Source of the DNA: Escherichia coli
GTDB lineage: Bacteria > Pseudomonadota > Gammaproteobacteria > Enterobacterales > Enterobacteriaceae
Assembly (NCBI RefSeq): GCF_009931435.1
Contig: NZ_CP043414.1
Length of the DNA stretch: 64,000 nt
Strand: one strand, 5' to 3'
Each line of letters begins with the position of its first letter. Positions within the stretch are counted from its first letter, which is position 1. Made by a program: the position numbers and the translations under genes. Of this stretch, positions 1 to 64,000 are shown piece by piece. Under the pieces are notes generated by a model that was not told the origin of the DNA, made no database searches, and worked only from the letters and a program-made list of their open reading frames with translations.

Positions 1-1324
1 CGCGCGCGGAGGCCTCTTCGATCATTCGTTTTGGCAGACCTGCTTCGATCGCTTTCGCCATGCCACCGGCTTCGTCGATCTGTTGGGTAATGGCTCTGGC
101 TTGTTTGACGATTTGATCGGTCAGCGATTCAACGTAATAGGATCCGGCCAGTGGATCGACGGTGCGGCAGAGTTCTGATTCTTCCTGAATGATGATCTGG
201 GTATTGCGGGCAATGCGTGCTGAGAAATCGGTAGGCAAACCAAGCGCTTCATCAAAGGCGTTGGTATGCAGTGACTGAGTACCGCCCAGCGTTGCAGCCA
301 GTGCTTCAATGGTGGTGCGGATAACGTTGTTATACGGATCCTGTTCAGTCAGGCTCCAGCCTGAGGTCTGGCAGTGGGTACGCAGCGCCAGTGATTTCGG
401 ATCCTGTGCGCCAAATCCACTGACCGCTTCGCTCCATAAATAACGTGCCGCACGCAACATGGCGACGTTCATAAACAGATCCATGCCAATACCGAAGAAA
501 AACGACAGGCGAGGAGCGAAGTCATCAATTTTCAGCCCAGCGGAGATTGCTGCTTTGATGTACTCAATCCCATCAGCGAGCGTAAATGCTACCTGCTGCA
601 CGCAGTTGGCACCCGCTTCACCCATATGGTAACCGCTGATACTGATGGTATTAAATCGCGGCATGTTGCCGGAACACCAGGCGATGATGTCTGCGATAAT
701 ACGCATTGACGGTTTTGGCGGGTAAATATAGGTGTTGCGGCAAAGATACTCTTTGAGGATATCGTTTTGAATGGTGCCGGTCAGTTTATCGGGTGTAACA
801 CCTTGCTCTTCTGCGGCGACAATATAAAACGCCAGTACTGGTAGTACTGCGCCATTCATGGTCATCGAAACCGACATTTTATCCAGCGGGATCTGGTCGA
901 ACAGGACTTTCATATCTTCCACGGTGTCGATAGCAACGCCCGCTTTGCCGACGTCGCCCGCCACGCGCGGGTTATCGGAGTCGTAGCCACGGTGGGTGGC
1001 AAGGTCAAACGCAACGGAAAGACCTTTTTGCCCGGCGGCCAGGTTACGGCGATAAAAAGCGTTGGACTCTTTTGCTGTTGAAAATCCAGCATACTGACGG
1101 ATGGTCCACGGTTGGGCGGTATACATAGTGGCACGCGGGCCACGAACGTAGGGCGGCAAACCAGGAAGGGTACCTGTCACTTCCAGATTATCGAGATCGG
1201 CTTCAGTATACAGCGGCTTGATGGCGATCCCTTCTGCGGTTTGTTGAACCAGCGAGTCGACAGTTTTCTCCCGACGACTCAATTCCTTGTTGGCAATCTG
1301 TTGCCACTCCTGCACGTTAGACAT
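1..1324 (-). CDS. sbm: Methylmalonyl-CoA mutase, N-terminal 441 codons (3-prime end runs off window start)
   Basis: Reverse-strand translation from ATG at 1322-1324 reads [20 protein letters not shown]; frame stays open to position 1 (ends ...[27 protein letters not shown]). Absent from ORF track because it is edge-truncated. Confidence 0.9.
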
Positions 1325-1527
1325 TATTTGCTCCATAAAACGCAATCAAAATGAGGGTATTTGCGCTTACGGTGAGCTTTTTACGTGGGTTTGTCGCCAG
1401 CAAAAAAAATGCATTCAGACGTCGTTTTTTGCCGCCTGAGATTTGTCTATTTTGTGATGTGATTCAAGGAATACAAAAAGAACTGGAGGTGATGCCTGGT
1501 ATGTATTACCAGGCATTATTTGATGGA

Positions 1528-2421
1528 TTATTCCTGACGAAGAACTTTGTGACCATAATCGAGCAACGCATCAGTGACTTTACGCATCATGCGGCTTTCA
1601 GGAGCAAAGCGGTGCCAGTAGAGCATCCGGCGTTGAAATAGCCCTGGCGTTAAGTCAATCAGTTCGCCGCTGGCCAGTTCTTTCTCGATTTGCAGATGTG
1701 GGATCATACAGCAGGTGGTCCCCTGACGAGCAAGTTGCACGAACGCTTCTGAAGAATTAACGATATGGCAGGGTACGCTGCCTGGAGGCAGATCAAAGTT
1801 TTGCTGCAAAAAGGCCTGGTGCATATCATCAAGATGGTCAAACGCGACCACTGGCGCTTTCAGTAATGCCGAACGCGTTACGCCGTTAGGGAAATATTTT
1901 TCGGCAAACGGTTTTGAGCTGACGAACAGATAGTCAAGCGCACCGAGCTTATCGACAAGACAACTCGGCAGCGCCTGATGTTGAATACTCACCGCGCCGA
2001 CCACTTCGCCGCGGCGCAGACGTTCCTGAGTGCGGGTTTCATCTTCTACCTGCAAGTTGAGGCGGATAGGCGAATCAGCTAACACAGGAGCCAGCGCCGG
2101 AAGCAACCACGTCGCCAGACTGTCAGCGTTGACCGCCAGTGAAAGCAGCAGCGGAGTTGAACCGGTTTGTTCATCGCCCAGCCACTCTTCTTCCAGTAAC
2201 TCCACCTGGCGTAGCAGTGCCAGCAGTTTTTGCCCTTGTTCCGTCGGGCGCGGCGGTACGGTACGCACCAACAGCGGCTGCCCGAACATATTTTCCAGTT
2301 GCTTAATGCGCTGTGAGACGGCTGATTGTGTAATGCACAGCTTTTGTGCCGCGCGCTCAAATCCTCGTTCACGTATCACCGCATCCAGTGCCTGTAATGT
2401 TCTGTAGTCCGGGCGTTTCAT
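1528..2421 (-). CDS. argP: LysR-family transcriptional regulator ArgP (IciA)
   Basis: Track ORF 1528..2487; recognised ArgP sequence begins at internal Met ([13 protein letters not shown]...), giving 297 aa. Confidence 0.9.
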
Positions 2422-2561
2422 TGCTGTTGTCTGCTCCTGGTAAATGCTTTTTCCTGCACTATGACACAATTTTGCGTCAGGTTGCATATACCGAAGCCGT
2501 CGGCGGGTACATTTGTATCAGTGGTTAAACACGCAGCTTAAAAGATCAGGGATTTGCGCTA

Positions 2562-2747
2562 TTGCATTTCGCTCAGCGAGTTCGCGCCCTGGTTATGTTG
2601 AATGGCGTGGCGTTATTGCCTCTGTTCGCACCGTGGAGCGGCATACCCAGACCGTTGTATGCTTTATTTGCCGGGCGAAAGGGGATGCCCGCCATTGCGC
2701 GATATTTTATGGATGAGTTAACCACGCGGCTTGCCAACGGGGTCTGA
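2562..2747 (+). CDS. Small hypothetical ORF in argP-rpiA intergenic region (possibly the yqfE-type small ORF)
   Basis: Track ORF of 61 aa; no recognisable domain; position only. Confidence 0.2.
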   Translation: MHFAQRVRALVMLNGVALLPLFAPWSGIPRPLYALFAGRKGMPAIARYFMDELTTRLANGV

Positions 2748-2925
2748 ATCGCTTTTTTTGTATATACTCGTCATACTTCAAGTTGCATGTGCTGCGTCTG
2801 CGTTCGCTCACCCCAGTCACTTACTTCTGTAAGCTCCTGGGGATTCACTCTCTTGTCGCCTTCCTGCAACTCGAATTATTTAGAGTATAATGCGTGTGAA
2901 ATTTCATACCACAGGCGAAACGATC

Positions 2926-3585
2926 ATGACGCAGGATGAATTGAAAAAAGCAGTAGGATGGGCGGCACTTCAGTATGTTCAGCCCGGCACCATTGTTGGT
3001 GTAGGTACAGGTTCCACCGCCGCACACTTTATTGATGCGCTCGGCACGATGAAAGGCCAGATTGAAGGGGCTGTTTCCAGTTCAGATGCTTCCACAGAAA
3101 AACTGAAAAGCCTGGGCATTCACGTTTTTGATCTCAACGAAGTCGACAGCCTTGGCATCTACGTCGACGGTGCAGATGAAATCAACGGCCACATGCAGAT
3201 GATCAAAGGCGGCGGCGCGGCGCTGACCCGTGAAAAAATCATTGCTTCGGTTGCGGAAAAATTTATCTGTATTGCAGACGCTTCTAAGCAGGTTGATATT
3301 CTGGGCAAATTCCCGCTGCCAGTAGAAGTTATCCCGATGGCACGTAGTGCAGTGGCGCGCCAGCTGGTGAAACTGGGCGGTCGTCCGGAATACCGCCAGG
3401 GCGTGGTGACCGATAACGGCAACGTGATCCTCGACGTCCACGGCATGGAAATCCTTGACCCGATAGCGATGGAAAACGCCATAAATGCGATTCCAGGCGT
3501 GGTGACTGTTGGTCTGTTTGCTAACCGTGGCGCGGACGTTGCGCTGATTGGCACACCTGACGGTGTCAAAACCATTGTGAAATGA
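2926..3585 (+). CDS. rpiA: Ribose-5-phosphate isomerase A
   Basis: Track ORF 2890..3585; recognised RpiA begins [19 protein letters not shown] at internal ATG; 219 aa. Confidence 0.93.
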
Positions 3586-3590
3586 TCTGA

Positions 3591-3616
3591 CGGGGGAACC
3601 TCCCCCGTTAAAAAAA
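3591..3616 (+). terminator. Hairpin cgggggaacctcccccg downstream of rpiA (weak, A/T-rich tail)
   Basis: Perfect GC-rich inverted repeat immediately after rpiA stop. Confidence 0.4.
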
Positions 3617-3840
3617 TTCTCTTCATTAAATTTGGTGACATGTGTCACGTTTTTACCTGGCTATTGTCGATTGCTCTAAATAAATCCTCTGAACCAGCAT
3701 ATTCATCCAAGAAATACCTTTGCGTGATATTTCCTCAACATCGCGACGCAAACGTTCATATTGCCGCAATATTATTTTTTGATATGTTGAAAGGCGGATG
3801 CAAATCCGCACACAACATTTCAAAAGACAGGATTGGGTAA

Positions 3841-5073
3841 ATGGCAAAGGTATCGCTGGAGAAAGACAAGATTAAGTTTCTGCTGGTAGAAGGCGTGCAC
3901 CAAAAGGCGCTTGAAAGCCTTCGTGCAGCGGGTTACACCAACATCGAATTTCACAAAGGCGCGCTGGATGATGAACAATTAAAAGAATCCATCCGCGATG
4001 CCCACTTCATCGGCCTGCGATCCCGTACCCATCTGACTGAAGACGTGATCAACGCCGCAGAAAAACTGGTCGCTATTGGCTGTTTCTGTATCGGAACAAA
4101 CCAGGTTGATCTGGATGCAGCTGCAAAACGCGGGATCCCGGTATTTAACGCACCGTTCTCCAATACGCGCTCTGTTGCGGAGTTGGTAATTGGCGAACTT
4201 CTCCTGCTATTGCGCGGCGTACCGGAAGCCAACGCTAAAGCACACCGTGGTGTCTGGAACAAGCTGGCAGCTGGCTCTTTTGAAGCGCGCGGCAAAAAGC
4301 TGGGTATCATCGGCTATGGTCATATTGGTACACAGTTGGGCATTCTGGCTGAATCGCTGGGAATGTATGTTTACTTTTATGATATTGAAAACAAACTACC
4401 GCTGGGCAACGCCACTCAGGTACAGCATCTTTCTGATCTGCTGAATATGAGCGATGTGGTGAGTTTGCATGTGCCAGAGAATCCGTCTACCAAAAATATG
4501 ATGGGCGCGAAAGAGATTTCACTAATGAAGCCCGGCTCGTTGCTGATTAATGCCTCGCGCGGAACGGTGGTGGATATTCCGGCGCTGTGTGACGCGCTGG
4601 CGAGCAAACACCTGGCAGGTGCGGCAATCGATGTCTTCCCGACGGAACCGGCGACCAACAGCGATCCATTTACCTCTCCGCTGTGTGAATTCGACAACGT
4701 CCTTCTGACGCCACATATTGGCGGTTCGACTCAGGAAGCGCAGGAGAATATCGGCCTGGAAGTTGCGGGTAAATTGATCAAGTATTCTGACAATGGCTCA
4801 ACGCTCTCTGCAGTGAACTTCCCGGAAGTCTCGCTGCCACTGCATGGTGGGCGTCGTCTGATGCACATCCACGAAAACCGTCCGGGCGTGCTGACTGCGC
4901 TGAACAAAATCTTTGCCGAGCAGGGCGTTAACATCGCTGCACAGTATCTGCAAACCTCAGCGCAGATGGGTTATGTGGTTATTGATATTGAAGCTGACGA
5001 AGACGTTGCCGAAAAAGCGCTGCAGGCAATGAAAGCTATTCCGGGCACCATTCGCGCCCGTCTGCTGTACTAA
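3841..5073 (+). CDS. serA: D-3-phosphoglycerate dehydrogenase
   Basis: Track ORF 410 aa; recognised SerA sequence (MAKVSLEKDKIKFLLVEGVHQ...) with C-terminal ACT domain. Confidence 0.95.
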   Translation: MAKVSLEKDKIKFLLVEGVHQKALESLRAAGYTNIEFHKGALDDEQLKESIRDAHFIGLRSRTHLTEDVINAAEKLVAIGCFCIGTNQVDLDAAAKRGIPVFNAPFSNTRSVAELVIGELLLLLRGVPEANAKAHRGVWNKLAAGSFEARGKKLGIIGYGHIGTQLGILAESLGMYVYFYDIENKLPLGNATQVQHLSDLLNMSDVVSLHVPENPSTKNMMGAKEISLMKPGSLLINASRGTVVDIPALCDALASKHLAGAAIDVFPTEPATNSDPFTSPLCEFDNVLLTPHIGGSTQEAQENIGLEVAGKLIKYSDNGSTLSAVNFPEVSLPLHGGRRLMHIHENRPGVLTALNKIFAEQGVNIAAQYLQTSAQMGYVVIDIEADEDVAEKALQAMKAIPGTIRARLLY

Positions 5074-5094
5074 TTCCCCTTCTCTGAAAATTAA

Positions 5095-5125
5095 CGGGCA
5101 GGTCACTGACTTGCCCGTTTTTTTA
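5095..5125 (+). terminator. Rho-independent terminator of serA
   Basis: Stem cgggcaggtcactgacttgcccg followed by T8. Confidence 0.8.
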
Positions 5126-5267
5126 TCCCTTTTCCCGCGCATGTCACTGCCATTTGTAGTGCGCTGCAATTGCCTTTGCGAGTCTGCTCGAAGAAATAAA
5201 TCAAAGCCAGATCAATGCGTTGTGCTTATTTAAAGAGAGTTTACGATGGCAGGGCAGCATGGGGCTG

Positions 5268-5412
5268 TAACGGTAAAGCCCTCACCGAAGCGAGGGCTTG
5301 AAGGAGAAGGGTTATGATGCGACTTGCCATCATACTGATTGTACTGTTACTCATAAGTTTGCCAGCTTATTAACAGTCAGTCACAGGGGAGGAGTCATCC
5401 TCCCTTACCCTT
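5268..5412 (-). ncRNA. sibC: Antisense sRNA SibC (antitoxin RNA overlapping ibsC); ends approximate
   Basis: Minus-strand promoter-like TTGACA (plus 5444-5449) N17 TAATTT (plus 5420-5425); minus-strand terminator hairpin gccctcgcttcggtgagggc + TTT near 5275-5300; fully overlaps ibsC. Confidence 0.5.
5314..5373 (+). CDS. ibsC: Type I toxin, 19-aa hydrophobic peptide (Ibs family)
   Basis: ATG ATG CGA ... TAT TAA encodes MMRLAIILIVLLLISLPAY; RBS aggagaagg 4 nt upstream; matches Ibs toxin family pattern and known serA-ygfA location of ibsC/sibC. Confidence 0.75.
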   Translation: MMRLAIILIVLLLISLPAY

Positions 5413-5473
5413 ACTCACTAAATTAGGTTAAAGAATCAACGATGTCAATCAGGGCGATGCAGGTGTGTCGCCC

Positions 5474-6022
5474 TTACCACTCCCAGACTTTCGACGGTGT
5501 AACCACCGCAGGAAGTGGGATATCCCACTCTTCAACGGGGAGTTTTTCCACCAACTGACAATCATGCGCATAACCCACCGGTTGCATTTGATAGCGCTGC
5601 CAGTTCTGTAAGGTCCGATCATAAAAACCACCGCCCATTCCCAGGCGCTGACCGTACTCATCAAAGGCGACCAGCGGTGTGATCAACACGTCTAATCGGG
5701 AAAGGGGTAGCACGTCACGCACATCCAGTTTTGGCTCATGGATCTTCAACCTGTTCATCACCAGTTCGCTTTGCGGATGGTAATTCAGGAACAGCAAATT
5801 ACCGGCACTAAAGGGATGCAAAACTGGAAGATATACGCGCTTACCGGCGCGCCAGAGTTGTTCTATGAGTGGCTGGGTGTCGAGTTCGCCATCAAAAGAG
5901 AGGAATACAGCGACCGTATGTGCCATCACCACCGGGGGATACGTCATCATCCGGGTAGCGGCTTGTTGACCCATTTCCTGCTGTTGTTCCGGCGTTAACG
6001 CACGACGACGTTGCCGAATCAT
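5474..6022 (-). CDS. ygfA: 5-formyltetrahydrofolate cyclo-ligase
   Basis: Track ORF 5474..6220; recognised protein begins MIRQRRRALTPEQQQEMGQQ at internal Met (182 aa); upstream part of track ORF overlaps the 6S RNA gene. Confidence 0.85.
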   Translation of the reverse strand: MIRQRRRALTPEQQQEMGQQAATRMMTYPPVVMAHTVAVFLSFDGELDTQPLIEQLWRAGKRVYLPVLHPFSAGNLLFLNYHPQSELVMNRLKIHEPKLDVRDVLPLSRLDVLITPLVAFDEYGQRLGMGGGFYDRTLQNWQRYQMQPVGYAHDCQLVEKLPVEEWDIPLPAVVTPSKVWEW

Positions 6023-6094
6023 TTTGCGGATTTCTTGTCGGGATAATGTCAGTGGGAGTTCTGGTAGTTGCGTCATGGCTGGTGCCAGATAAGA

Positions 6095-6280
6095 AGGGAA
6101 TCTCCGAGATGCCGCCGCAGGCTGTAACCCTTGAACCCTTGGTTCAAGGTGAATGTGTCGTCGCAGTTTTAAGGCTTCTCGGACGGACCGAGCATGCTCA
6201 CCAACCGCGGAGCGCCACATTCTTGTGGTATGAAATATCGGCTCAGGGGACTGGCCCGCTTGCGAACATCTCAGAGAAAT
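6095..6280 (-). ncRNA. ssrS: 6S RNA (RNA polymerase sigma70 holoenzyme-binding regulatory RNA)
   Basis: Reverse complement reads AUUUCUCUGAGAUGUUCGCAAGCGGGCCAGUCCCCUGAGCCGAUAUUUCAUACCACAAGAAUGUGGCGCUCCGCGG..., the recognised 6S RNA sequence; immediately upstream of ygfA. Confidence 0.93.
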
Positions 6281-6321
6281 TTTGTCTTCACGGTTACTCT
6301 ACCACAGTAAACCGAAAAGTG

Positions 6322-6717
<396 letters not shown>

Positions 6718-6818
6718 CTATAGCTACCCTGATGAGAAGAGACAAGCCCTTTTCTGGTCCACCAGGGCCCAAAGTGGTAGCATATCATGAATATTCCTCC
6801 CTTTGACGACGAATGCTT

Positions 6819-7397
6819 ATGTCTATACAGAACGAAATGCCTGGTTACAACGAAATGAACCAGTATCTGAACCAACAAGGGACGGGTCTGACCCCTGCTG
6901 AGATGCATGGTTTAATCAGTGGGATGATATGTGGTGGTAACGATGACAGCTCATGGCTGCCGCTGCTTCACGACCTGACGAACGAAGGCATGGCTTTCGG
7001 TCATGAGCTGGCACAGGCATTGCGCAAAATGCACTCTGCTACCAGCGATGCCCTGCAGGATGACGGCTTCCTTTTTCAGCTTTATCTGCCTGATGGCGAT
7101 GATGTCAGCGTTTTCGATCGGGCTGATGCGCTGGCAGGTTGGGTTAATCACTTCCTGCTTGGTCTTGGCGTTACGCAACCGAAGCTGGACAAAGTGACCG
7201 GCGAAACCGGTGAAGCCATCGACGATCTGCGTAACATCGCGCAGCTGGGCTACGACGAAGACGAAGATCAGGAAGAGCTGGAAATGTCGCTTGAAGAGAT
7301 CATCGAGTACGTCCGTGTTGCCGCGCTGTTATGCCACGACACCTTTACTCATCCGCAACCGACCGCGCCAGAAGTACAAAAACCGACTCTACACTAA
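6819..7397 (+). CDS. ygfB: UPF0149 family protein YgfB
   Basis: Track ORF 6813..7397; recognised start [17 protein letters not shown] (192 aa). Confidence 0.88.
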
Positions 7398-7422
7398 AAA
7401 CAAAAAACGTAAGGAGAGTGTT

Positions 7423-8748
7423 ATGAGTGAGATATCCCGGCAAGAGTTTCAGCGTCGCCGTCAGGCCCTGGTGGAGCAAATGCAACCCGGCAGCGCCGCG
7501 CTGATTTTTGCTGCACCAGAAGTAACACGTAGCGCCGACAGCGAATACCCCTATCGTCAGAACAGTGACTTCTGGTACTTCACCGGCTTTAACGAACCGG
7601 AAGCGGTGCTGGTGCTGATTAAAAGTGATGACACTCATAACCACAGCGTTCTGTTTAACCGCGTACGCGACCTGACGGCAGAGATCTGGTTTGGTCGCCG
7701 CTTAGGTCAGGATGCTGCACCGGATAAACTGGGCGTTGATCGCGCACTGGCGTTCAGCGAAATCAATCAGCAACTTTATCAACTACTTAATGGTCTGGAT
7801 GTGGTGTACCACGCCCAGGGCGAATATGCATATGCTGATGAAATCGTGAACAGCGCGCTTGAAAAACTGCGTAAAGGTTCGCGACAGAATCTCACCGCCC
7901 CGGCAACGATGATCGACTGGCGTCCCATTGTTCATGAAATGCGCCTGTTCAAATCACCAGAAGAGATTGCCGTACTTCGCCGCGCGGGGGAAATCACCGC
8001 CCTGGCGCATACCCGGGCGATGGAAAAATGCCGTCCGGGAATGTTCGAGTACCACCTGGAAGGCGAAATTCACCACGAATTTAACCGCCACGGTGCGCGC
8101 TATCCTTCCTATAACACCATTGTCGGCAGCGGTGAAAACGGCTGCATTCTGCACTACACCGAAAACGAGAGTGAACTGCGCGACGGTGACCTGGTGTTGA
8201 TTGACGCGGGTTGTGAATACAAAGGTTACGCGGGCGATATTACCCGCACCTTCCCGGTCAACGGCAAATTCACCCAGGCCCAGCGTGAAATCTACGACAT
8301 TGTGCTGGAGTCTCTTGAAACCAGCCTGCGGCTGTATCGTCCGGGAACTTCCATTCAGGAAGTCACTGGTGAAGTGGTGCGCATCATGGTTAGCGGCCTG
8401 GTAAAACTCGGCATCCTGAAAGGTGATGTTGATGAACTGATCGCTCAGAACGCCCATCGTCCTTTCTTTATGCATGGCCTTAGCCACTGGTTAGGTCTGG
8501 ATGTCCATGATGTTGGTATTTATGGTCAGGATCGCTCGCGCATTCTGGAACCGGGCATGGTACTGACCGTAGAGCCGGGGCTGTATATTGCGCCGGATGC
8601 AGAAGTGCCAGAACAATATCGCGGTATCGGCATTCGTATTGAAGACGACATTGTGATTACCGAAACCGGTAACGAAAACCTCACCGCCAGCGTGGTGAAA
8701 AAGCCGGAAGAAATCGAAGCGTTGATGGCAGCTGCGAGAAAGCAATGA
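7423..8748 (+). CDS. pepP: Xaa-Pro aminopeptidase (aminopeptidase P II)
   Basis: Track ORF 7210..8748; recognised PepP begins MSEISRQEFQRRRQAL at internal ATG preceded by aaggagag RBS; 441 aa. Confidence 0.93.
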   Translation: MSEISRQEFQRRRQALVEQMQPGSAALIFAAPEVTRSADSEYPYRQNSDFWYFTGFNEPEAVLVLIKSDDTHNHSVLFNRVRDLTAEIWFGRRLGQDAAPDKLGVDRALAFSEINQQLYQLLNGLDVVYHAQGEYAYADEIVNSALEKLRKGSRQNLTAPATMIDWRPIVHEMRLFKSPEEIAVLRRAGEITALAHTRAMEKCRPGMFEYHLEGEIHHEFNRHGARYPSYNTIVGSGENGCILHYTENESELRDGDLVLIDAGCEYKGYAGDITRTFPVNGKFTQAQREIYDIVLESLETSLRLYRPGTSIQEVTGEVVRIMVSGLVKLGILKGDVDELIAQNAHRPFFMHGLSHWLGLDVHDVGIYGQDRSRILEPGMVLTVEPGLYIAPDAEVPEQYRGIGIRIEDDIVITETGNENLTASVVKKPEEIEALMAAARKQ

Positions 8749-9923
8749 GCGTAATCATCGTCGGTGGCGGCATGGCGGGCGCGACGCTGGCGCTGGCTAT
8801 TTCCCGGTTAAGTCACGGGGCGCTGCCGGTACATTTGATTGAAGCGACCGCGCCAGAGTCACATGCTCATCCGGGCTTTGATGGACGAGCTATTGCGCTG
8901 GCGGCGGGTACTTGTCAGCAACTGGCGCGCATCGGCGTCTGGCAATCTCTGGCTGATTGCGCAACCGCCATCACCAGCGTGCATGTCAGCGATCGTGGTC
9001 ATGCCGGATTCGTCACCCTCGCCGCAGAAGATTACCAACTGGCGGCGCTGGGGCAGGTTGTCGAATTGCATAATGTCGGGCAACGGCTGTTTGCATTACT
9101 GCGCAAAGCACCTGGCGTAACGCTGCATTGCCCTGATCGCGTGGCTAACGTTGCCCGTGCTCAGAGTCACGTTGAAGTGACGCTGGAGAGTGGCGAGACG
9201 CTGACGGGCTGCGTGCTGGTAGCCGCTGATGGCACCCATTCCGCGTTAGCCACCGCGTGCGGTGTTGACTGGCAGCAGGAGCCTTACGAACAACTGGCCG
9301 TGATTGCGAACGTTGCGACTTCCGTTGCGCACGAAGGCCGGGCGTTTGAGCGTTTCACACAATATGGCCCGTTGGCGATGTTGCCGATGTCTGACGGACG
9401 CTGTTCGCTGGTCTGGTGTCATCCACTGGAACGGCGCGAAGAGGTGCTGTCGTGGAGCGACGAGACGTTTTGCCGTGAACTCCAGTCGGCCTTTGGTTGG
9501 CGACTTGGGAAAATTACCCACGCTGGTAAACGCAGTGCTTACCCGCTGGCGTTAACCCGCGCCGCCAGACCTATTACCCATCGTACCGTGCTGGTGGGCA
9601 ATGCGGCGCAAACTCTGCACCCGATTGCCGGGCAAGGGTTCAACCTCGGTATGCGGGATGTGATGAGCCTTGCGGAAACGCTGACTCAGGCTCAGGCACG
9701 TGAAGATGACATCGGTGATTACGGCGTATTGTGCCGTTATCAGCAGCGTCGGCAGAGCGATCGAGAAGCAACCATCGGCGTCACGGACAGCCTTGTACAT
9801 CTTTTTGCCAACCGTTGGACGCCGCTGGTTGTCGGGCGCAACATCGGGCTGATGGCAATGGAATTATTCACTCCGGCACGCGATGTGCTGGCGCAGCGCA
9901 CCCTCGGTTGGGTGGCGCGTTGA
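8745..9923 (+). CDS. ubiH: 2-octaprenyl-6-methoxyphenol hydroxylase (FAD-dependent)
   Basis: Track ORF 392 aa; FAD GxGxxG motif MSVIIVGGGMAGATLA; start overlaps pepP stop (ATGA). Confidence 0.93.
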   Translation: MSVIIVGGGMAGATLALAISRLSHGALPVHLIEATAPESHAHPGFDGRAIALAAGTCQQLARIGVWQSLADCATAITSVHVSDRGHAGFVTLAAEDYQLAALGQVVELHNVGQRLFALLRKAPGVTLHCPDRVANVARAQSHVEVTLESGETLTGCVLVAADGTHSALATACGVDWQQEPYEQLAVIANVATSVAHEGRAFERFTQYGPLAMLPMSDGRCSLVWCHPLERREEVLSWSDETFCRELQSAFGWRLGKITHAGKRSAYPLALTRAARPITHRTVLVGNAAQTLHPIAGQGFNLGMRDVMSLAETLTQAQAREDDIGDYGVLCRYQQRRQSDREATIGVTDSLVHLFANRWTPLVVGRNIGLMAMELFTPARDVLAQRTLGWVAR

Positions 9924-9945
9924 AGGCGGTTTTAAGGAATAAACA

Positions 9946-11148
9946 ATGCAAAGTGTTGATGTAGCCATTGTTGGCGGCGGCATGGTGGGGCTGGCGGTTG
10001 CCTGCGGCTTACAGGGGAGCGGCTTACGCGTTGCCGTACTGGAGCAGCGCGTACCGGAACCCCTGGCGGCGGATGCACCACCACAACTGCGCGTTTCGGC
10101 TATCAATGCCGCCAGCGAAAAATTACTCACCCGTCTTGGCGTCTGGCAGGAGATTCTCTCCCGCAGAGCCAGTTGCTATCACGGCATGGATGTGTGGGAC
10201 AAAGACAGTTTTGGTCACATTTCGTTTGACGATCAAAGCATGGGCTATAGCCATCTTGGGCATATCGTTGAAAATTCAGTCATTCACTACGCGCTGTGGA
10301 ACAAAGCACAGCAGTCCTCAGATATCAGCCTGTTAGCCCCTGCAGAATTACAGCAGGTCGCCTGGGGAGAGAACGAAACCTTCCTGACGCTGAAAGACGG
10401 CAGCATGTTAACGGCGCGTCTGGTAATTGGCGCAGACGGCGCTAATTCCTGGTTGCGCAACAAAGCCGATATTCCGCTGACTTTCTGGGATTATCAGCAT
10501 CACGCGCTGGTGGCGACCATTCGCACGGAAGAACCGCATGATGCGGTGGCGCGACAGGTTTTCCATGGCGAAGGCATTCTGGCCTTTTTGCCGCTTAGCG
10601 ATCCGCATCTTTGCTCAATTGTCTGGTCACTGTCCCCAGAGGAAGCACAGCGGATGCATCAGGCAGGCGAAGACGAATTTAACCGCGAGTTAAATATCGC
10701 TTTTGATAATCGCCTGGGCTTATGCAAGGTTGAGAGTGAACGTCTGGTGTTCCCGCTGACTGGGCGTTATGCGCGCCAGTTTGCCGCGCACCGTCTGGCG
10801 CTGGTGGGCGACGCCGCGCATACCATTCACCCGTTGGCGGGGCAGGGGGTGAATCTCGGCTTTATGGATGCTGCAGAGCTGATTGCTGAACTGAAACGGT
10901 TGCATCGTCAGGGTAAAGACATCGGGCAGTACATTTACCTGCGTCGCTATGAGCGTAGCCGCAAGCACAGTGCGGCGCTGATGCTGGCAGGTATGCAGGG
11001 ATTCCGCGATCTGTTTTCCGGGGCTAATCCGGCGAAAAAACTGCTGCGTGATATTGGCCTGAAACTGGCCGATACGCTTCCTGGCGTTAAACCACAACTT
11101 ATCCGTCAGGCAATGGGATTAAACGATTTGCCTGAATGGCTGCGCTAA
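9946..11148 (+). CDS. ubiI: 2-octaprenylphenol hydroxylase UbiI (VisC), FAD-dependent monooxygenase
   Basis: Track ORF 400 aa; paralogous to UbiH, GxGxxG motif VAIVGGGMVGLA. Confidence 0.92.
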   Translation: MQSVDVAIVGGGMVGLAVACGLQGSGLRVAVLEQRVPEPLAADAPPQLRVSAINAASEKLLTRLGVWQEILSRRASCYHGMDVWDKDSFGHISFDDQSMGYSHLGHIVENSVIHYALWNKAQQSSDISLLAPAELQQVAWGENETFLTLKDGSMLTARLVIGADGANSWLRNKADIPLTFWDYQHHALVATIRTEEPHDAVARQVFHGEGILAFLPLSDPHLCSIVWSLSPEEAQRMHQAGEDEFNRELNIAFDNRLGLCKVESERLVFPLTGRYARQFAAHRLALVGDAAHTIHPLAGQGVNLGFMDAAELIAELKRLHRQGKDIGQYIYLRRYERSRKHSAALMLAGMQGFRDLFSGANPAKKLLRDIGLKLADTLPGVKPQLIRQAMGLNDLPEWLR

Positions 11149-11191
11149 AAATTTCTCTTCTGCTGTTTATTTGATACCCATCACACTTTCA

Positions 11192-11220
11192 TCTCCCGGT
11201 TTTTTCGCCGGGAGATTTTC
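11192..11220 (+). terminator. Rho-independent terminator after ubiI
   Basis: Stem tctcccgg...ccgggaga followed by TTTT. Confidence 0.6.
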
Positions 11221-11229
11221 CTCATTTGA

Positions 11230-11594
11230 AATAAACTAATTTCACCTCCGTTTTCGCATTATATTTTCTAATGTCACGAATTTTTGATTTAGTGTTTTTT
11301 GACATTTTTTCAGTTCTTAATGTTGTCTTATTCAAATTAACTTTCTCATCTAATTATCTTTGTATAGAGAATGGTCGTTTTTTGGTTTTTTATTCTGTTG
11401 CAATTTTGACGTTTTTTAACCATAAGCTAATGTGATGTTTAATTTTACCTTATGGTTAACAGTCTGTTTCGGTGGTAAGTTCAGGGAAAAGAGAACGATT
11501 GCGTTGGGGACCGGGAGTGGCTCCGATGCTGGGTTTCGTGGTGATAATTTCACCATGAAAAAGTTGTCAGCCCCGCTTATTCAATGAGGACAAG
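11230..11594 (+). promoter_or_regulatory. gcvTHP control region (long AT-rich leader; known multi-regulator region in E. coli)
   Basis: ~365 bp AT-rich non-coding region upstream of gcvT; exact binding sites not resolved by eye. Confidence 0.5.
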
Positions 11595-12689
11595 ATGGCA
11601 CAACAGACTCCTTTGTACGAACAACACACGCTTTGCGGCGCTCGCATGGTGGATTTCCACGGCTGGATGATGCCGCTGCATTACGGTTCGCAAATCGACG
11701 AACATCATGCGGTACGTACCGATGCCGGAATGTTTGATGTGTCACATATGACCATCGTCGATCTTCGCGGCAGTCGCACCCGGGAGTTTCTGCGTTATCT
11801 GCTGGCTAACGATGTGGCGAAGCTCACCAAAAGCGGCAAAGCCCTTTACTCGGGGATGTTGAATGCCTCTGGCGGTGTGATAGATGACCTTATCGTCTAC
11901 TACTTTACTGAAGATTTCTTCCGCCTCGTTGTTAACTCCGCCACCCGCGAAAAAGACCTCTCCTGGATTACCCAACACGCTGAACCTTTCGGCATCGAAA
12001 TTACCGTTCGTGATGACCTCTCCATGATTGCCGTACAAGGGCCGAATGCGCAGGCAAAAGCTGCCACACTGTTTAATGATGCTCAGCGTCAGGCGGTGGA
12101 AGGGATGAAACCCTTCTTTGGCGTGCAGGCGGGCGATCTGTTTATTGCCACCACCGGTTATACCGGTGAAGTGGGCTACGAAATTGCGCTGCCCAATGAA
12201 AAAGCGGCGGATTTCTGGCGTGCGCTGGTGGAAGCGGGCGTTAAGCCCTGCGGTCTGGGCGCTCGTGACACACTGCGTCTGGAAGCGGGTATGAATCTGT
12301 ATAGCCAGGAGATGGACGAAACTATTTCTCCTTTAGCCGCCAACATGGGCTGGACCATCGCCTGGGAACCGACTGATCGTGACTTTATCGGTCGTGAAGC
12401 TCTGGAAGCGCAGCGTGAACATGGCACAGAAAAACTGGTTGGTCTGGTGATGACCGAAAAAGGCGTGCTGCGTAATGAACTGCCGGTACGTTTTACCGAT
12501 GCGCAGGGCAATCAGCATGAAGGCATTATCACCAGCGGTACTTTCTCCCCGACGTTGGGTTACAGCATTGCGCTGGCACGCGTGCCGGAAGGTATTGGCG
12601 AAACGGCGATTGTGCAAATTCGCAACCGTGAAATGCCGGTAAAAGTGACGAAACCTGTTTTTGTGCGTAACGGCAAAGCCGTCGCGTGA
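11595..12689 (+). CDS. gcvT: Glycine cleavage system T protein (aminomethyltransferase)
   Basis: Track ORF 364 aa, recognised GcvT sequence. Confidence 0.95.
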
Positions 12690-12711
12690 TTTACTTTTTG
12701 GAGATTAATTG

Positions 12712-13101
12712 ATGAGCAACGTACCAGCAGAACTGAAATACAGCAAAGAACACGAATGGCTGCGTAAAGAAGCCGACGGCACTTACACTGTTGGCATCAC
12801 TGAGCACGCTCAGGAGCTGTTAGGCGATATGGTGTTTGTTGACCTGCCGGAAGTGGGCGCAACAGTTAGCGCGGGCGATGACTGCGCGGTTGCCGAATCG
12901 GTAAAAGCGGCGTCAGACATTTATGCGCCAGTAAGCGGTGAAATCGTGGCGGTAAACGACGCACTCAGCGATTCCCCGGAACTGGTGAACAGCGAACCGT
13001 ATGCAGGCGGCTGGATCTTTAAAATCAAAGCCAGCGATGAAAGCGAACTGGAATCACTGCTGGATGCGACCGCATACGAAGCATTGTTAGAAGACGAGTA
13101 A
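12712..13101 (+). CDS. gcvH: Glycine cleavage system H protein (lipoyl carrier)
   Basis: Track ORF 12709..13101; recognised start [20 protein letters not shown] at second ATG; 129 aa. Confidence 0.93.
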
Positions 13102-13218
13102 CGGCTTTATTCCTCTTCTGCGGGAGAGGATCGGGGTGAGGATATTTACGCCTCACCCTCACTCTCTTCGCAAGGAGAGAGGTTCACAATTCACTGCACG
13201 TTTCAGGAACCATCGCTC

Positions 13219-16092
13219 ATGACACAGACGTTAAGCCAGCTTGAAAACAGCGGCGCTTTTATTGAACGCCATATCGGACCGGACGCCGCGCAACAGCAAG
13301 AAATGCTGAATGCCGTTGGCGCACAATCGTTAAACGCGCTGACCGGCCAGATTGTGCCGAAAGATATTCAGCTTGCGACCCCGCCGCAGGTTGGCGCACC
13401 GGCGACCGAATACGCCGCGCTGGCGGAACTCAAGGCTATTGCCAGTCGCAATAAACGCTTCACGTCTTACATCGGCATGGGTTACACCGCCGTGCAGTTA
13501 CCGCCGGTTATCCTGCGTAACATGCTGGAAAATCCGGGCTGGTATACCGCGTATACTCCGTATCAACCTGAAGTCTCCCAGGGCCGCCTTGAAGCACTGC
13601 TCAACTTCCAGCAGGTAACGCTGGATTTGACTGGCCTGGATATGGCTTCGGCTTCTCTTCTTGACGAAGCCACCGCTGCCGCCGAAGCAATGGCGATGGC
13701 GAAACGCGTCAGCAAACTGAAAAATGCCAACCGCTTCTTTGTTGCTTCTGACGTGCATCCGCAAACGCTGGATGTGGTACGTACTCGTGCCGAAACCTTT
13801 GGTTTTGAAGTGATTGTCGATGACGCGCAAAAAGTGCTGGATCACCAGGACGTCTTCGGCGTGCTGTTACAGCAGGTCGGCACTACCGGTGAAATTCACG
13901 ACTACACCGCGCTTATCAGCGAACTGAAATCACGCAAAATTGTGGTCAGCGTTGCCGCCGATATTATGGCGCTGGTGCTGTTAACTGCGCCGGGTAAACA
14001 GGGCGCGGATATTGTCTTTGGTTCGGCGCAACGCTTTGGCGTACCGATGGGCTACGGTGGCCCGCACGCGGCATTCTTTGCGGCGAAAGATGAATACAAA
14101 CGCTCAATGCCGGGCCGTATTATTGGTGTATCGAAAGATGCTGCGGGCAATACCGCGCTGCGCATGGCGATGCAGACTCGCGAGCAACATATTCGCCGTG
14201 AGAAAGCGAACTCCAACATTTGTACTTCCCAGGTACTGCTGGCAAACATCGCCAGCCTGTATGCCGTTTATCACGGTCCGGTTGGCCTGAAACGTATCGC
14301 TAACCGCATCCACCGTCTTACTGATATCCTGGCTGCAGGTCTGCAACAAAAAGGTCAGAAGCTGCGCCATGCGCACTATTTCGATACTTTGTGTTTGGAA
14401 GTGGCCGACAAAGCGGGCGTGCTGGCGCGTGCCGAAGCGGCTGAAATCAACCTGCGTAGCGATATTCTGAATGCGGTGGGGATCACCCTTGATGAAACCA
14501 CCACGCGCGAAAACGTGATGCAGCTTTTCAGCGTACTGCTGGGCGATAATCACGGACTGGACATCGACACGCTGGACAAAGACGTGGCTCACGACAGCCG
14601 TTCTATTCAGCCTGCAATGCTGCGCGATGACGAAATGCTCACCCATCCGGTGTTTAATCGCTACCACAGCGAAACCGAAATGATGCGCTATATGCACTCG
14701 CTGGAGCGTAAAGATCTGGCGCTGAATCAGGCGATGATCCCGCTGGGTTCCTGCACCATGAAACTGAACGCCGCCGCCGAGATGATCCCAATCACCTGGC
14801 CGGAATTTGCCGAACTGCACCCGTTCTGCCCGCCGGAACAGGCCGAAGGTTATCAGCAGATGATCGCGCAACTGGCTGACTGGCTGGTGAAACTGACCGG
14901 TTACGACGCCGTCTGTATGCAGCCGAACTCTGGCGCTCAGGGCGAATACGCGGGGCTGCTGGCGATTCGTCATTATCATGAAAGCCGCAACGAAGGACAT
15001 CGCGATATCTGCCTGATCCCGGCTTCTGCGCATGGCACTAACCCGGCTTCCGCGCATATGGCAGGAATGCAGGTGGTGGTTGTGGCGTGTGATAAAAACG
15101 GCAACATCGATCTGACTGACCTGCGCGCGAAAGCGGAGCAGGCGGGCGATAATCTCTCCTGCATTATGGTGACCTATCCTTCCACCCACGGCGTGTACGA
15201 AGAAACGATCCGTGAAGTGTGTGAAATCGTGCATCAGTTCGGCGGTCAGGTTTACCTTGATGGCGCGAACATGAACGCCCAGGTTGGCATCACTTCGCCG
15301 GGCTTTATTGGCGCGGACGTTTCGCACCTTAACCTGCATAAAACTTTCTGCATTCCGCACGGCGGTGGTGGTCCGGGTATGGGACCGATCGGCGTGAAAG
15401 CGCATTTGGCACCGTTTGTTCCGGGTCATAGCGTGGTGCAAATCGAAGGCATGTTAACCCGTCAGGGCGCGGTTTCTGCGGCACCGTTCGGTAGCGCTTC
15501 TATTCTGCCAATTAGCTGGATGTACATCCGCATGATGGGCGCAGAAGGGCTGAAAAAAGCAAGCCAGGTGGCAATCCTCAACGCCAACTATATTGCCAGC
15601 CGCCTGCAGGATGCCTTCCCGGTGCTGTATACCGGTCGCGATGGTCGCGTGGCGCACGAATGTATTCTCGATATTCGCCCGTTGAAAGAAGAAACCGGCA
15701 TCAGCGAGCTGGATATTGCCAAGCGTCTGATCGACTATGGTTTCCACGCGCCGACCATGTCGTTCCCGGTGGCGGGGACGCTGATGGTAGAACCGACTGA
15801 ATCTGAAAGCAAAGTGGAACTGGATCGCTTTATCGACGCGATGCTGGCTATCCGCGCAGAAATTGACCAGGTGAAAGCCGGTGTCTGGCCGCTGGAAGAT
15901 AACCCGCTGGTGAATGCTCCGCACATTCAGAGCGAACTGGTCGCCGAGTGGGCGCATCCGTACAGCCGTGAAGTTGCAGTATTCCCGGCAGGCGTGGCAG
16001 ATAAATACTGGCCGACAGTGAAACGTCTGGATGATGTTTACGGGGACCGTAACCTGTTCTGCTCCTGCGTACCGATTAGCGAATACCAGTAA
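13219..16092 (+). CDS. gcvP: Glycine dehydrogenase (decarboxylating), glycine cleavage P protein
   Basis: Track ORF 957 aa, recognised GcvP sequence, PLP-dependent. Confidence 0.95.
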
Positions 16093-16140
16093 TTTACTGA
16101 TTCGACTATCTTCTAAAGGCGCTTCGGCGCCTTTGACACT

Positions 16141-16286
16141 GATGTCAAACTCAACATTGCCTGATGCACCTCGTTTATCAGGCCTACATAGTCTGTGCAA
16201 TGTATTGAATTTGCACGATCTTGTAGGCTGGATAAGGCGTTCACGCCGCATCCGGCATAATAAAAGCACTTTGTCATCAATAATTT
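16141..16286. repeat. REP/BIME element cluster between gcvP and ygfF
   Basis: Contains gcctgatgcacctcgtttatcaggcctaca and tgtaggctggataaggcgttcacgccgcatccggca, typical REP palindromes. Confidence 0.8.
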
Positions 16287-16287
16287 G

Positions 16288-16315
16288 AAAGGCGCTTCGG
16301 CGCCTTTATTTTTTT
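16288..16315 (+). terminator. Rho-independent terminator (second copy of duplicated hairpin aaaggcgcttcggcgccttt + T-tract)
   Basis: Perfect 8-bp stem with 4-nt loop followed by ATTTTTTT. Confidence 0.7.
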
Positions 16316-16325
16316 AGGAAAACAA

Positions 16326-17069
16326 ATGACTATAGCACTTGTGACCGGTGGCAGTCGCGGCATCGGGCGGGCAACTGCATTACTGTTGGCGCAAGAAGGG
16401 TATACGGTGGCGGTTAATTATCAGCAAAACCTCCACGCGGCGCAGGAAGTGGTGAAGTTAATCACGCAAGCCGGTGGCAAGGCATTCGTGCTTCAGGCGG
16501 ATATCAGCGACGAAAATCAGGTCATCGCAATGTTTACAGCAATCGATCAGCACGATGAACCGCTAGCCGCGCTGGTCAATAACGCCGGGATCTTGTTTAC
16601 CCAGTGCACCGTAGAAAACCTTACCGCAGAGCGAATCAACCGGGTACTTTCCACCAATGTGACGGGATATTTTCTCTGCTGCCGCGAGGCGGTAAAGCGC
16701 ATGGCGCTTAAGAACGGCGGTAATGGCGGTGCTATCGTCAATGTCTCGTCAGTGGCTTCACGGCTGGGATCGCCGGGAGAATACGTTGACTATGCGGCAT
16801 CGAAAGGGGCGATTGATACGTTAACCACAGGGCTGTCACTGGAAGTCGCCGCGCAGGGGATCCGCGTTAACGGCGTGCGGCCAGGGTTTATTTATACCGA
16901 AATGCACGCCAGCGGTGGCGAACCTGGACGCGTTGATCGCGTTAAGTCGAACATCCCCATGCAGCGTGGCGGACAGGCGGAAGAGGTCGCGCAGGCCATC
17001 GTCTGGCTGTTAAGTGATAAAGCCTCTTATGTCACGGGAAGTTTTATCGATTTGGCGGGTGGAAAATAA
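16326..17069 (+). CDS. ygfF: Short-chain dehydrogenase/reductase family oxidoreductase
   Basis: Track ORF 247 aa; SDR Rossmann motif TGGSRGIG and YxxxK catalytic motif. Confidence 0.9.
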   Translation: MTIALVTGGSRGIGRATALLLAQEGYTVAVNYQQNLHAAQEVVKLITQAGGKAFVLQADISDENQVIAMFTAIDQHDEPLAALVNNAGILFTQCTVENLTAERINRVLSTNVTGYFLCCREAVKRMALKNGGNGGAIVNVSSVASRLGSPGEYVDYAASKGAIDTLTTGLSLEVAAQGIRVNGVRPGFIYTEMHASGGEPGRVDRVKSNIPMQRGGQAEEVAQAIVWLLSDKASYVTGSFIDLAGGK

Positions 17070-17087
17070 AACAGGAAAGTTATCTGA

Positions 17088-17113
17088 CCGGATGCAACGA
17101 GTATTGCATCCGG
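17088..17113. terminator. Inverted repeat between convergent ygfF and bglA (possible bidirectional terminator)
   Basis: ccggatgcaacgagtattgcatccgg palindrome; lacks strong T-tract. Confidence 0.35.
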
Positions 17114-17125
17114 TACTTCATCGAC

Positions 17126-18586
<1,461 letters not shown>

Positions 18587-18603
18587 TTACAGGAAATAGT
18601 ACC

Positions 18604-18915
18604 ATGCAGCCAAACGACATCACTTTTTTTCAACGTTTCCAGGATGACATTCTGGCTGGTCGTAAAACCATCACCATCCGCGACGAGTCTGAATCGCACT
18701 TCAAAACGGGTGATGTGCTTCGTGTCGGGCGTTTTGAAGATGACGGTTATTTTTGCACGATTGAAGTCACCGCAACCTCAACCGTAACGCTGGATACACT
18801 GACGGAAAAACATGCAGAGCAGGAAAATATGACCCTGACTGATCTGAAAAAGGTCATTGCCGATATCTATCCCGGCCAGACACAGTTTTATGTGATTGAA
18901 TTTAAATGCCTTTAA
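18604..18915 (+). CDS. yqfB: ASCH-domain protein YqfB (N4-acetylcytidine amidohydrolase)
   Basis: Track ORF 103 aa, recognised YqfB sequence. Confidence 0.88.
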
Positions 18916-19075
18916 ATTGAACTCACGCCTGTTAGTTGAAATTTCGCATTTAATTTCATGATTTTTCGGAGATTAGTCTCAAATCAGAATTTATTTTAGC
19001 TAACAGGTGTTCACTGGAACTATTCTCAGTTACGCTGGAGAGGTATACATGTGCGTGTACGTTTCTCCGGAGTAA

Positions 19076-19738
<663 letters not shown>

Positions 19739-19744
19739 TGGGTG

Positions 19745-19910
19745 TGCCTTTGTAGGCCTGATAAGACGCGTCAGCGTCGCATCAGGCATCGGATCGCAAC
19801 TGCCGGATGCGGCGTGAACGCCTTATCCGGCCTACGGGCCGCGTCCTTGGTGTGATAAAGGCACCAAATCCCAGGCATGATAAGACGCGTCAGCGTCGCA
19901 TCAGGCAATA
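19745..19910. repeat. REP/BIME cluster (three REP palindromes) between yqfA and ygfZ
   Basis: Repeated gcctgataagacgcgtcagcgtcgcatcaggc and gccggatgcggcgtgaacgccttatccggcctac units. Confidence 0.85.
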
Positions 19911-19932
19911 GTCGCCGGAGCGATACAGAGAT

Positions 19933-20913
19933 TTACTCTTCGAGCGAATACGGCAGCGGCTCGATATGCAATGTATTCGCATCGTCACGTACGCGGAAGA
20001 TGCTGTCCGGTTCCATATCGTTATTCATGACGACCTGTACCACGACCTGACCATCTTCCAGTTTTACCGCAGCCAGCACCGTACCGGTACGACGCCAGTT
20101 CTCGCCCATTTTCAGCTCTAAATCTTCACCCGCTTCCGGCAGTCGGCTGGCGCTACCTGCCAGCAGCCAGAGGGCACGTTTGTTGGCACCGCGGAATTTA
20201 GCTCGTGCCACCATCTCTTGTCCGGTATAACAGCCTTTTTTAAAGCTGATGCCGCCCAGCGCCTGGAGGTTGGTCGCCTGTGGGATAAACTGCCCGCTGT
20301 TGGCGGCATCAATCACCGGAAAACCCGCTTCAATGTTTAATGCCAGCCACTGTTGGCTATTGTTCAGTTCTGCTTCACCGCGCAGTTTATCGGTCAGCGT
20401 ATTGGCGGTAGCTTCATCGGTTACGATCAGGAAACGTTCTGCTGGGTGTTCAAACCATAGCAGGGTAGTCGCACCTTCTCTGATAACCTGCTTTTCCTTC
20501 GAAGGTAATTCACTAAAGAGGTTAGCCAGCGCAGCGCGTGCCTGAAAACCGGCAACACCAAGCAGCACACGTTCATCGTCTGGCGCGATGGTCACTTTAG
20601 AGAACACCGCATATTTTTTCAGTTCAGTCAGTTGTGACTCGCGCACGCTGCGCCGTTCAATCCACGCAAAGCCATCGCCGTCGCGGAACAGACGTAAATT
20701 GCTCCACATTTTGCCTTTGGCGTCGCAATGGGCGGCGAGCAGGTGCTGATCTTCTGTCATCTGGCTGACATCTGCTGTCACCTGACCCTGCATATATTTT
20801 TCGCTGTCCGCGCCAGTAATGGTGGCAAGCGCCCAGTCATCAAGCGTCATCAGCGTCAGCGGTAAACGGGCAGAAGCCGTAGGCTGACGGGGAGGAAAAG
20901 GTGTAAAAGCCAT
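19933..20913 (-). CDS. ygfZ: tRNA-modifying / Fe-S cluster-associated folate-binding protein YgfZ
   Basis: Track ORF 19933..20979; recognised YgfZ begins [30 protein letters not shown] at internal Met (326 aa). Confidence 0.88.
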
Positions 20914-21152
20914 AATGGAGTCCTGTTTTACAAACGGCGTATTTATGACTAATGGTAAAAGAGCTATGAGGCAATGCAAGTGCTTTCACTACGCGATCTG
21001 TGCCTTCTGATATGCTTTGCGAGGCGACTACCAAAAAAATGAAGCCCTTGAAATATTGTGGGTTAATTTCGCGATCGCGATTGTGTTTACTGATATTCCC
21101 GCAAAAGAAGTCGAAAAACACGTTACAATAGCCTGGTACTGGATTTTCGTGA

Positions 21153-21819
<667 letters not shown>

Positions 21820-21822
21820 AGA

Positions 21823-21853
21823 TGACGGCAAAGGCTGTGTGCTAAGCCGTCAG
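21823..21853. terminator. Hairpin between convergent ygfX and fldB
   Basis: tgacggcaaaggctgtgtgctaagccgtca inverted repeat. Confidence 0.5.
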
Positions 21854-21858
21854 TGACA

Positions 21859-22380
21859 TCAGGCGTAATGCTCTGCCATTTCGTTGAGGATTTGCTCGCA
21901 CCAGCTCTGAATACGCTCGTCGCTAAGGTCATACTGGTTAGTTTCGTCCAGTGCCAGACCCACGAACAGTTGCCCGTCAGCAATCACCGGTTTCGGGCTG
22001 GTAAACTCATATCCTTCCGTTGGCCAGTAGCCGACGAACTTCACGCCTTTGGTCGAGAGTTTGTCATGCAGCATGCCGAGCGCATCGAGGAACCACTCGC
22101 CGTACCCCAGTTGATCGCCAAGCCCATACAGCGCAACAATTTTACCTTCGAGATTCAGGTCGTCGAGCTGATCCCAGATGGCTTCCCAGTCTTCCTGGAT
22201 TTCGCCAAAATCCCAGGTCGGGATACCCAGAATGAGCACATCGTACTGCTCCATTAATTTCGGGGAGTCGTCCTTGAGGTTATGTAAGGTCACCAGTTCT
22301 GGGCCGATAATATCGCGGATTTTTTCTGCCGCCATTTCGGTGTAACAGGTGCTGGAACCGTAAAAAAGACCCATATTCAT
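21859..22380 (-). CDS. fldB: Flavodoxin 2
   Basis: Track ORF 173 aa, recognised FldB sequence ([20 protein letters not shown]). Confidence 0.93.
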
Positions 22381-22491
22381 AACGTAAGCTTCTCGATTCT
22401 GCTGTGGCTTTTGCGGCTAGTGTATCAGAATCGCTTTAGTCACGGCACAATAAGGCATAATGGATCAAATGAGTGACCATAAGGGGCGCAA

Positions 22492-23388
22492 GTGAAACAG
22501 GATCTGGCACGCATCGAGCAGTTTCTTGATGCTCTGTGGCTGGAAAAAAATCTGGCTGAAAATACGTTGAACGCATACCGTCGCGATCTGTCAATGATGG
22601 TGGAGTGGTTGCATCACCGCGGGTTGACGCTGGCGACGGCGCAAAGTGACGATTTGCAGGCATTACTGGCAGAACGGCTGGAGGGTGGGTATAAAGCCAC
22701 CAGCTCAGCGCGTTTGCTGAGTGCAGTGCGCCGATTGTTCCAGTATCTTTATCGCGAAAAGTTTCGTGAAGACGATCCCAGCGCGCATCTCGCTTCGCCG
22801 AAATTGCCCCAGCGTTTGCCAAAAGATTTAAGCGAAGCGCAGGTCGAACGATTATTACAGGCACCATTAATTGATCAGCCACTGGAGCTGCGCGATAAAG
22901 CCATGCTTGAAGTGTTGTATGCTACCGGGCTGCGAGTCTCTGAACTGGTCGGGCTGACAATGAGTGATATCAGCCTGCGTCAGGGCGTAGTGCGGGTCAT
23001 TGGTAAAGGCAACAAAGAACGCCTTGTGCCGTTAGGTGAAGAGGCGGTTTACTGGCTGGAAACTTATCTGGAACACGGGCGACCGTGGTTGCTAAACGGT
23101 GTGTCAATTGACGTGTTGTTTCCCAGTCAGCGCGCGCAGCAGATGACGAGACAAACCTTCTGGCACCGCATTAAACATTATGCTGTGCTGGCGGGTATCG
23201 ACAGCGAAAAGCTGTCACCGCATGTGTTGCGTCACGCTTTTGCCACTCATTTATTAAATCATGGTGCGGATTTACGCGTGGTGCAGATGCTACTGGGCCA
23301 CAGCGATCTCTCCACCACGCAAATTTATACGCATGTCGCTACCGAGCGACTGCGGCAACTTCATCAACAGCATCACCCGCGGGCGTGA
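22492..23388 (+). CDS. xerD: Site-specific tyrosine recombinase XerD (GTG start)
   Basis: Track ORF 298 aa; recognised XerD sequence with catalytic RHRY residues (HVLRHAFATHLL...Y). Confidence 0.95.
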   Translation: MKQDLARIEQFLDALWLEKNLAENTLNAYRRDLSMMVEWLHHRGLTLATAQSDDLQALLAERLEGGYKATSSARLLSAVRRLFQYLYREKFREDDPSAHLASPKLPQRLPKDLSEAQVERLLQAPLIDQPLELRDKAMLEVLYATGLRVSELVGLTMSDISLRQGVVRVIGKGNKERLVPLGEEAVYWLETYLEHGRPWLLNGVSIDVLFPSQRAQQMTRQTFWHRIKHYAVLAGIDSEKLSPHVLRHAFATHLLNHGADLRVVQMLLGHSDLSTTQIYTHVATERLRQLHQQHHPRA

Positions 23389-23412
23389 TGTCTGAAAAGA
23401 ACGGGAAGATTT

Positions 23413-24123
23413 ATGAAGAAAGGTTTTATGTTATTTACGTTGTTGGCGGCGTTTTCAGGCTTTGCTCAGGCGGATGACGCGGTAATTCAACAGACGTTAG
23501 CCAAAATGGGCATCAAAAGCAGCGATATTCAGCCTGCACCCGTGGCTGGCATGAAGACAGTTCTGACTAACAGCGGTGTGTTGTACATCACCGATGACGG
23601 TAAACATATCATTCAGGGGCCAATGTATGACGTTAGCGGAACGGCTCCGGTCAATGTCACCAATAAGATGCTGTTAAAGCAACTGAACGCGCTTGAAAAC
23701 GAGATGATCGTTTATAAAGCGCCGCAGGAAAAACACGTCATTACCGTGTTTACTGATATTACCTGTGGTTACTGCCACAAACTGCATGAGCAAATGGCAG
23801 ACTACAACGCGCTGGGGATCACCGTGCGTTATCTTGCTTTCCCTCGCCAGGGGCTGGAGAGCCAGGCTGAGCAACAAATGAAAGCCATCTGGTGTGCGAA
23901 AGATAAAAAGAAAGCGTTTGATGATGTGATGGCGGGTAAAGCTGCCACTCCGGCAAGTTGCGATATCGATATTGCCGATCATTACGCACTTGGCGTCCAG
24001 CTTGGCGTTAGTGGCACTCCGGCAATTGTGCTGAGCAATGGCACACTTGTTCCGGGTTACCAGCCGCCGAAAGAGATGAAAGAATTCCTCGACGAACACC
24101 AAAAAATGACCAGCGGTAAATAA
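23413..24123 (+). CDS. dsbC: Periplasmic disulfide isomerase DsbC
   Basis: Track ORF 236 aa; signal peptide and CGYC active site. Confidence 0.95.
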   Translation: MKKGFMLFTLLAAFSGFAQADDAVIQQTLAKMGIKSSDIQPAPVAGMKTVLTNSGVLYITDDGKHIIQGPMYDVSGTAPVNVTNKMLLKQLNALENEMIVYKAPQEKHVITVFTDITCGYCHKLHEQMADYNALGITVRYLAFPRQGLESQAEQQMKAIWCAKDKKKAFDDVMAGKAATPASCDIDIADHYALGVQLGVSGTPAIVLSNGTLVPGYQPPKEMKEFLDEHQKMTSGK

Positions 24124-24128
24124 TTCGC

Positions 24129-25862
24129 GTGAAACAACAGATACAACTTCGTCGCCGTGAAGTCGATGAAACGGCAGACTTGCCCGCTGAATTGCCTCCC
24201 TTGCTGCGCCGTTTATATGCCAGCCGGGGAGTACGCAGTGCGCAAGAACTGGAACGCAGTGTTAAAGGTATGCTGCCCTGGCAGCAACTGAGCGGCGTCG
24301 AAAAGGCCGTTGAGATCCTTTACAACGCTTTTCGCGAAGGAACGCGGATTATGGTGGTCGGTGACTTCGACGCCGACGGTGCCACCAGCACGGCTCTAAG
24401 CGTGCTGGCGATGCGCTCGCTTGGTTGCAGCAATATCGACTACCTGGTACCAAACCGTTTCGAAGACGGTTACGGCTTAAGCCCGGAAGTGGTCGATCAG
24501 GCCCATGCCCGTGGCGCGCAGTTAATTGTCACGGTGGATAACGGCATTTCCTCCCATACGGGGGTTGAACATGCTCGATCGTTGGGCATTCCGGTTATTG
24601 TTACCGATCACCATTTGCCGGGCGAAACATTACCCGCGGCGAAAGCGATCATTAACCCTAACTTGCGCGACTGCAATTTCCCGTCGAAATCACTGGCAGG
24701 CGTGGGGGTGGCGTTTTATCTGATGCTGGCGCTGCGCACCTTTTTGCGCGATCAGGGCTGGTTTGATGAGCGCGGCATCGCAATTCCTAACCTGGCAGAA
24801 CTGCTGGATCTGGTCGCGTTGGGGACAGTGGCGGACGTCGTGCCGCTGGATGCTAATAATCGCATTCTGACCTGGCAGGGGATGAGTCGCATCCGTGCCG
24901 GAAAGTGCCGTCCAGGGATTAAAGCGTTGCTGGAAGTGGCCAACCGCGATGCGCAAAAACTCGCCGCCAGCGATTTAGGTTTTGCGCTGGGGCCACGTCT
25001 CAATGCAGCCGGGAGACTGGATGATATGTCCGTTGGTGTGGCGCTGTTGCTGTGCGACAATATCGGCGAAGCGCGAGTACTGGCAAATGAACTCGATGCG
25101 CTAAACCAGACGCGAAAAGAGATCGAACAGGGAATGCAGGTTGAAGCCCTGACCCTGTGCGAGAAACTGGAGCGCAGCCGCGACACGCTACCCGGCGGGC
25201 TGGCAATGTATCACCCGGAATGGCATCAGGGCGTTGTCGGTATTCTGGCTTCGCGTATTAAAGAGCGTTTTCACCGTCCGGTTATCGCTTTTGCGCCTGC
25301 GGGTGACGGTACGCTGAAAGGTTCCGGTCGCTCCATTCAGGGGCTGCATATGCGTGATGCGCTGGAGCGGCTAGACACACTCTACCCCGGCATGATGCTG
25401 AAGTTTGGCGGTCATGCGATGGCGGCAGGCCTGTCGCTGGAAGAGGATAAATTCGAACTCTTTCAGCAACGGTTTGGCGAACTGGTTACTGAGTGGCTGG
25501 ACCCTTCGCTATTGCAAGGCGAAGTGGTGTCAGACGGTCCGCTAAGCCCAGCCGAAATGACCATGGAAGTGGCGCAGCTGCTGCGCGATGCTGGCCCGTG
25601 GGGGCAGATGTTCCCGGAGCCGCTGTTTGACGGTCATTTCCGTCTGCTGCAACAGCGGCTGGTGGGCGAGCGTCATTTGAAAGTCATGGTCGAACCGGTC
25701 GGCGGCGGTCCGCTGCTGGACGGTATTGCTTTTAATGTCGATACCGCCCTCTGGCCGGATAACGGCGTGCGCGAAGTGCAACTGGCTTACAAGCTGGATA
25801 TCAACGAGTTTCGCGGCAACCGCAGCCTGCAAATTATCATCGACAATATCTGGCCAATTTAG
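24129..25862 (+). CDS. recJ: Single-stranded-DNA-specific 5-prime to 3-prime exonuclease RecJ (GTG start)
   Basis: Track ORF 577 aa; DHH/DHHA1 motifs. Confidence 0.95.
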   Translation: MKQQIQLRRREVDETADLPAELPPLLRRLYASRGVRSAQELERSVKGMLPWQQLSGVEKAVEILYNAFREGTRIMVVGDFDADGATSTALSVLAMRSLGCSNIDYLVPNRFEDGYGLSPEVVDQAHARGAQLIVTVDNGISSHTGVEHARSLGIPVIVTDHHLPGETLPAAKAIINPNLRDCNFPSKSLAGVGVAFYLMLALRTFLRDQGWFDERGIAIPNLAELLDLVALGTVADVVPLDANNRILTWQGMSRIRAGKCRPGIKALLEVANRDAQKLAASDLGFALGPRLNAAGRLDDMSVGVALLLCDNIGEARVLANELDALNQTRKEIEQGMQVEALTLCEKLERSRDTLPGGLAMYHPEWHQGVVGILASRIKERFHRPVIAFAPAGDGTLKGSGRSIQGLHMRDALERLDTLYPGMMLKFGGHAMAAGLSLEEDKFELFQQRFGELVTEWLDPSLLQGEVVSDGPLSPAEMTMEVAQLLRDAGPWGQMFPEPLFDGHFRLLQQRLVGERHLKVMVEPVGGGPLLDGIAFNVDTALWPDNGVREVQLAYKLDINEFRGNRSLQIIIDNIWPI

Positions 25863-25952
25863 CGTCATATTATCTATAAAAAAGAGCGTGGATTGGGTAC
25901 AATCCCGCTCTTATCACCGCATTTTGACTAGCTCAATAAAAGAAATCAGACC

Positions 25953-27051
25953 ATGTTTGAAATTAATCCGGTAAATAATCGCATTCAGGACCTCACGGAA
26001 CGCTCCGACGTTCTTAGGGGGTATCTTTGACTATGACGCCAAGAAAGAGCGTCTGGAAGAAGTAAACGCCGAGCTGGAACAGCCGGATGTCTGGAACGAA
26101 CCCGAACGCGCACAGGCGCTGGGTAAAGAGCGTTCCTCCCTCGAAGCCGTTGTCGACACCCTCGACCAAATGAAACAGGGGCTGGAAGATGTTTCTGGTC
26201 TGCTGGAGCTGGCTGTAGAAGCTGACGACGAAGAAACCTTTAACGAAGCCGTTGCTGAACTCGACGCCCTGGAAGAAAAACTGGCGCAGCTTGAGTTCCG
26301 TCGTATGTTCTCTGGCGAATATGATAGCGCCGACTGCTACCTCGATATTCAGGCAGGTTCTGGCGGTACGGAAGCACAGGACTGGGCGAGCATGCTTGAG
26401 CGTATGTATCTGCGCTGGGCTGAATCGCGTGGTTTCAAAACTGAAATTATCGAAGAGTCGGAAGGTGAAGTGGCGGGTATTAAATCCGTGACTATCAAAA
26501 TCTCCGGCGATTACGCTTACGGCTGGCTGCGTACAGAAACTGGCGTTCACCGCCTGGTGCGTAAGAGCCCGTTTGACTCCGGCGGTCGTCGCCACACGTC
26601 GTTCAGCTCCGCGTTTGTTTACCCGGAAGTCGATGATGATATCGATATCGAAATCAATCCGGCGGATCTGCGCATCGACGTTTATCGCGCATCCGGCGCG
26701 GGTGGTCAGCACGTTAACCGTACCGAATCTGCGGTGCGTATTACTCACATCCCAACCGGGATCGTGACCCAGTGCCAGAACGACCGTTCCCAGCACAAGA
26801 ATAAAGACCAGGCCATGAAGCAGATGAAAGCGAAGCTTTATGAACTGGAGATGCAGAAGAAAAATGCCGAGAAACAGGCGATGGAAGATAACAAATCCGA
26901 CATCGGCTGGGGCAGCCAGATTCGTTCTTATGTCCTTGATGACTCCCGCATTAAAGATCTGCGCACCGGGGTAGAAACCCGCAACACGCAGGCCGTGCTG
27001 GACGGCAGCCTGGATCAATTTATCGAAGCAAGTTTGAAAGCAGGGTTATGA
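25953..27051 (+). CDS. prfB: Peptide chain release factor 2, requires programmed +1 ribosomal frameshift at codon 26 (CTT TGA C)
   Basis: ATG at 25953 gives [25 protein letters not shown] then in-frame TGA at 26028-26030; +1 frame continues as [13 protein letters not shown]... to 27051 (track ORF 26170..27051); GGQ motif present. Confidence 0.93.
26016..26031 (+). other. prfB autoregulatory +1 frameshift site (internal SD AGGGGG + CUU UGA C)
   Basis: Sequence agggggtatctttgac read directly. Confidence 0.9.
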
Positions 27052-27060
27052 GGAACCAAC

Positions 27061-28578
27061 ATGTCTGAACAACACGCACAGGGCGCTGACGCGGTAGTCG
27101 ATCTTAACAATGAACTGAAAACGCGTCGTGAGAAGCTGGCGAACCTGCGCGAGCAGGGGATTGCCTTCCCGAACGATTTCCGTCGCGATCATACCTCTGA
27201 CCAATTGCACGCAGAATTCGACGGTAAAGAGAACGAAGAACTGGAAGCGCTGAACATCGAAGTTGCCGTTGCTGGCCGCATGATGACCCGTCGTATTATG
27301 GGTAAAGCCTCCTTCGTTACTCTGCAGGACGTTGGCGGCCGCATTCAGCTGTACGTTGCCCGTGACGATTTACCGGAAGGCGTTTACAACGATCAATTCA
27401 AAAAATGGGATCTCGGCGATATCCTCGGCGCGAAAGGTAAACTGTTCAAAACCAAAACGGGTGAACTGTCTATCCACTGTACCGAGCTGCGTCTGCTGAC
27501 CAAAGCACTGCGTCCGCTGCCGGACAAATTCCACGGTTTGCAGGATCAGGAAGCGCGCTATCGTCAGCGTTATCTGGATCTCATTTCTAACGATGAATCC
27601 CGCAACACCTTTAAAGTGCGTTCGCAGATCCTCTCTGGCATTCGCCAGTTCATGGTGAATCGTGGCTTTATGGAAGTTGAAACGCCGATGATGCAGGTGA
27701 TCCCAGGCGGCGCGGCGGCGCGTCCGTTTATCACCCATCACAATGCGCTGGATCTCGACATGTACCTGCGTATCGCGCCGGAACTGTACCTCAAGCGTCT
27801 GGTGGTTGGTGGCTTCGAGCGTGTATTCGAAATCAACCGTAACTTCCGTAACGAAGGTATTTCCGTACGTCATAACCCAGAGTTCACCATGATGGAACTC
27901 TATATGGCTTACGCGGATTACAAAGATCTGATCGAGCTGACCGAATCGCTGTTCCGTACTCTGGCACAGGATATTCTCGGTAAGACGGAAGTGACCTACG
28001 GCGACGTGACGCTGGACTTCGGTAAACCGTTCGAAAAACTGACCATGCGTGAAGCGATCAAGAAATATCGCCCGGAAACCGACATGGCGGATCTGGACAA
28101 CTTCGACTCTGCGAAAGCGATTGCTGAATCTATCGGCATCCACGTTGAGAAGAGCTGGGGTCTGGGCCGTATCGTTACCGAGATCTTCGAAGAAGTGGCA
28201 GAAGCACATCTGATTCAGCCGACCTTCATTACTGAATATCCGGCAGAAGTTTCTCCGCTGGCGCGTCGTAATGACGTTAACCCGGAAATCACTGACCGCT
28301 TTGAGTTCTTCATTGGTGGTCGTGAAATCGGTAACGGTTTTAGCGAGCTGAATGACGCGGAAGATCAGGCGCAGCGCTTCCTGGATCAGGTTGCCGCGAA
28401 AGACGCAGGCGACGACGAAGCGATGTTCTACGACGAAGATTATGTCACCGCACTGGAACACGGCTTACCGCCGACAGCAGGTCTGGGAATTGGTATCGAC
28501 CGTATGGTAATGCTGTTCACCAACAGCCATACCATCCGCGACGTTATTCTGTTCCCGGCGATGCGTCCGGTGAAATAA
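27061..28578 (+). CDS. lysS: Lysyl-tRNA synthetase (constitutive)
   Basis: Track ORF 505 aa, class II aaRS motifs; recognised LysS sequence. Confidence 0.95.
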
Positions 28579-28598
28579 GCATTACGTTATGCTCACAA

Positions 28599-28626
28599 CC
28601 CCGGCAAATGTCGGGGTTTTTTATTT
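28599..28626 (+). terminator. Rho-independent terminator after lysS (overlaps idi stop)
   Basis: Stem ccccggcaaatgtcgggg followed by T-run. Confidence 0.85.
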
Positions 28627-29169
28627 AAGCTGGGTAAATGCAGATAATCGTTTTCTGGCTTCGCGATTTGTCGCCTGCATCACCATCCACGGACTGAACG
28701 CCCACGGCGTGGCATCAATACCGCGTAAAACCGCTGCTAAATCACACCATTGATAATCCATCACTTCATCATCGTTGATCTGTAACGCACTGGTCGTGCG
28801 TGCGGCAAATACCGGACATACTTCATTTTCTACAATGCCATTCGGATCGGTGGCGCGGTAGCGAAAGTCAGGATAGACCGGTTCTGGTGCTGTTATTTCC
28901 ACACCCAGTTCAAAGCGGCAACGGCGGATCACCGCGTATTCGTTGCTTTCGCCCAGTTGTGGGTGCCCACAAACCGAGTTAGTCCACACGCCCGGCCATG
29001 CTTTTTTGCTAAGGGCGCGGCGGGTAACTAATAATTGCCCTTTGGCATTAAACAGCCAGCAGGAGAACGCGAGATGTAAGAGAGTGTCTGCCGTGTGTGC
29101 GGCATACTTTTCCAGCGTACCCGTGGGAACTCCCTGTGCATTCAATAAAATGACGTGTTCCGTTTGCAT
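28621..29169 (-). CDS. idi: Isopentenyl-diphosphate delta-isomerase (Nudix type I)
   Basis: Track ORF 182 aa, recognised Idi sequence. Confidence 0.93.
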
Positions 29170-29417
29170 AATTTCTCACATGTAATTCTAATCACTCATC
29201 ATTATAGATAATTGAAGAGTGAAATGATTAACCAAGTGAGCGTTTATCGACAACCGCCCGTTTTGAGCGGATGTCGACAGGTAAAACCATTTAAAAAAGC
29301 AGCATCATATATTTGAAGCGACTTTCAATGGCCATTGCAACACAGTCAGAAATGACAGGAATAGAGAGAGTAAAAAGCAACAACAGACTGAATATAGCGC
29401 GCATTAAAAGATTCATA

Positions 29418-30866
29418 TTATTCTCCATGCTCATTTTTCTTCAGCTTGCGCATCAGAAGCCACATACGTACTGTCCTGACTTTTAAATCTTTATCAGAGA
29501 CGGATTCCTTCACCAGATCAGCATGATGCTGATAGCCATTAAAGAAGACGTTCAGCACAACGGCGCTAAGGGTTGCGAGCATAATGCCGCTATGCAGCAA
29601 CGGTTGCAGTACGGCCGGTAACTTAGAAAAGAAATCGTGTGAGAGCGTCGGAGTCATGCCAACGCCGAGACTGATCGCCACAATATAGAGGTTGTAACGG
29701 TTAGTGGTGTAGTTACAGCGCGACAGAATTCGAATCCCCGTCGCCAGTACCATGCCGAACATCACCAGCCCTGCGCCGCCAAGCACAAATTGCGGAATCG
29801 AGGCTACCAGCACCGCCATTTTGGGCACCATGCCAAACATGATTAATATGATCCCCGAAGAAATACACACCCAGCGACTATGAACGCGAGTCACGCTAAC
29901 CAGGCCAACGTTTTGAGAAAATGACGTGTGGGGGAAGCTGTTAAACGTTCCGCCTATCATTGTCCCTACACCATCGACACGCAGCCCGCGAATAATATCG
30001 TGCGAAGAGAGTTTACGACCGACTATTTCACCCAGTGCCAGGAACATCCCCATCGACTCGATAAACACGATGATTAACACAGCGGTCATGGTTAGAATAG
30101 AAACGGGGTCAAATACCGGCATACCAAACGACATTGGGGTGACAATCGCAAACCACGAAGCATCATGTAGCCCGGACAAATTGACTTCATTCATCATCCA
30201 CGAAAGTAAAAAGCCAAATACAATCCCCAGTAATACGGCGACGTTGGACATAAATCCTTTCGCATAGCGAGTAATGAGCAAGATAAAAATTAAGACGGCA
30301 AAGGAGATACCTAAATAAACGGGATTACCATATTGCGGATTCCCTTTACCTCCAGCGGCCCAGTCAATACCGACCTGAATAATGCTAAGCCCGATAGAAG
30401 TAATAACCACACCGGTAACCAGTGGCGGGAATAAAGGCATTAAGCGACCGATAAGTGGTGCTAATAATGTGGTGATAAATCCCGCGGCGATAGTGGCACC
30501 AAATATCCCCAGCAGGCCGATATCCGGGTTCATGCCAATGGCTATCATTGGTGTTACAGCAGCAAAGGTTACCGACATAATCACCGGCAGACGGATCCCC
30601 ATAAAGCGGCCGATACCGATACATTGTAATAATGTGACGATCCCGCAGCAAAAGAGATCCGAGCTAATGAGCATCGCAATAGCTTCTTTTGAGAGGCCCA
30701 GTCGGTCACCAATCATAAGAGGAACAGCGACTGCACCTGCGTACATTACAAGGACGTGTTGCAGACCGAGTATGATCAGCTTTCCTGGTGATAATATGCG
30801 GTCAACCTCATCAGTTGGGCGGTCTTGCCCTGAAGATGAGGGAAGTTGGGAATCTATGGCGCTCAT
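29418..30866 (-). CDS. uacT: NCS2-family uric acid/xanthine permease
   Basis: Track ORF 29418..30995 (TTG artefact start); recognised protein begins MSAIDSQLPSSSGQDRPTDE at internal ATG; 482 aa, many TM helices. Confidence 0.88.
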   Translation of the reverse strand: MSAIDSQLPSSSGQDRPTDEVDRILSPGKLIILGLQHVLVMYAGAVAVPLMIGDRLGLSKEAIAMLISSDLFCCGIVTLLQCIGIGRFMGIRLPVIMSVTFAAVTPMIAIGMNPDIGLLGIFGATIAAGFITTLLAPLIGRLMPLFPPLVTGVVITSIGLSIIQVGIDWAAGGKGNPQYGNPVYLGISFAVLIFILLITRYAKGFMSNVAVLLGIVFGFLLSWMMNEVNLSGLHDASWFAIVTPMSFGMPVFDPVSILTMTAVLIIVFIESMGMFLALGEIVGRKLSSHDIIRGLRVDGVGTMIGGTFNSFPHTSFSQNVGLVSVTRVHSRWVCISSGIILIMFGMVPKMAVLVASIPQFVLGGAGLVMFGMVLATGIRILSRCNYTTNRYNLYIVAISLGVGMTPTLSHDFFSKLPAVLQPLLHSGIMLATLSAVVLNVFFNGYQHHADLVKESVSDKDLKVRTVRMWLLMRKLKKNEHGE

Positions 30867-31300
30867 CAGTGTTTCTCCTTTCGCCCGCCAGAGTAAAAAG
30901 CAACCGTTTACGTTCATGAAACTGTTTAAACACATGCTCGTGGAGTGCCAGTTTTTGCAAGGAAGGGGAGTTAGAGACAGGAATTGCGGAGGCAATCACA
31001 TAATCGTGATTAAACTACGAAAATGAGAAGAGAACCAGACAGTGGAATTATCTGCAATTTTCTCATATTGATATTTTATTAATCATTCTGGCATGTAGCT
31101 CTCTCGCATTTAATCAAGTTTATCTGGATAGCTCTCTTTTGGACCTTGATGTTGAAATAATGAAAGCGGCACAGATTGAGGGGTAATAATTTGAACTTAG
31201 TCACAAACTTATAATTAAAAAGTCATTCTACCTAATATATGCCCGTTTATTGCATCGCGAACTTTGAGAAGACATAACTCATTAAATGAAAGGGATGCAA

Positions 31301-33220
31301 ATGAATAAGTTTATCGCTGCTGAAGCTGCGGAATGTATAGGCTGTCATGCTTGTGAAATTGCCTGTGCGGTGGCACACAATCAAGAAAACTGGCCGCTGA
31401 GTCACAGTGACTTTCGACCGCGTATCCACGTTGTAGGGAAAGGCCAGGCTGCGAATCCGGTGGCCTGTCATCACTGCAACAATGCTCCTTGCGTTACGGC
31501 TTGTCCGGTTAATGCTCTGACTTTCCAGCCCGATAGCGTACAACTGGACGAGCAAAAATGTATTGGTTGTAAAAGATGCGCAATCGCTTGCCCCTTTGGC
31601 GTCGTTGAGATGGTCGATACGATTGCGCAGAAATGCGACCTTTGTAACCAGCGCAGTTCCGGCACGCAAGCCTGTATTGACGTATGCCCAACACAGGCGT
31701 TACGGCTGATGGACGATAAAGGGTTGCAGCAGATAAAGGTGGCCCGCCAGCGCAAAACGGCAGCAGGAAAAGCGTCATCAGACGCTCAGCCATCTCGCAG
31801 TGCAGCGTTGCTCCCCGTTAACTCGCGTAAAGGCGCAGATAAAATTTCAGCGAGTGAACGGAAAACCCACTTTGGCGAAATTTATTGCGGGCTGGATCCA
31901 CAACAAGCGACTTATGAGAGTGACCGCTGTGTTTATTGCGCCGAAAAAGCTAACTGCAACTGGCATTGCCCGCTGCATAACGCTATTCCGGATTACATCC
32001 GTCTGGTGCAGGAAGGAAAGATTATTGAAGCGGCAGAACTTTGCCACCAGACCAGTTCCTTACCAGAAATCTGCGGCAGGGTATGTCCACAGGACCGTCT
32101 TTGTGAAGGCGCATGTACTTTGAAAGATCACTCTGGCGCAGTCTCTATCGGTAATCTGGAACGCTACATCACCGATACCGCGCTGGCGATGGGCTGGCGT
32201 CCTGATGTCAGCCATGTTGTTCCCCGTATCGAAAAAGTGGCGGTGATTGGCGCAGGGCCTGCAGGGTTAGGGTGTGCTGATATTCTGGCGCGCGCAGGAG
32301 TTCAGGTTGATGTCTTTGATCGCCATCCAGAAATTGGCGGTATGCTGACTTTTGGCATACCTCCTTTCAAACTCGATAAAACGGTATTAAGCCAGCGGCG
32401 AGAGATATTCACCGCAATGGGAATCGACTTTCATCTTAACTGTGAAATTGGCCGCGATATTACCTTTAGCGATTTAACTTCTGAATATGATGCCGTTTTC
32501 ATCGGCGTGGGGACTTACGGGATGATGCGAGCAGATCTGCCGCATGAAGATGCGCCCGGTGTCATTCAGGCTCTACCGTTCCTGACTGCCCATACCCGCC
32601 AGTTGATGGGATTGCCGGAGTCTGAAGAGTATCCGCTGACGGATGTGGAAGGTAAGCGAGTCGTGGTATTGGGCGGTGGCGATACGACCATGGATTGTTT
32701 GCGGACTTCCATCCGCCTCAATGCCGCCAGCGTGACCTGCGCGTATCGTCGTGATGAAGTCAGTATGCCGGGCTCGCGCAAAGAGGTGGTCAATGCGCGC
32801 GAGGAAGGTGTCGAGTTTCAGTTCAATGTTCAGCCGCAATATATCGCTTGTGACGTAGATGGGCGTTTAACTGCGGTGGGCCTTATTCGTACCGCTATGG
32901 GTGAGCCGGGTCCGGATGGACGCCGTCGTCCTCGTCCGGTAGCGGGTTCAGAGTTTGAGCTGCCTGCCGATGTTCTGATTATGGCCTTTGGTTTCCAGGC
33001 GCATGCCATGCCGTGGTTGCAAGGCAGCGGAATTAAGCTCGATAAATGGGGCCTGATTCAAACCGGGGACGTCGGGTATTTACCTACCCAGACGCACCTG
33101 AAAAAAGTCTTTGCTGGTGGGGATGCAGTTCATGGCGCGGATCTGGTTGTCACTGCAATGGCCGCAGGAAGGCAAGCGGCGCGCGATATGTTAACTCTGT
33201 TTGATTCGAAGGCATCGTGA
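31301..33220 (+). CDS. ygfT: Fused 4Fe-4S ferredoxin-like / NAD(P)H-flavin oxidoreductase (GltD/PreT-like small-subunit homolog)
   Basis: Track ORF 31286..33220; N-terminal Cys clusters ([32 protein letters not shown]), central FAD/NAD motif [14 protein letters not shown]; 639 aa from [11 protein letters not shown]. Confidence 0.88.
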
Positions 33221-33708
33221 TGAAATCGTTAATTATCGTTAATCCGGCTGACTGTATTGGCTGCCGTACTTGTGAAGTGGCCTGTGTGGTCGCTCACCCT
33301 TCAGAACAGGAGTTGAATGCCGATGTCTTTTTACCCCGGCTGAAGGTACAGCGACTGGACTGCATCAGTGCGCCGGTGATGTGCCATCAGTGTGAAAACG
33401 CCCCTTGTGTTGGCGCTTGCCCCGTGGGAGCGCTGACGATGGGCGAGCAGGTGGTGCAGGCCAATTCTGCCCGTTGTATTGGCTGTCAGAGTTGCGTCAG
33501 TGCGTGCCCGTTTGGGATGATAACCATTCAGTCGTTGCCGGGGGATACCCGGCAACAAATTGTGAAATGCGATCTCTGTGAACAGCGGGAAGAGGGGCCT
33601 GCCTGCGTTGAATCTTGCCCGACACAGGCGCTGCAGTTGCTTACTGAAAGAGAACTCAGGCGAGTCCGCCAGCAGCGTATTGTTGCCAGCGGTGAGAATC
33701 CTCTCTGA
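33220..33708 (+). CDS. ygfS: 4Fe-4S ferredoxin-type protein
   Basis: Track ORF 33217..33708; four Cys clusters ([38 protein letters not shown]); start codon overlaps ygfT stop. Confidence 0.85.
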
Positions 33709-33711
33709 AAG

Positions 33712-33737
33712 AATTCTCCGCGCTGAAAGGCGCGGAG
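33712..33737. terminator. Bidirectional hairpin between convergent ygfS and ghxQ
   Basis: ttctccgcgctgaaaggcgcggagaa palindrome. Confidence 0.5.
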
Positions 33738-33743
33738 AATCTA

Positions 33744-35111
33744 TTAGATAGCCCATCCACCCGCGTAAAATGCGACCAGTGCGGCAGTAATGATTACCGT
33801 ACCAATATTCAGCTTTTGCCATTCGCGTGCAAAGACGCGGCCTACGACCAGTGTCACAAAGCCCAGCATAATACCGGTAACGATATTACAAGTCAGAACG
33901 ATAAACACGGCACACACCAGGCCAGCCATTGCGTCAATAAAATCGTTGAAATCCAGCTTCGAGACGTTACTTAACATCAGCAAACCTACGTACATCAGAG
34001 CGGGTGCAGTGGCGTAACCAGGGATCAAAAATGACAGTGGTGATAAAAACAGAATCAACAGGAATAACGCCCCCACTACGGTTGCGGTCAACCCTGTTTT
34101 ACCCCCGGCGGCGGTTCCTGCCGCTGATTCGATATAAACCGCTGCGGGCGCAGCACCCACCAGGCCGGAGAATATTGAACTTACTGAGTCACTGGTCAGG
34201 GCTTTACCGCCGTTGATGATCTGGTTGTCTTTATCTAACAAATTCGCCTGACCGGCGACGGCACGGATGGTACCGGTGGCGTCGAACACTGCGGTCATCA
34301 CCAATGCCAGTACACTCGGAAGTACAGTTGGCTGGAGTGCCCCCATAATATCGAGGCTGAAAATCAGAGACTTACCATCTTCGCCAGTCAGACTGGGCAT
34401 CGCCACCAGACCGTGGTACTTCACCGCTGGATCAAAGATTAAGCCGATGATCGAAATTGCAATAATCACCAACAAGATCCCGCCAGGTACGCGGCACTTT
34501 TCCAGACCGAAGATGACCGCCAGACCCAGTAAGCTCATCATCACCGGGAAGGAGGTAAACGCACCGAGCGCCACCGGCAAGCCTTCAATCGGGTTTTTGA
34601 TAACCATTCCCACACCGTTAGCAGCAATCAGCAGCAGAAACAGGCCGATACCGATACCTGTGCCGTGAGCGATACCCATCGGTAAATTACGTAATATCCA
34701 GGTTCGCACACCGGTTACAGAAATGGCGGTGAAGATGACGCCCATCAGAAAGACCGCACCCAGTGCGACAGGAACGCTAATTTGTTGCCCGAGTACCAGA
34801 CTGAATGCGGTAAATGCCGTTAAGGAAATAGCGCAACCAATCGCCATTGGCAAGTTGGCCCACAAGCCCATCAGCAACGAGCCGAAGCCCGCGACCAGAC
34901 AGGTGGCAACAAACACAGCTGCGGGAGGAAAACCTGCTTTGCCCAGCATTCCCGGAACGACGATAACGGAATAAACCATGGCCAGAAAGGTCGTTAAGCC
35001 AGCCAGTACTTCCTGACGAACGGTACTGCCACGAGCGGTAATTTTAAAATAATTATCCAGCGCGCCTTGTGGCTTTGGTGCGTCCGGTGTTTGTAGGATG
35101 TCTCCAGACAT
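33744..35111 (-). CDS. ghxQ: NCS2/AzgA-family guanine/hypoxanthine permease
   Basis: Track ORF 455 aa; polytopic membrane protein. Confidence 0.88.
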
Positions 35112-35146
35112 AATGATGTCCTCACGAGGATGTTAAAGTTTTATTA

Positions 35147-36466
35147 TTAGTTGCGTTCGTACACCAGACGACCATCAACGTAGGTGCGGTAGATCGAACG
35201 GTCATCGCCCAACGTCATCATCACGAACAATTTGTCGACTAAAGAAACAGAGTTGTCATAGCGCAGCTGCTGTAGCGGGGTGGCGGTGGGTTCCATCACC
35301 ACGAAATCAGCCTCTTTGCCAGGTAAAAAGTTGCCAATCAAATCGTCAAGGCCCAGAGATTTCGCCCCGCCGAGCGTGGCAAGGTAAAACGCTTCATATG
35401 CCGAGAGGCGATAGCCTTGTAATTGCAACACTTTGTAGGCTTCGTTCAGCGTTTGCAGCATGTTGAAAGTTGTTCCTGCGCCAATGTCAGTCCCCATGCC
35501 CACTTTGACTTTCTTCTGCCATGCTTTTTTCAAGTTGAATAAGCCACTGCCGAGGTAAAGGTTGGAGGTAGGACAGAAAGCAATGCTGGATTTGGTTTCG
35601 CTGAGACGATCCCACTCTTTCTCTTCGAGATGGACGCAGTGAGCAAAGACACAATTTTTACCTGTCAGACCGTACTGATGGTAAACATCCAGATAACCAT
35701 CATGGTCAGGATAAAGCGATTTGACCCAGGCAATTTCATCTTTATTTTCACAAAGATGGGTATGTACCCATGTGTCGGGATACTCTTCTTTCAGGCGTTG
35801 CGCCATCGCCATCTGTTCAGGAGATGAGGTTGGGGCGAAGCGTGGCGTAATCGCATACAACAGACGACCATTTTTGTGCCAGCGTTCGATCAGTTCTTTG
35901 CTTTGGTGATAGCTGCTTTCGGCAGTGTCGAGCAGATAATCCGGTGCGTTGCGGTCCATCATCACCTTACCGGCAATCATACGCATATTGATATGACTGG
36001 CGGCTTCAAACAGCGCATCAACGGATTGCGGATGAACGGTACCAAACACCAACGCTGTGGTGGTTCCGTTACGTAAAAGCTGCTTGATGAAGAACGCCGA
36101 CATTTCGCGGGCGTACTCTAAATCCTCATAACGACGTTCAGTAGGGAAGGTGTGTTTATTCAACCACTCCAACAATTGTTCACCATAGGCCCCAACCATT
36201 TCACTTTGCGGATAATGGATATGTGTATCGACAAAGCCCGGTACTACCAGTTTGCCGCGATAGTCGCGCACGCGAATGGTGTCAGGAATTTGATGCTTTC
36301 CGTCTTCCCATTCGCCAAACCATTCCACTTTTCCCTGTTTAATGAGTAATAAACCATCCTCAATAAACCGCAGCGCAGAGGCAATCTCTTCCGGGTTATC
36401 GACCGTACGGGTGACATCAATAAAACTGCCTCGTACCGCTTTTAACGTGTGTTCTCCTGACATCAT
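35147..36466 (-). CDS. guaD: Guanine deaminase (amidohydrolase superfamily)
   Basis: Track ORF 35147..36586; recognised start MMSGEHTLKAVRGSF; HxH metal motif (VDTHIHYPQ); 439 aa. Confidence 0.9.
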   Translation of the reverse strand: MMSGEHTLKAVRGSFIDVTRTVDNPEEIASALRFIEDGLLLIKQGKVEWFGEWEDGKHQIPDTIRVRDYRGKLVVPGFVDTHIHYPQSEMVGAYGEQLLEWLNKHTFPTERRYEDLEYAREMSAFFIKQLLRNGTTTALVFGTVHPQSVDALFEAASHINMRMIAGKVMMDRNAPDYLLDTAESSYHQSKELIERWHKNGRLLYAITPRFAPTSSPEQMAMAQRLKEEYPDTWVHTHLCENKDEIAWVKSLYPDHDGYLDVYHQYGLTGKNCVFAHCVHLEEKEWDRLSETKSSIAFCPTSNLYLGSGLFNLKKAWQKKVKVGMGTDIGAGTTFNMLQTLNEAYKVLQLQGYRLSAYEAFYLATLGGAKSLGLDDLIGNFLPGKEADFVVMEPTATPLQQLRYDNSVSLVDKLFVMMTLGDDRSIYRTYVDGRLVYERN

Positions 36467-36480
36467 TGACTCCTTTACTG

Positions 36481-37881
36481 TTAATCCATCTCTTCCGCTG
36501 AGGTAATACCAGGCAGAACGTTTTCCTGTCGGTAGCCACCAGGGAGGATAATATTTAATAAAATCGCAGTTAATCCACCAGCACAAATAGGGTTTTCAAC
36601 TAATACATAAATAGAGGCTGGCAATATTTTAAAAATTTCCGGGTCGTAGGAGACGCCAAGCCCTAAACCTAAAGAAGTGGCGACAATAAGTGTTTCACGG
36701 CGCTTTAATCCGTTGGTGATGATGATGCGAATCCCAGCGATGGCAATCATGGAAAACATCAACGTCATTGCGCCTCCCAGAACAGCCGAGGGAATGGTCG
36801 TGAAGAAGCCGCCAATCATCGGAAACAAGCCGAGAATAACCAACATGACCGCGATGGTTCGCCCGACATAACGTGAAGCGACACCGGTCATCTGAATAAC
36901 CCCATTATTTTGCGCAAACGTGGTTAACGGTAATGAACCGACAGCGGAAGCGATAACCGAAACCAGGCCATCTGCCAGTACGCCGCCTTTCAGACGCGAC
37001 TGATACTCTTCTCCCTGGATGGGGCGGCGGGAAACCATTGCCGTGGCGGTGATATCACCGACAGCTTCCAGCACGCTAAGCAAATAAATCGTGCCGACCA
37101 CCAGGAACTGATGGAAGCTGAAACTAAACCCGTATTTGAACGGATGCGGGATGGTGATTAACGGCAAATTGCGCATACTGCTGAAATCCACCATGCCCAG
37201 GCATAACGACGCGATATAACCGACACATAGCCCAATGGCAATCCCTCCCATGCGTAGTAACGGACTGCGGCAGCAGTTAAAGCCGATCACCACAATCAAA
37301 ACCAATAAACCAACGCCGAGATGTTCGTAATTGCCGAACGTACCGCTGCTTTTGGCAGCAAATCCTCCACCAAAATCGATAATGCCGACTTTAATCAGGC
37401 TTAAGCCGATCATCAGCACCACAATGCCGCTAACGGTAGGTGTAATAACCCGACGTAAATAGGGCAGGATAAAAGAAGAGCCGACAACCAGAAATGCGCC
37501 AACGAAGGAGACGCCGAGAAGCGACGACATGATTAACTCTTCGTGAAAACCATCGCTTTTCATGCTGCTGCCCAGCGCAATCATGACTGTAACAAATGAA
37601 AAATTGACTGACTGAATTGAGAGTAGGCCAGAACCGACGATGCCATAGCGGTTTACCTGTAACCAGGTACCAATACCAGAGGCGATCATCGCCATAGAAA
37701 CAAGATAGGCGGTTGTTTCAGCGGAAAGCTGTAAGGCCGCACCCACGATTAACGCAGGGGTTACCATCGGAACGAAAATTGCCAACAGATGGGTAATGGC
37801 ACCAACGAGAGCCTGATGAAAGGGAGGGCGATCCTCCAGTTCAAATATAAGGTCAGAACCTGCATGGTTTATATCAGACAT
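36481..37881 (-). CDS. xanQ: NCS2-family xanthine permease
   Basis: Track ORF 36481..37938; recognised start MSDINHAGSDLIFELEDRPPF; 466 aa. Confidence 0.9.
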   Translation of the reverse strand: MSDINHAGSDLIFELEDRPPFHQALVGAITHLLAIFVPMVTPALIVGAALQLSAETTAYLVSMAMIASGIGTWLQVNRYGIVGSGLLSIQSVNFSFVTVMIALGSSMKSDGFHEELIMSSLLGVSFVGAFLVVGSSFILPYLRRVITPTVSGIVVLMIGLSLIKVGIIDFGGGFAAKSSGTFGNYEHLGVGLLVLIVVIGFNCCRSPLLRMGGIAIGLCVGYIASLCLGMVDFSSMRNLPLITIPHPFKYGFSFSFHQFLVVGTIYLLSVLEAVGDITATAMVSRRPIQGEEYQSRLKGGVLADGLVSVIASAVGSLPLTTFAQNNGVIQMTGVASRYVGRTIAVMLVILGLFPMIGGFFTTIPSAVLGGAMTLMFSMIAIAGIRIIITNGLKRRETLIVATSLGLGLGVSYDPEIFKILPASIYVLVENPICAGGLTAILLNIILPGGYRQENVLPGITSAEEMD

Positions 37882-38011
37882 CCCTTCACTCCTTTTAAAG
37901 TAAATTTGATCATCTGAATCAGTAAAATAAATTCCCACGAATTTGGGGCGCAGGACGCCTTGAGAACGGCTTATCTCATTTTCGCAGTCAACTATTTAGT
38001 CATCGTTCAAA

Positions 38012-38037
38012 CAGAGAAACAGGCCGCCGAAGCGGCC
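38012..38037 (-). terminator. Terminator-like hairpin downstream of xdhD (ggccgcttcggcggcc + T-rich tail on minus strand)
   Basis: Inverted repeat aggccgccgaagcggcc read on plus strand. Confidence 0.5.
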
Positions 38038-38046
38038 ATTTATTAT

Positions 38047-40917
38047 TTATATTTTTTCCAGCGCGGTGAGTATTTTCTCCGGTGTGAAATGCCATTCGCG
38101 TAACCAGATGCCGCAGGCATCGTGAATTGCGGTAGCAATCGCCGGAGCTGCGCCATTTACACCGATTTCTGAGATTGATTTCGCCCCGAATGGGCCGACT
38201 TTATCGTCGCTCGGCACCAGCACAGCGCGGAAATCACGCGGAATGTCACCAATTTTCGGTGCGCCGTAACTGCGTAAATCACGCGTTAACGGGTGGCCTT
38301 CGGCGTCATAAATGATTTCTTCGCTCATACTGTGCCCGATAGCACGCAGGGTGGCTCCGTAGATTTGTCCCAACGCTAACTCTGGATTGACCGGTGTACC
38401 ACAGTCCAGCAAGGCGTAGAATTTATCCAGGCGGATTTCACCCGTACGTGTGTTGACGGCAACTTCAGCAAAGTTTGCGCCATACGGGAAGGCGAAATCA
38501 GGCGTGATATAACTGGCAGTTCCCACCAGTGAACCAAAACCGGTGCCGGTTTCGCCTTTATGGGCAATATCCCCGAAACTAACTTCGCCTTTCTTGCCGC
38601 GCACGACGCCCGGCGTTGCTAGTTGAACATCTGCCACTGGCTCACCCAACATTTGCGCGCCGTGGAACAGAATTTTATCCCGCAGATTTTCCGCTGCCAA
38701 ACGCGCCGCGTTACCCGAGAAGCAAGTACCGGACGAGGCATATGCGCCTTTATCAAACAACGCATGATCGGTATCACCGGAGATAACATGCACGTCCTGC
38801 GGTGGGCAGTGCAGCACTTCTGCTGCCAGTTTCGTCACCACGGTATCCAGACCAGTACCAATATCCGCACCGCCAGAATGAACAATAAAGGTACCGTCCG
38901 ATTCCAGTTTAATCATGCAGTTAGCCTGATCGATATCCGGGATCCCCGATTTCTGCATGATAATGGCGACGCCGCGACCGATGTGCCAGTCACCATTTTG
39001 CGGTTTTGGTGAAGACCATTGGATCATCTCGCGACCCTGACGCAGGATCTCTTCCAGCGCGCAGCTGGCGGCGGAAGGAACGGAGGTCGGCGCTTTACCT
39101 TCACCAATCGCACCGAGAATTTTCAGCTCTTGCCCTTCGTGTACCCGGTTACGTTCGATAATTTCCAGTTGGTCGATCTGTAACTGTTCAGCCAGTTCCG
39201 CTAATGCCATAGTGATAGCGAAGTTACCTTTCGGTGCACCATAACCCTGATAAGCACCATTTGGACAAATGTTGCTGTAGTAGGTGGTGACCTGGAAATC
39301 GACGTTATCGCACGGATATAACGGCAGCGACAGCGCCGGTCCGTTACATGGTACGGTGAGTGAGTGATTGCCGTAAGGGCCTGTGTTGGCGCGGAAATCC
39401 ATCTTCACGGCCGTCAGGCGACCATCTTTCTTTGCCCCCAGTTTGACGGTGACTTTCGCGACGTGACGAGAGGTGTTAGCAATAAACTCTTCTTCACGGG
39501 TGTAGCGGAACAGTACCGGACGCCCGGTCACGCAGGTTGCCCAGGCGCACACTTCTTCCAGCAGGATGTCCTGTTTAGACCCAAAACCGCCGCCAACTCG
39601 CTCTTTAATTACATGAACTTTATGTTGTTTCATGCCCACGAGGCGCGCGACCTGGCGGCGTAAGTGCCATGGTACCTGGGTGGAGGCGTGGATAACCAGA
39701 CGATCGCCGTCCATACGGGTAAAGCATATATGAGTTTCAGTCGGGCACTGCTGCGCCTGCGTTGAGTTATAGGTTCGCTCAATGATCACATCGGCATCGG
39801 CAAAGCCTTTGTCCATATCGCCAATATGACCATGAATACTGGCGGCGATATTTTTACGGGGGCGAGAACCGATCGGGAAGTTGATGATCATATGCTCGCC
39901 GCGCTGGGCTGCATGGCTGTTATCGTCTTCCAGAGTATCTGGCGCACCAGCAACATACACCACCGGTTCATCGTGCACGACAGGCGCATCTTCCGCCATT
40001 GCCTCGTCAATCGACATTACAGGTTTAAGCACTTCATATTCAACGTCGATGAGCTTCAGTGCTTCGAGCGCAATTTCTTCACTTTCTGCGACGACCGCAG
40101 CAACGCGATCGCCGACGTGACGCATTTTCTTGCCGAACATACGGCGGTCAAGCGGTGACGGTTCCGGTGCGCTCTGACCACCCGGGGTGTAGTAGATATC
40201 CGGGCAATTCAGATGAGTAATAACGTGGACGACGCCTGGTAAGGCTTCAGCTTTGCTGACATCCAGGTGAGTAATCAGTGCGTGAGCGTGAGGGCTACGT
40301 AACATTTTAATGACGCAGGCGTCAGCCGTTACGCGGTCTTCAACATAGCAGGGTTTCGCCTGCACCATTTTTGCGGCATCAGTTTTAGGATAATGCTTAC
40401 CAATGACTTCAAGGTCATCGCGGAAAGTCGGAGCGATATCAATGGTGGCCTGCGGGTTATTTTTACGTGCAACCGCCAGTTCAATGACCTGATAGTATTG
40501 TTGCCAGCCTGCATCGCGACTGAACAAACCAGAAAGCGCGTCGTCGATCTCTTCGCGGGTCGGTGCGGCGATACGCTCGAGCAGATCAGTGATAATCAGA
40601 GCCGCAGCTGGATCGTTATAACCAGACTGCACCACGCCAACATCAACCATTGCCTGTTGAACCAGACTTAACTCGTTCCATTTGCCCAGAGACTCTGCGG
40701 TACGAATATCTGCCTTCTCTAACTGTGCGGCGATAAGCAAGGACGCGTTAACGATATTACCGTTAAAGATAATTGCGTCAGAACCGGCAAACCCGAATCC
40801 ATCATCGCTGTTGCGTACAGAGTGCATTCCCATGTTAAACAACAGCTTTTGCACGTTTTCGCCTGGATTAACGGTTAGCTCCTGAGGCGCGCCATTTAAA
40901 GTAAAGTGGATGATCAT
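38047..40917 (-). CDS. xdhD: Molybdenum-hydroxylase family protein with fused N-terminal 2Fe-2S domain and C-terminal molybdopterin domain (xanthine-dehydrogenase-like)
   Basis: Track ORF 956 aa; aldehyde oxidase/xanthine dehydrogenase family features. Confidence 0.88.
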   Translation of the reverse strand: MIIHFTLNGAPQELTVNPGENVQKLLFNMGMHSVRNSDDGFGFAGSDAIIFNGNIVNASLLIAAQLEKADIRTAESLGKWNELSLVQQAMVDVGVVQSGYNDPAAALIITDLLERIAAPTREEIDDALSGLFSRDAGWQQYYQVIELAVARKNNPQATIDIAPTFRDDLEVIGKHYPKTDAAKMVQAKPCYVEDRVTADACVIKMLRSPHAHALITHLDVSKAEALPGVVHVITHLNCPDIYYTPGGQSAPEPSPLDRRMFGKKMRHVGDRVAAVVAESEEIALEALKLIDVEYEVLKPVMSIDEAMAEDAPVVHDEPVVYVAGAPDTLEDDNSHAAQRGEHMIINFPIGSRPRKNIAASIHGHIGDMDKGFADADVIIERTYNSTQAQQCPTETHICFTRMDGDRLVIHASTQVPWHLRRQVARLVGMKQHKVHVIKERVGGGFGSKQDILLEEVCAWATCVTGRPVLFRYTREEEFIANTSRHVAKVTVKLGAKKDGRLTAVKMDFRANTGPYGNHSLTVPCNGPALSLPLYPCDNVDFQVTTYYSNICPNGAYQGYGAPKGNFAITMALAELAEQLQIDQLEIIERNRVHEGQELKILGAIGEGKAPTSVPSAASCALEEILRQGREMIQWSSPKPQNGDWHIGRGVAIIMQKSGIPDIDQANCMIKLESDGTFIVHSGGADIGTGLDTVVTKLAAEVLHCPPQDVHVISGDTDHALFDKGAYASSGTCFSGNAARLAAENLRDKILFHGAQMLGEPVADVQLATPGVVRGKKGEVSFGDIAHKGETGTGFGSLVGTASYITPDFAFPYGANFAEVAVNTRTGEIRLDKFYALLDCGTPVNPELALGQIYGATLRAIGHSMSEEIIYDAEGHPLTRDLRSYGAPKIGDIPRDFRAVLVPSDDKVGPFGAKSISEIGVNGAAPAIATAIHDACGIWLREWHFTPEKILTALEKI

Positions 40918-41693
40918 ACGGCTTCCTCCCCAGCCTGTTGGCAGTCGGCATAAAGGTCGGCTACCAGAACTCCCGTGATATAGCGTTTATAGGCCACGCT
41001 GCCCCGCAAATCTTCCTGCGGGAAAATGGCGTTGGCGACAGCCTGTTCAAGTGCATTGCCTTCCAGGTTTTGTTTTTCAACATCGTGCAGACGCAGTGCT
41101 TTACTGGCCACGCCATCCAACGCAATTCGCATACCGTCGTGATCGGTAAACGCAACGGCTGCCGTTACTACCGTTAACCCAGCCTGAGAACGGCTAATTT
41201 TGCGAGTCGCACAGGTGCGATACGGATCTTTAATGATGATTTCGGTTAGCAGGTGATCGCATGGGCAGGCCAGGTACTCCTCAATTGACAGAGTTTCACC
41301 GTTGCCAAAAACCAGTTCGGCATCTAGTGCCAGCAGGACGGGAAGCAGCACCGACTCTTCCTGCCGGGCGGCGATTTCACCACCAATGGTCGACTGATTA
41401 CGAATATGGCGAGAATAGACAAAGCCGAGAGCCTCACGCAGTGCTGCAGGAATAAACCGTGCATCACGCAGTGTTTGCAAGCGAGACATCGCGCCAATCC
41501 GCAATGCACCGTTATCCCAGTCAACCCAGTCCAGTTCCAGATCCTGTAAGGATATGGCAATCTTTTTATCGGTACGGGTTGGTGTGGCGTTGAGTTTACT
41601 GCCTCCGGCGAACCAGACGGCTTCATCCTGGTAGCGGCGCTTCAGTTCCAGCGCCTGTTCGACAGAGTCGGGCCTGAAAAATTGTTCAATCAT
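40914..41693 (-). CDS. ygfM: FAD-binding subunit of molybdopterin dehydrogenase (CO dehydrogenase medium-subunit-like)
   Basis: Track ORF 259 aa; 4-nt overlap with xdhD start. Confidence 0.85.
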   Translation of the reverse strand: MIEQFFRPDSVEQALELKRRYQDEAVWFAGGSKLNATPTRTDKKIAISLQDLELDWVDWDNGALRIGAMSRLQTLRDARFIPAALREALGFVYSRHIRNQSTIGGEIAARQEESVLLPVLLALDAELVFGNGETLSIEEYLACPCDHLLTEIIIKDPYRTCATRKISRSQAGLTVVTAAVAFTDHDGMRIALDGVASKALRLHDVEKQNLEGNALEQAVANAIFPQEDLRGSVAYKRYITGVLVADLYADCQQAGEEAV

Positions 41694-41743
41694 CTTCTTT
41701 CCTTATTTAACCCTCTTCCCTGCGGGAAGAGGGTATTTGTCAT

Positions 41744-43072
41744 TTATGCCAGCGCATCCATCCGACGCCACATAGCAGCAGCGGCTTTTCTGGCTTGCGC
41801 ATAAATGGAATCGCAATCGAAGTTAAACTGACGGTCTTCATAGACCATAACGCCGTTGACCATCACGCTGTGGACGCTGCCTGAACCCATGCCGAAAGCG
41901 ATATGTCCAGCGATATTGTCTGCCAGCAGTGGCGTCGGCGAGTTGTAATCGCAAATGGTTAAATCGGCTTTATAACCGGTTTCCAGCAGGCCAAATTTCG
42001 CGCCAAAGTTGCGGCTCATCAGTTCGTTGCCGTTAGCCAGAGCTTTGGCAAAGCTGTCAGGCCACAGCGGACCACCCGCATCGCGATGTTTAAAGAAGGC
42101 AAATTTCATCTCTTCAAACATATCTGAACCAATACCGTCCGTACCCAACGCCAGATTGCGGATGTCGCAAAGATGATGGTTGTAGCCGACATGGTTGTTC
42201 ATGTTTGAACGGGCGTTATGCACCAGGAATGCATCACGCTGATTGAGCAACGCGATGTCGTCTTTAGACAGATAAAGCCCATGAGCGACCAGCGTTTTGC
42301 TGTCGATGAGATCGAATTGCGCTAATCGTGCCAGCAGATCTTTGCCGTACCAGTGATGACTATGGGAAACATCGTAAAGGTCTTCCGCAGCGTGAATATG
42401 TAAACCACGGCCTGTGGCTTTCACGGCCTCACGCAGCATTTCCAGACCGGCATCCGGCACAGTAAACGGCGCGTGAGCACCAATATGAGCCTCTACCAGA
42501 TACGGTTCAGTTGCCGCTTTCTTCGCATCATCAATCTGACGGGCGAAGCGGATATTTTCCTCTACTCCTTCCTGTAGTTCTTTAATGCCGTTGTTACGGT
42601 CAGTGGTTTCAAAACAGGTCATCGCACGCAGGCCAACTTTTAAAAATGCGTTGCGCAATGTGGAGAGCGACCCGCTGATATACGCCGGAGAGGCATGGTG
42701 ATCGATAACAGATGTACAGCCGCTCTTAATCGCTTCCAGTGAACAAATCAGCCCGCTGTAATAGAGCGACTCTTCATCAAGGGCGCGATCGAGCCGCCAC
42801 CAGAGATTTTTCAGCGTTGAAATGAAATCCGGGCAGGGGGCGATGTTTGCCATAATTCCACGGGAAAGCCCCGAGTAAAAATGGTTGTGCGAGCAGACAA
42901 TTCCCGGCATCACAATCCGACCATGCATCTCTTTGTAGTTGGCATCGGGGTAGCGTTGCGTCAGCGCATCGCCGATAGCGACAATCACATCATTTTCGAT
43001 GGCGATATCAACGCCTTCCTGCACTTTCGCCGGGTGTAACTGCACTGCGGTGACATTCTTCAGAATCAACAT
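41744..43072 (-). CDS. ssnA: Amidohydrolase-superfamily protein SsnA (chlorohydrolase/aminohydrolase-like)
   Basis: Track ORF 442 aa; HxH motif (CSHNHFYSG). Confidence 0.88.
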   Translation of the reverse strand: MLILKNVTAVQLHPAKVQEGVDIAIENDVIVAIGDALTQRYPDANYKEMHGRIVMPGIVCSHNHFYSGLSRGIMANIAPCPDFISTLKNLWWRLDRALDEESLYYSGLICSLEAIKSGCTSVIDHHASPAYISGSLSTLRNAFLKVGLRAMTCFETTDRNNGIKELQEGVEENIRFARQIDDAKKAATEPYLVEAHIGAHAPFTVPDAGLEMLREAVKATGRGLHIHAAEDLYDVSHSHHWYGKDLLARLAQFDLIDSKTLVAHGLYLSKDDIALLNQRDAFLVHNARSNMNNHVGYNHHLCDIRNLALGTDGIGSDMFEEMKFAFFKHRDAGGPLWPDSFAKALANGNELMSRNFGAKFGLLETGYKADLTICDYNSPTPLLADNIAGHIAFGMGSGSVHSVMVNGVMVYEDRQFNFDCDSIYAQARKAAAAMWRRMDALA

Positions 43073-43074
43073 GA

Positions 43075-46000
43075 TTACACCTCCACGCGGCCCAGCAGAT
43101 AATGATGATGCTGGTGGACATGGCTAATGATGCGGCACATATCGTTCAGCTCCGGTGGTACGTTGTTGAACTGACCTTCGCTGTCGATGTTTAACACCCA
43201 GCTTTGGTTATTCAGACGTACTCGTACCCGGCAATCTTCCACAAGGAAGCCTGGGTTGCTGCTGTTATCAAAGTCTTGCGACAGGCTGAAGACGGTGATT
43301 TTGTCTTTGTACGGTTTACCGTTCCACGGACAGAACTGAGCACAGTTGCCGCATTCGTTACAGTAAGCGTCGAGGTGCAGCGTCTGGAAACGGTTCTGGA
43401 AGCCAGGGACCGCAATGGATACGTTGGCGCGGTTCGGGCAGACATCCACACACTTGCTGCAAACGTAGTTACATTCAAGGCAGCGAGCGGCTTCCTGGGC
43501 GACAAACGCGTCACGATCGTCGCTATCCACCAGGGTGATAGAGATATCGCCTTTGCGTTGATAGATTTCCGCCGGATTGACGTTGTTCCAGTATTTATCG
43601 TTCTGGTGGGAACGGATATTTTCCCGACTAAGGATGGCATCGGTAGCCCGACGCGCAGTTCCGACAGCAGCGACAATGGAGGATGGTCCGCGCTGTACGT
43701 CGCCGATCATAAAGACGTCAGTCAGACGAGTTTCGCCATTATGGTCGACGTCTGGCCAGCCATTTTTGTCCAGCGGCACGCCCATCGCATTCAGGGCTTC
43801 AGTATCCTGCTGTTCGCCAATGGCGGTGATCAGGCTGTCTACATGCAGTGTTACTGTTTCGTTGGTTTCAACCGGACGGCGACGACCTTTCTCATCAGGT
43901 TCGCCAAGCGACATAACGCGCAAGGTTAAGGTGCCATCAGCATCGAAACGTTCCGGATTATTCAGGAAACGGAACTCCACGCCGTCGTGCAACGCTTCTT
44001 CATACTCTTCGCGCCATGCGGGCATCTCTTGCAGTGAACGACGATAAACGACCGTTGCTTTTTCTACGCCTGGAACGCGTAACGCCGCACGAGCGCAGTC
44101 CATTGCGGTGTTACCCGCCCCGACAACGACCACATGCTTGCCCAGCTTGAGCGTAGTGCCTTTGTTGTATTCACGCAGGAAGGGGAGTGATTTCCACACA
44201 TTTTGGTTGTCGCCCGCCAATTTCACACCGCTATTTTTATCAGTGCCGGTGGCAATCAGAACATAGTGGAAGCCCTGATTTTTTAACTGTTCAACGGTCA
44301 GATCGGGTGAGCAGCCATACTCAAATTTCACGCCGTGAGCGGCAACAAAATCGATATCGTGCTGAATTAACTCTGCAGGAATACGGAACTGAGGAATGAT
44401 ATTTTTCACCACGCCGCCCGCATTGGCTTCGCGTTCAAACAGCGTAACCGGATGGCCCGCTCTGGCAAGGAAGTAACCTGCTGCCAGACCCGCCGGACCT
44501 GCACCAATCACGGCAACCGGATGGCGTGAACCAGAACCGGCTGGTTTGTGCCAGCGTTGCTTATATTCATCCCAACCTTTTTCCAGCGCGACTTTTTTCA
44601 GTTCGCGGATATTCAGCGCACTGTCGTAATCCAGGCGGGTACAGTTGTATTGGCACTGGTGATCGCAAATATGACCGGTAATGGCGGGCAGGGCGTTGCG
44701 TTGGTAGATGAGTTCCAGTGCGTCGGCATAGCGGTGTTCGCCAAGCAGACGGATGTATTCCGGAATATCCTGTTTAATGGCGCAAGCAGTAACGCACGGT
44801 GCAACGTAGCAGTCGGTCAGCGGCAGGTCTTCTGCCACTTCAATACGCTCTTCTGGCTTCCAGTGTTTCTGCGTGTATTCCATGGTTAACGCGTCTGCTG
44901 CCAGTTTGTTCAGTCGTTCGACGTCAACATGGTCAAGCCCCCAGGCGTCGGAGCCTTCCAGCTCGCGCATGCAGGCACTTAAGCGCAGATAGCCGCCAGG
45001 TTTCAGCAGGTCGGTTGCCATAGTAATAGGGCGAATACCAGTATCAAAAATATCGCGGATAGTCAGCTGACTGGCACCACCGGAATAAGAAATGGGCAGT
45101 TTGCCGTCAAAGGCGCGAGAGAGAACTGCTGCAACATTGATGGAGAGCGGGAACAGCGCACGGCCTGACATATACATCTCTTCACCAGGCAGTGCACCTT
45201 TGTTATTAATGGTGCCGAGGGTATTGGTCAGTTTGACGCCAAAGCCGAGTGATTTTTCTTTTGCCAGTACCATCAGGCGTTCCAGCATTTCCAGCGCTTG
45301 CGTCAGCTTGAGGTCGTGATCAAATGACTCTTCTTTTAAGCCTATGTAACCGAAACCGCAGACATCGAGGATCTCACGAACACGCGCGTACCCCAGTAAG
45401 GTCGGGTTGAGTTTCACAAAGGTATTGAGCCCTTTTTCTTCCAGCATGTAGCGGCAAATGGCTTCGATTTCATGCGGAGGACAGCCGTGCATCGTGGAGA
45501 GGGTAACGCCTTGTACCATGCTGGTGGGGATGCGTGCCGGTAAGGCCTGCAAGCATTCGCGTTTTTCCTGTAAGCCGTGGCGGGCTAAAAATGCGTCATC
45601 CTGGAGTAATTTATTCAGCGTATCGCGATATTGAGCGAATTTCGGATGGTCAGATGCGTCCATCATATTATCGATGAACTGTTGCATCGGCGGTTGCTTA
45701 ATACCTTCGAGGTTGTAACCGACGCTCATATTAAAGATGAACGATTTACCGGAATCAGAAGGCTGGAACATCGCTTCGAGAAGGTGCAGGGCAAACCAGG
45801 CTTTGAGGTATTCATCCCAGGCTTTAAGCAGGGTAAATTCGGTGGACCATTCGGTGTTAAAGCACTCGTCTTCGGCATCAATACAGGGCTTTTCCAGCTC
45901 CAGGCGGTCAAGAATTTGGACGGTTTTTAGTTCGATGAAGCGTCCGCCAGTCAGCCAGGATGTGACAATATTTTGCGCGAGCTGCGTGTGCGGACCAGCG

Positions 46001-46173
46001 GCAGGGCCGACGGGAGTGGCACAGGTTTCACCGAAGACGCTAACAGTTTTACCTTTTACGGGTGAGTAAAACTGTTGCTCGGGAATACCAAAGATTGAGC
46101 GTTGTTGTTGGTATTCATCAAATATGCGCGTCAAAAGTTCCTCAAACGGAATGGGACGCATAATATCCCCCAT
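43075..46173 (-). CDS. ygfK: Large Fe-S / FAD-NAD(P) oxidoreductase (historically annotated putative selenate reductase subunit YgfK)
   Basis: Track ORF 1032 aa; GAGPAG dinucleotide motifs and C-terminal Cys clusters (CxxCxxCxxxCP). Confidence 0.88.
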   Translation of the reverse strand: MGDIMRPIPFEELLTRIFDEYQQQRSIFGIPEQQFYSPVKGKTVSVFGETCATPVGPAAGPHTQLAQNIVTSWLTGGRFIELKTVQILDRLELEKPCIDAEDECFNTEWSTEFTLLKAWDEYLKAWFALHLLEAMFQPSDSGKSFIFNMSVGYNLEGIKQPPMQQFIDNMMDASDHPKFAQYRDTLNKLLQDDAFLARHGLQEKRECLQALPARIPTSMVQGVTLSTMHGCPPHEIEAICRYMLEEKGLNTFVKLNPTLLGYARVREILDVCGFGYIGLKEESFDHDLKLTQALEMLERLMVLAKEKSLGFGVKLTNTLGTINNKGALPGEEMYMSGRALFPLSINVAAVLSRAFDGKLPISYSGGASQLTIRDIFDTGIRPITMATDLLKPGGYLRLSACMRELEGSDAWGLDHVDVERLNKLAADALTMEYTQKHWKPEERIEVAEDLPLTDCYVAPCVTACAIKQDIPEYIRLLGEHRYADALELIYQRNALPAITGHICDHQCQYNCTRLDYDSALNIRELKKVALEKGWDEYKQRWHKPAGSGSRHPVAVIGAGPAGLAAGYFLARAGHPVTLFEREANAGGVVKNIIPQFRIPAELIQHDIDFVAAHGVKFEYGCSPDLTVEQLKNQGFHYVLIATGTDKNSGVKLAGDNQNVWKSLPFLREYNKGTTLKLGKHVVVVGAGNTAMDCARAALRVPGVEKATVVYRRSLQEMPAWREEYEEALHDGVEFRFLNNPERFDADGTLTLRVMSLGEPDEKGRRRPVETNETVTLHVDSLITAIGEQQDTEALNAMGVPLDKNGWPDVDHNGETRLTDVFMIGDVQRGPSSIVAAVGTARRATDAILSRENIRSHQNDKYWNNVNPAEIYQRKGDISITLVDSDDRDAFVAQEAARCLECNYVCSKCVDVCPNRANVSIAVPGFQNRFQTLHLDAYCNECGNCAQFCPWNGKPYKDKITVFSLSQDFDNSSNPGFLVEDCRVRVRLNNQSWVLNIDSEGQFNNVPPELNDMCRIISHVHQHHHYLLGRVEV

Positions 46174-46254
46174 AACCCTCTCCTTAGCTTATACAGATAT
46201 CATTGAGTGACCGGTGTTGAGAAATCCGGTGGTTTAGGGGGATAGAGCAACAAT

Positions 46255-46271
46255 CGCACCACTCTTGCCAG
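46255..46271 (-). promoter_or_regulatory. Candidate sigma54-like promoter upstream of ygfK: minus strand CTGGCAAGAGTGGTGCG (GG-N10-GC)
   Basis: Read directly; ~85 nt upstream of ygfK ATG; -12 element GTGC deviates from TTGC. Confidence 0.35.
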
Positions 46272-46494
46272 GTTTGGCGGGAAATATAAAAAAATGTGAG
46301 GCGGCTCGAAACTTAAGGGCTTTTTGTGAATGAACTCACAGGTGCCAAATGAGAATTAAAATCACTCCTGGGAATTATTATTACCAGCCCATTTATCACT
46401 TTTTCTCTTTTCTCAAAATCAGTGATTCCTTATCATAATGATAAAGCAGGCTGGATGGTTTAAATATTTGAACGCAAACGTTTAACTACGTTTT

Positions 46495-47073
46495 CTAAAT
46501 TTCAGTATACCTTTTTTGCGCTGTAATAAAGTCGTCCGGAGTATCAATATCTAAAATTATTTCTGCATTCTCTATTTCGACGGAATAATGTTCTCCCATA
46601 AGGAGTGCCTGACGCATATTGGTGACATTGGGTCGCTGGGTTGCCTGCATCAGGCATGGCTTTGACACTAAAATCGGATGGCCGGGGATACCTTTATGGA
46701 GTGGCAGTATTGCGCCATCATTACGTAACGACCAGATTTTTCTAAAAATATCGATGGTGAGGGTTGGCATGTCACCGTGGGTGAGAAAACAATGTTCGGT
46801 TTGCACCGCGGGTACTGCGGCCTTTACTGATGTCAGTAAACCCTGCGCATAATTTGGGTTGTGGATAATAGTGATATTACTCTGGTTCGCATAACGTTCG
46901 TGCAGTTCATTACCACGATAGCCGGTGACTAAAATAATTCGGCTACAAAACTGCAACGCATTTTTGATACTTGCATCAAGAATTGTTCCCTCTTGCCAGG
47001 GTAACATCATTTTCCATTGCCCCATTCTTGATGATAATCCGGCAGCGGTAATTATACAGTCGATGGCTGACAT
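46495..47073 (-). CDS. mocA: Molybdenum cofactor cytidylyltransferase
   Basis: Track ORF 192 aa; nucleotidyltransferase N-terminal motif IITAAGLSSRMG. Confidence 0.88.
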   Translation of the reverse strand: MSAIDCIITAAGLSSRMGQWKMMLPWQEGTILDASIKNALQFCSRIILVTGYRGNELHERYANQSNITIIHNPNYAQGLLTSVKAAVPAVQTEHCFLTHGDMPTLTIDIFRKIWSLRNDGAILPLHKGIPGHPILVSKPCLMQATQRPNVTNMRQALLMGEHYSVEIENAEIILDIDTPDDFITAQKRYTEI

Positions 47074-47175
47074 AGTGGTTCCATTATTAATAGGGGCTAA
47101 TAACGCCTGTTAATTGCGTTACTTCCTGATGGATTAAGTTGGGGATAATTTATCCCAGAGAGGTCATAAAGACTC

Positions 47176-47946
47176 GTGAAAAGTATAGTTGACCCATCGG
47201 CATTATTCATTGATTTAGGCGCGCAGAAACGCCCCACTGTGATTTCTGTTGTTGGGGCTGGGGGGAAAACCAGCTTGCTTTTTTGGCTGGCAGAACTGCT
47301 CCAGGCTAGCGGCAGGCGTGTGTTAATCACTACGACGACACATATGTTTATGCCAACGTCTCACTGGCCCGTGGTTTTCTGTCGTGATCCCGCCATGCTT
47401 CCTCATACGTCTCTTACATCCCCCATTTCATTTTGTTTTCACAGCTGGAAAGCGAACCAGGGAAAAGTGCAGGGATTTATGCCAGAAGCGATTGATGCAC
47501 TGGTGCAACGACCAGAGTGTGACGTAATTCTCATTGAGGCAGATGGCTCGCGTGGAATGCCGTTAAAAGCGCCTGATGAGCACGAACCTTGCATACCCAA
47601 AAGCAGTTGCTGCGTGATTGCTGTGATGGGAGGACATATTTTGGGTGCGAAAGTGAGCACAGAAAATGTCCATCGCTGGTCGCAGTTTGCTGATATTACC
47701 GGGTTAACACCTGATGCAACCTTGCAACTGAGCGATCTCGTTGCGCTGGTTCGCCACCCTCAGGGCGCATTTAAAAACGTACCGCAAGGTTGTCGGCGAG
47801 TCTGGTTCATTAACCGTTTTTCTCAATGTGAGAATGCGATTGCGCAAAGCGAGCTCCTTCAACCGCTGCAACAACACGACGTAGAGGCAATCTGGCTGGG
47901 CGATATACAAGAACATCCTGCAATCGCGCGCAGATTTGTGAATTAG
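47176..47946 (+). CDS. yqeC: Selenium-dependent hydroxylase accessory protein YqeC family (GTG start)
   Basis: Track ORF 256 aa; P-loop-like VVGAGGKTS. Confidence 0.85.
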   Translation: MKSIVDPSALFIDLGAQKRPTVISVVGAGGKTSLLFWLAELLQASGRRVLITTTTHMFMPTSHWPVVFCRDPAMLPHTSLTSPISFCFHSWKANQGKVQGFMPEAIDALVQRPECDVILIEADGSRGMPLKAPDEHEPCIPKSSCCVIAVMGGHILGAKVSTENVHRWSQFADITGLTPDATLQLSDLVALVRHPQGAFKNVPQGCRRVWFINRFSQCENAIAQSELLQPLQQHDVEAIWLGDIQEHPAIARRFVN

Positions 47947-47993
47947 CGGCCCGGGTATTCCGGGTTACTGAAAGGATATCCATTGAGGTTGGT

Positions 47994-49619
47994 ATGAATA
48001 TTTTCACAGAGGCTGCAAAACTTGAAGAGCAAAATTGTCCGTTTGCGATGGCGCAAATTGTTGATAGCCGAGGCTCGACTCCCCGCCATTCTGCACAAAT
48101 GTTAGTGCGCGCCGATGGTTCTATCGTCGGTACAATTGGTGGTGGAATGGTTGAGCGGAAGGTGATTGAAGAGTCGCTTCAGGCATTGCAGGAACGTAAG
48201 CCGCGATTATTCCATGGACGTATGGCTCGTAACGGTGTGGATGCTGTCGGGTCAGATTGTGGAGGTGCAATGTCCGTGTTTATCAGCGTCCATGGTATGC
48301 GTCCTCGTCTGGTGTTGATTGGCGCGGGGCATGTCAACCGGGCGATAGCCCAGAGTGCGGCGCTATTAGGATTTGATATTGCCGTTGCCGATATTTATCG
48401 CGAAAGCCTTAATCCTGAATTATTCCCACCATCAACCACGCTTCTCCATGCTGAGTCGTTTGGTGCGGCAGTGGAAGCACTGGATATTCGCCCTGATAAT
48501 TTTGTCCTGATTGCCACGAATAATCAGGATCGTGAAGCCCTCGACAAACTCATTGAACAGCCCATTGCATGGCTGGGGTTGCTGGCAAGTCGCCGCAAGG
48601 TTCAGCTTTTCCTACGTCAATTGCGTGAGAAAGGCGTGGCTGAAGAACATATTGCCCGTTTACATGCGCCCGTTGGTTACAACATAGGTGCGGAAACGCC
48701 GCAGGAGATCGCCATCAGCGTGCTGGCAGAAATATTACAGGTGAAAAATAACGCGCCGGGTGGGCTGATGATGAAACCTTCTCATCCTTCCGGACACCAG
48801 CTGGTGGTGATTCGCGGTGCGGGGGATATCGCCAGTGGTGTGGCGCTACGTCTGTATCATGCGGGTTTTAAAGTGATCATGCTGGAAGTGGAAAAGCCGA
48901 CGGTGATTCGTTGTACCGTGGCGTTTGCCCAGGCTGTGTTCGACGGCGAAATGACGGTCGAAGGTGTTACTGCCCGTCTGGCAACCAGCTCTGCTGAGGC
49001 GATGAAACTTACCGAACGCGGATTCATCCCTGTGATGGTAGATCCCGCCTGTTCATTGCTTGATGAACTGAAACCGCTTTGCGTGGTGGACGCTATTCTG
49101 GCGAAACAGAATTTGGGTACGCGGGCAGATATGGCACCAGTAACAATCGCGCTTGGGCCGGGCTTTACTGCTGGGAAGGATTGCCATGCGGTAATTGAAA
49201 CAAATCGCGGGCACTGGCTCGGTCAGGTGATTTACTCTGGTTGTGCGCAGGAGAATACCGGTGTTCCCGGCAATATTATGGGGCATACCACCCGACGGGT
49301 GATCCGTGCTCCTGCTGCAGGCATTATGCGATCCAACGTGAAATTAGGCGATCTGGTGAAAGAGGGCGATGTGATTGCCTGGATTGGTGAGCATGAAATT
49401 AAAGCACCATTGACGGGGATGGTGCGTGGCTTGTTGAACGACGGACTGGCGGTGGTCGGTGGTTTTAAAATTGGTGATATCGATCCACGTGGTGAAACGG
49501 CTGATTTCACCAGCGTTTCTGATAAAGCCCGGGCAATTGGCGGCGGCGTACTTGAGGCGTTAATGATGTTGATGCATCAGGGCGTTAAAGCGACAAAAGA
49601 AGTGCTGGAAGTGGCTTAA
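47994..49619 (+). CDS. yqeB: Selenium-dependent molybdenum hydroxylase system protein YqeB (XdhC/CoxI-family)
   Basis: Track ORF 541 aa. Confidence 0.85.
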   Translation: MNIFTEAAKLEEQNCPFAMAQIVDSRGSTPRHSAQMLVRADGSIVGTIGGGMVERKVIEESLQALQERKPRLFHGRMARNGVDAVGSDCGGAMSVFISVHGMRPRLVLIGAGHVNRAIAQSAALLGFDIAVADIYRESLNPELFPPSTTLLHAESFGAAVEALDIRPDNFVLIATNNQDREALDKLIEQPIAWLGLLASRRKVQLFLRQLREKGVAEEHIARLHAPVGYNIGAETPQEIAISVLAEILQVKNNAPGGLMMKPSHPSGHQLVVIRGAGDIASGVALRLYHAGFKVIMLEVEKPTVIRCTVAFAQAVFDGEMTVEGVTARLATSSAEAMKLTERGFIPVMVDPACSLLDELKPLCVVDAILAKQNLGTRADMAPVTIALGPGFTAGKDCHAVIETNRGHWLGQVIYSGCAQENTGVPGNIMGHTTRRVIRAPAAGIMRSNVKLGDLVKEGDVIAWIGEHEIKAPLTGMVRGLLNDGLAVVGGFKIGDIDPRGETADFTSVSDKARAIGGGVLEALMMLMHQGVKATKEVLEVA

Positions 49620-49659
49620 ATGAAAATGGCCGGATGGTATTACCCACCCGGCCTTTAAA

Positions 49660-50592
49660 TTACTGACAAATCACCGTTCCGGTTTTGCCTTCAATCCCTT
49701 CTTTCGCTTTGCTCAATACGGTAATCAGTGCTTCGCGTCCAGCGCGAGAGCGAGCAAACGAGGCGGCTGCTTCCACTTTAGGCAGCATAGAACCTTTCGC
49801 AAAATGACCTTCTTCGATAAAGCGTTCAGCATCACTTAATGACAGGCGATCGAGCCACTGTTCGTTCTCTTTACCGAAGTTAATGGCCACTTTTTCTACC
49901 GCAGTCAGAATGATCAGCATATCGGCATCAATCATTTCTGCTAAACGGGCGCTGGCCCAGTCTTTATCGATAACCGCACTGGCACCGCGCAGATGGTTGC
50001 CTTCACGAATAACAGGAATGCCACCACCGCCAACGGTGATCACCACCTGGCCTGCTTCTACCAGCGCTTTTACCGTCTCTTTTTCAATGATATCAACCGG
50101 TTTTGGTGAAGCAACAACACGGCGATAGCCGCGACCAGCATCTTCTTTCAGGGTGTAGCCCTGTTTTGTCAGAAGTTCAGCTTCCTGCTCGGTAAAGAAC
50201 GAACCGATCGGTTTGGTCGGGTTGAGGAATGCCGGATCGTTAGCGTCGACTTCGACCTGGGTCACCAGAGTGACAACGGGTTTATGAATGCCACGGGAGA
50301 GCAACTCTTCCCTTAAGGCGTTTTGCAAATCGTAACCAATATATCCCTGGCTTAAGGCAACACAGACAGACATCGGCAGCATTGGCGAGTGCGCTTCAGT
50401 TTTTGCGGCGGCTTCAAAGGCCTGGTTAATCATGCCTACCTGCGGCCCGTTACCATGAGTGACGATGACCTCATGTCCCTGGGCAATTAAATCAACAATT
50501 GCCTGAGACGTAATTTTTACCGCTTTCATTTGTCCGGCTAGATCGTCGCCCAGCGCATTCCCGCCCAGGGCGAGAACAATTTTCTTACTCAT
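49660..50592 (-). CDS. yqeA: Carbamate kinase-like protein
   Basis: Track ORF 310 aa; amino acid kinase family N-terminus MSKKIVLALGGNALG. Confidence 0.88.
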   Translation of the reverse strand: MSKKIVLALGGNALGDDLAGQMKAVKITSQAIVDLIAQGHEVIVTHGNGPQVGMINQAFEAAAKTEAHSPMLPMSVCVALSQGYIGYDLQNALREELLSRGIHKPVVTLVTQVEVDANDPAFLNPTKPIGSFFTEQEAELLTKQGYTLKEDAGRGYRRVVASPKPVDIIEKETVKALVEAGQVVITVGGGGIPVIREGNHLRGASAVIDKDWASARLAEMIDADMLIILTAVEKVAINFGKENEQWLDRLSLSDAERFIEEGHFAKGSMLPKVEAAASFARSRAGREALITVLSKAKEGIEGKTGTVICQ

Positions 50593-50639
50593 TTTTCCTC
50601 ACTCATCATTCTTGATTGTGTATAGATCCCTGGCAGTGG

Positions 50640-52025
50640 TTAGAGCACGGGAGGGACAAACGGTTTGCGTCGCAGGAAACGACCTCGCCCGGCTTTACCT
50701 GTAAAGGTGCCGTCACAGAAAATCGTTTCACCACGGGATAATGTTCTGACAATCGCGCCCTGACAGGTAAACCCCTCCCAGGGCGAGTAGTCGGCGTTGT
50801 CGTGGAGATGGCTATGCTGAATTTGTTGGCTCTGACGTGGGTCGATAATCACCACGTCACCATCGGAACCGGGCGCTAATATCCCTTTTTGCGGCCACAG
50901 GCCAAACAGCCTGGCGGGCATTGCACTGGTTAGTTCAACAAAACGTTCCGGTGTTATACGTCCCGTCATCACTCCACTGGAAAACAGTAACTGCATGCGG
51001 TTTTCCACACCGGGTAAGCCATTTGGGCAGCGACTGAAATCGCCTTTAGAAATTTGCAGGCGTTGAGCCATCGAGAAGGTGCAGTGATCGGTCGCCACCA
51101 CGTCAATCGCACCATCACTAATGCCACACCACAGTTTGTCCTGCTCGCGTACGTTACGCAGTGGTGGGCTAAGAATGAACTTCATGCCGTCTTCTGTATC
51201 GTAACTGCGTTCGTCCAGCAGGAGATATTGCGGGCAGGTTTCAACCCAGACTGGCTGCTGATTCGCGCGGGCAAGACGCAGATAATCCAGACCTAAGCCG
51301 TTAGAGAGGTGGACGATATAGAGCGGGGCGTTACCGGCAATTTGTGCCAGGTTAATCATGCGGGCGATGGCTTCCGCTTCGCATTCCAGAGGGCGACTCA
51401 AGGCGTGATAGCGCGGCGCGGTTAACCCTGCGGCAATAAACTCCGCCCGCTTGCTGGCGATAGCCGCGTCATTTTCCGGGTGCACGGTGGTCAGTGCGCC
51501 AGACTCATGCAAGCGGCGTAATGCCTGCAACACTTCATCATCGTTGAGTTTATATTGATAGGTTAAATAGAGTTTAAAACTGCTCAGCCCTTCTTCGACC
51601 ATCATCGGAATTTCGTCGAGGATGGCGTGATTAATGTGCTGGATAACACCGTGAAAGCTGTAGTCAATAACCGCTTTATGGGCGGCATAACCACGATAAA
51701 CTTCCAGTTGATGGCGTAATCGGCAGCCATTTGGTCCAAATCCCATATGGTCAATAATGGTTGTTGTACCGCCACACGCAGCTGCGCGGGTACCGGTAAA
51801 AAAATCATCACAACTGCGCGCGATGCCGACATCAATATTGAAGTGTGTATGGACATCTACGCCGCCAGGGAAAACGTAACAGCCAGTAGCATCAATTTCT
51901 TCATAAGGGAGCTGCGGCGAAATATCGGAGCCCAACTGGCGAACAATCCCGCTTTCAATCAGCAAATCTTGTTTGGCTTGTCCATCTGCGTTAACGACAG
52001 TGCCGTTTTTGATCAATACGCGCAT
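50640..52025 (-). CDS. hyuA: D-phenylhydantoinase / dihydropyrimidinase-family cyclic amidohydrolase
   Basis: Track ORF 50640..52037; recognised start MRVLIKNGTVVNADG; HxH motif VDVHTHF; 461 aa. Confidence 0.9.
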   Translation of the reverse strand: MRVLIKNGTVVNADGQAKQDLLIESGIVRQLGSDISPQLPYEEIDATGCYVFPGGVDVHTHFNIDVGIARSCDDFFTGTRAAACGGTTTIIDHMGFGPNGCRLRHQLEVYRGYAAHKAVIDYSFHGVIQHINHAILDEIPMMVEEGLSSFKLYLTYQYKLNDDEVLQALRRLHESGALTTVHPENDAAIASKRAEFIAAGLTAPRYHALSRPLECEAEAIARMINLAQIAGNAPLYIVHLSNGLGLDYLRLARANQQPVWVETCPQYLLLDERSYDTEDGMKFILSPPLRNVREQDKLWCGISDGAIDVVATDHCTFSMAQRLQISKGDFSRCPNGLPGVENRMQLLFSSGVMTGRITPERFVELTSAMPARLFGLWPQKGILAPGSDGDVVIIDPRQSQQIQHSHLHDNADYSPWEGFTCQGAIVRTLSRGETIFCDGTFTGKAGRGRFLRRKPFVPPVL

Positions 52026-52077
52026 AGCAAACTCCAAAAACCCTCCGGCGAACCGGAGGGGAATAAGTGAAGAGTAA

Positions 52078-53289
52078 TTATTCGGTTGCCAGCCAGCTTA
52101 ACGGGATTGCAGCGTACATCGCGGCACAGGTCACCAGGTGAGATTTCCAGGTTTTTTCGTTAGGTGCATGCGCTTCAGGTTCTTTACCCGGGCCAAAGCC
52201 GATCACCGGAATGCCGTGACGACCCATGATAGATACGCCGTTAGTTGAGAAGGTCCACTTATCAACAACCGGCGCTTTGCCAAACAGACCTTCGTAGGCA
52301 TTCACCAGTGCTTTAACAGTGAAGTGATCTTCTTCCACTTTCCAGGTCGGGAAGTAGCATTCGGTTGGGTAAACCAGGCCAGTCCAGGACGGACGGTCGT
52401 AGTTGTACATAGAAACAACCGCGTTAGCTTTCTGTACCGCAGGCAGGGCGCGGATTTCGTCCAGCGCGCCTTCCCAGGTTTCGCCCCAGGTCAGACGACG
52501 GTCGATTGAAACTGCGCAGCTATCTGCTACAGCGCAACGGCTTGGGGATGTGAAGAAAATTTCAGAAACGGTGAGGGTGCCTTTGCCGAGGAATTCATCA
52601 TAGCCCAGGCGCTGGGAGAGTTCTTGTAATTCGCCAAGAATCGGACCCATTTTGAAAATGGCGTTGTCACCGCGTTCTGGTGCAGAACCGTGGCAGCTAA
52701 CACCCTGAACATCAATGCGAATTTCCATACGACCGCGTTGACCACGGTATACCTGGCAATCAGTCGGTTCAGTACTGACCACAAATTCCGGGCGAATGCC
52801 GGATTGTTCAATAATGTACTGCCAGCACAGACCGTCGCAGTCTTCTTCCTGCACCGTACCGGTAACCAGCAGGGTATATTCATCTTCCAGACCGAGGTCT
52901 TTAATGATTTTACCGGCATAAACCATAGAGGCCATGCCGCCTTCCTGGTCGGAAGTACCGCGACCACCGATCAGTTCATCAGTTTCCATGCCTTCGTACG
53001 GATCGAAGTCCCAGTTTTTGATGTTGCCAATGCCGACGGTATCAATATGAGCATCCATTGCCACCAGACGCGGGCCGTGACCGATATAACCGAGAACGTT
53101 GCCCATCGGGTCGATTTCAACTTTATCGAAGCCGACTTTTTCCATCTCTTCTTTAATACGATGCACTACGCGTTTTTCGTCGCAGCTTTCGCTGGGGATC
53201 GCAACCATGTCGCGCAGGAAGCGAGTCATGTCTGCCTGGTAATCTTTTGCTTTTTCAAGAATCAGTTTGAATGGAATATTCTTAGCCAT
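52078..53289 (-). CDS. ygeY: M20-family peptidase / amidohydrolase YgeY
   Basis: Track ORF 403 aa. Confidence 0.88.
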
Positions 53290-53346
53290 TATTTTTCTCC
53301 AGATTTTTTACTCCCCGTTTTGCGGGGAGCAGTTCCAATAGGGTGA

Positions 53347-54543
53347 TTAAGGTGCTACAGAGTGTTTGCCTTCCCAGACAACTTCGCGGTAGTGCTTCAC
53401 GTCGGTGTCGCCTTCAGTGCTGATAACCAGCACCACTGCATCTTTGTTCAGCGCTAGTTTTTCCATCAGGCTTTGACGTTGCGGGTGATAATGAACCGCC
53501 GCGAGAACGCCCAAACCGACAGCGCCGGATTCACCGGAGATGATGCGCGGGTCGTTGCCGTACGGATTACCCAGCACGCGCATACCTAATGCGGCAACGC
53601 TGTCCTGGCAGGAGATGAATTGGGTGGCGCAGTTACGTAGGATTTCCCAGCCCAGTGGGTTAGGTTCGCCGCAAGCCAGGCCCGCCATGATAGTGGCCAT
53701 ATCGCCGCCAACGTTGACGATGTCGCCTTTGACACCAGAACGATAGATACAGTCAGCTTTGTCAGGTTCAACAATAATGCTGTGCAGGTTTTGCGGGCTG
53801 TAGACGTCGACCAGATAACCCAGTACGCCGCCGGCCATCGCGCCGACACCGGCTTGCAGCAGAACGTGAGTTGGGGTTACGCCCATTTCACGCATTTGCT
53901 CGACGGCTTCATCTGCCAGAGTGGCATAGCCCTGCATGATCCAGGTTGGGATTTTGGTGTAGCCTTCCCAGGCGGTATCTTGCACCACTTCCCAGCCGTG
54001 TTGCTGCGCGTGTTGCATGGTCAGGCGAACGGTATCGTCATAGTTCATATCAGTGACGATGCACTCGGCTCCGAGGTTCAGAATGGCGTCAACGCGTTCC
54101 TGAGCGGAACCTTTCGGCATGTAAATTACCGCGTTCTGACCGAGTTGCTGTGCTGCCCAGGCAACACCGCGCCCGTGGTTGCCGTCGGTCGTTGTAGCAA
54201 ATGTCATTTTTTCGCCGATGGCATTTTTCAGATGCTCGAATGACAGTGTTTCGATATCAAGATGATATTTTTCGCACAACAACTGAGCGATGGCATATGC
54301 GCCGCCGAGCATTTTGAATGCGTTCAGACCGAATCGTTTTGATTCGTCCTTAACGAGAATTTTTTTCACCCCAAAAAGGTTTGCGAGATCGTCCAGCGCG
54401 CAAAGTGGTGTTGGGCGATAGCCAGCAATTTTCTGGTGGAACTGGCGCGCCAGTTTTGCCTGGCTTTGCGAAAAGAGCGGTGATGTTTCGCCGTTGAAAA
54501 ATTTGTTATCGGCGATATCAATCTTCAATGAGAAAACGGACAT
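53347..54543 (-). CDS. dpaL: PLP-dependent diaminopropionate ammonia-lyase
   Basis: Track ORF 398 aa; recognised YgeX/DpaL sequence. Confidence 0.88.
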   Translation of the reverse strand: MSVFSLKIDIADNKFFNGETSPLFSQSQAKLARQFHQKIAGYRPTPLCALDDLANLFGVKKILVKDESKRFGLNAFKMLGGAYAIAQLLCEKYHLDIETLSFEHLKNAIGEKMTFATTTDGNHGRGVAWAAQQLGQNAVIYMPKGSAQERVDAILNLGAECIVTDMNYDDTVRLTMQHAQQHGWEVVQDTAWEGYTKIPTWIMQGYATLADEAVEQMREMGVTPTHVLLQAGVGAMAGGVLGYLVDVYSPQNLHSIIVEPDKADCIYRSGVKGDIVNVGGDMATIMAGLACGEPNPLGWEILRNCATQFISCQDSVAALGMRVLGNPYGNDPRIISGESGAVGLGVLAAVHYHPQRQSLMEKLALNKDAVVLVISTEGDTDVKHYREVVWEGKHSVAP

Positions 54544-54601
54544 ATCCTATCCTTTTGGCCTCTGGAAATAGAGAGCCGACCTGTCGATCGGCCCGAGGGG
54601 G

Positions 54602-55792
54602 TTATTTCACGCGTTCTTGCGCTTCTTTCAGCAGTTGTTCGAGCAGTGCGCCTGGTTTGGAATATTTACGGGAAAGGATCATTGCTGCGATGATGTATGG
54701 CTTCCAGCTGGCTTCTTTGTAGGTCGCGATACGGTATTTTTCGAATACGCCTTCAGTGACTTCACCTTCTTTGCAGGATACGCCGCTGATATCTGCTGGC
54801 AGGCAGTGCATGTACAGGGCTTCGCCATCACGGGTCAGTTCCATCATCTCTTCAGTGCAATGCCAGTCTTTGTGTTGCGCGTTCTGTGCCAGACACTGTT
54901 TTTCCAGTGCTTTTAAGCCTTCGTGATCGTTCGCACGCAGCAGTTCAGTACGCTCTTCCATCACTTTGTAAGGTGCCCATGACTTCGGATAAACGATGTC
55001 TGCGTCTTTGAAGGCTTCTTCCATGCTGGTGACCTGACGGAAGCTACCGCCAGAGGCTTTAGCATTATTTTTAGCTACTTCAACTACATCCGGGATCAAA
55101 TCGTAGCCTTCCGGATGGGCCAGGGTGACATCCATACCGAAGCGGGTCATCAGGCCGATAATGCCTTGCGGTACAGAGAGCGGTTTGCCGTAGCTTGGCG
55201 AGTATGCCCAAGTCATGGCGATTTTTTTACCTTTCAGGTTTTCGAGCGAACCAAAGTGTTCACGCAACCATGCCAGGTCAGCCATTGACTGAGTCGGATG
55301 GTCGATATCGCATTGTAGGTTCACTAAAGCCGGACGCTGTGGAAGCACGCCCTGCTTGTAGCCGTCATCAAGCGCAGCGCCAACTTCACGCATATAGGCG
55401 TTACCTGCGCCCAGATACATATCGTCACGAATACCAATAGCGTCGGCGCAGAAGGAGATCATATTGGCGGTTTCACGTACGGTTTCGCCGTGAGCGATTT
55501 GTGATTTGCCTTCGTCGAGATCTTGCTGTGCAAGGCCGAGCAGGTTAAGCGCGGAAGCATAAGAGAAGCGGGTACGGGTGGAGTTGTCGCGGAATACGGA
55601 AATACCTAATCCACTATTAAAGACTTTGGTTGAGATGTTTTCAGCACGCAGTGCTTTTAATGCTGCGGCAACGTCCAGTACTTGTTTCAGTTCATCAGGC
55701 GTCTGTTCCCACGTTAACAAAAAATCTTTCTCGTGAAGGTGAGAGGTCAGCGAATTGATATCCTTAATCAGCTCATTAACAGTTTTCATCAT
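54602..55792 (-). CDS. ygeW: Knotted carbamoyltransferase YgeW (ATCase/OTCase fold)
   Basis: Track ORF 396 aa; carbamoyl-phosphate-binding STRTR motif. Confidence 0.88.
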   Translation of the reverse strand: MMKTVNELIKDINSLTSHLHEKDFLLTWEQTPDELKQVLDVAAALKALRAENISTKVFNSGLGISVFRDNSTRTRFSYASALNLLGLAQQDLDEGKSQIAHGETVRETANMISFCADAIGIRDDMYLGAGNAYMREVGAALDDGYKQGVLPQRPALVNLQCDIDHPTQSMADLAWLREHFGSLENLKGKKIAMTWAYSPSYGKPLSVPQGIIGLMTRFGMDVTLAHPEGYDLIPDVVEVAKNNAKASGGSFRQVTSMEEAFKDADIVYPKSWAPYKVMEERTELLRANDHEGLKALEKQCLAQNAQHKDWHCTEEMMELTRDGEALYMHCLPADISGVSCKEGEVTEGVFEKYRIATYKEASWKPYIIAAMILSRKYSKPGALLEQLLKEAQERVK

Positions 55793-55882
55793 AAAGTCCC
55801 GGTAGTGGAATGACAGGCAAAGTGGTTTATTTCACTGTGACTTGCCAAAGTGATTGGTGTTTTCACAGCTATACCAGGGACT

Positions 55883-55899
55883 AACAATAAGTGTGCCAG
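55883..55899 (-). promoter_or_regulatory. Candidate sigma54-like promoter upstream of ygeW: minus strand CTGGCACACTTATTGTT (perfect TGGCAC, -12 TTGT)
   Basis: Read directly; ~95 nt upstream of ygeW ATG; -12 GC replaced by GT. Confidence 0.3.
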
Positions 55900-56267
55900 A
55901 ATTATCCACACGGCTATAAAAGACTAATTTGACGGGTAATGTGTGGTGTAGATCACAAATTGATGCCAGCTTCCGGTTGTGTGTAAAATACGAAAACGTT
56001 TGGCTTTTTTTATTGCGTTGTTTATTTGCTGCTAAGTATCAGAAATAAGATAAAGGGGCAGGCTATCCCTCGTCAGTTTGATAAACTCACCGCTGTAATT
56101 CTCATATTGATATAGAAATGTGATATCTCTTCCATAATTTCATTAGAAAGTGATAAAAACCTTATGTTTTTATCAAAGCCAATTTCGCCTGAGTTAATAT
56201 CATGATGATCTGTGAACCATCAACGTCTTCAATGATCGACTTTTAAGTAAGTCTGGAAGGTAAAGCT

Positions 56268-58046
56268 ATGGAGCTTGCTACTACGCAGTCAGTATTGATG
56301 CAAATTCAACCGACAATTCAGCGTTTTGCCAGAATGCTTGCCAGCGTTTTGCAGCTTGAGGTTGAGATCGTTGATGAAAACTTGTGTCGCGTCGCCGGAA
56401 CGGGCGCGTATGGGAAGTTTCTTGGCCGCCAGTTGAGCGGCAACTCACGCCTGCTCCGCCACGTCCTGGAAACGAAAACTGAAAAAGTTGTGACACAGTC
56501 TCGCTTCGATCCCCTTTGCGAAGGTTGCGATAATAAAGATAATTGTCGCGAAAAAGCATTTCTGGGTACGCCTGTCATTTTACAGGATCGTTGTGTTGGG
56601 GTGATAAGTTTGATTGCAGTTACCCACGAGCAACAAGAACATATCAGTGATAATTTACGCGAGTTTTCTGATTACGTTCGCCATATATCCACCATTTTTG
56701 TTTCGAAACTTCTGGAGGATCAGGGACCAGGAGATAACATCAGTAAAATATTCGCGACCATGATCGATAATATGGATCAGGGCGTATTAGTTGTTGATGA
56801 CGATAATCGGGTTCAGTTTGTTAATCAGACGGCCTTAAAAACACTCGGTGTTGTGCAAAATAATATTATTGGGAAACCTATCCGTTTCAGACCATTAACA
56901 TTTGAGAGTAATTTTACCCACGGACATATGCAACATATTGTTTCGTGGGACGATAAAAGTGAATTAATCATTGGCCAATTGCATAACATTCAGGGCAGAC
57001 AATTATTTTTAATGGCGTTTCACCAATCGCATACCAGTTTTTCTGTAGCAAATGCACCTGATGAACCGCATATTGAACAATTGGTTGGCGAGTGCCGTGT
57101 TATGCGGCAATTAAAACGACTCATTAGCCGTATTGCGCCCAGCCCATCCAGCGTTATGGTGGTTGGTGAAAGCGGCACGGGTAAAGAAGTCGTCGCGCGT
57201 GCAATCCATAAGTTGAGTGGAAGACGAAATAAACCCTTTATTGCTATCAACTGTGCCGCGATTCCTGAACAACTTCTGGAGAGCGAACTATTCGGTTATG
57301 TTAAAGGCGCATTTACTGGCGCTTCAGCCAACGGTAAAACAGGGTTGATTCAGGCGGCGAATACGGGCACGCTGTTTCTCGATGAAATTGGTGATATGCC
57401 ATTAATGTTGCAGGCTAAATTACTGCGCGCTATTGAGGCGCGTGAAATACTGCCGATTGGTGCCAGTAGCCCAATTCAGGTCGACATCCGAATCATTTCT
57501 GCAACTAACCAGAATTTGGCCCAGTTCATTGCCGAAGGTAAATTCCGCGAAGATCTCTTCTACCGACTCAATGTTATCCCGATCACTCTTCCACCGCTGC
57601 GTGAACGTCAGGAAGATATTGAACTGCTGGTACATTACTTTTTACATCTGCATACCCGTCGTCTGGGATCGGTTTATCCTGGCATTGCTCCCGATGTCGT
57701 CGAGATATTGCGTAAGCATCGTTGGCCCGGAAACCTGCGCGAGTTAAGCAATTTAATGGAATATCTGGTTAACGTTGTTCCTTCAGGTGAAGTTATCGAC
57801 AGCACGCTATTGCCTCCAAATTTGCTGAATAATGGCACAACGGAGCAAAGTGATGTAACAGAGGTCAGCGAGGCGCACTTGGCACTCGATGATGCGGGCG
57901 GCACGGCGCTGGAGGAGATGGAAAAGCAAATGATCCGCGAGGCGCTTTCACGTCATAGCAGCAAGAAGCAAGTTGCTGATGAACTGGGTATCGGCATTGC
58001 TACGCTCTATCGCAAGATAAAGAAATATGAGTTGTTAAACGCATAA
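56268..58046 (+). CDS. ygeV: Sigma54-dependent transcriptional activator (bacterial enhancer-binding protein) with N-terminal sensor region, AAA+ domain and C-terminal HTH
   Basis: Track ORF 592 aa; Walker A GESGTGKE, GAFTGA sigma54-contact motif, C-terminal HTH. Confidence 0.9.
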   Translation: MELATTQSVLMQIQPTIQRFARMLASVLQLEVEIVDENLCRVAGTGAYGKFLGRQLSGNSRLLRHVLETKTEKVVTQSRFDPLCEGCDNKDNCREKAFLGTPVILQDRCVGVISLIAVTHEQQEHISDNLREFSDYVRHISTIFVSKLLEDQGPGDNISKIFATMIDNMDQGVLVVDDDNRVQFVNQTALKTLGVVQNNIIGKPIRFRPLTFESNFTHGHMQHIVSWDDKSELIIGQLHNIQGRQLFLMAFHQSHTSFSVANAPDEPHIEQLVGECRVMRQLKRLISRIAPSPSSVMVVGESGTGKEVVARAIHKLSGRRNKPFIAINCAAIPEQLLESELFGYVKGAFTGASANGKTGLIQAANTGTLFLDEIGDMPLMLQAKLLRAIEAREILPIGASSPIQVDIRIISATNQNLAQFIAEGKFREDLFYRLNVIPITLPPLRERQEDIELLVHYFLHLHTRRLGSVYPGIAPDVVEILRKHRWPGNLRELSNLMEYLVNVVPSGEVIDSTLLPPNLLNNGTTEQSDVTEVSEAHLALDDAGGTALEEMEKQMIREALSRHSSKKQVADELGIGIATLYRKIKKYELLNA

Positions 58047-58055
58047 CCTCAGTAA

Positions 58056-58085
58056 ATCCGGCCTGAGTTCAGGCCGGATATCCTT
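58056..58085 (+). terminator. Terminator hairpin after ygeV (bidirectional with xdhC)
   Basis: atccggcctgagttcaggccggat followed by T-rich tail. Confidence 0.65.
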
Positions 58086-58565
58086 TTACTTCGTTTTCTC
58101 GCAATCCAGAACTGTATTTACAATCATCTGATACCCCGTGCAGCGACAAAGATTTCCCGCCAGGCCGCGACGAATCTCCGTAATAGTTAATGGCTTCTCG
58201 CGTGGTTTCGCCAGCATTGCCGTGGTAGCCATAATCAGGCCAGGCGTACAAAACCCGCACTGCACCGCGCCGGATTTCGCATAAGCTTGCTGGACATGAG
58301 AAAGTTTTCCGCCTTTCGCTTCACCTTCCAGCGTGCGGATTTCTTTGCCTTCAGCCCAGGCGGCAAGGTATAAGCAACTGTCTATCGCAGTACCGTCGAC
58401 CAGCACCGTACAGGCACCACATTCACCCACGCAGCAACCTTGCTTGACGCTTAGCAGCCCTTGTTCGCGGAGTAATTCCGAGAGCGGCGTGCCTGGCGCG
58501 GCGTGAAGCTGAAAAGGTATCCCGTTAATGGTGCATGCGATGGTAATTGTTTCGCTGTGATTCAT
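58086..58565 (-). CDS. xdhC: Xanthine dehydrogenase Fe-S subunit (two 2Fe-2S clusters)
   Basis: Track ORF 159 aa; Cys motifs CxxGxCGxC and CGFC. Confidence 0.9.
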
Positions 58566-59440
58566 TGCAATTTTCCCCCCGCCGCGGCGACGGCTTCGCT
58601 AATCACTTTTTTAGTCATCGTCTGGATGAGATGCAGACGAAACTCTTTGCTGGCCCGCCATGAAGAACGCGGGGCGACATCCTGCAGGACTGATTCGCTG
58701 ATGGCTTCCAGCGTTTGCAGGTTTAATGGCGCATTTTGTGCAGTTTGTTCGGCATGTTGGCAGCGAATCGGCGTTGGCGCGGCAACGCCAAATGCCAGGC
58801 GTAATTCGCTGAAATTGCCGTTATCCAGTCGGCAATGTGCGGCACAGCCAATCGTTGAAATATCCATCGCATCGCGCATGGCATATTTAAAATGGGCGCT
58901 GCCTGCGTGTTCTTTCGGCTGGGGCGGAAAATGAAAGGCGACAAGGATTTCGTCATGCTCAAGGGATACTTTGCCCGGTCCGGTGTGGAAGCCATTAATC
59001 GGGACGAAATGAACACCGCGCGGGGAGTGGATCTCCAGCTTCGCATCATAAATTAGCGTTGGCGTGGCAGAATCCGCGCTGGTGGCTCCATTGCAAATAT
59101 TTCCTCCGTAGGTAGCGACGTTACGGATCTGCGGTCCAGCAATGGACGAGGCCGCAGCACATAACGCCGGGAGATGACGTTGAGTTACAGGATCTTCAAT
59201 GAGCTGGGTAAATGTCGTTGCTGAGCCGATGCGTAGCGAGTCATCTTCCGCTAGCGTAATTCCACGAAGCTCCGTCAGATTGTGGATATCAACAATATGG
59301 CGATAACGGTCATTGTGATGGTGGAGCTGAATCAGTACGTCAGTGCCACCGGCGAGCAGTTTGGCCTGTGGGTTGTCAGCCAGCAGGTTTATTGCATCGG
59401 CAAGGGATGCTGCGCGATGGTAAGAAGCAAAATCAAACAT
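58562..59440 (-). CDS. xdhB: Xanthine dehydrogenase FAD-binding subunit
   Basis: Track ORF 292 aa; 4-nt overlap with xdhC. Confidence 0.9.
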
Positions 59441-59450
59441 GATGTTATCC

Positions 59451-61709
59451 TCAAATCAATCCTGCCAGATGGAACTCTTCATATAACCGTTTTGGCGTCA
59501 GCGGCAGTGTATTGATTGCAACACCGGTAGCCATTTTCACCGCGTTACGAATAGCAGCGGCAACAGGAATTATTGGTGGCTCACCCAGTGACTTATGTCC
59601 GTATGCGGATTGCGGCTCATTGATTTCGACGAACGCGCTTTCCAGTTGTGGCAGATCTGGCATGGTCGGCATTTTGTAATCCAGCAGATTGGGGTTACGG
59701 ACCACGCCGCTTTTCGCATCGATGATCATTTCTTCAAATAGCGCCCAGCCAATGCCCATCCCCATTCCGCCGTGTACCTGACCTTCTGCCAGCAACGGAT
59801 TAAGAATATGACCCGAATCATGAACGTTGAGGATGCGGTTGATGGTGACTTTGCACAGCGCAATATCGACCGTCAGATCAACAAAGGTACAGCCAAATGC
59901 TGGTGGGTTAGTGGTGGTTTTGATGGAGCTTTCGGCAGAGAGCTGCCCGCCGCGTTCAGGGTGGTAGAAAGCGTCCATCGCCAAATCTTTTAACGACAAT
60001 AACGATTCTTCCGGTCGTTCAACCAGCACGATATGGCCTTTTATTAGGGTCAGATTCATCGCTGACTGATGTAGCATGACAGCGGCGTGAGCGATGATTT
60101 TTTCTTTTAATAACAGTGCCGCACTGCGCAATGCAGGCGCGGCAACATAGCTCTGGCGTGAGGCAAATGCGCCGGGATCGAACGGCGTAACGTCGGTATC
60201 TTGTGTTGAAATAACGCGAACGTCGCTGACCGGAACCCCTACGGTTTCTGCCACCATTTGCGAGAACACGGTGTCGGCACCCTGGCCGATTTCCGTCGCG
60301 CCGCTTTGCACATTGATGGTTCCATCCTGATTCATCAGAAGGCGCGCGCCGGCTATTTCTACGCCGACAGGCCAGGTGTTAGAGGTGTAGCTAAAACAGG
60401 CGACGCCAACGCCGCGGCGTAAATTGCCTTGCTGGTTCTGGCATTCTGCACGGCGTTTTTCCCATTCAAAGATTTTCCGGCCTTTTTCAAGACACTCCGG
60501 CAACCCTGCGCTGTAAATACGTTTGCCCGTGAGCGGATTAGCATCTCCTTCGCGGGCGGCGTTGCGTAAACGAATTTCAATAGGATCAATATTTAACGCT
60601 GTCGCGGCGTCATCAAGCATTGACTCAACGGCAAATACGACTTGTGGCGCGCCATAACCGCGCATCGCTCCAGCCGAGGGGAGGTTGGTATAAAAGGTCT
60701 TTGAACTGTAAGCGTAGGCACAACGAGGATAAAGGTAAGCGACTTTATTCCCGCCCGCAGAAGCGATGGAGTGCCCGTGAGATGCATAAGCGCCTGTGTT
60801 AGACAGAACATCCAGACTATAGCCTTTCAACGTTCCGTCTCGGTTTACGCCCATTTGCCCGTCAATAGTAAAAGCGTGGCGGGTACGGGTTGCGAGGAAA
60901 CACTCTTCACGGCTAAGGGAAACTTTCACCGGAATGCCGCCGAGCTTGCTGGTCAGAAAAGCCGCCATGGGCTCTTCCAGCACATCCTGTTTATTACCAA
61001 AACCGCCACCGACAAACGGTTTGATGACTCGTACGCATGACCAGGGAATACCCAGCGCCTGACCAACCACGCGGCGAACAATGTGCGGGATCTGGGTGCT
61101 GGAAACGATGGTAATTCGAGAGTCATCCTCCATCCATGCCAGCGATGTCACGCTTTCCATATGACAATGTTGAATAACGGGAGTCTGATAGTGCCCCTGC
61201 ACCTGGTAATCGGCGGCATCGATTGTTTGTTGGACATTACCCGTCGACATCGAGCTTTGTTTTAGTAAATTGCCGCCGTTATGGATTGGTGCAGCGTCAT
61301 CTGCCAGCGCCGCTTCTGGCGTGGTGATAACGGGTAATTCTTGCCACTCAATGCTGACCAATTGCGCCGCTTTTTCTGCCGTGAGTTCATCACGGGCCAC
61401 GACGATGGCAACGGCGTCACCATGATGACGAACATGGCGAGTTAGCAGTGCGCGATCGGCGGTATCGCGCTTGTTTTCGTCAAGTGTCCAGGCATGCCCA
61501 GCTGTAGCGAATGGGATATCAGGTACATCTTCCCAGGTAAAAATTGCCAGTACGCCTGGTAAACTTCTGGCTTGTTCATCATTAATACTTACGGCATAAC
61601 CATGTGCGATAGGGCTACGTACATATTTCGCGTAACACATGCCCGCCATAACATAATCGTCAGTATATCGTGCCCGCCCAGTGACCTTAGCAATGGCATC
61701 GACGCGCAT
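59451..61709 (-). CDS. xdhA: Xanthine dehydrogenase molybdenum-binding subunit
   Basis: Track ORF 59451..61748; recognised start MRVDAIAKVTGRARYTDDY at internal ATG; 752 aa. Confidence 0.9.
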   Translation of the reverse strand: MRVDAIAKVTGRARYTDDYVMAGMCYAKYVRSPIAHGYAVSINDEQARSLPGVLAIFTWEDVPDIPFATAGHAWTLDENKRDTADRALLTRHVRHHGDAVAIVVARDELTAEKAAQLVSIEWQELPVITTPEAALADDAAPIHNGGNLLKQSSMSTGNVQQTIDAADYQVQGHYQTPVIQHCHMESVTSLAWMEDDSRITIVSSTQIPHIVRRVVGQALGIPWSCVRVIKPFVGGGFGNKQDVLEEPMAAFLTSKLGGIPVKVSLSREECFLATRTRHAFTIDGQMGVNRDGTLKGYSLDVLSNTGAYASHGHSIASAGGNKVAYLYPRCAYAYSSKTFYTNLPSAGAMRGYGAPQVVFAVESMLDDAATALNIDPIEIRLRNAAREGDANPLTGKRIYSAGLPECLEKGRKIFEWEKRRAECQNQQGNLRRGVGVACFSYTSNTWPVGVEIAGARLLMNQDGTINVQSGATEIGQGADTVFSQMVAETVGVPVSDVRVISTQDTDVTPFDPGAFASRQSYVAAPALRSAALLLKEKIIAHAAVMLHQSAMNLTLIKGHIVLVERPEESLLSLKDLAMDAFYHPERGGQLSAESSIKTTTNPPAFGCTFVDLTVDIALCKVTINRILNVHDSGHILNPLLAEGQVHGGMGMGIGWALFEEMIIDAKSGVVRNPNLLDYKMPTMPDLPQLESAFVEINEPQSAYGHKSLGEPPIIPVAAAIRNAVKMATGVAINTLPLTPKRLYEEFHLAGLI

Positions 61710-61802
61710 GCATGATTCACCCGTAGCGGTTGCTTCCCGCGCTTCCATAGAAATCCCCTCGATTTGAACATTTGGTTCTTATGGCAAAGATTTAGTCTAA
61801 GC

Positions 61803-61819
61803 AGGCAAGATTTACGCCA
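61803..61819 (-). promoter_or_regulatory. Candidate sigma54 promoter for xdhABC: minus strand CTGGCGTAAATCTTGCC (TGGC-N8-TTGC spacing exact)
   Basis: Read directly: reverse complement of ggcaagatttacgccag; ~90 nt upstream of xdhA ATG; sigma54 EBP gene ygeV adjacent. Confidence 0.5.
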
Positions 61820-62163
61820 GAAACGACGATAAACGTTAGGGGAGGAAGGAAGTGTGATGACGTTAAAAAAATACAGATACGATACGAAACAGGACCCTGA
61901 ATAGGGACAGTGATACGTATCAATATGAGTGGCGATAAAATCAATGTGATAAATCAGGATTATTACGCATCAGGATGGGAAATAGGGTAAAAGAGTCAGG
62001 AACTTCGATACCACCACAGCAAATATTTTGCTTATGATACTTCCCTTTGCCAAATGAAATTAATCTCTTTCTCAATTACCTCGTTTTTCCAGAAGCGAGA
62101 GATTGGGTATCCAGAGGCTGGCTGCTATGATATGGCGTCTTGTTTTTTAAGCGAGGAAAGATT

Positions 62164-62916
62164 TTGAGTGCGGGACGCCTGAATAAAAAATCTCTGGGTA
62201 TCGTGATGTTGTTATCGGTTGGACTGCTTATGGCGGGCTGTTCGGGTAGCAAATCATCCGATACAGGAACGTATTCCGGCTCCGTTTACACCGTGAAACG
62301 GGGGGATACGCTATATCGTATTTCGCGCACCACGGGAACCAGCGTAAAAGAGCTGGCGCGGCTGAACGGCATTTCCCCCCCTTACACCATTGAAGTTGGT
62401 CAGAAACTAAAACTGGGTGGGGCGAAAAGTAGCAGTACACGTAAATCAACCGCCAAATCAACGACCAAAACCGCATCGGTTACACCGTCATCAGCAGTAC
62501 CAAAATCTTCCTGGCCGCCAGTAGGGCAACGTTGTTGGTTATGGCCAACGACAGGGAAAGTTATCATGCCGTATTCGACAGCTGATGGCGGCAATAAAGG
62601 GATTGATATCTCAGCTCCACGGGGTACACCTATTTACGCCGCGGGTGCAGGAAAGGTGGTGTATGTGGGCAACCAGCTGCGTGGCTACGGTAATCTCATC
62701 ATGATTAAACACAGTGAAGATTACATTACGGCTTACGCCCATAATGACACGATGCTGGTAAATAATGGGCAAAGCGTGAAGGCTGGGCAAAAAATCGCCA
62801 CTATGGGGAGCACTGATGCGGCATCGGTTCGCCTGCATTTCCAGATTCGTTACCGTGCAACGGCAATTGATCCGCTACGTTACTTGCCGCCTCAGGGCAG
62901 CAAGCCAAAATGCTGA
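62164..62916 (+). CDS. ygeR: LysM-domain / M23 (LytM) peptidase-family lipoprotein
   Basis: Track ORF 62140..62916; likely TTG start giving (M)SAGRLNKKSLGIVMLLSVGLLMAGCSGS lipobox; LysM motif YTVKRGDTLYRISR; M23 C-terminal domain. Start codon uncertain (62140 or 62164). Confidence 0.85.
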   Translation: MSAGRLNKKSLGIVMLLSVGLLMAGCSGSKSSDTGTYSGSVYTVKRGDTLYRISRTTGTSVKELARLNGISPPYTIEVGQKLKLGGAKSSSTRKSTAKSTTKTASVTPSSAVPKSSWPPVGQRCWLWPTTGKVIMPYSTADGGNKGIDISAPRGTPIYAAGAGKVVYVGNQLRGYGNLIMIKHSEDYITAYAHNDTMLVNNGQSVKAGQKIATMGSTDAASVRLHFQIRYRATAIDPLRYLPPQGSKPKC

Positions 62917-62994
62917 TGGCGAATTAATCAGCAGTCAGCAGCGCGGCACTTGCTAAGGAGAGCGTAAGGTTTATAATGCCTTACGCATCTCGAA

Positions 62995-63068
62995 GCGGGC
63001 GTAGTTCAATGGTAGAACGAGAGCTTCCCAAGCTCTATACGAGGGTTCGATTCCCTTCGCCCGCTCCA
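62995..63068 (+). tRNA. glyU: tRNA-Gly (anticodon CCC)
   Basis: GCGGGCGTAGTTCAATGGTAGAACGAGAGCTTCCCAAGCTCTATACGAGGGTTCGATTCCCTTCGCCCGCTCCA: 7-bp acceptor stem, anticodon loop CTTCCCAAG, T-loop GGTTCGATTCC, encoded CCA end. Confidence 0.95.
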
Positions 63069-63301
63069 ATTTATCTTCACCTCATCAATCTGCCATTTTT
63101 GCTGTATCTGATTTTCTATATTATCTTAATTCAATTGCTTCAGACTTTTCACAATCGCTGTAACACTTCCCCATTTTTTTGTAAATAAAAAGCGTTTACG
63201 CAATGCAATCCTTTTGTAACAACCCAGGTAAAATACCTTATTTTCAAGTTGTTAAATAAGTGGTTATCTACGCTTTTAACAAACGATAGATGGAATATTT
63301 T

Positions 63302-64000
63302 ATGAAAGGGAAATCTGCATTAACTCTTCTGCTCGCTGGTATATTTTCATGCGGCACATGCCAGGCGACAGGGGCAGAAGTGACGAGTGAATCTGTATTT
63401 AACATTCTTAATTCCACAGGGGCGGCAACTGATAAAAGTTATTTATCGTTAAATCCAGATAAGTATCCTAATTATCGTCTTCTGATTCACTCAGCCAAAT
63501 TAAAAAATGAAATAAAGAGCCACTATACCAAAGACGAAATTCAAGGATTGTTAACATTAACAGAAAATACACGAAAGTTAACGTTGACGGAGAAACCCTG
63601 GGGAACATTTATTCTTGCTTCTACTTTCGAAGATGACAAAACAGCGGCAGAAACCCACTATGATGCTGTCTGGCTGAGGGATAGTTTATGGGGCTATATG
63701 GCATTAGTATCAGATCAGGGAAATAGTGTAGCCGCAAAAAAGGTTCTGCTCACTCTGTGGGATTATATGTCTACGCCCGACCAGATTAAGCGGATGCAGG
63801 ACGTCATTAGCAACCCAAAACGACTGGATGGTATTCCTGGGCAAATGAATGCTGTGCATATCCGATTTGACAGCAACTCCCCCGTGATGGCAGATGTGCA
63901 GGAAGAAGGCAAGCCGCAGCTGTGGAACCATAAACAAAATGATGCGTTAGGTCTTTATCTTGATCTCCTTATACAAGCAATCAATACTGGTACTATTAAC
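63302..64000 (+). CDS. Putative secreted/lipoprotein with GH15 (glucoamylase-like) N-terminal signature, 5-prime partial (continues beyond window)
   Basis: ATG at 63302, open to window end; signal peptide MKGKSALTLLLAGIFSCGTC; conserved-looking WLRDS motif; AT-rich codon usage unlike the core genes. Not in ORF track because edge-truncated. Confidence 0.6.
   Translation, partial: MKGKSALTLLLAGIFSCGTCQATGAEVTSESVFNILNSTGAATDKSYLSLNPDKYPNYRLLIHSAKLKNEIKSHYTKDEIQGLLTLTENTRKLTLTEKPWGTFILASTFEDDKTAAETHYDAVWLRDSLWGYMALVSDQGNSVAAKKVLLTLWDYMSTPDQIKRMQDVISNPKRLDGIPGQMNAVHIRFDSNSPVMADVQEEGKPQLWNHKQNDALGLYLDLLIQAINTGTIN

Follow-up and report, generated by a model that had tools for sequence, protein, structure and literature searches.

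The gene analyzed here lies in a 64,000-nucleotide stretch of Escherichia coli DNA (hereafter, the window), where the ORF list and its translation give an open reading frame of 592 aa, ATG to stop, at 56268..58046 on the plus strand. This frame corresponds to ygeV, already known from E. coli, whose protein has the alias IsrR; the region is present in 5281 of 5426 complete E. coli genomes and is labeled "ygeV: sigma-54 interaction domain-containing protein". The domains of YgeV follow the order GAF, PAS, AAA+, and HTH.

56268..58046, plus strand: ygeV (isrR) coding sequence, 592 aa plus stop (ORF list, E. coli annotation)
56289..56723, plus strand: GAF domain, residues 8-152 (GAF fold)
56736..57023, plus strand: PAS domain, residues about 157-252 (Pfam, AlphaFold2 model)
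57081..57851, plus strand: sigma-54 interaction AAA+ domain and lid, residues 272-528 (Pfam)
57165-57188, plus strand: Walker A motif GESGTGKE, residue 300 (motif position)
57306-57323, plus strand: GAFTGA loop, residue 347 (motif position)
57909..58028, plus strand: Fis-type HTH, residues 548-587 (Pfam HTH_8, E 7.8e-13)
58056..58079, unstranded: GC-rich hairpin with a 10-bp stem (terminator scan; consensus match only), likely a terminator, between the convergent ygeV and xdhC

The sequence-only reading of this locus had described a clear AAA+ core and HTH, and Pfam bears this out, with Sigma54_activat at residues 272-439 (E 8.6e-71) and AAA_lid_14 at residues 445-528 (E 1.9e-21). The protein side of a sigma-54 enhancer-binding protein (bEBP) is in place, that is, an AAA+ domain with Walker A and GAFTGA motifs together with a Fis-type HTH. 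On the target side, the DNA sequence offers -24/-12 promoters with upstream inverted repeats. The same reading had proposed that the N-terminal region of about 280 aa is a GAF/PAS-like sensor without a receiver. The sensor role held, the length proved closer to 270 aa, and the domain search of this region returned GAF and PAS with no canonical receiver; Response_reg (PF00072) had no match in residues 1-268, even at E<=10. Residues from about 8 to 152 belong to the GAF family by fold, and the PAS domain is assigned on both sequence signature and fold. Specifically, the Pfam models PAS_8 (30.5 bits, cut-off 21.8) and PAS (26.2 bits, cut-off 22.6) cover only the N-terminal half of that domain, similarity to the WalK PAS domain 4mn5 is weak (E 0.0016), and residues 157-252 form helices and six strands in the full-length AlphaFold2 model. 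The earlier interpretation is supported, but it is not new. Finally, the best NCBIfam match was PrdR, the proline reductase activator (NF041552), which aligned with the AAA+ and HTH domains (residues 268-588). We rejected membership in that family: the score was 384.8 bits against a cut-off of 795, about half, and the sensor of C. difficile PrdR (CD3245) is CBS-CBS-PAS rather than GAF-PAS. When ten YgeV family members were scanned singly against NCBIfam, none scored above any cut-off.

Previous work has tied YgeV to a purine-urate regulon consisting of xdhABC, ygeWXY-hyuA, ygfK-ssnA-ygfM-xdhD, and uacT. Upstream of these genes, we identified predicted sigma-54 promoters accompanied by candidate UAS elements:

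55883..55898, minus strand: sigma-54 promoter of ygeW (ygeW-ygeX-ygeY-hyuA-yqeA), TGGCACACTTATTGTT
56079..56133, unstranded: candidate YgeV UAS block in the ygeV-ygeW spacer, TGATAAA-N14-TCTCATATTGATA-N6-TGTGATA
56100-56112, unstranded: core inverted repeat of the ygeV-ygeW UAS, about 200 bp upstream of the ygeW sigma-54 promoter
61804..61819, minus strand: sigma-54 promoter of xdhABC, TGGCGTAAATCTTGCC (GG-N10-GC scan, sequence reading)
61917..61929, minus strand: UAS copy upstream of xdhA, ACTCATATTGATA, an exact 12-mer
46246..46261, minus strand: sigma-54 promoter of ygfK-ssnA-ygfM-xdhD, TGGTGCGATTGTTGCT
46430..46444, unstranded: perfect palindromic UAS upstream of ygfK, TTATCATAATGATAA, about 170 bp from the sigma-54 promoter
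30935..30950, minus strand: sigma-54 promoter of uacT, TGGCACTCCACGAGCA
31061..31073, unstranded: UAS copy in the uacT-ygfT spacer, TCTCATATTGATA, about 110 bp upstream of the uacT sigma-54 promoter

The ygeW promoter has one mismatch to TGGCAC-N5-TTGCW, and the whole site, including its unusual -12 element TTGTT, is conserved in Raoultella, K. michiganensis, L003, and L004. In published data, the ygeV-ygeW spacer was bound by sigma-54 RNA polymerase in genomic SELEX (PMC8743547), and sigma-54 promoters have been reported upstream of xdhABC (PMC10602906). A search of the uacT-ygfT spacer for a ygfT sigma-54 promoter, by GG-N10-GC scan and inspection, found none at the correct spacing.

Several observations single out the inverted repeat. 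When the spacers of E. coli, Raoultella, and K. michiganensis were aligned, the block at 56079..56133 was the longest and best-conserved element upstream of the ygeW promoter. The window contains exactly four copies of the 12-mer CTCATATTGATA, of which three lie upstream of sigma-54 promoters; with up to two mismatches, 14 copies were observed versus 4.16 expected, and TMTCA-N3-TGATA occurs at 4 sites versus 0.13 expected. The xdhA copy, about 100 bp upstream of its promoter, has TATCAC half-sites on its flanks. The ygfK core TTATCATAATGATAA recurs unchanged in K. michiganensis, at the ygeV-ygeW site, and in C. botulinum, as the DioR site ATTTATCATAATGATAAGG. Intragenic candidate sites lie at 54255 and 53040. 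Furthermore, a relative with 41% identity over the N-terminal query carries copies of the motif upstream of ygeW-, xdh-, and ygfK-like sigma-54 promoters. We give little weight to k-mer enrichment in the four promoter regions, which is confounded by AT content (63% versus 49%). Conserved in Raoultella and Klebsiella and matching predicted DioR sites, TTATCA-N3-TGATAA (E. coli variant TCTCATATTGATA) is most likely the YgeV enhancer, a candidate placed about 100-200 bp upstream of four sigma-54 promoters. This putative four-promoter assignment in E. coli goes beyond the literature that we searched, in which the UAS sequence retrieved unrelated primers only. A point against the assignment to YgeV is that the AT-rich palindrome is partly Fur-box-like.

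In Clostridiales, the orthologous group DioR (Nie et al. 2019, PMC6615313) consists of sigma-54 enhancer-binding proteins, and YgeV is its counterpart among enterobacteria. The two share the GAF-PAS-AAA+-HTH architecture, the GAF-PAS part of which was already published for DioR (PMC6615313). The predicted DioR regulon contains dpaL(ygeX), ygeW-ygfK-ssnA-ygeY, pbuX, xdhABC, and yqeB/yqeC (PMC6615313), and its predicted UAS is TTATCA-N3-TGATAA, with the core of one site equal to the palindrome upstream of E. coli ygfK (Table S3, PMC6615313). That regulon is a comparative prediction, and DioR has no experimental characterization (PMC11448449). Unlike the DioR sites, the E. coli UAS copies are mostly the asymmetric TCTCA-TAT-TGATA. 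YgeV has the hallmarks of the DioR group: a GAF-PAS bEBP, linkage to ygeW, dpaL, ygeY, ygfK, ssnA, and xdh, and the UAS. The homologous proteins that a protein search retrieved were mostly short and partial. Relatives with 35-41% N-terminal identity to YgeV adjoin the same ygeW/X/Y-hyuA-xdh-ygfK-ssnA genes, and the HTH of urate-cluster-linked relatives is 63-70% identical to that of YgeV. Gene linkage and the shared motif are what argue for orthology between YgeV and DioR.

The sensor module contains a conserved cysteine triad. The CEGC that had been pointed out at residue 84 is confirmed and belongs to an invariant C-x2-C-x5-C; a second proposed feature, CxxD, found no support.

56517..56546, plus strand: triad C84-x2-C87-x5-C93, in the GAF loop between strands beta3 and beta4

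Cysteines occupy positions 84, 87, and 93 in every one of 86 diverse full-length relatives (pairwise identity at most about 50%) and in 60/60 sequences of a second alignment. Across the family, the GAF region aligns essentially without gaps, and its median identity to YgeV is 30% versus 17% for the PAS, the least conserved domain. A "floating" fourth cysteine ligand at position 100, 109, or 117 was rejected, being present in only 50/86 members; 16 of the 86 have no GAF-domain cysteine besides the triad. Acidic residues are the candidates, with D/E31 conserved in 95%, D36 in 90%, and E/D95 in 79% of the 86 members.

The apparent triad-less relatives are not real exceptions. In P0054 and P0074, cysteine is replaced by tyrosine throughout as part of a general G-to-A pattern, which is a bisulfite-like artifact, and P0170 is an unrelated protein of 1566 aa. 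P0143 (C-x3-C-x5-C) and P0175 (C-x2-C-x8-C) are spacing variants, and in P0166 the triad loop is absent. Gene contexts in the wider family of 880 representatives, which we sampled through 10 look-ups of encoding contigs, place distant members with the triad or a close spacing variant in other nitrogen-compound catabolic operons. Since members controlling other operons keep the triad, it is not specific to one substrate.

Taken together, these patterns make a metal or redox cofactor at the GAF triad likely. Fe-S sensors are recognized by three or four conserved cysteine ligands, and the triad supplies three in 86/86 members. Its x2/x5 spacing is that of Cys20, Cys23, and Cys29 of FNR, a [4Fe-4S] oxygen sensor of the CRP family that uses Cys122 as its fourth ligand (PMC4601167). 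YgeV has no fourth conserved cysteine, and its fourth-ligand candidates are D/E31, D36, and E95. The fold and context of FNR are unrelated to those of YgeV, and we treat the resemblance in spacing as a lead, not as evidence of homology. The combination of triad invariance, position in a GAF loop, and FNR-like spacing goes beyond the literature that we searched.

A parallel is OrpR of Desulfovibrio vulgaris, whose sensor carries a redox-sensing [4Fe-4S] cluster and represses until signaled (PMC8359166). Like YgeV, OrpR has at its bEBP N terminus three fully conserved cysteines and a conserved acidic residue, and repression of its AAA+ domain by the sensor is our proposed working model for YgeV. 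The OrpR cluster, however, is in a PAS domain (C-x8-C-x3-C), whereas the YgeV triad, known from sequence only, is in a GAF loop. There is precedent for cofactors in GAF domains: a [3Fe-4S] cluster was reconstituted in that of VnfA, which has conserved cysteines (PMC9542535); that of CSK binds a [3Fe-4S] cluster (PMC6949291); and that of NorR holds a mononuclear iron center. VnfA and AnfA (Azotobacter) and NorR (E. coli) resemble YgeV in fusing a GAF sensor to AAA+ and HTH domains, but they lack a PAS between GAF and AAA+. In NorR and AnfA, the GAF domain represses the AAA+ domain. For NorR, the listed ligands include one Cys and are otherwise mainly Asp and Arg, in contrast to the YgeV triad. 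The VnfA cysteines are in the N-terminal part of the regulatory domain, reportedly outside the beta3-beta4 loop in which the YgeV triad is found. In a profile alignment, the GAF domain of Aquifex aeolicus Nlh1 (of the Nlh1/Nlh2, NifA GAF group) has no cysteine at the triad positions.

It is possible, if somewhat short of probable, that the GAF insert of YgeV/DioR-type proteins ligates an Fe-S cluster through three cysteines and an acidic or exogenous fourth ligand, and that the GAF-PAS family consists of dual sensors. Cys84, Cys87, and Cys93, held in a rigid, gap-free GAF domain, would most likely ligate an Fe-S cluster or other metal, with the fourth ligand coming from D/E31, D36, or E95 or from outside the protein. 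The cofactor would report low redox potential or anaerobiosis, a signal that would suit the regulon because its products include oxygen-sensitive Fe-S enzymes linked to selenium-dependent molybdenum cofactor genes. The variable PAS, or else the GAF pocket, may bind a pathway metabolite, such as urate, xanthine, 2,8-dioxopurine, or a later intermediate. We assign redox to GAF and metabolite to PAS provisionally, on their relative conservation. The named relatives of YgeV come from gut-associated anaerobes and facultative anaerobes. Many family members are from strict anaerobes, for which oxygen sensing as such is less obviously useful; OrpR exemplifies redox sensing in such a setting (PMC8359166).

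Three invariant ligands by themselves would also fit zinc in a structural role or a thiol switch at the CxxC. In the first case, the metal would merely stiffen the GAF loop, and a purine-derived molecule in the GAF or PAS pocket would be the sole signal. CxxC-containing loops commonly bind zinc, and the fixed loop length in a GAF domain that aligns without gaps is what a structural site would produce. A purine-only signal would also agree with the description of the homologous C. sporogenes gene cluster as uric-acid inducible, and GAF and PAS are classical small-molecule binders (PMC6615313). We nevertheless consider this explanation unlikely. YgeV has three invariant ligands, with no other cysteine in the 16 members mentioned above, while structural zinc sites have four as a rule. 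Retention of the triad, with one spacing variant, across members with different substrates while the sensor diverges fits a structural role and a common signal equally well. The second case, in which the CxxC pair and C93 form a metal-free thiol/disulfide (or sulfenate or persulfide) switch, is decidedly improbable: the spacing is unlike that of fRMsr, three invariant cysteines with FNR-like spacing and conserved acidic residues fit a cluster better, and the family lives mainly in reducing, anaerobic cytoplasms.

With the signal set out in this way, a model for the regulon can be proposed. The HTH of YgeV most likely binds the TTATCA-N3-TGATAA repeats upstream of ygeW(XY-hyuA-yqeA), xdhABC, ygfK-ssnA-ygfM-xdhD, and uacT, and the AAA+ ring, through ATP and the GAFTGA loop, would then open the complexes at sigma-54 promoters, thereby turning on the anaerobic breakdown of urate and purines. 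These binding and opening steps are drawn from sequence and literature. The domain analysis shows that the N-terminal GAF-PAS module, and not phosphorylation, gates activity; by analogy with NorR, Nlh2, and OrpR, the module would repress the AAA+ domain until signaled. If so, YgeV without residues 1-265 should be a constitutive activator. CRP and PurR-like sites in the same spacers may add catabolite and purine-pool control; urate degradation is glucose repressed, and the spacer has a CRP site. In agreement with the model, a passage in 10.1101/2022.07.24.501321 cites ygeV as required for anaerobic, formate-dependent urate use, and a ygeV mutant has reduced ygfT expression, with a YgeV iModulon recognized as well (PMC10602906).

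A different role has been suggested under the name IsrR, in which YgeV would sense indole directly through GAF or PAS and mainly control virulence (LEE) genes. Indole strongly induces ygeV mRNA in EHEC, and in isrR mutants both LEE expression and the virulence of C. rodentium are changed (PMC9426417). We give this role very little credence. The same study shows indole control of ygeV transcription, not binding, and itself leaves the indole response of IsrR and its direct action on LEE as questions, whereas gene linkage, UAS, and sigma-54 promoters tie YgeV/DioR to purine and urate genes from Clostridia to E. coli. Moreover, its label for the protein, "orphan response regulator" (PMC9426417), which would imply phosphorylation by a histidine kinase encoded elsewhere, is wrong: confident GAF and PAS folds fill residues 8-252, the receiver search described above came up empty, and P0009, a 251-aa public protein fusing YgeV residues 1-178 to a receiver domain, is a chimera, encoded on a metagenome contig of 865 bp, whose two parts meet at a peptide they share, VLVVDD.

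We place the probability of the whole purine-urate model, comprising YgeV architecture, UAS, regulon, and two-input GAF-PAS gating, at roughly 0.6. It accounts neither for the activation that the iModulon study reports when cells lacking BaeR or CpxR are treated with ethanol (PMC10602906) nor for the induction of ygeV mRNA by indole.

YgeV is apparently the main transcriptional switch of the urate pathway in E. coli. Gut bacteria degrade uric acid via the ygeW/ygfK/xdh cluster, an activity for which links to the urate load of the host and to gout are now described, and E. coli strains are being engineered in which the ygeV-ygeW control region is replaced (10.1101/2025.05.19.654654). Our analysis opens the nature of its signal to direct testing through three results: the sensor combines GAF and PAS domains and carries an invariant cysteine triad; the probable enhancer, TTATCA-N3-TGATAA, is conserved from Clostridia to E. 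coli; and the protein is mislabeled as an orphan response regulator. If the triad does ligate an Fe-S cluster, it would explain why urate degradation in E. coli is anaerobic only, and a widespread GAF-based redox sensor would join the few known Fe-S enhancer-binding proteins. If the dual-sensor reading is also true, GAF would read the redox or oxygen state and PAS a pathway metabolite, across several hundred clusters of GAF-PAS sigma-54 activator sequences. Such proteins would represent a new cofactor-bearing GAF subfamily that controls the removal of urate in the gut.

The evidence strongly supports YgeV as a GAF-PAS-AAA+-HTH enhancer-binding protein that is not controlled by phosphorylation and whose targets in the purine/urate regulon are sigma-54 promoters that share an upstream inverted repeat. 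We give this combination of architecture and regulon a probability of about 0.9. The gene is an ATG-to-stop open reading frame of 592 codons at 56268..58046 (+) (ORF list and translation), annotated as ygeV, "sigma-54 interaction domain-containing protein," and among 5426 complete E. coli genomes, 5281 contain its region (megablast). Divergent from it lies ygeW-dpaL(ygeX)-ygeY-hyuA-arcC(yqeA), downstream and convergent is xdhABC, and farther off in the window are ygfK-ssnA-ygfM-xdhD, xanQ, guaD, ghxQ, ygfS, ygfT, and uacT. Judged from the identities of 55793-58100, which reach at least 99% in only 10 of the 5281 genomes and 95-99% in the remainder (megablast), the window appears to represent an uncommon E. 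coli lineage.

Previous studies have described several properties of this gene and its relatives. In E. coli, ygeV is among the genes with a role in formate-dependent use of urate under anaerobic conditions (Iwadate and Kato 2019, as relayed in 10.1101/2022.07.24.501321), a ygeV mutant has lower ygfT expression (PMC10602906), and the ygeV-ygeW spacer is bound by sigma-54 RNA polymerase in genomic SELEX (PMC8743547). DioR, a clostridial group of sigma-54 activators, has a GAF-PAS architecture, a function listed as "unknown," and a predicted regulon of dpaL-pyrC-argE, pbuX, ygeW-ygfK-ssnA-ygeY, xdhABC, and yqeB/yqeC (Nie et al. 2019, PMC6615313); it was still termed uncharacterized in 2024 (PMC11448449). 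A 2022 mBio paper, which reported that indole induces ygeV mRNA and described ygeV mutant phenotypes, gave YgeV the name IsrR, for "indole sensing regulator," and called it an "orphan RR," with no binding result and the mechanism left open (PMC9426417). We found no report of the YgeV effector in the literature.

Domain searches and structural modeling agree on the layout of the protein. Pfam places Sigma54_activat at residues 272-439 (E 8.6e-71), AAA_lid_14 at 445-528, HTH_8 at 548-587, and PAS_8/PAS, above curated cutoffs, at 162-205, while GAF matches at 44-126 are subthreshold only. The full-length model (pLDDT 88.9) has four domains joined by low-confidence linkers:

residues 10-152, GAF domain
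residues 157-252, PAS fold
residues 277-520, AAA+ domain
residues 546-586, HTH domain

In a 60-sequence alignment of the first 158 residues, GAF_2 matched 57 members and SpoVT_C, a GAF-like domain, matched 47 (both counted at E<=0.1), and the resulting profile matched the GAF domains of the Aquifex sigma-54 activators Nlh1/Nlh2 (4g3w, E 6e-5). When residues 1-268 were searched exhaustively with phmmer against 1.84 billion cluster representatives, 880 relatives were recovered at E<=1e-3, of which 401 reached E<=1e-10; among the best 150 matches, the complete sequences (85) are mostly 540-625 aa and laid out like YgeV. The sequence-only reading had recognized the AAA+ core and HTH, which the Pfam matches and the motifs GESGTGKE (residue 300) and GAFTGA (347) bear out. 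Its proposal of a non-receiver, GAF/PAS-like sensor is correct because Pfam, the profile, and the model give GAF and PAS domains and no receiver. A canonical receiver, the alternative it had named, fails, since residues 1-268 gave none even at E<=10, and the same result contradicts the label "orphan RR."

Four operons are preceded by a sigma-54 promoter match:

55883-55898 (-), ygeW promoter, TGGCACACTTATTGTT
61804-61819 (-), xdhA promoter, TGGCGTAAATCTTGCC
46246-46261 (-), ygfK promoter, TGGTGCGATTGTTGCT
30935-30950 (-), uacT promoter, TGGCACTCCACGAGCA

The ygeW promoter has a noncanonical -12 element, TTGTT (GT instead of GC), that is conserved in 5 of 5 loci, namely the window, Raoultella (L009), K. 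michiganensis (L010), and two distant loci (L003, L004). The 64-kb window contains exactly four copies of the 12-mer CTCATATTGATA, three of which precede the ygeW, xdhA, and uacT promoters by 100-200 bp; allowing up to 2 mismatches gave 14 matches versus 4.16 expected. The inverted repeat TMTCA-N3-TGATA has 4 sites versus 0.13 expected, one of which, upstream of ygfK, is perfectly palindromic (TTATCATAATGATAA). When E. coli, Raoultella, and K. michiganensis were aligned, a single long block, TGATAAA-N14-T(C/A)TCATA(T/A)TGATA-N6-TGTGATA, was kept upstream of the promoter in an otherwise poorly conserved ygeV-ygeW spacer, and motif copies also stand upstream of sigma-54 promoters at the locus of a 41%-identical relative. 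The UAS predicted for DioR in Clostridia (PMC6615313), exemplified by ATTTATCATAATGATAAGG ahead of C. botulinum ygeW-ygfK-ssnA-ygeY and by TGAGAA-type half-sites in C. difficile, matches the E. coli motif. This match is evidence for linking YgeV with DioR as well as for the inverted repeat as the predicted YgeV enhancer.

Other sequence features were found in the same region. Further motif copies in coding sequence, a palindrome (TATCAAGATGATA) at 54255-54267 in ygeX/dpaL and an exact CTCATATTGATA at 53040-53051 in ygeY, could be internal enhancers or chance matches. Likewise, either an internal promoter or coincidence may explain a near-consensus sigma-54 match inside xdhD (38467-38482 (-), TGGCGCAAACTTTGCT, 1 mismatch), which lies some 600 bp upstream of xanQ. 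Additional binding sites may be provided by a perfect inverted repeat, TGATAAAAAC-N5-GTTTTTATCA, at 56151-56175 in the ygeV-ygeW spacer and by a 31-nt imperfect one at 30999-31090 in the uacT-ygfT spacer, which includes the enhancer copy. In the Raoultella (LR131271.1) and K. michiganensis (UGMS01000003.1) loci, ygeV and most adjoining urate-cluster genes are broken into short ORFs, reflecting either low-quality assemblies or pseudogenization of the urate cluster.

CRP and PurR-like boxes would also contribute to control. A CRP-like site, TGTGG-TGTAGA-TCACA, at 55942-55957 in the ygeV-ygeW spacer agrees with the "native Crp-binding site" and glucose repression described previously (10.1101/2025.05.19.654654). 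It is followed by a sigma-70-like promoter, TTGATG-18-TAAAAT, at 55960-55989 (+) that may drive ygeV. The PurR operator has the consensus ACGCAAACGTTTGCGT, to which the window holds only three matches with up to 3 mismatches, versus 0.56 expected:

30898-30913, uacT-ygfT region, between the sigma-54 promoter and the uacT start codon
46472-46487, region upstream of ygfK
55990-56005, ygeV-ygeW region

Their placement suggests that PurR may also control the urate regulon.

The sensor carries a cysteine triad, C84-x2-C87-x5-C93, which contains the CEGC feature picked out in the sequence-only reading and present at residue 84. All three cysteines are invariant (86/86) in an alignment of YgeV with 85 full-length representatives whose mutual identity is, by construction, at most about 50%; G111 is the sole further invariant residue of the sensor region. 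The triad sits between GAF strands beta3 (73-75) and beta4 (97-105), in a nearly gap-free region with a median identity to YgeV of 30% versus 17% for PAS. Conserved acidic positions are 31 (D/E, 95%), 36 (D, 90%), and 95 (E/D, 79%). No fourth conserved cysteine was found in the 86 sequences, 16 of which have no other cysteine in the domain.

Apparent exceptions among the best 150 matches leave this invariance unweakened. They include variants in the spacing (C-x3-C-x5-C and C-x2-C-x8-C), a protein that lacks the loop, and an unrelated 1566-aa protein. Two YgeV-like entries, P0054 and P0074, are database artifacts in which every Cys is Tyr within global G-to-A changes (C to Y, G to N, E to K), a pattern that looks like bisulfite-treated DNA. 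Another artifact, P0009, is a chimera, carried on an 865-bp contig, that fuses YgeV residues 1-178 to a receiver domain at VLVVDD.

Several cofactor-bearing sensors offer precedents. The x2/x5 spacing equals that of FNR cluster ligands Cys20, Cys23, and Cys29 (PMC4601167). OrpR, whose PAS domain has three conserved Cys and a D/E, binds a redox-sensing [4Fe-4S] cluster, and the sensor represses its AAA+ domain (PMC8359166). VnfA, with conserved GAF cysteines, was reconstituted with a [3Fe-4S] cluster (PMC9542535), the GAF domain of the CSK sensor kinase binds a [3Fe-4S] cluster (PMC6949291), and that of NorR has a mononuclear iron center. Nlh1 lacks cysteines at the positions aligned with the YgeV triad. 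By analogy with NorR, Nlh2, and OrpR, the YgeV sensor would repress the AAA+ domain until signaled. An Fe-S or metal center held by the triad would report reducing, anaerobic conditions, while the PAS domain or GAF pocket would bind urate, xanthine, 2,8-dioxopurine, or a later intermediate. That the triad binds a metal of some kind, structural zinc included, is somewhat probable; an Fe-S cluster specifically is a tentative assignment, at slightly less than even odds. Alternatively, the cysteines could form a purely structural zinc site, which we consider unlikely, or a thiol switch, which is improbable.

The genomic setting of relatives bears on what the sensor domains may detect. Two relatives (41% and 35% identity over the N-terminal query) adjoin the same ygeW/X/Y-hyuA-xdh-ygfK-ssnA genes, and the purine cluster around a third is a different one, encoding three amidohydrolases along with two xanthine/uracil permeases and two molybdenum hydroxylases. 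More remote members, at 23-26% identity in the N-terminal part, adjoin other nitrogen-compound catabolic sets: dpaL-like, M20 peptidase, ECF transporter, racemase, and hydantoinase-like genes; an Na/Ala symporter, SHMT-like gene, and M20; an SNF symporter, creatinase/M24, and M20; or a PALP enzyme, amidohydrolase, and FTCD_C. Across these pathways of differing substrates the triad is kept (with a spacing variant in one member), which argues for a common GAF cofactor or signal and for an input specific to each pathway elsewhere, the variable PAS domain being its simplest location. The named relatives, a small sample, come from anaerobes or facultative anaerobes (Clostridia, Peptostreptococcaceae, C. 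difficile, Fusobacterium, Cetobacterium, Aeromonas, and Enterobacterales). On a metagenomic contig (L007, 2699-6187), a dpaL-like gene neighbors two sigma-54 activators (572 and 579 aa) that are tandem paralogues; the first is a YgeV-family member, the second matches SpoVT_C, and they could form a heteromeric pair of the kind described for RedR1/RedR2 and the VnfA paralogues.

The finding is real and its interpretation correct, but YgeV is a known gene whose architecture has been published for its clostridial counterparts. Our analysis adds the invariant, FNR-spaced GAF triad and the DioR enhancer motif in E. coli, and it corrects the label "orphan response regulator." Together, these lead to direct experiments on a regulator that is important for urate degradation in the gut.

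Follow-up and report, generated by a model that had tools for sequence, protein, structure and literature searches.

We asked which DNA elements control the xdhABC operon of E. coli and, in particular, which sequence an enhancer-binding activator would recognise there. The operon was analysed within a stretch of 64,000 nucleotides (the window), which corresponds to the actS–xdhABC–ygeV–ygeW…ygfT–uacT purine/uric-acid cluster of K-12 in reversed orientation. The gut-bacterial gene set that work from 2022-2025 showed to degrade uric acid anaerobically is represented in E. coli by this xdh–yge–ygf cluster. Together with xdhA, the minus strand carries xdhB and xdhC, and actS begins near 62164 (Table 1). 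A 1.1 kb segment around the xdhA upstream region, in which xdhA and actS are annotated, matched 5,411 of 5,426 complete E. coli genomes at 95-99% identity. The intergenic region itself was 100% identical to that of strain R32_14_1F and 95.7% identical to that of K-12. The E. coli xdhABC operon is controlled from positions 61793-61952. Within 61500-62300, a scan against Rfam gave no match, and a hypothetical read-through RNA, whose CT-rich tract would pair with the xdhA Shine-Dalgarno sequence, was rejected since its folding was no better than that of shuffled sequences (z = -0.57). A sequence-only reading of this DNA had proposed an enhancer-dependent promoter made up of a sigma-54 element, a perfect palindrome, a GATAC tandem and TGATAAATCA, and all four of these sequence features are present in the window.

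Table 1. Genes, promoter element and candidate regulatory sites in the window, with distances relative to the sigma-54 start.
Feature	Position	Strand	Sequence	Remarks
xdhA	59451..61748	minus		first gene of xdhABC; PGAP start 61748; older K-12 752-residue start at 61709
ygeV	56268..58046	plus		Pfam domains PAS, Sigma54_activat, AAA_lid_14, HTH_8
sigma-54 -24/-12 element of xdhA	61804..61820	minus	CTGGCGTAAATCTTGCC	GG at 61818-61817, GC at 61806-61805; predicted start ~61793
candidate YgeV (DioR-type) box A	61938..61952		TTATCAcatTGATtt (minus strand)	centre 61945, ~-152 from predicted start
candidate YgeV box B	61917..61931		caCTCAtatTGATAc (minus strand)	centre 61924, ~-131; includes the 12-mer CTCATATTGATA at 61918-61929
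palindrome	61911..61922		TGATACGTATCA	good arm of box B (61917-61922) plus abutting extra TGATAC half-site (61911-61916)
GATAC tandem	61876..61885		GATACGATAC	the other 8 strains, including K-12 and O157, read GTATCATATC (minus strand)
DioR-type box, ygeV-ygeW intergenic	56099..56113		TTCTCATATTGATAT	second best match, 19.0 bits; ~-234 from ygeW sigma-54 start
perfect box upstream of ygfK	46430..46444		TTATCATAATGATAA	~-202 from ygfK start
box, uacT-ygfT intergenic	31060..31074		TTCTCATATTGATAT	best window match, 22.6 bits; ~-198 from ygfT start

The sigma-54 element with exact spacing that had been placed upstream of xdhA proved to be a published ChIP-seq site. On the minus strand, TGGCGTAAATCTTGC (61819 to 61805) has the GG-N10-GC spacing of the sigma-54 consensus, and the element fits 11 of the 13 specified positions of TGGCACG-N4-TTGCW, with GG and GC both there. 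With a sigma-54 weight matrix derived from 15 other ChIP-seq motifs of E. coli, it ranked 5th of the ~128,000 positions in the whole window (13.4 bits), and the pattern TGGC-N7-TTGC occurred in the window at chance level (5 observed vs 4.9 expected). The 17-mer of the window is identical to site OS29, mapped upstream of xdhA by ChIP-seq (Bonocora 2015, PMC4591121, Table 1; FAT 11, PSSM 10.9) and flagged 'C' for experimentally confirmed in EcoCyc. Thus, the xdhA sigma-54 promoter is real and already documented. The same 17-mer is present in K-12 DH1 in the same orientation; the promoter itself does not differ from that of K-12, whereas ~4% of the surrounding intergenic positions do. Across 9 E. 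coli strains the GG and GC dinucleotides were invariant, and the element varied in its spacer only. Applying the start prediction rule of Bonocora 2015 (motif centre plus 19 bp downstream; PMC4591121) placed the start at 61793, which is 45 nt upstream of the ATG at 61748 and 84 nt upstream of the ATG at 61709. The latter is the distance in Bonocora's table. xdhA is also among the putative sigma-54 promoters of a microarray study cited by Bonocora 2015. Neither xdh nor ygeV appears in a sigma-54 regulon survey from 2025, and a Reg-Seq preprint includes xdhA among its targets, yet its text gives no xdhA result.

A sigma-54 promoter requires an activator, and the sequence-only reading had named ygeV as the only gene for one in the window. 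Indeed, the six-frame translation contained a single GAFTGA-motif protein, which was YgeV (GAFTGA encoded at 57306). Pfam placed Sigma54_activat at residues 272-439 (E = 2e-70), HTH_8 at residues 548-587 and PAS at residues 162-205, and found no receiver domain. An E. coli sequence found on 708 contigs matches it at 100% identity, and a protein search with YgeV returned E. coli variants only (99-100% identity). YgeV has been linked in the literature to uric acid use, ethanol stress and indole. Its link to xdhABC is likewise on record: the PRECISE-1K paper (PMC10602906) assigns xdhABC to the YgeV iModulon, mentions the sigma-54 promoters and cites an earlier study that reported lower ygfT expression in a ygeV mutant. 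The central idea of the sequence-only reading, a sigma-54 promoter linked to YgeV, is therefore already a standing hypothesis in the literature, and the observation is less new than it had been rated because the promoter and the proposed YgeV link are both published.

The window carries a recurrent word that points to the sequence YgeV might recognise. CTCATATTGATA occurs in 4 exact copies, more than any other 12-mer in the window. Three of these fall in regulatory intergenic DNA: one precedes xdhA and overlaps the palindrome, and the others lie between ygeV and ygeW (56101) and between uacT and ygfT (31062). The remaining copy, in ygeY (53040), was rejected as a regulatory site and is a coding coincidence instead, because it encodes the AHIDT motif of the M20 peptidase and is synonymously changed in K-12. 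Shorter words of the same type were also enriched; the 9-mer ATATTGATA occurred 7 times in the window vs 0.38 expected, and the core TATCANNNTGATA with at most 1 mismatch occurred 7 times vs 1.35 expected. In structure, CTCATATTGATA is a TTATCA-N3-TGATAA box with a degenerate left arm (cTCA-TAT-TGATA). TTATCA-N3-TGATAA is the inverted repeat predicted for the clostridial regulator DioR (Nie 2019, PMC6615313).

A 19-mer matrix was built from the predicted clostridial DioR sites (Nie 2019, PMC6615313) together with sites that adjoin YgeV-like genes in Sedimentibacter and Propionigenium, and it contained no E. coli sites. The five best matches of this matrix in the window, at 31058, 56097, 47818, 46428 and 61936, each adjoin a ChIP-mapped sigma-54 site (ygfT, ygeW, yqeC, ygfK and xdhA, respectively), lying upstream of four of these sites and downstream of the yqeC one. 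Matches of at least 14 bits numbered 5 in the window vs 0.34 in first-order Markov simulations, and a K-12 scan with the same matrix gave an identical ranking. In Table 1 of Bonocora 2015 (PMC4591121), ChIP site OS30 is the 17-mer of the ygeW promoter (55883-55899, minus strand), OS31 is the ygfK promoter (46246-46262, minus strand) and OS32 is the ygfT promoter (31238-31254, plus strand), and its Table 2 holds a mutationally validated yqeC-internal promoter for yqeB. All four of these sites are present in the window. The 15-mer at ygfK also occurs, unchanged, in a DioR site given for C. botulinum by Nie 2019 (PMC6615313). The uacT-ygfT box lies also ~-143 from a candidate uacT promoter, and the box near yqeC, at 47820-47834, lies on the downstream side of the yqeB promoter inside yqeC, ~223 bp from its start.

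At xdhA itself, two candidate boxes were found. Box A is the 5th best match in the window (14.1 bits with the 19-mer matrix from non-E. coli sites only), with 2 mismatches to the 15-mer TTATCA-N3-TGATAA (13/15) and a single position of the TATCANNNTGATA core mismatched. In box B, the 13-mer core departs from the motif at 2 positions and comes 6th with the 13-mer core matrix; over the full 19-mer the box scores low (-3.7), as its GC-rich flanks do not fit those of the motif. The centres of the two boxes are 21 bp apart, which is two helical turns, and they therefore lie on the same DNA face. The xdhA boxes are the weakest of the cluster set, both scoring below the boxes at the other promoters, and a 13-mer core threshold that admits both gives ~3.9 chance occurrences per simulated window. 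Box A is present in K-12, and all box sites of the cluster are kept there. In the 9-strain E. coli alignment of the xdhA upstream region, in which ~12% of columns are variable, both boxes and the palindrome fall inside the longest invariant block, the 46-bp run ATTTATCACATTGATTTTATCGCCACTCATATTGATACGTATCACT. This block is modestly longer than expected at such diversity (P ~0.1 by our own estimate). No orthologous region at intermediate distance (Citrobacter, Klebsiella) was found for a conservation comparison. From these sequence comparisons, the xdhA enhancer is most likely formed by the two YgeV/DioR-type boxes and not by the palindrome, and the region as a whole is probably explained by the sigma-54 promoter with YgeV acting from the two TTATCA-N3-TGATAA boxes.

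RNA polymerase with sigma-54, whose binding here is established by the published ChIP-seq, sits as a closed complex on CTGGCGTAAATCTTGCC, and we propose that YgeV (PAS/AAA+/HTH_8), encoded ~3.7 kb away, would be its activator. YgeV would bind the two boxes on the same DNA face, oligomerise, loop to the promoter and open it by ATP hydrolysis. Boxes of the same type, ~200-235 bp upstream of the ygeW, ygfK and ygfT promoters (with the candidate uacT promoter in addition) and downstream of the yqeC-internal promoter, would join these operons into one purine/uric-acid catabolic regulon. We infer the YgeV-box interaction, the looping and the inducing signal from sequence. The enhancer-dependent architecture that the sequence-only reading had expected for xdhA is retained in this model, with the sigma-54 promoter, a putative enhancer ~100-130 bp upstream and the neighbouring bEBP YgeV as likely activator.

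This arrangement resembles the textbook tandem NtrC sites at glnAp2, in that two same-face dyads lie ~100-150 bp upstream of a -24/-12 element and the activator is an AAA+ protein with a Fis-type HTH. It differs in its recognition sequence and in that xdhA has no IHF-like site, a point against the proposed model. The IHF-like pattern WATCAANNNNTTR, with at most 1 mismatch, was absent between 61820 and 61916, and its only match overlaps box A. IHF and DnaA-box readings of box A were both rejected, the former after this pattern search and the latter after comparison by eye. A T7 tract at 61864-61870 might serve as an intrinsic source of bending. Also unlike NtrC, the sensory domains of YgeV are PAS (possibly GAF) instead of a receiver, so it is not a two-component response regulator.

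Other readings of the region can be set against this one. The sequence-only reading had taken the palindrome TGATACGTATCA as the enhancer unit that YgeV itself recognises, aided by the GATAC tandem and TGATAAATCA. The palindrome is exact, invariant in 9 E. coli strains and shares its TGATA/TATCA half-sites with the family motif; it had been placed ~95 bp upstream of the promoter and is indeed upstream, at a measured distance of 92 bp from the -24 element. However, no copy with at most 1 mismatch exists elsewhere in the window, and nothing similar is found at the cluster's other YgeV-linked promoters, where the recurring unit is TATCA-N3-TGATA, in the opposite register. The spacing of TATCA-N3-TGATA is conserved across phyla, whereas the outer-arm distance between neighbouring boxes varies (2 bp at E. 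coli xdhA, 6 and 8 bp in loci L003 and L010). Perfect 12-bp palindromes occur in the window at chance rate (18 vs ~16 expected from 64,000 x 4^-6), and this one results from an extra TGATAC half-site directly next to one arm of box B. Its proposed helpers fare no better. The GATAC tandem is where it had been located and is missing in 8 of the 9 E. coli strains; it is specific to this lineage and probably non-functional as a repeat. TGATAAATCA is present, one base away from the 61946-61955 given for it (61947-61956), and its TGAT arm is not conserved within E. coli, with a strain-variable left arm (TAAT or CAAT). The enhancer elements named earlier are thus mostly in the wrong register or unconserved, and recognition of the palindrome by YgeV is highly unlikely. 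Somewhat less improbable, but still unlikely, is an FNR site formed by the palindrome and its flanks, TTGATACGTATCAC (61910-61923), which would put xdhABC under anaerobic control. FNR would then either act as a class II activator at a distinct sigma-70 promoter, with its start near 61872-61875, or co-regulate the sigma-54 promoter. TTGATACGTATCAC fits TTGAT-N4-ATCAA at 9 of 10 positions and is invariant in the 9 strains, a -10-like hexamer lies downstream (TATCGT at 61884-61879, TATCAT in K-12), the pathway runs anaerobically, and a 2024 paper credits a 2003 microarray study with FNR control of xdhABC. Such a match is to be expected in any case, since the FNR half-sites TTGAT/ATCAA overlap with the TGATA/TATCA arms of the YgeV boxes. 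Furthermore, FNR boxes this near to consensus number 5 in the window vs 3.1 expected, the box centre lies near -44.5 relative to the best -10 hexamer and not at the canonical -41.5, and a promoter scan gave no sigma-70 match at that place; xdhA is also absent from the main text and the accessible supplementary tables of an FNR ChIP-seq study (Myers 2013).

A further possibility accepts the sigma-54 site as genuine and assigns it to another bEBP, e.g., NtrC under nitrogen limitation, or regards it as mostly poised or silent, with the TATCA/TGATA boxes binding some other factor or nothing. Most sigma-54 sites are transcriptionally inactive in standard conditions, and the yqeC-internal promoter of this same cluster is induced by nitrogen limitation (Bonocora 2015, PMC4591121); in addition, an NtrC gSELEX peak falls in xdhB-xdhC. 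Against this stands the co-occurrence of the box type with YgeV-like genes and purine-catabolic operons in three phyla, and the YgeV iModulon groups xdhABC with the other box-bearing operons (PMC10602906). In 61820-62160, no NtrC-type TGCACC-N5-GGTGCA was seen by eye. We consider this possibility very improbable and retain YgeV acting from the two boxes as the preferred explanation.

The co-occurrence across phyla was seen in distant relatives of YgeV. Among the matches listed in a genome-collection scan, YgeV-like genes were found at 37-39% identity over the full length. The matches listed held no YgeV orthologue of Citrobacter, Klebsiella or Salmonella, and the relatives among them had at most 39% identity. 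In Sedimentibacter, Propionigenium and Ruthenibacterium, the YgeV-like genes adjoin ygeX/ygeW/ygeY/ssnA homologues with canonical sigma-54 promoters. By tblastn, ygeX-ygeW-ygeY-ygfK-yqeA-ssnA lies beside the YgeV-like gene in Sedimentibacter, ygeX, ygeY, ssnA and hyuA in Propionigenium, and xdhABC with ygeY in a Clostridium MAG (L001). Sigma-54 promoters in the intergenic regions of these relatives include TTGGCACAAGTTTTGCT, TTGGCATAAAAATTGCT and TTGGCACAGGGATTGCT; in the Clostridium MAG, xdhA follows the YgeV-like gene and has no recognisable sigma-54 promoter, which speaks against the YgeV model. Tandem TTATCA-N3-TGATAA palindromes, 19-21 bp apart, were found upstream in Sedimentibacter and Propionigenium (e.g., TTATCAATATGATAA, TTATCATATTGATAA and TTATCAAATTGATAA). 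The HTH segment LGIGIATLYRKI was invariant between YgeV and 4 of 5 distant relatives. A TLYRK helix is common among bEBPs, and this invariance is therefore weak evidence.

The same motif had been described for DioR in clostridia. Table S3 of Nie 2019 (PMC6615313) includes, among its DioR UAS sites, ATTTATCATAATGATAAGG for C. botulinum and AATTCTCGTATTGATAAAA for C. difficile, and predicted sites precede sigma-54 promoters of dpaL, ygeW-ygfK-ssnA-ygeY, yqeB/yqeC and, in C. botulinum, hyp-xdhABC. That study lists the function of the DioR regulon as unknown and does not mention YgeV. The clostridial motif, which is a comparative-genomics prediction (PMC6615313), agrees with the E. coli boxes in the inverted repeat TTATCA-N3-TGATAA, including TTCTC[A/G]-N3-TGATAA variants as in C. 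difficile. Sites in both lie ~100-235 bp upstream of TGGCA-N6-TTGC-type promoters with comparable site spacings, the targets agree (xdhABC, ygeW-ygfK-ssnA-ygeY, dpaL/ygeX, yqeB/yqeC and a purine permease), and the regulators have the same domain plan. The two systems differ in that YgeV is only 37-39% identical to the relatives compared and in that the E. coli xdhA boxes are degenerate. The chances are about even that YgeV and the clostridial/fusobacterial DioR-like regulators represent one ancient regulon, in which the cis-element TTATCA-N3-TGATAA and the uric-acid/purine catabolic genes were kept across three phyla. If true, the gut 'uricase-compensating' gene cluster would for the first time have a defined operator for its regulator.

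The xdhA promoter itself adds nothing new. In the searchable literature, we found no published YgeV binding site and no EMSA, footprint or ChIP for YgeV or DioR, and the paper on IsrR (YgeV) holds no binding data. Within that literature, DioR-type boxes do not appear to have been described before as likely operators of YgeV in the E. coli cluster. Assigning the boxes to YgeV would be a modest addition, which provides the exact bases to mutate and the fragment to footprint. The assignment also suggests a coherent six-promoter regulon and would tie E. coli to the clostridial regulon that had been listed without a known function in 2019 (PMC6615313). If it is correct, the validated yqeB promoter inside yqeC would be switched on from a box downstream of its start, and the promoters of ygfT and uacT, which diverge, would share a single box. 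Another box lies in the ygeV–ygeW intergenic region, which one group has re-engineered for a urate-lowering probiotic.

The highest-scoring DioR-type box in the window (31060-31074; DioR-type boxes are inverted repeats TTATCA-N3-TGATAA, candidate operators of the enhancer-binding protein YgeV) falls in the uacT-ygfT divergent region. There, the sigma-54-like element CTGGCACTCCACGAGCA lies ~58 nt upstream of uacT and is conserved in K-12. The main text of Bonocora 2015 (PMC4591121), a sigma-54 ChIP-seq study, does not mention uacT/ygfU by name. The box would be centred at ~-143 for CTGGCACTCCACGAGCA and ~-198 for ygfT, so that a single enhancer may serve the divergent uacT and ygfT promoters.

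A sigma-54 promoter of yqeB inside yqeC (PyqeC) has been validated by mutation (Bonocora 2015, PMC4591121). The strong DioR-type box TTCTCAATGTGAGAA lies ~223 bp downstream of the PyqeC start, no GG-N10-GC element was seen from this box to yqeB, and the box may act as an enhancer working from downstream of PyqeC. The predicted, high-scoring sigma-54-like elements in sense orientation within xdhD, ssnA and ygeW are consistent with the sigma-54 binding within genes that the same study described. The perfect core box TATCAAGATGATA in ygeX/dpaL is kept in K-12; it could act as an enhancer from within the gene, or it could be there by coincidence as part of the coding sequence.

AACGCAAACGTTTAAC is similar to a PurR operator (consensus ACGCAAACGTTTGCGT); this resemblance would suggest that ygfK receives input from the purine repressor. 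The position of the CRP-like box TGTGATCTACACCACA is consistent with the native Crp site of the ygeV-ygeW spacer mentioned in published work.

Upstream of xdhA, the minimum free energy fold of a hypothetical read-through RNA paired the CT-rich tract CTTCCTTCCTCCCCT with the xdhA Shine-Dalgarno sequence, and this fold was no better than those of shuffled sequences (z = -0.57). The pairing is similar to the 'insulator' reported at sigma-54 promoters (bioRxiv 086108). The sigma-70-like promoter, ~230 bp upstream of the xdhA sigma-54 start, overlaps a 31-bp stretch with no variation among 9 E. coli strains. It could be a source of read-through transcripts or a second xdhA promoter.

Features of the window and of Citrobacter werkmanii sequence L002
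Feature	Position	Strand	Location or remark
Sigma-54-like CTGGCACTCCACGAGCA	30935-30951	-	TGGCAC perfect at -24, GC at -12
Sigma-54-like, high score	38467-38483	-	inside xdhD, sense
Sigma-54-like, high score	42318-42334	-	inside ssnA, sense
PurR-operator-like AACGCAAACGTTTAAC	46471-46486	+	mocA-ygfK spacer
PyqeC, sigma-54	47577-47593	+	yqeC-internal, for yqeB
DioR-type box TTCTCAATGTGAGAA	47820-47834		within yqeC; 17.1 bits, third in window
Perfect core box TATCAAGATGATA	54255-54267		within ygeX/dpaL
Sigma-54-like, high score	54876-54892	-	inside ygeW, sense
CRP-like TGTGATCTACACCACA	55942-55957	-	~45-60 bp upstream of ygeW -24 element
xdhA Shine-Dalgarno GAGGGGA	61754-61760	-	complementary to CTTCCTTCCTCCCCT
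CT-rich tract CTTCCTTCCTCCCCT	61838-61852	-	directly upstream of xdhA sigma-54 promoter
Sigma-70-like TTGGCA-17-CAAAAT	62025-62053	-	directed at xdhA
YgeV-paralogue locus	L002 9580-10030		Citrobacter werkmanii

Citrobacter werkmanii encodes a YgeV paralogue (38% identity) whose gene is oriented divergently to ygeX-like and ygeY-like genes. The locus has the sigma-54-like element CTGGTAAGCATTTTGCT together with TTATCA/TGATAA half-sites at the unusual spacings N7 and N4, and may represent a diverged sister regulon within an enterobacterium.

What the first reader, a model, noticed from the sequence alone, without database searches (positions are those of the whole stretch)
62995..64000. tRNA-Gly(CCC) followed by an abrupt AT-rich region with a GH15-like lipoprotein gene: island boundary
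Immediately 3-prime of the tRNA the composition switches to strongly AT-rich sequence (63069-63300) and a gene with atypical codon usage begins at 63302. tRNA 3-prime ends are classical integration sites for genomic islands; in E. coli the glyU locus is where the ETT2 island sits. The content of this island lies beyond the window.
Basis: partly seen in the sequence, partly recalled or inferred. Interest (0 to 1): 0.6.

Follow-up and report, generated by a model that had tools for sequence, protein, structure and literature searches.

The report
glyU tRNA and ETT2 island edge

Summary
Observation confirmed, interpretation supported, nothing new in kind. tRNA-Gly(CCC) lies at 62995-63068. GC then falls from about 0.51 to 0.305 (63069-63301) and 0.42 in the ORF from 63302. 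The last 932 bp are the most AT-rich 932-bp stretch in the 64 kb. In the closest E. coli relative the ORF is a 536-aa GH15-like protein (published as pkgA/ygeQ, ECs3736-3737). It is followed by a GhoT/OrtT-family gene and the ETT2 genes (eivF, sctC, sctV, sctN ...) up to yqeG: about 27.5 kb at 35.8% GC. Among 5,426 complete E. coli genomes, 3,354 share the window's junction and 1,173 lack ETT2. Others carry IS-associated truncations. Reviews already describe ETT2 as a 29.9-kb, 36.9% GC island next to glyU. Three refinements. ETT2 has no integrase and no repeat of the tRNA 3' end. The ETT2-free junction lies 142-150 bp past the tRNA (63211-63218), and E. albertii homology resumes at 63228. The tRNA 3' end is nevertheless a working attachment site: a 12.7-kb integrase-bearing phage-like element with a 20-bp att duplication sits between glyU and ETT2 in 258 genomes. 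The GH15-like protein has a Sec/lipoprotein-type signal, which argues against its proposed effector role. Interest is low.

The parts
62164..62916 (+). actS (ygeR), a LysM/M23 amidase-activator lipoprotein gene. It is the last core gene before the tRNA.
   Evidence: ORF list. Annotated as actS in relatives. An actS homologue lies within 400 nt upstream of this same tRNA, typically about 83 nt, in 74 of 96 assessable Enterobacterales species.
62950..62977 (+). Sigma-70-like promoter site (TTGCTA-16 nt-TATAAT), 17 nt upstream of the tRNA. It is the likely glyU promoter.
   Evidence: Consensus scan, 10 of 12 matches. This is a consensus match only, not proof of function.
62995..63068 (+). glyU, tRNA-Gly(CCC).
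   Evidence: ARAGORN. Rfam RF00005 at 71.6 bits. The identical 74-mer occurs in at least 120 Enterobacterales species.
63049..63068 (+). The 20-nt tRNA 3' end, GATTCCCTTCGCCCGCTCCA. In other E. coli strains it serves as the att core for a 12.7-kb integrase-bearing phage-like element. It is single-copy in this window.
   Evidence: In strain 4012 the 20-mer is duplicated at L005 1152-1171 and 13837-13856, flanking the element. After the second copy the sequence resumes as window 63069 onward. The attL junction is present in 258 of 5,426 genomes.
63069..63210 (.). AT-rich spacer retained in ETT2-free E. coli. It has no homologue after the tRNA in E. albertii or in the other genera examined.
   Evidence: Megablast break at query position 1211, which is window 63210. 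Junction sequences. No E. albertii homology between the tRNA and window 63228. Downstream sequences in other genera are unrelated.
63211..63228 (.). Left junction zone of ETT2. The ETT2-free breakpoint lies at 63211-63218, where 8 nt can be aligned to both flanks. E. coli/E. albertii island homology starts at 63228.
   Evidence: blastn of L003 against L004. blastn of L126 against L001.
63229..63301 (+). AT-rich 5' untranslated and promoter region of the GH15-like gene. It is conserved with E. albertii.
   Evidence: Alignment. GC is 0.305 over 63069-63301. No promoter was called by the consensus scan.
63302..64000 (+). First 233 codons of the GH15-like exported protein gene (pkgA/ygeQ family, ECs3737+ECs3736, EC042_3075). 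It is the terminal gene of ETT2, and codons 1-17/22 form the signal peptide. The gene runs off the window.
   Evidence: Translation. The full-length 536-aa orthologue in relatives is annotated as GH15. Pfam PF00723 E = 5.8e-5. AlphaFold2 model with pLDDT 90.7. Foldseek hits to the phosphorylase kinase alpha/beta GH15-like domains and to GH15 enzymes. Review table in PMC3977695.

Best explanation
[quoted passage not shown] Its first gene is a GH15-like (alpha/alpha)6-barrel protein with a Sec-type, probably lipoprotein, signal peptide. The secretion-system genes lie beyond the window. In present-day E. coli the island is immobile: it has no integrase and no att repeats. It varies among strains through loss and IS-associated decay. 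About one fifth of genomes lack it, with a single uniform junction 142-150 bp past the tRNA. The tRNA 3' end itself remains a live attachment site for an unrelated integrase-bearing phage-like element, which inserts between glyU and ETT2 in some strains. What is shown: the identity of the locus, its composition, its polymorphism, the absence of integrase and att, and the fold of the protein. What is inferred: that the window's own genome continues into ETT2, that the protein is lipidated and enzymatically active, and how the island first arrived.
For: The tRNA and the GC drop are confirmed. In the closest relative the order is tRNA, GH15, GhoT/OrtT, eivF, sctC, gatekeeper, sctV, sctN ... ygeH, ygeG, yqeK, yqeJ, yqeI, yqeH, then yqeG. 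That island is 35.8% GC against 49.6% for its right flank. 3,354 of 5,426 genomes share the window's junction and 1,173 have the ETT2-free tRNA-142 bp-yqeG junction. Other breakpoints carry IS5, IS3 or IS1. Published descriptions match: 29.9 kb, 36.9% GC, adjacent to glyU, ORFs ECs3703-ECs3737, with ECs3736/pkgA described as 'phosphorylase kinase and glucoamylase' (PMC3977695; PMC11068852). The glucoamylase homologue EC042_3075 is reported at one end of ETT2 (PMC2808357). Phylogroup B2 is reported to lack ETT2 (PMC7058095). E. albertii has the same order, actS-tRNA-GH15-GhoT-eivF-sctC. The relative has no annotated integrase and no second copy of the tRNA 3' end, even allowing 3 mismatches, and no direct repeats flank the island. 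For the protein: invariant WEE motif, signal peptides and lipobox cysteines in Gram-negative homologues, and fold evidence.
Against: The window stops 699 bp into the first island gene, so the island content in this particular genome is inferred from relatives. No genome in the collection is 100% identical; the best match is 99.7% over 2 kb and about 98.5% over the rest of the window. Some strains keep the 5' end of the GH15 gene but have lost most or all of the secretion genes, so the window's genome could carry a degraded ETT2. GH15 membership rests on a weak Pfam hit plus fold similarity with TM-scores around 0.5. No activity is known.
Confidence: 0.95

Rival explanations
1. ETT2 is a classical tRNA-targeted integrative island. 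A tyrosine integrase inserted it into the glyU 3' end, and the integrase and distal att repeat were later lost. On this view the 142-bp spacer after the tRNA is island DNA, and ETT2-free strains arose by deletion.
For: The island abuts a tRNA gene whose 3' end is demonstrably used as attB by another element, with a 20-bp duplication. Across Enterobacterales, several recurrent and unrelated sequence families follow this tRNA, which marks it as an integration hotspot. The spacer 63069-63210 is AT-rich like the island, and nothing homologous follows glyU in other genera. E. albertii carries ETT2 at the same locus, which is read in the literature as acquisition before the species split and so implies later loss in ETT2-free E. 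coli (PMC4700944).
Against: There is no integrase gene and no tRNA 3'-end copy, even with 3 mismatches, anywhere in the 40 kb of the relative or across the E. albertii island. The E. coli/E. albertii island homology begins about 160 bp from the tRNA rather than at it, and the two spacers are unrelated.
Confidence: 0.3
2. The ETT2-free state (tRNA + 142 bp + yqeG) is the ancestral empty site. ETT2 inserted about 150 bp downstream of glyU by a mechanism that does not target the tRNA, so the proximity to the tRNA is incidental.
For: One uniform junction is shared by 1,173 genomes. It lies within 18 bp of the point where E. coli and E. albertii island homology begins. Ren et al. 2004, as cited in PMC7058095, proposed that B2 never had ETT2.
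Against: E. albertii has ETT2 at the same locus (PMC4700944). The 8-nt stretch alignable to both flanks fits a single illegitimate-recombination deletion equally well. In E. albertii the ETT2-free strains are clearly secondary deletions that retain about 280 bp of the GH15 gene. The right-end divergence test was uninformative.
Confidence: 0.25
3. There is no island. The AT-rich stretch is just a long regulatory intergenic region followed by an ordinary low-GC core gene.
For: Intergenic regions in E. coli are commonly AT-rich. For example, the xdhA-actS spacer at 61800-62100 is 0.37-0.41 GC.
Against: The region is absent from 22% of E. coli genomes. It continues into about 27 kb of 35.8% GC DNA encoding a type III secretion system. 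The gene's GC3 of 0.39 is below that of all its neighbours.
Confidence: 0.02

Closest known systems
[quoted passage not shown]
   Same: Same chromosomal site, between glyU and yqeG. Same low GC: 35.8-39% here, 36.9% published. Same terminal glucoamylase-like gene and the same downstream gene order in the closest relatives. Same strain-to-strain attrition.
   Different: Nothing differs in kind. In the closest relatives the GH15-like gene is one intact 536-aa ORF, whereas Sakai is listed with two ORFs, ECs3736 (1059 bp) and ECs3737 (606 bp). The window holds only the first 699 bp of the island's coding sequence.
Classical tRNA-associated integrative islands and prophages (P4-type integrase plus a direct repeat of the tRNA 3' end)
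   Same: Located next to a tRNA gene, with foreign base composition, virulence-type cargo and presence/absence polymorphism.
   Different: ETT2 has no integrase and no att duplication, and its junction is 142-160 bp from the tRNA. The separate 12.7-kb element at this tRNA in 258 genomes does have all of these features.
Salmonella SPI-1 (inv/spa/prg/org type III secretion system)
   Same: The ETT2 genes downstream of the window are annotated and published as homologues of invF, invG, invE, invA, invC, spaO-S, prgH-K and orgA.
   Different: None of these genes is inside the window. That SPI-1 lies at a different, non-tRNA chromosomal site is my own knowledge and was not tested here. No GH15-like gene is listed among the SPI-1 homologues in the review table.
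GH15 glycoside hydrolases and the GH15-like N-terminal domains of phosphorylase kinase alpha/beta subunits
   Same: (alpha/alpha)6-barrel fold. Foldseek gives E = 4e-11 to PhK beta/alpha, 6e-9 to a bacterial GH15 glycosidase (5z3a/7c24) and 4e-8 to glucoamylase 1ayx. There is a Pfam PF00723 hit. The Trp-Glu-Glu motif is invariant. From my own knowledge, this motif corresponds to the catalytic-acid motif of glucoamylases.
   Different: Sequence similarity to characterized GH15 enzymes is too low for HMMER to detect in the PDB; only the PhK alpha/beta domains match. There is no starch-binding domain and no N-terminal beta-sandwich of the bacterial glucoamylase type. Substrate and activity are unknown. 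The protein is exported through a Sec signal in Gram-negative members.

Membership tests
ETT2 genomic island (left end) | Located immediately next to the glyU tRNA-Gly(CCC) gene, on the side away from actS/ygeR | tested here: met
   The tRNA is at 62995-63068 with actS upstream. The same arrangement occurs in ETT2-bearing relatives. Published as adjacent to glyU (PMC3977695, PMC11068852).
ETT2 genomic island (left end) | G+C content far below the chromosome (published 36.9% against 50.8%) | tested here: met
   Window 63069-64000 is 0.392 GC against 0.513 for the rest of the window. The relative's island is 0.358.
ETT2 genomic island (left end) | Terminal ORF is the glucoamylase/phosphorylase-kinase-like gene (pkgA, ECs3736-3737, b2862-b2863/ygeQ, EC042_3075) | tested here: met
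   The window ORF is annotated as GH15 or YgeQ in E. coli genomes. The review table and the EAEC 042 paper describe it.
ETT2 genomic island (left end) | SPI-1-like type III secretion genes (eiv, epa, epr) follow | not testable with these tools
   The window ends at 64000, inside the first gene. The genes are present in the closest relative and in E. albertii. Some strains that keep the 5' end of the gene have lost them.
ETT2 genomic island (left end) | Presence/absence and attrition polymorphism among E. coli strains | tested here: met
   3,354 genomes have the window-type junction and 1,173 are ETT2-free. IS5, IS3 and IS1 breakpoints occur in others.
Integrase-mobilised tRNA-integrated island | Tyrosine integrase gene at one end of the island | tested here: not met
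   No integrase is annotated between glyU and yqeG in the relative. The only integrase at this locus belongs to the separate 12.7-kb element in strain 4012.
Integrase-mobilised tRNA-integrated island | Direct repeat of the tRNA 3' end at the distal boundary | tested here: not met
   No second copy of 10 nt or more, and no 20-mer copy allowing 3 mismatches, in 40 kb. No flanking direct repeats. The E. albertii island gives the same result.
Integrase-mobilised tRNA-integrated island | Island DNA begins exactly at the tRNA 3' end | tested here: inconclusive
   Composition changes right after the tRNA. However, the ETT2-free junction is at 63211-63218 and E. albertii homology starts at 63228. The origin of the 142-bp spacer is unresolved.
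Glycoside hydrolase family 15 | Match to the family profile (Pfam PF00723) | tested here: met
   E = 5.8e-5, 22.6 bits, residues 94-401 of the 536-aa orthologue. This is a weak hit. NCBIfam gives nothing above its cutoff.
Glycoside hydrolase family 15 | (alpha/alpha)6-barrel catalytic domain | tested here: met
   AlphaFold2 model with pLDDT 90.7 and pTM 0.91. Foldseek probability 1.00 to the PhK alpha/beta GH15-like domains, a bacterial GH15 glycosidase and fungal glucoamylases, with query TM-scores of 0.44-0.54.
Glycoside hydrolase family 15 | Catalytic general acid and general base glutamates | tested here: inconclusive
   W267-E268-E269 is invariant in 37 homologues, as are E341, E431 and E491. 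The WEE motif aligns to WER in PhK alpha. Equating it with the glucoamylase catalytic acid rests on my own knowledge. The base residue was not mapped.
Bacterial lipoprotein | Signal peptide ending in a lipobox with an invariant Cys | tested here: inconclusive
   MKGKSALTLLLAGIFSC has IFSC with Cys17. E. albertii has VLAC and Commensalibacter has LLAC, while other homologues have signal peptidase I-type or no signal. Phe at position -2 is atypical. No dedicated predictor was available, and lipidation cannot be tested here.

The most novel reading that the evidence does not exclude
ETT2 may not have reached glyU by tRNA-targeted integration. Its conserved left end lies about 150 bp from the tRNA in E. 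coli. In E. albertii, by contrast, the island is preceded by a wholly different tRNA-Gly(CCC) allele (55/74 identical) and an unrelated spacer. That allele is 100% identical to the one next to actS in the Klebsiella michiganensis/oxytoca complex. Together with the higher divergence of the island (68-78%) than of the flank (85-93%), this leaves room for the glyU-ETT2 region of the two species having separate histories. The possibilities are independent acquisition, or block replacement of the tRNA locus by horizontal transfer, rather than the single shared acquisition assumed in the literature.
Probability: 0.15. Interest if true: 0.35.

Novelty: already known. Interest (0 to 1): 0.1.

Why it matters
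The finding itself matters little, because it re-identifies a textbook accessory region of E. coli. ETT2 has been described since the O157:H7 genome papers and has been reviewed repeatedly. The value of the check is that it closes the question for the scan. The low-GC edge of the window is the known ETT2 boundary, not a new island. The small additions may help anyone annotating this locus. These are the exact ETT2-free junction, the absence of integrase and att for ETT2 alongside a live att site used by another element, and the Sec/lipoprotein signal that argues against the proposed effector role of the GH15-like protein.

Tried and rejected
1. I searched for an att duplication or degenerate copy of the tRNA 3' end, and for direct repeats flanking ETT2, in E. 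coli and in E. albertii. None was found.

2. I tested whether the right end of the island could be placed by a step in E. coli/E. albertii divergence. yqeH is 82% identical, yqeG 86% and yqeF 85%, and the intergenic region is only 54-62%. There is no clear step, so the test was uninformative.

3. I used the single genome-contig scan to find what follows glyU in Escherichia outgroups. E. albertii was reached instead through protein look-ups.

4. I looked for a hidden RNA gene or terminator in the AT-rich spacer. Rfam found only the tRNA at E <= 1, and no terminator-like site was found.

5. I looked for the E. albertii-type tRNA on phage or viral contigs. There were no hits.

6. I suspected that the two ORFs after the tRNA in Klebsiella michiganensis were yqeI/yqeJ homologues. 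Only the winged-helix domain of the first resembles YqeI (26% identity, E = 1e-17). The second is unrelated to YqeJ, so the idea was dropped.

7. NCBIfam gave no family above its cutoff for the GH15-like protein or the 59-aa GhoT/OrtT-like protein.

8. Ren et al. 2004 (PMC415751) is not held in the library. Its content is cited only as reported by later papers.

Full report
**Observation**

The window contains a single tRNA gene, tRNA-Gly(CCC), at 62995-63068 on the + strand (ARAGORN; Rfam RF00005 at 71.6 bits). A sigma-70-like promoter site, TTGCTA-16-TATAAT, lies at 62950-62977.

Upstream are ordinary E. coli core genes. These are actS/ygeR at 62164-62916, then xdhABC and ygeV. The rest of the window is also collinear core, from scpA through serA, ssrS, gcvTHP, recJ-prfB-lysS and the xdh/ygf purine cluster.

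Directly after the tRNA the GC content drops. It is 0.305 for 63069-63301 and 0.421 for the ORF 63302-64000, against 0.513 for positions 1-62994. The final 932 bp are more AT-rich than any 932-bp window in positions 1-62994. Only 0.24% of 233-bp windows are as AT-rich as the intergenic part.

The ORF from ATG 63302 remains open for 233 codons to the window end. Its GC3 is 0.39, against 0.45-0.54 in the neighbouring genes.

**What it is**

Megablast of 62000-64000 against 5,426 complete E. coli genomes finds the locus in 5,413 of them. In 3,354 genomes the match runs through the tRNA into the ORF, which is annotated there as 'glycoside hydrolase family 15 protein' or YgeQ.

The best match is strain 24A16CRGN010, 99.7% identical over these 2 kb. 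There the gene is 536 codons long. It is followed by these genes:
- a 59-aa GhoT/OrtT-family gene;
- eivF, sctC, a gatekeeper gene, sctV and sctN;
- the spaM/N/O-like genes and sctRSTU;
- the prgH-K-like and orgA-like genes;
- regulators, ygeH, ygeG and yqeK, yqeJ, yqeI, yqeH;
- then the core gene yqeG.

[quoted passage not shown] In that relative the island is 35.8% GC, against 49.6% for its right flank.

Reviews describe ETT2 as a 29.9-kb, 36.9% G+C island adjacent to glyU. It comprises ECs3703-ECs3737 in O157:H7 Sakai. The last ORFs are ECs3736/pkgA, described as 'phosphorylase kinase and glucoamylase', and ECs3737 (PMC3977695; PMC11068852). The EAEC 042 genome paper notes the glucoamylase homologue EC042_3075 at one end of ETT2 (PMC2808357).

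**Polymorphism**

An ETT2-free junction (tRNA, about 142 bp, then yqeG) covers at least 80% of a junction probe in 1,173 of 5,426 genomes. This agrees with reports that phylogroup B2 lacks ETT2 (PMC7058095).

Other states are IS-associated truncations:
- IS5 at about window 63255, followed by yqeG;
- IS3 at about window 63831;
- K-12-like ygeQ with internal deletions and IS1.

This is the published 'mutational attrition'.

**Boundary and mechanism**

ETT2 lacks the classical signature of integration at a tRNA.
- No integrase is annotated between glyU and yqeG.
- The tRNA 3' end has no second copy of 10 nt or more in 40 kb.
- The 20-mer has no second copy even allowing 3 mismatches.
- No direct repeats flank the island. 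The E. albertii island gives the same result.

The ETT2-free junction is not at the tRNA 3' end. It lies at window 63211-63218, where 8 nt can be aligned to both flanks. The right breakpoint is in the yqeH-yqeG spacer.

Independently, homology between the E. coli and E. albertii islands begins at window 63228. The E. albertii spacer after the tRNA is unrelated to the window's. So the conserved left end of ETT2 lies about 150 bp from the tRNA.

The origin of the AT-rich spacer 63069-63210 is unresolved. It could be old island DNA or E. coli-specific chromosome. The right-end divergence test gave no clear step.

**glyU as a live attachment site**

In strain 4012 a 12.7-kb element sits exactly between the tRNA and the spacer. 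It encodes a tyrosine integrase, a major head protein, and tape-measure-like and tail-fibre-like proteins. It is bracketed by a 20-bp direct repeat of the tRNA 3' end, GATTCCCTTCGCCCGCTCCA. After the second repeat the sequence resumes as window 63069 onward. The attL junction of this element occurs in 258 of 5,426 genomes.

Across at least 120 Enterobacterales species the identical 74-nt tRNA is followed by many unrelated sequences. Several of these recur across genera, which is what an integration hotspot looks like.

**The gene**

The GH15-like family is broad. Members occur in E. albertii (76% identity), Yersinia enterocolitica (about 60%), Commensalibacter, Elusimicrobiota, Clostridiales, Bifidobacterium and Bdellovibrionales. 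It is therefore not specific to type III secretion.

The evidence for the family assignment is as follows.
- Pfam PF00723 matches weakly, at E = 5.8e-5.
- HMMER against the PDB finds only the GH15-like domains of the phosphorylase kinase alpha and beta subunits.
- An AlphaFold2 model (pLDDT 90.7, pTM 0.91) matches those domains (Foldseek E = 4e-11), a bacterial GH15 glycosidase (5z3a/7c24) and fungal glucoamylases.
- A W267-E268-E269 motif and several other acidic residues are invariant across 37 homologues.

From my own knowledge, WEE corresponds to the glucoamylase catalytic-acid motif. On that basis an active glycosidase is likely but unproven.

The N-terminus MKGKSALTLLLAGIFSC looks like a Sec signal with a lipobox cysteine. 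E. albertii (VLAC) and Commensalibacter (LLAC) have equivalents, and Gram-positive members have no signal. Export through Sec argues against the tentative 'ETT2 effector' label in PMC2808357.

**Side observation**

All ten complete E. albertii genomes examined carry a tRNA-Gly(CCC) at this locus that is only 55/74 identical to the E. coli one. It sits 145 nt after actS rather than about 80 nt.

The E. coli-type tRNA next to actS is the common state, seen in 74 of 96 assessable species. The E. albertii allele, plus 8 nt of 3' flank, is 100% identical to the tRNA next to actS in contigs of the Klebsiella michiganensis/oxytoca complex. It is absent from the viral contig collection.

[quoted passage not shown] This leaves open, at low probability, that the glyU-ETT2 regions of the two species do not share a single history.

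Two E. albertii genomes are ETT2-free through a secondary deletion that retains about 280 bp of the GH15 gene.

**Verdict**

The feature is already known. Interest is low.

Noticed in passing
L126 9585-9658 (E. albertii GCA_027567795.1); L138-L147 at 3901-3974; L149 3782-3863 and L150 2418-2497 (Klebsiella michiganensis/oxytoca complex): All ten E. albertii genomes examined have a tRNA-Gly(CCC) next to actS that is only 55/74 identical to the E. coli/window glyU. The differences are spread over the whole molecule, and the spacer that follows is unrelated. The allele plus 8 nt of flank is 100% identical to the actS-adjacent tRNA in K. michiganensis-complex contigs. The E. coli-type tRNA is the one next to actS in 74 of 96 assessable species. 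This suggests replacement of the tRNA locus by horizontal transfer.
   Followed up: partly
L005 1172-13856 (E. coli strain 4012, NZ_CP103626.1); att core corresponds to window 63049-63068: A 12.7-kb integrase-bearing phage-like element (major head, tape-measure-like and tail-fibre-like proteins) is inserted exactly at the glyU 3' end, in tandem with ETT2. It is flanked by a 20-bp att duplication. Its attL junction is present in 258 of 5,426 E. coli genomes. Whether it is a small prophage or a satellite was not determined.
   Followed up: partly
L006-L125, sequence immediately 3' of the conserved 74-nt tRNA: Across Enterobacterales genera, a few recurrent sequence families follow glyU. One example is AACTCAAGTCTCCTGAAGTCTACC...GATAAATCAGCAGTTATAGCATTC, seen in Citrobacter, Klebsiella, Hafnia, Cedecea and others. 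These imply several widespread mobile elements that target this tRNA. They were not characterized.
   Followed up: no
L143 and L145 (E. albertii CP110258.1, CP099890.1), about 4597-4890: These are ETT2-free E. albertii strains. The deletion keeps the first ~280 bp of the GH15 gene, then about 290 bp of unrelated sequence whose origin was not checked, then resumes just past yqeH. It is a secondary loss, and its endpoints differ from those of the E. coli ETT2-free junction.
   Followed up: yes
L004 2200-2379 (67 bp downstream of the GH15 gene in the closest relative); also L126 11687-11866: A 59-aa GhoT/OrtT-family membrane toxin gene (ydcX-like, ECs3735) lies between the GH15 gene and eivF. It is conserved in E. 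albertii. No antitoxin partner was looked for.
   Followed up: no
L128 (Yersinia enterocolitica GCA_046763825.1) 10001-11581: The ~60%-identical GH15-like homologue in Y. enterocolitica lies beside an invasin-like gene and about 10 kb from a gene with a type III translocator domain (PF06511). This hints at a loose recurring association with SPI-1-type secretion loci.
   Followed up: no
window 5298-5448 (-), 6097-6280 (-), 16180-16222 (-), 19755-19832: Rfam finds SIB RNA (the antitoxin of an Ibs/Sib type I toxin-antitoxin pair), 6S RNA (ssrS), ES036 and a naRNA4/REP-type element. All are ordinary E. coli features. Between serA and the ibs/sib locus the closest relative carries an IS200/IS605 tnpA insertion of about 700 bp that the window lacks.
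   Followed up: no
window 1-64000 against NZ_CM148325.1: The window is 99.7% identical to strain 24A16CRGN010 over its last 2 kb but only 97.8-98.7% over the preceding 62 kb. No genome in the collection is identical. This points to a recombination mosaic at the island edge, or to a source lineage that is not represented in the collection.
   Followed up: no
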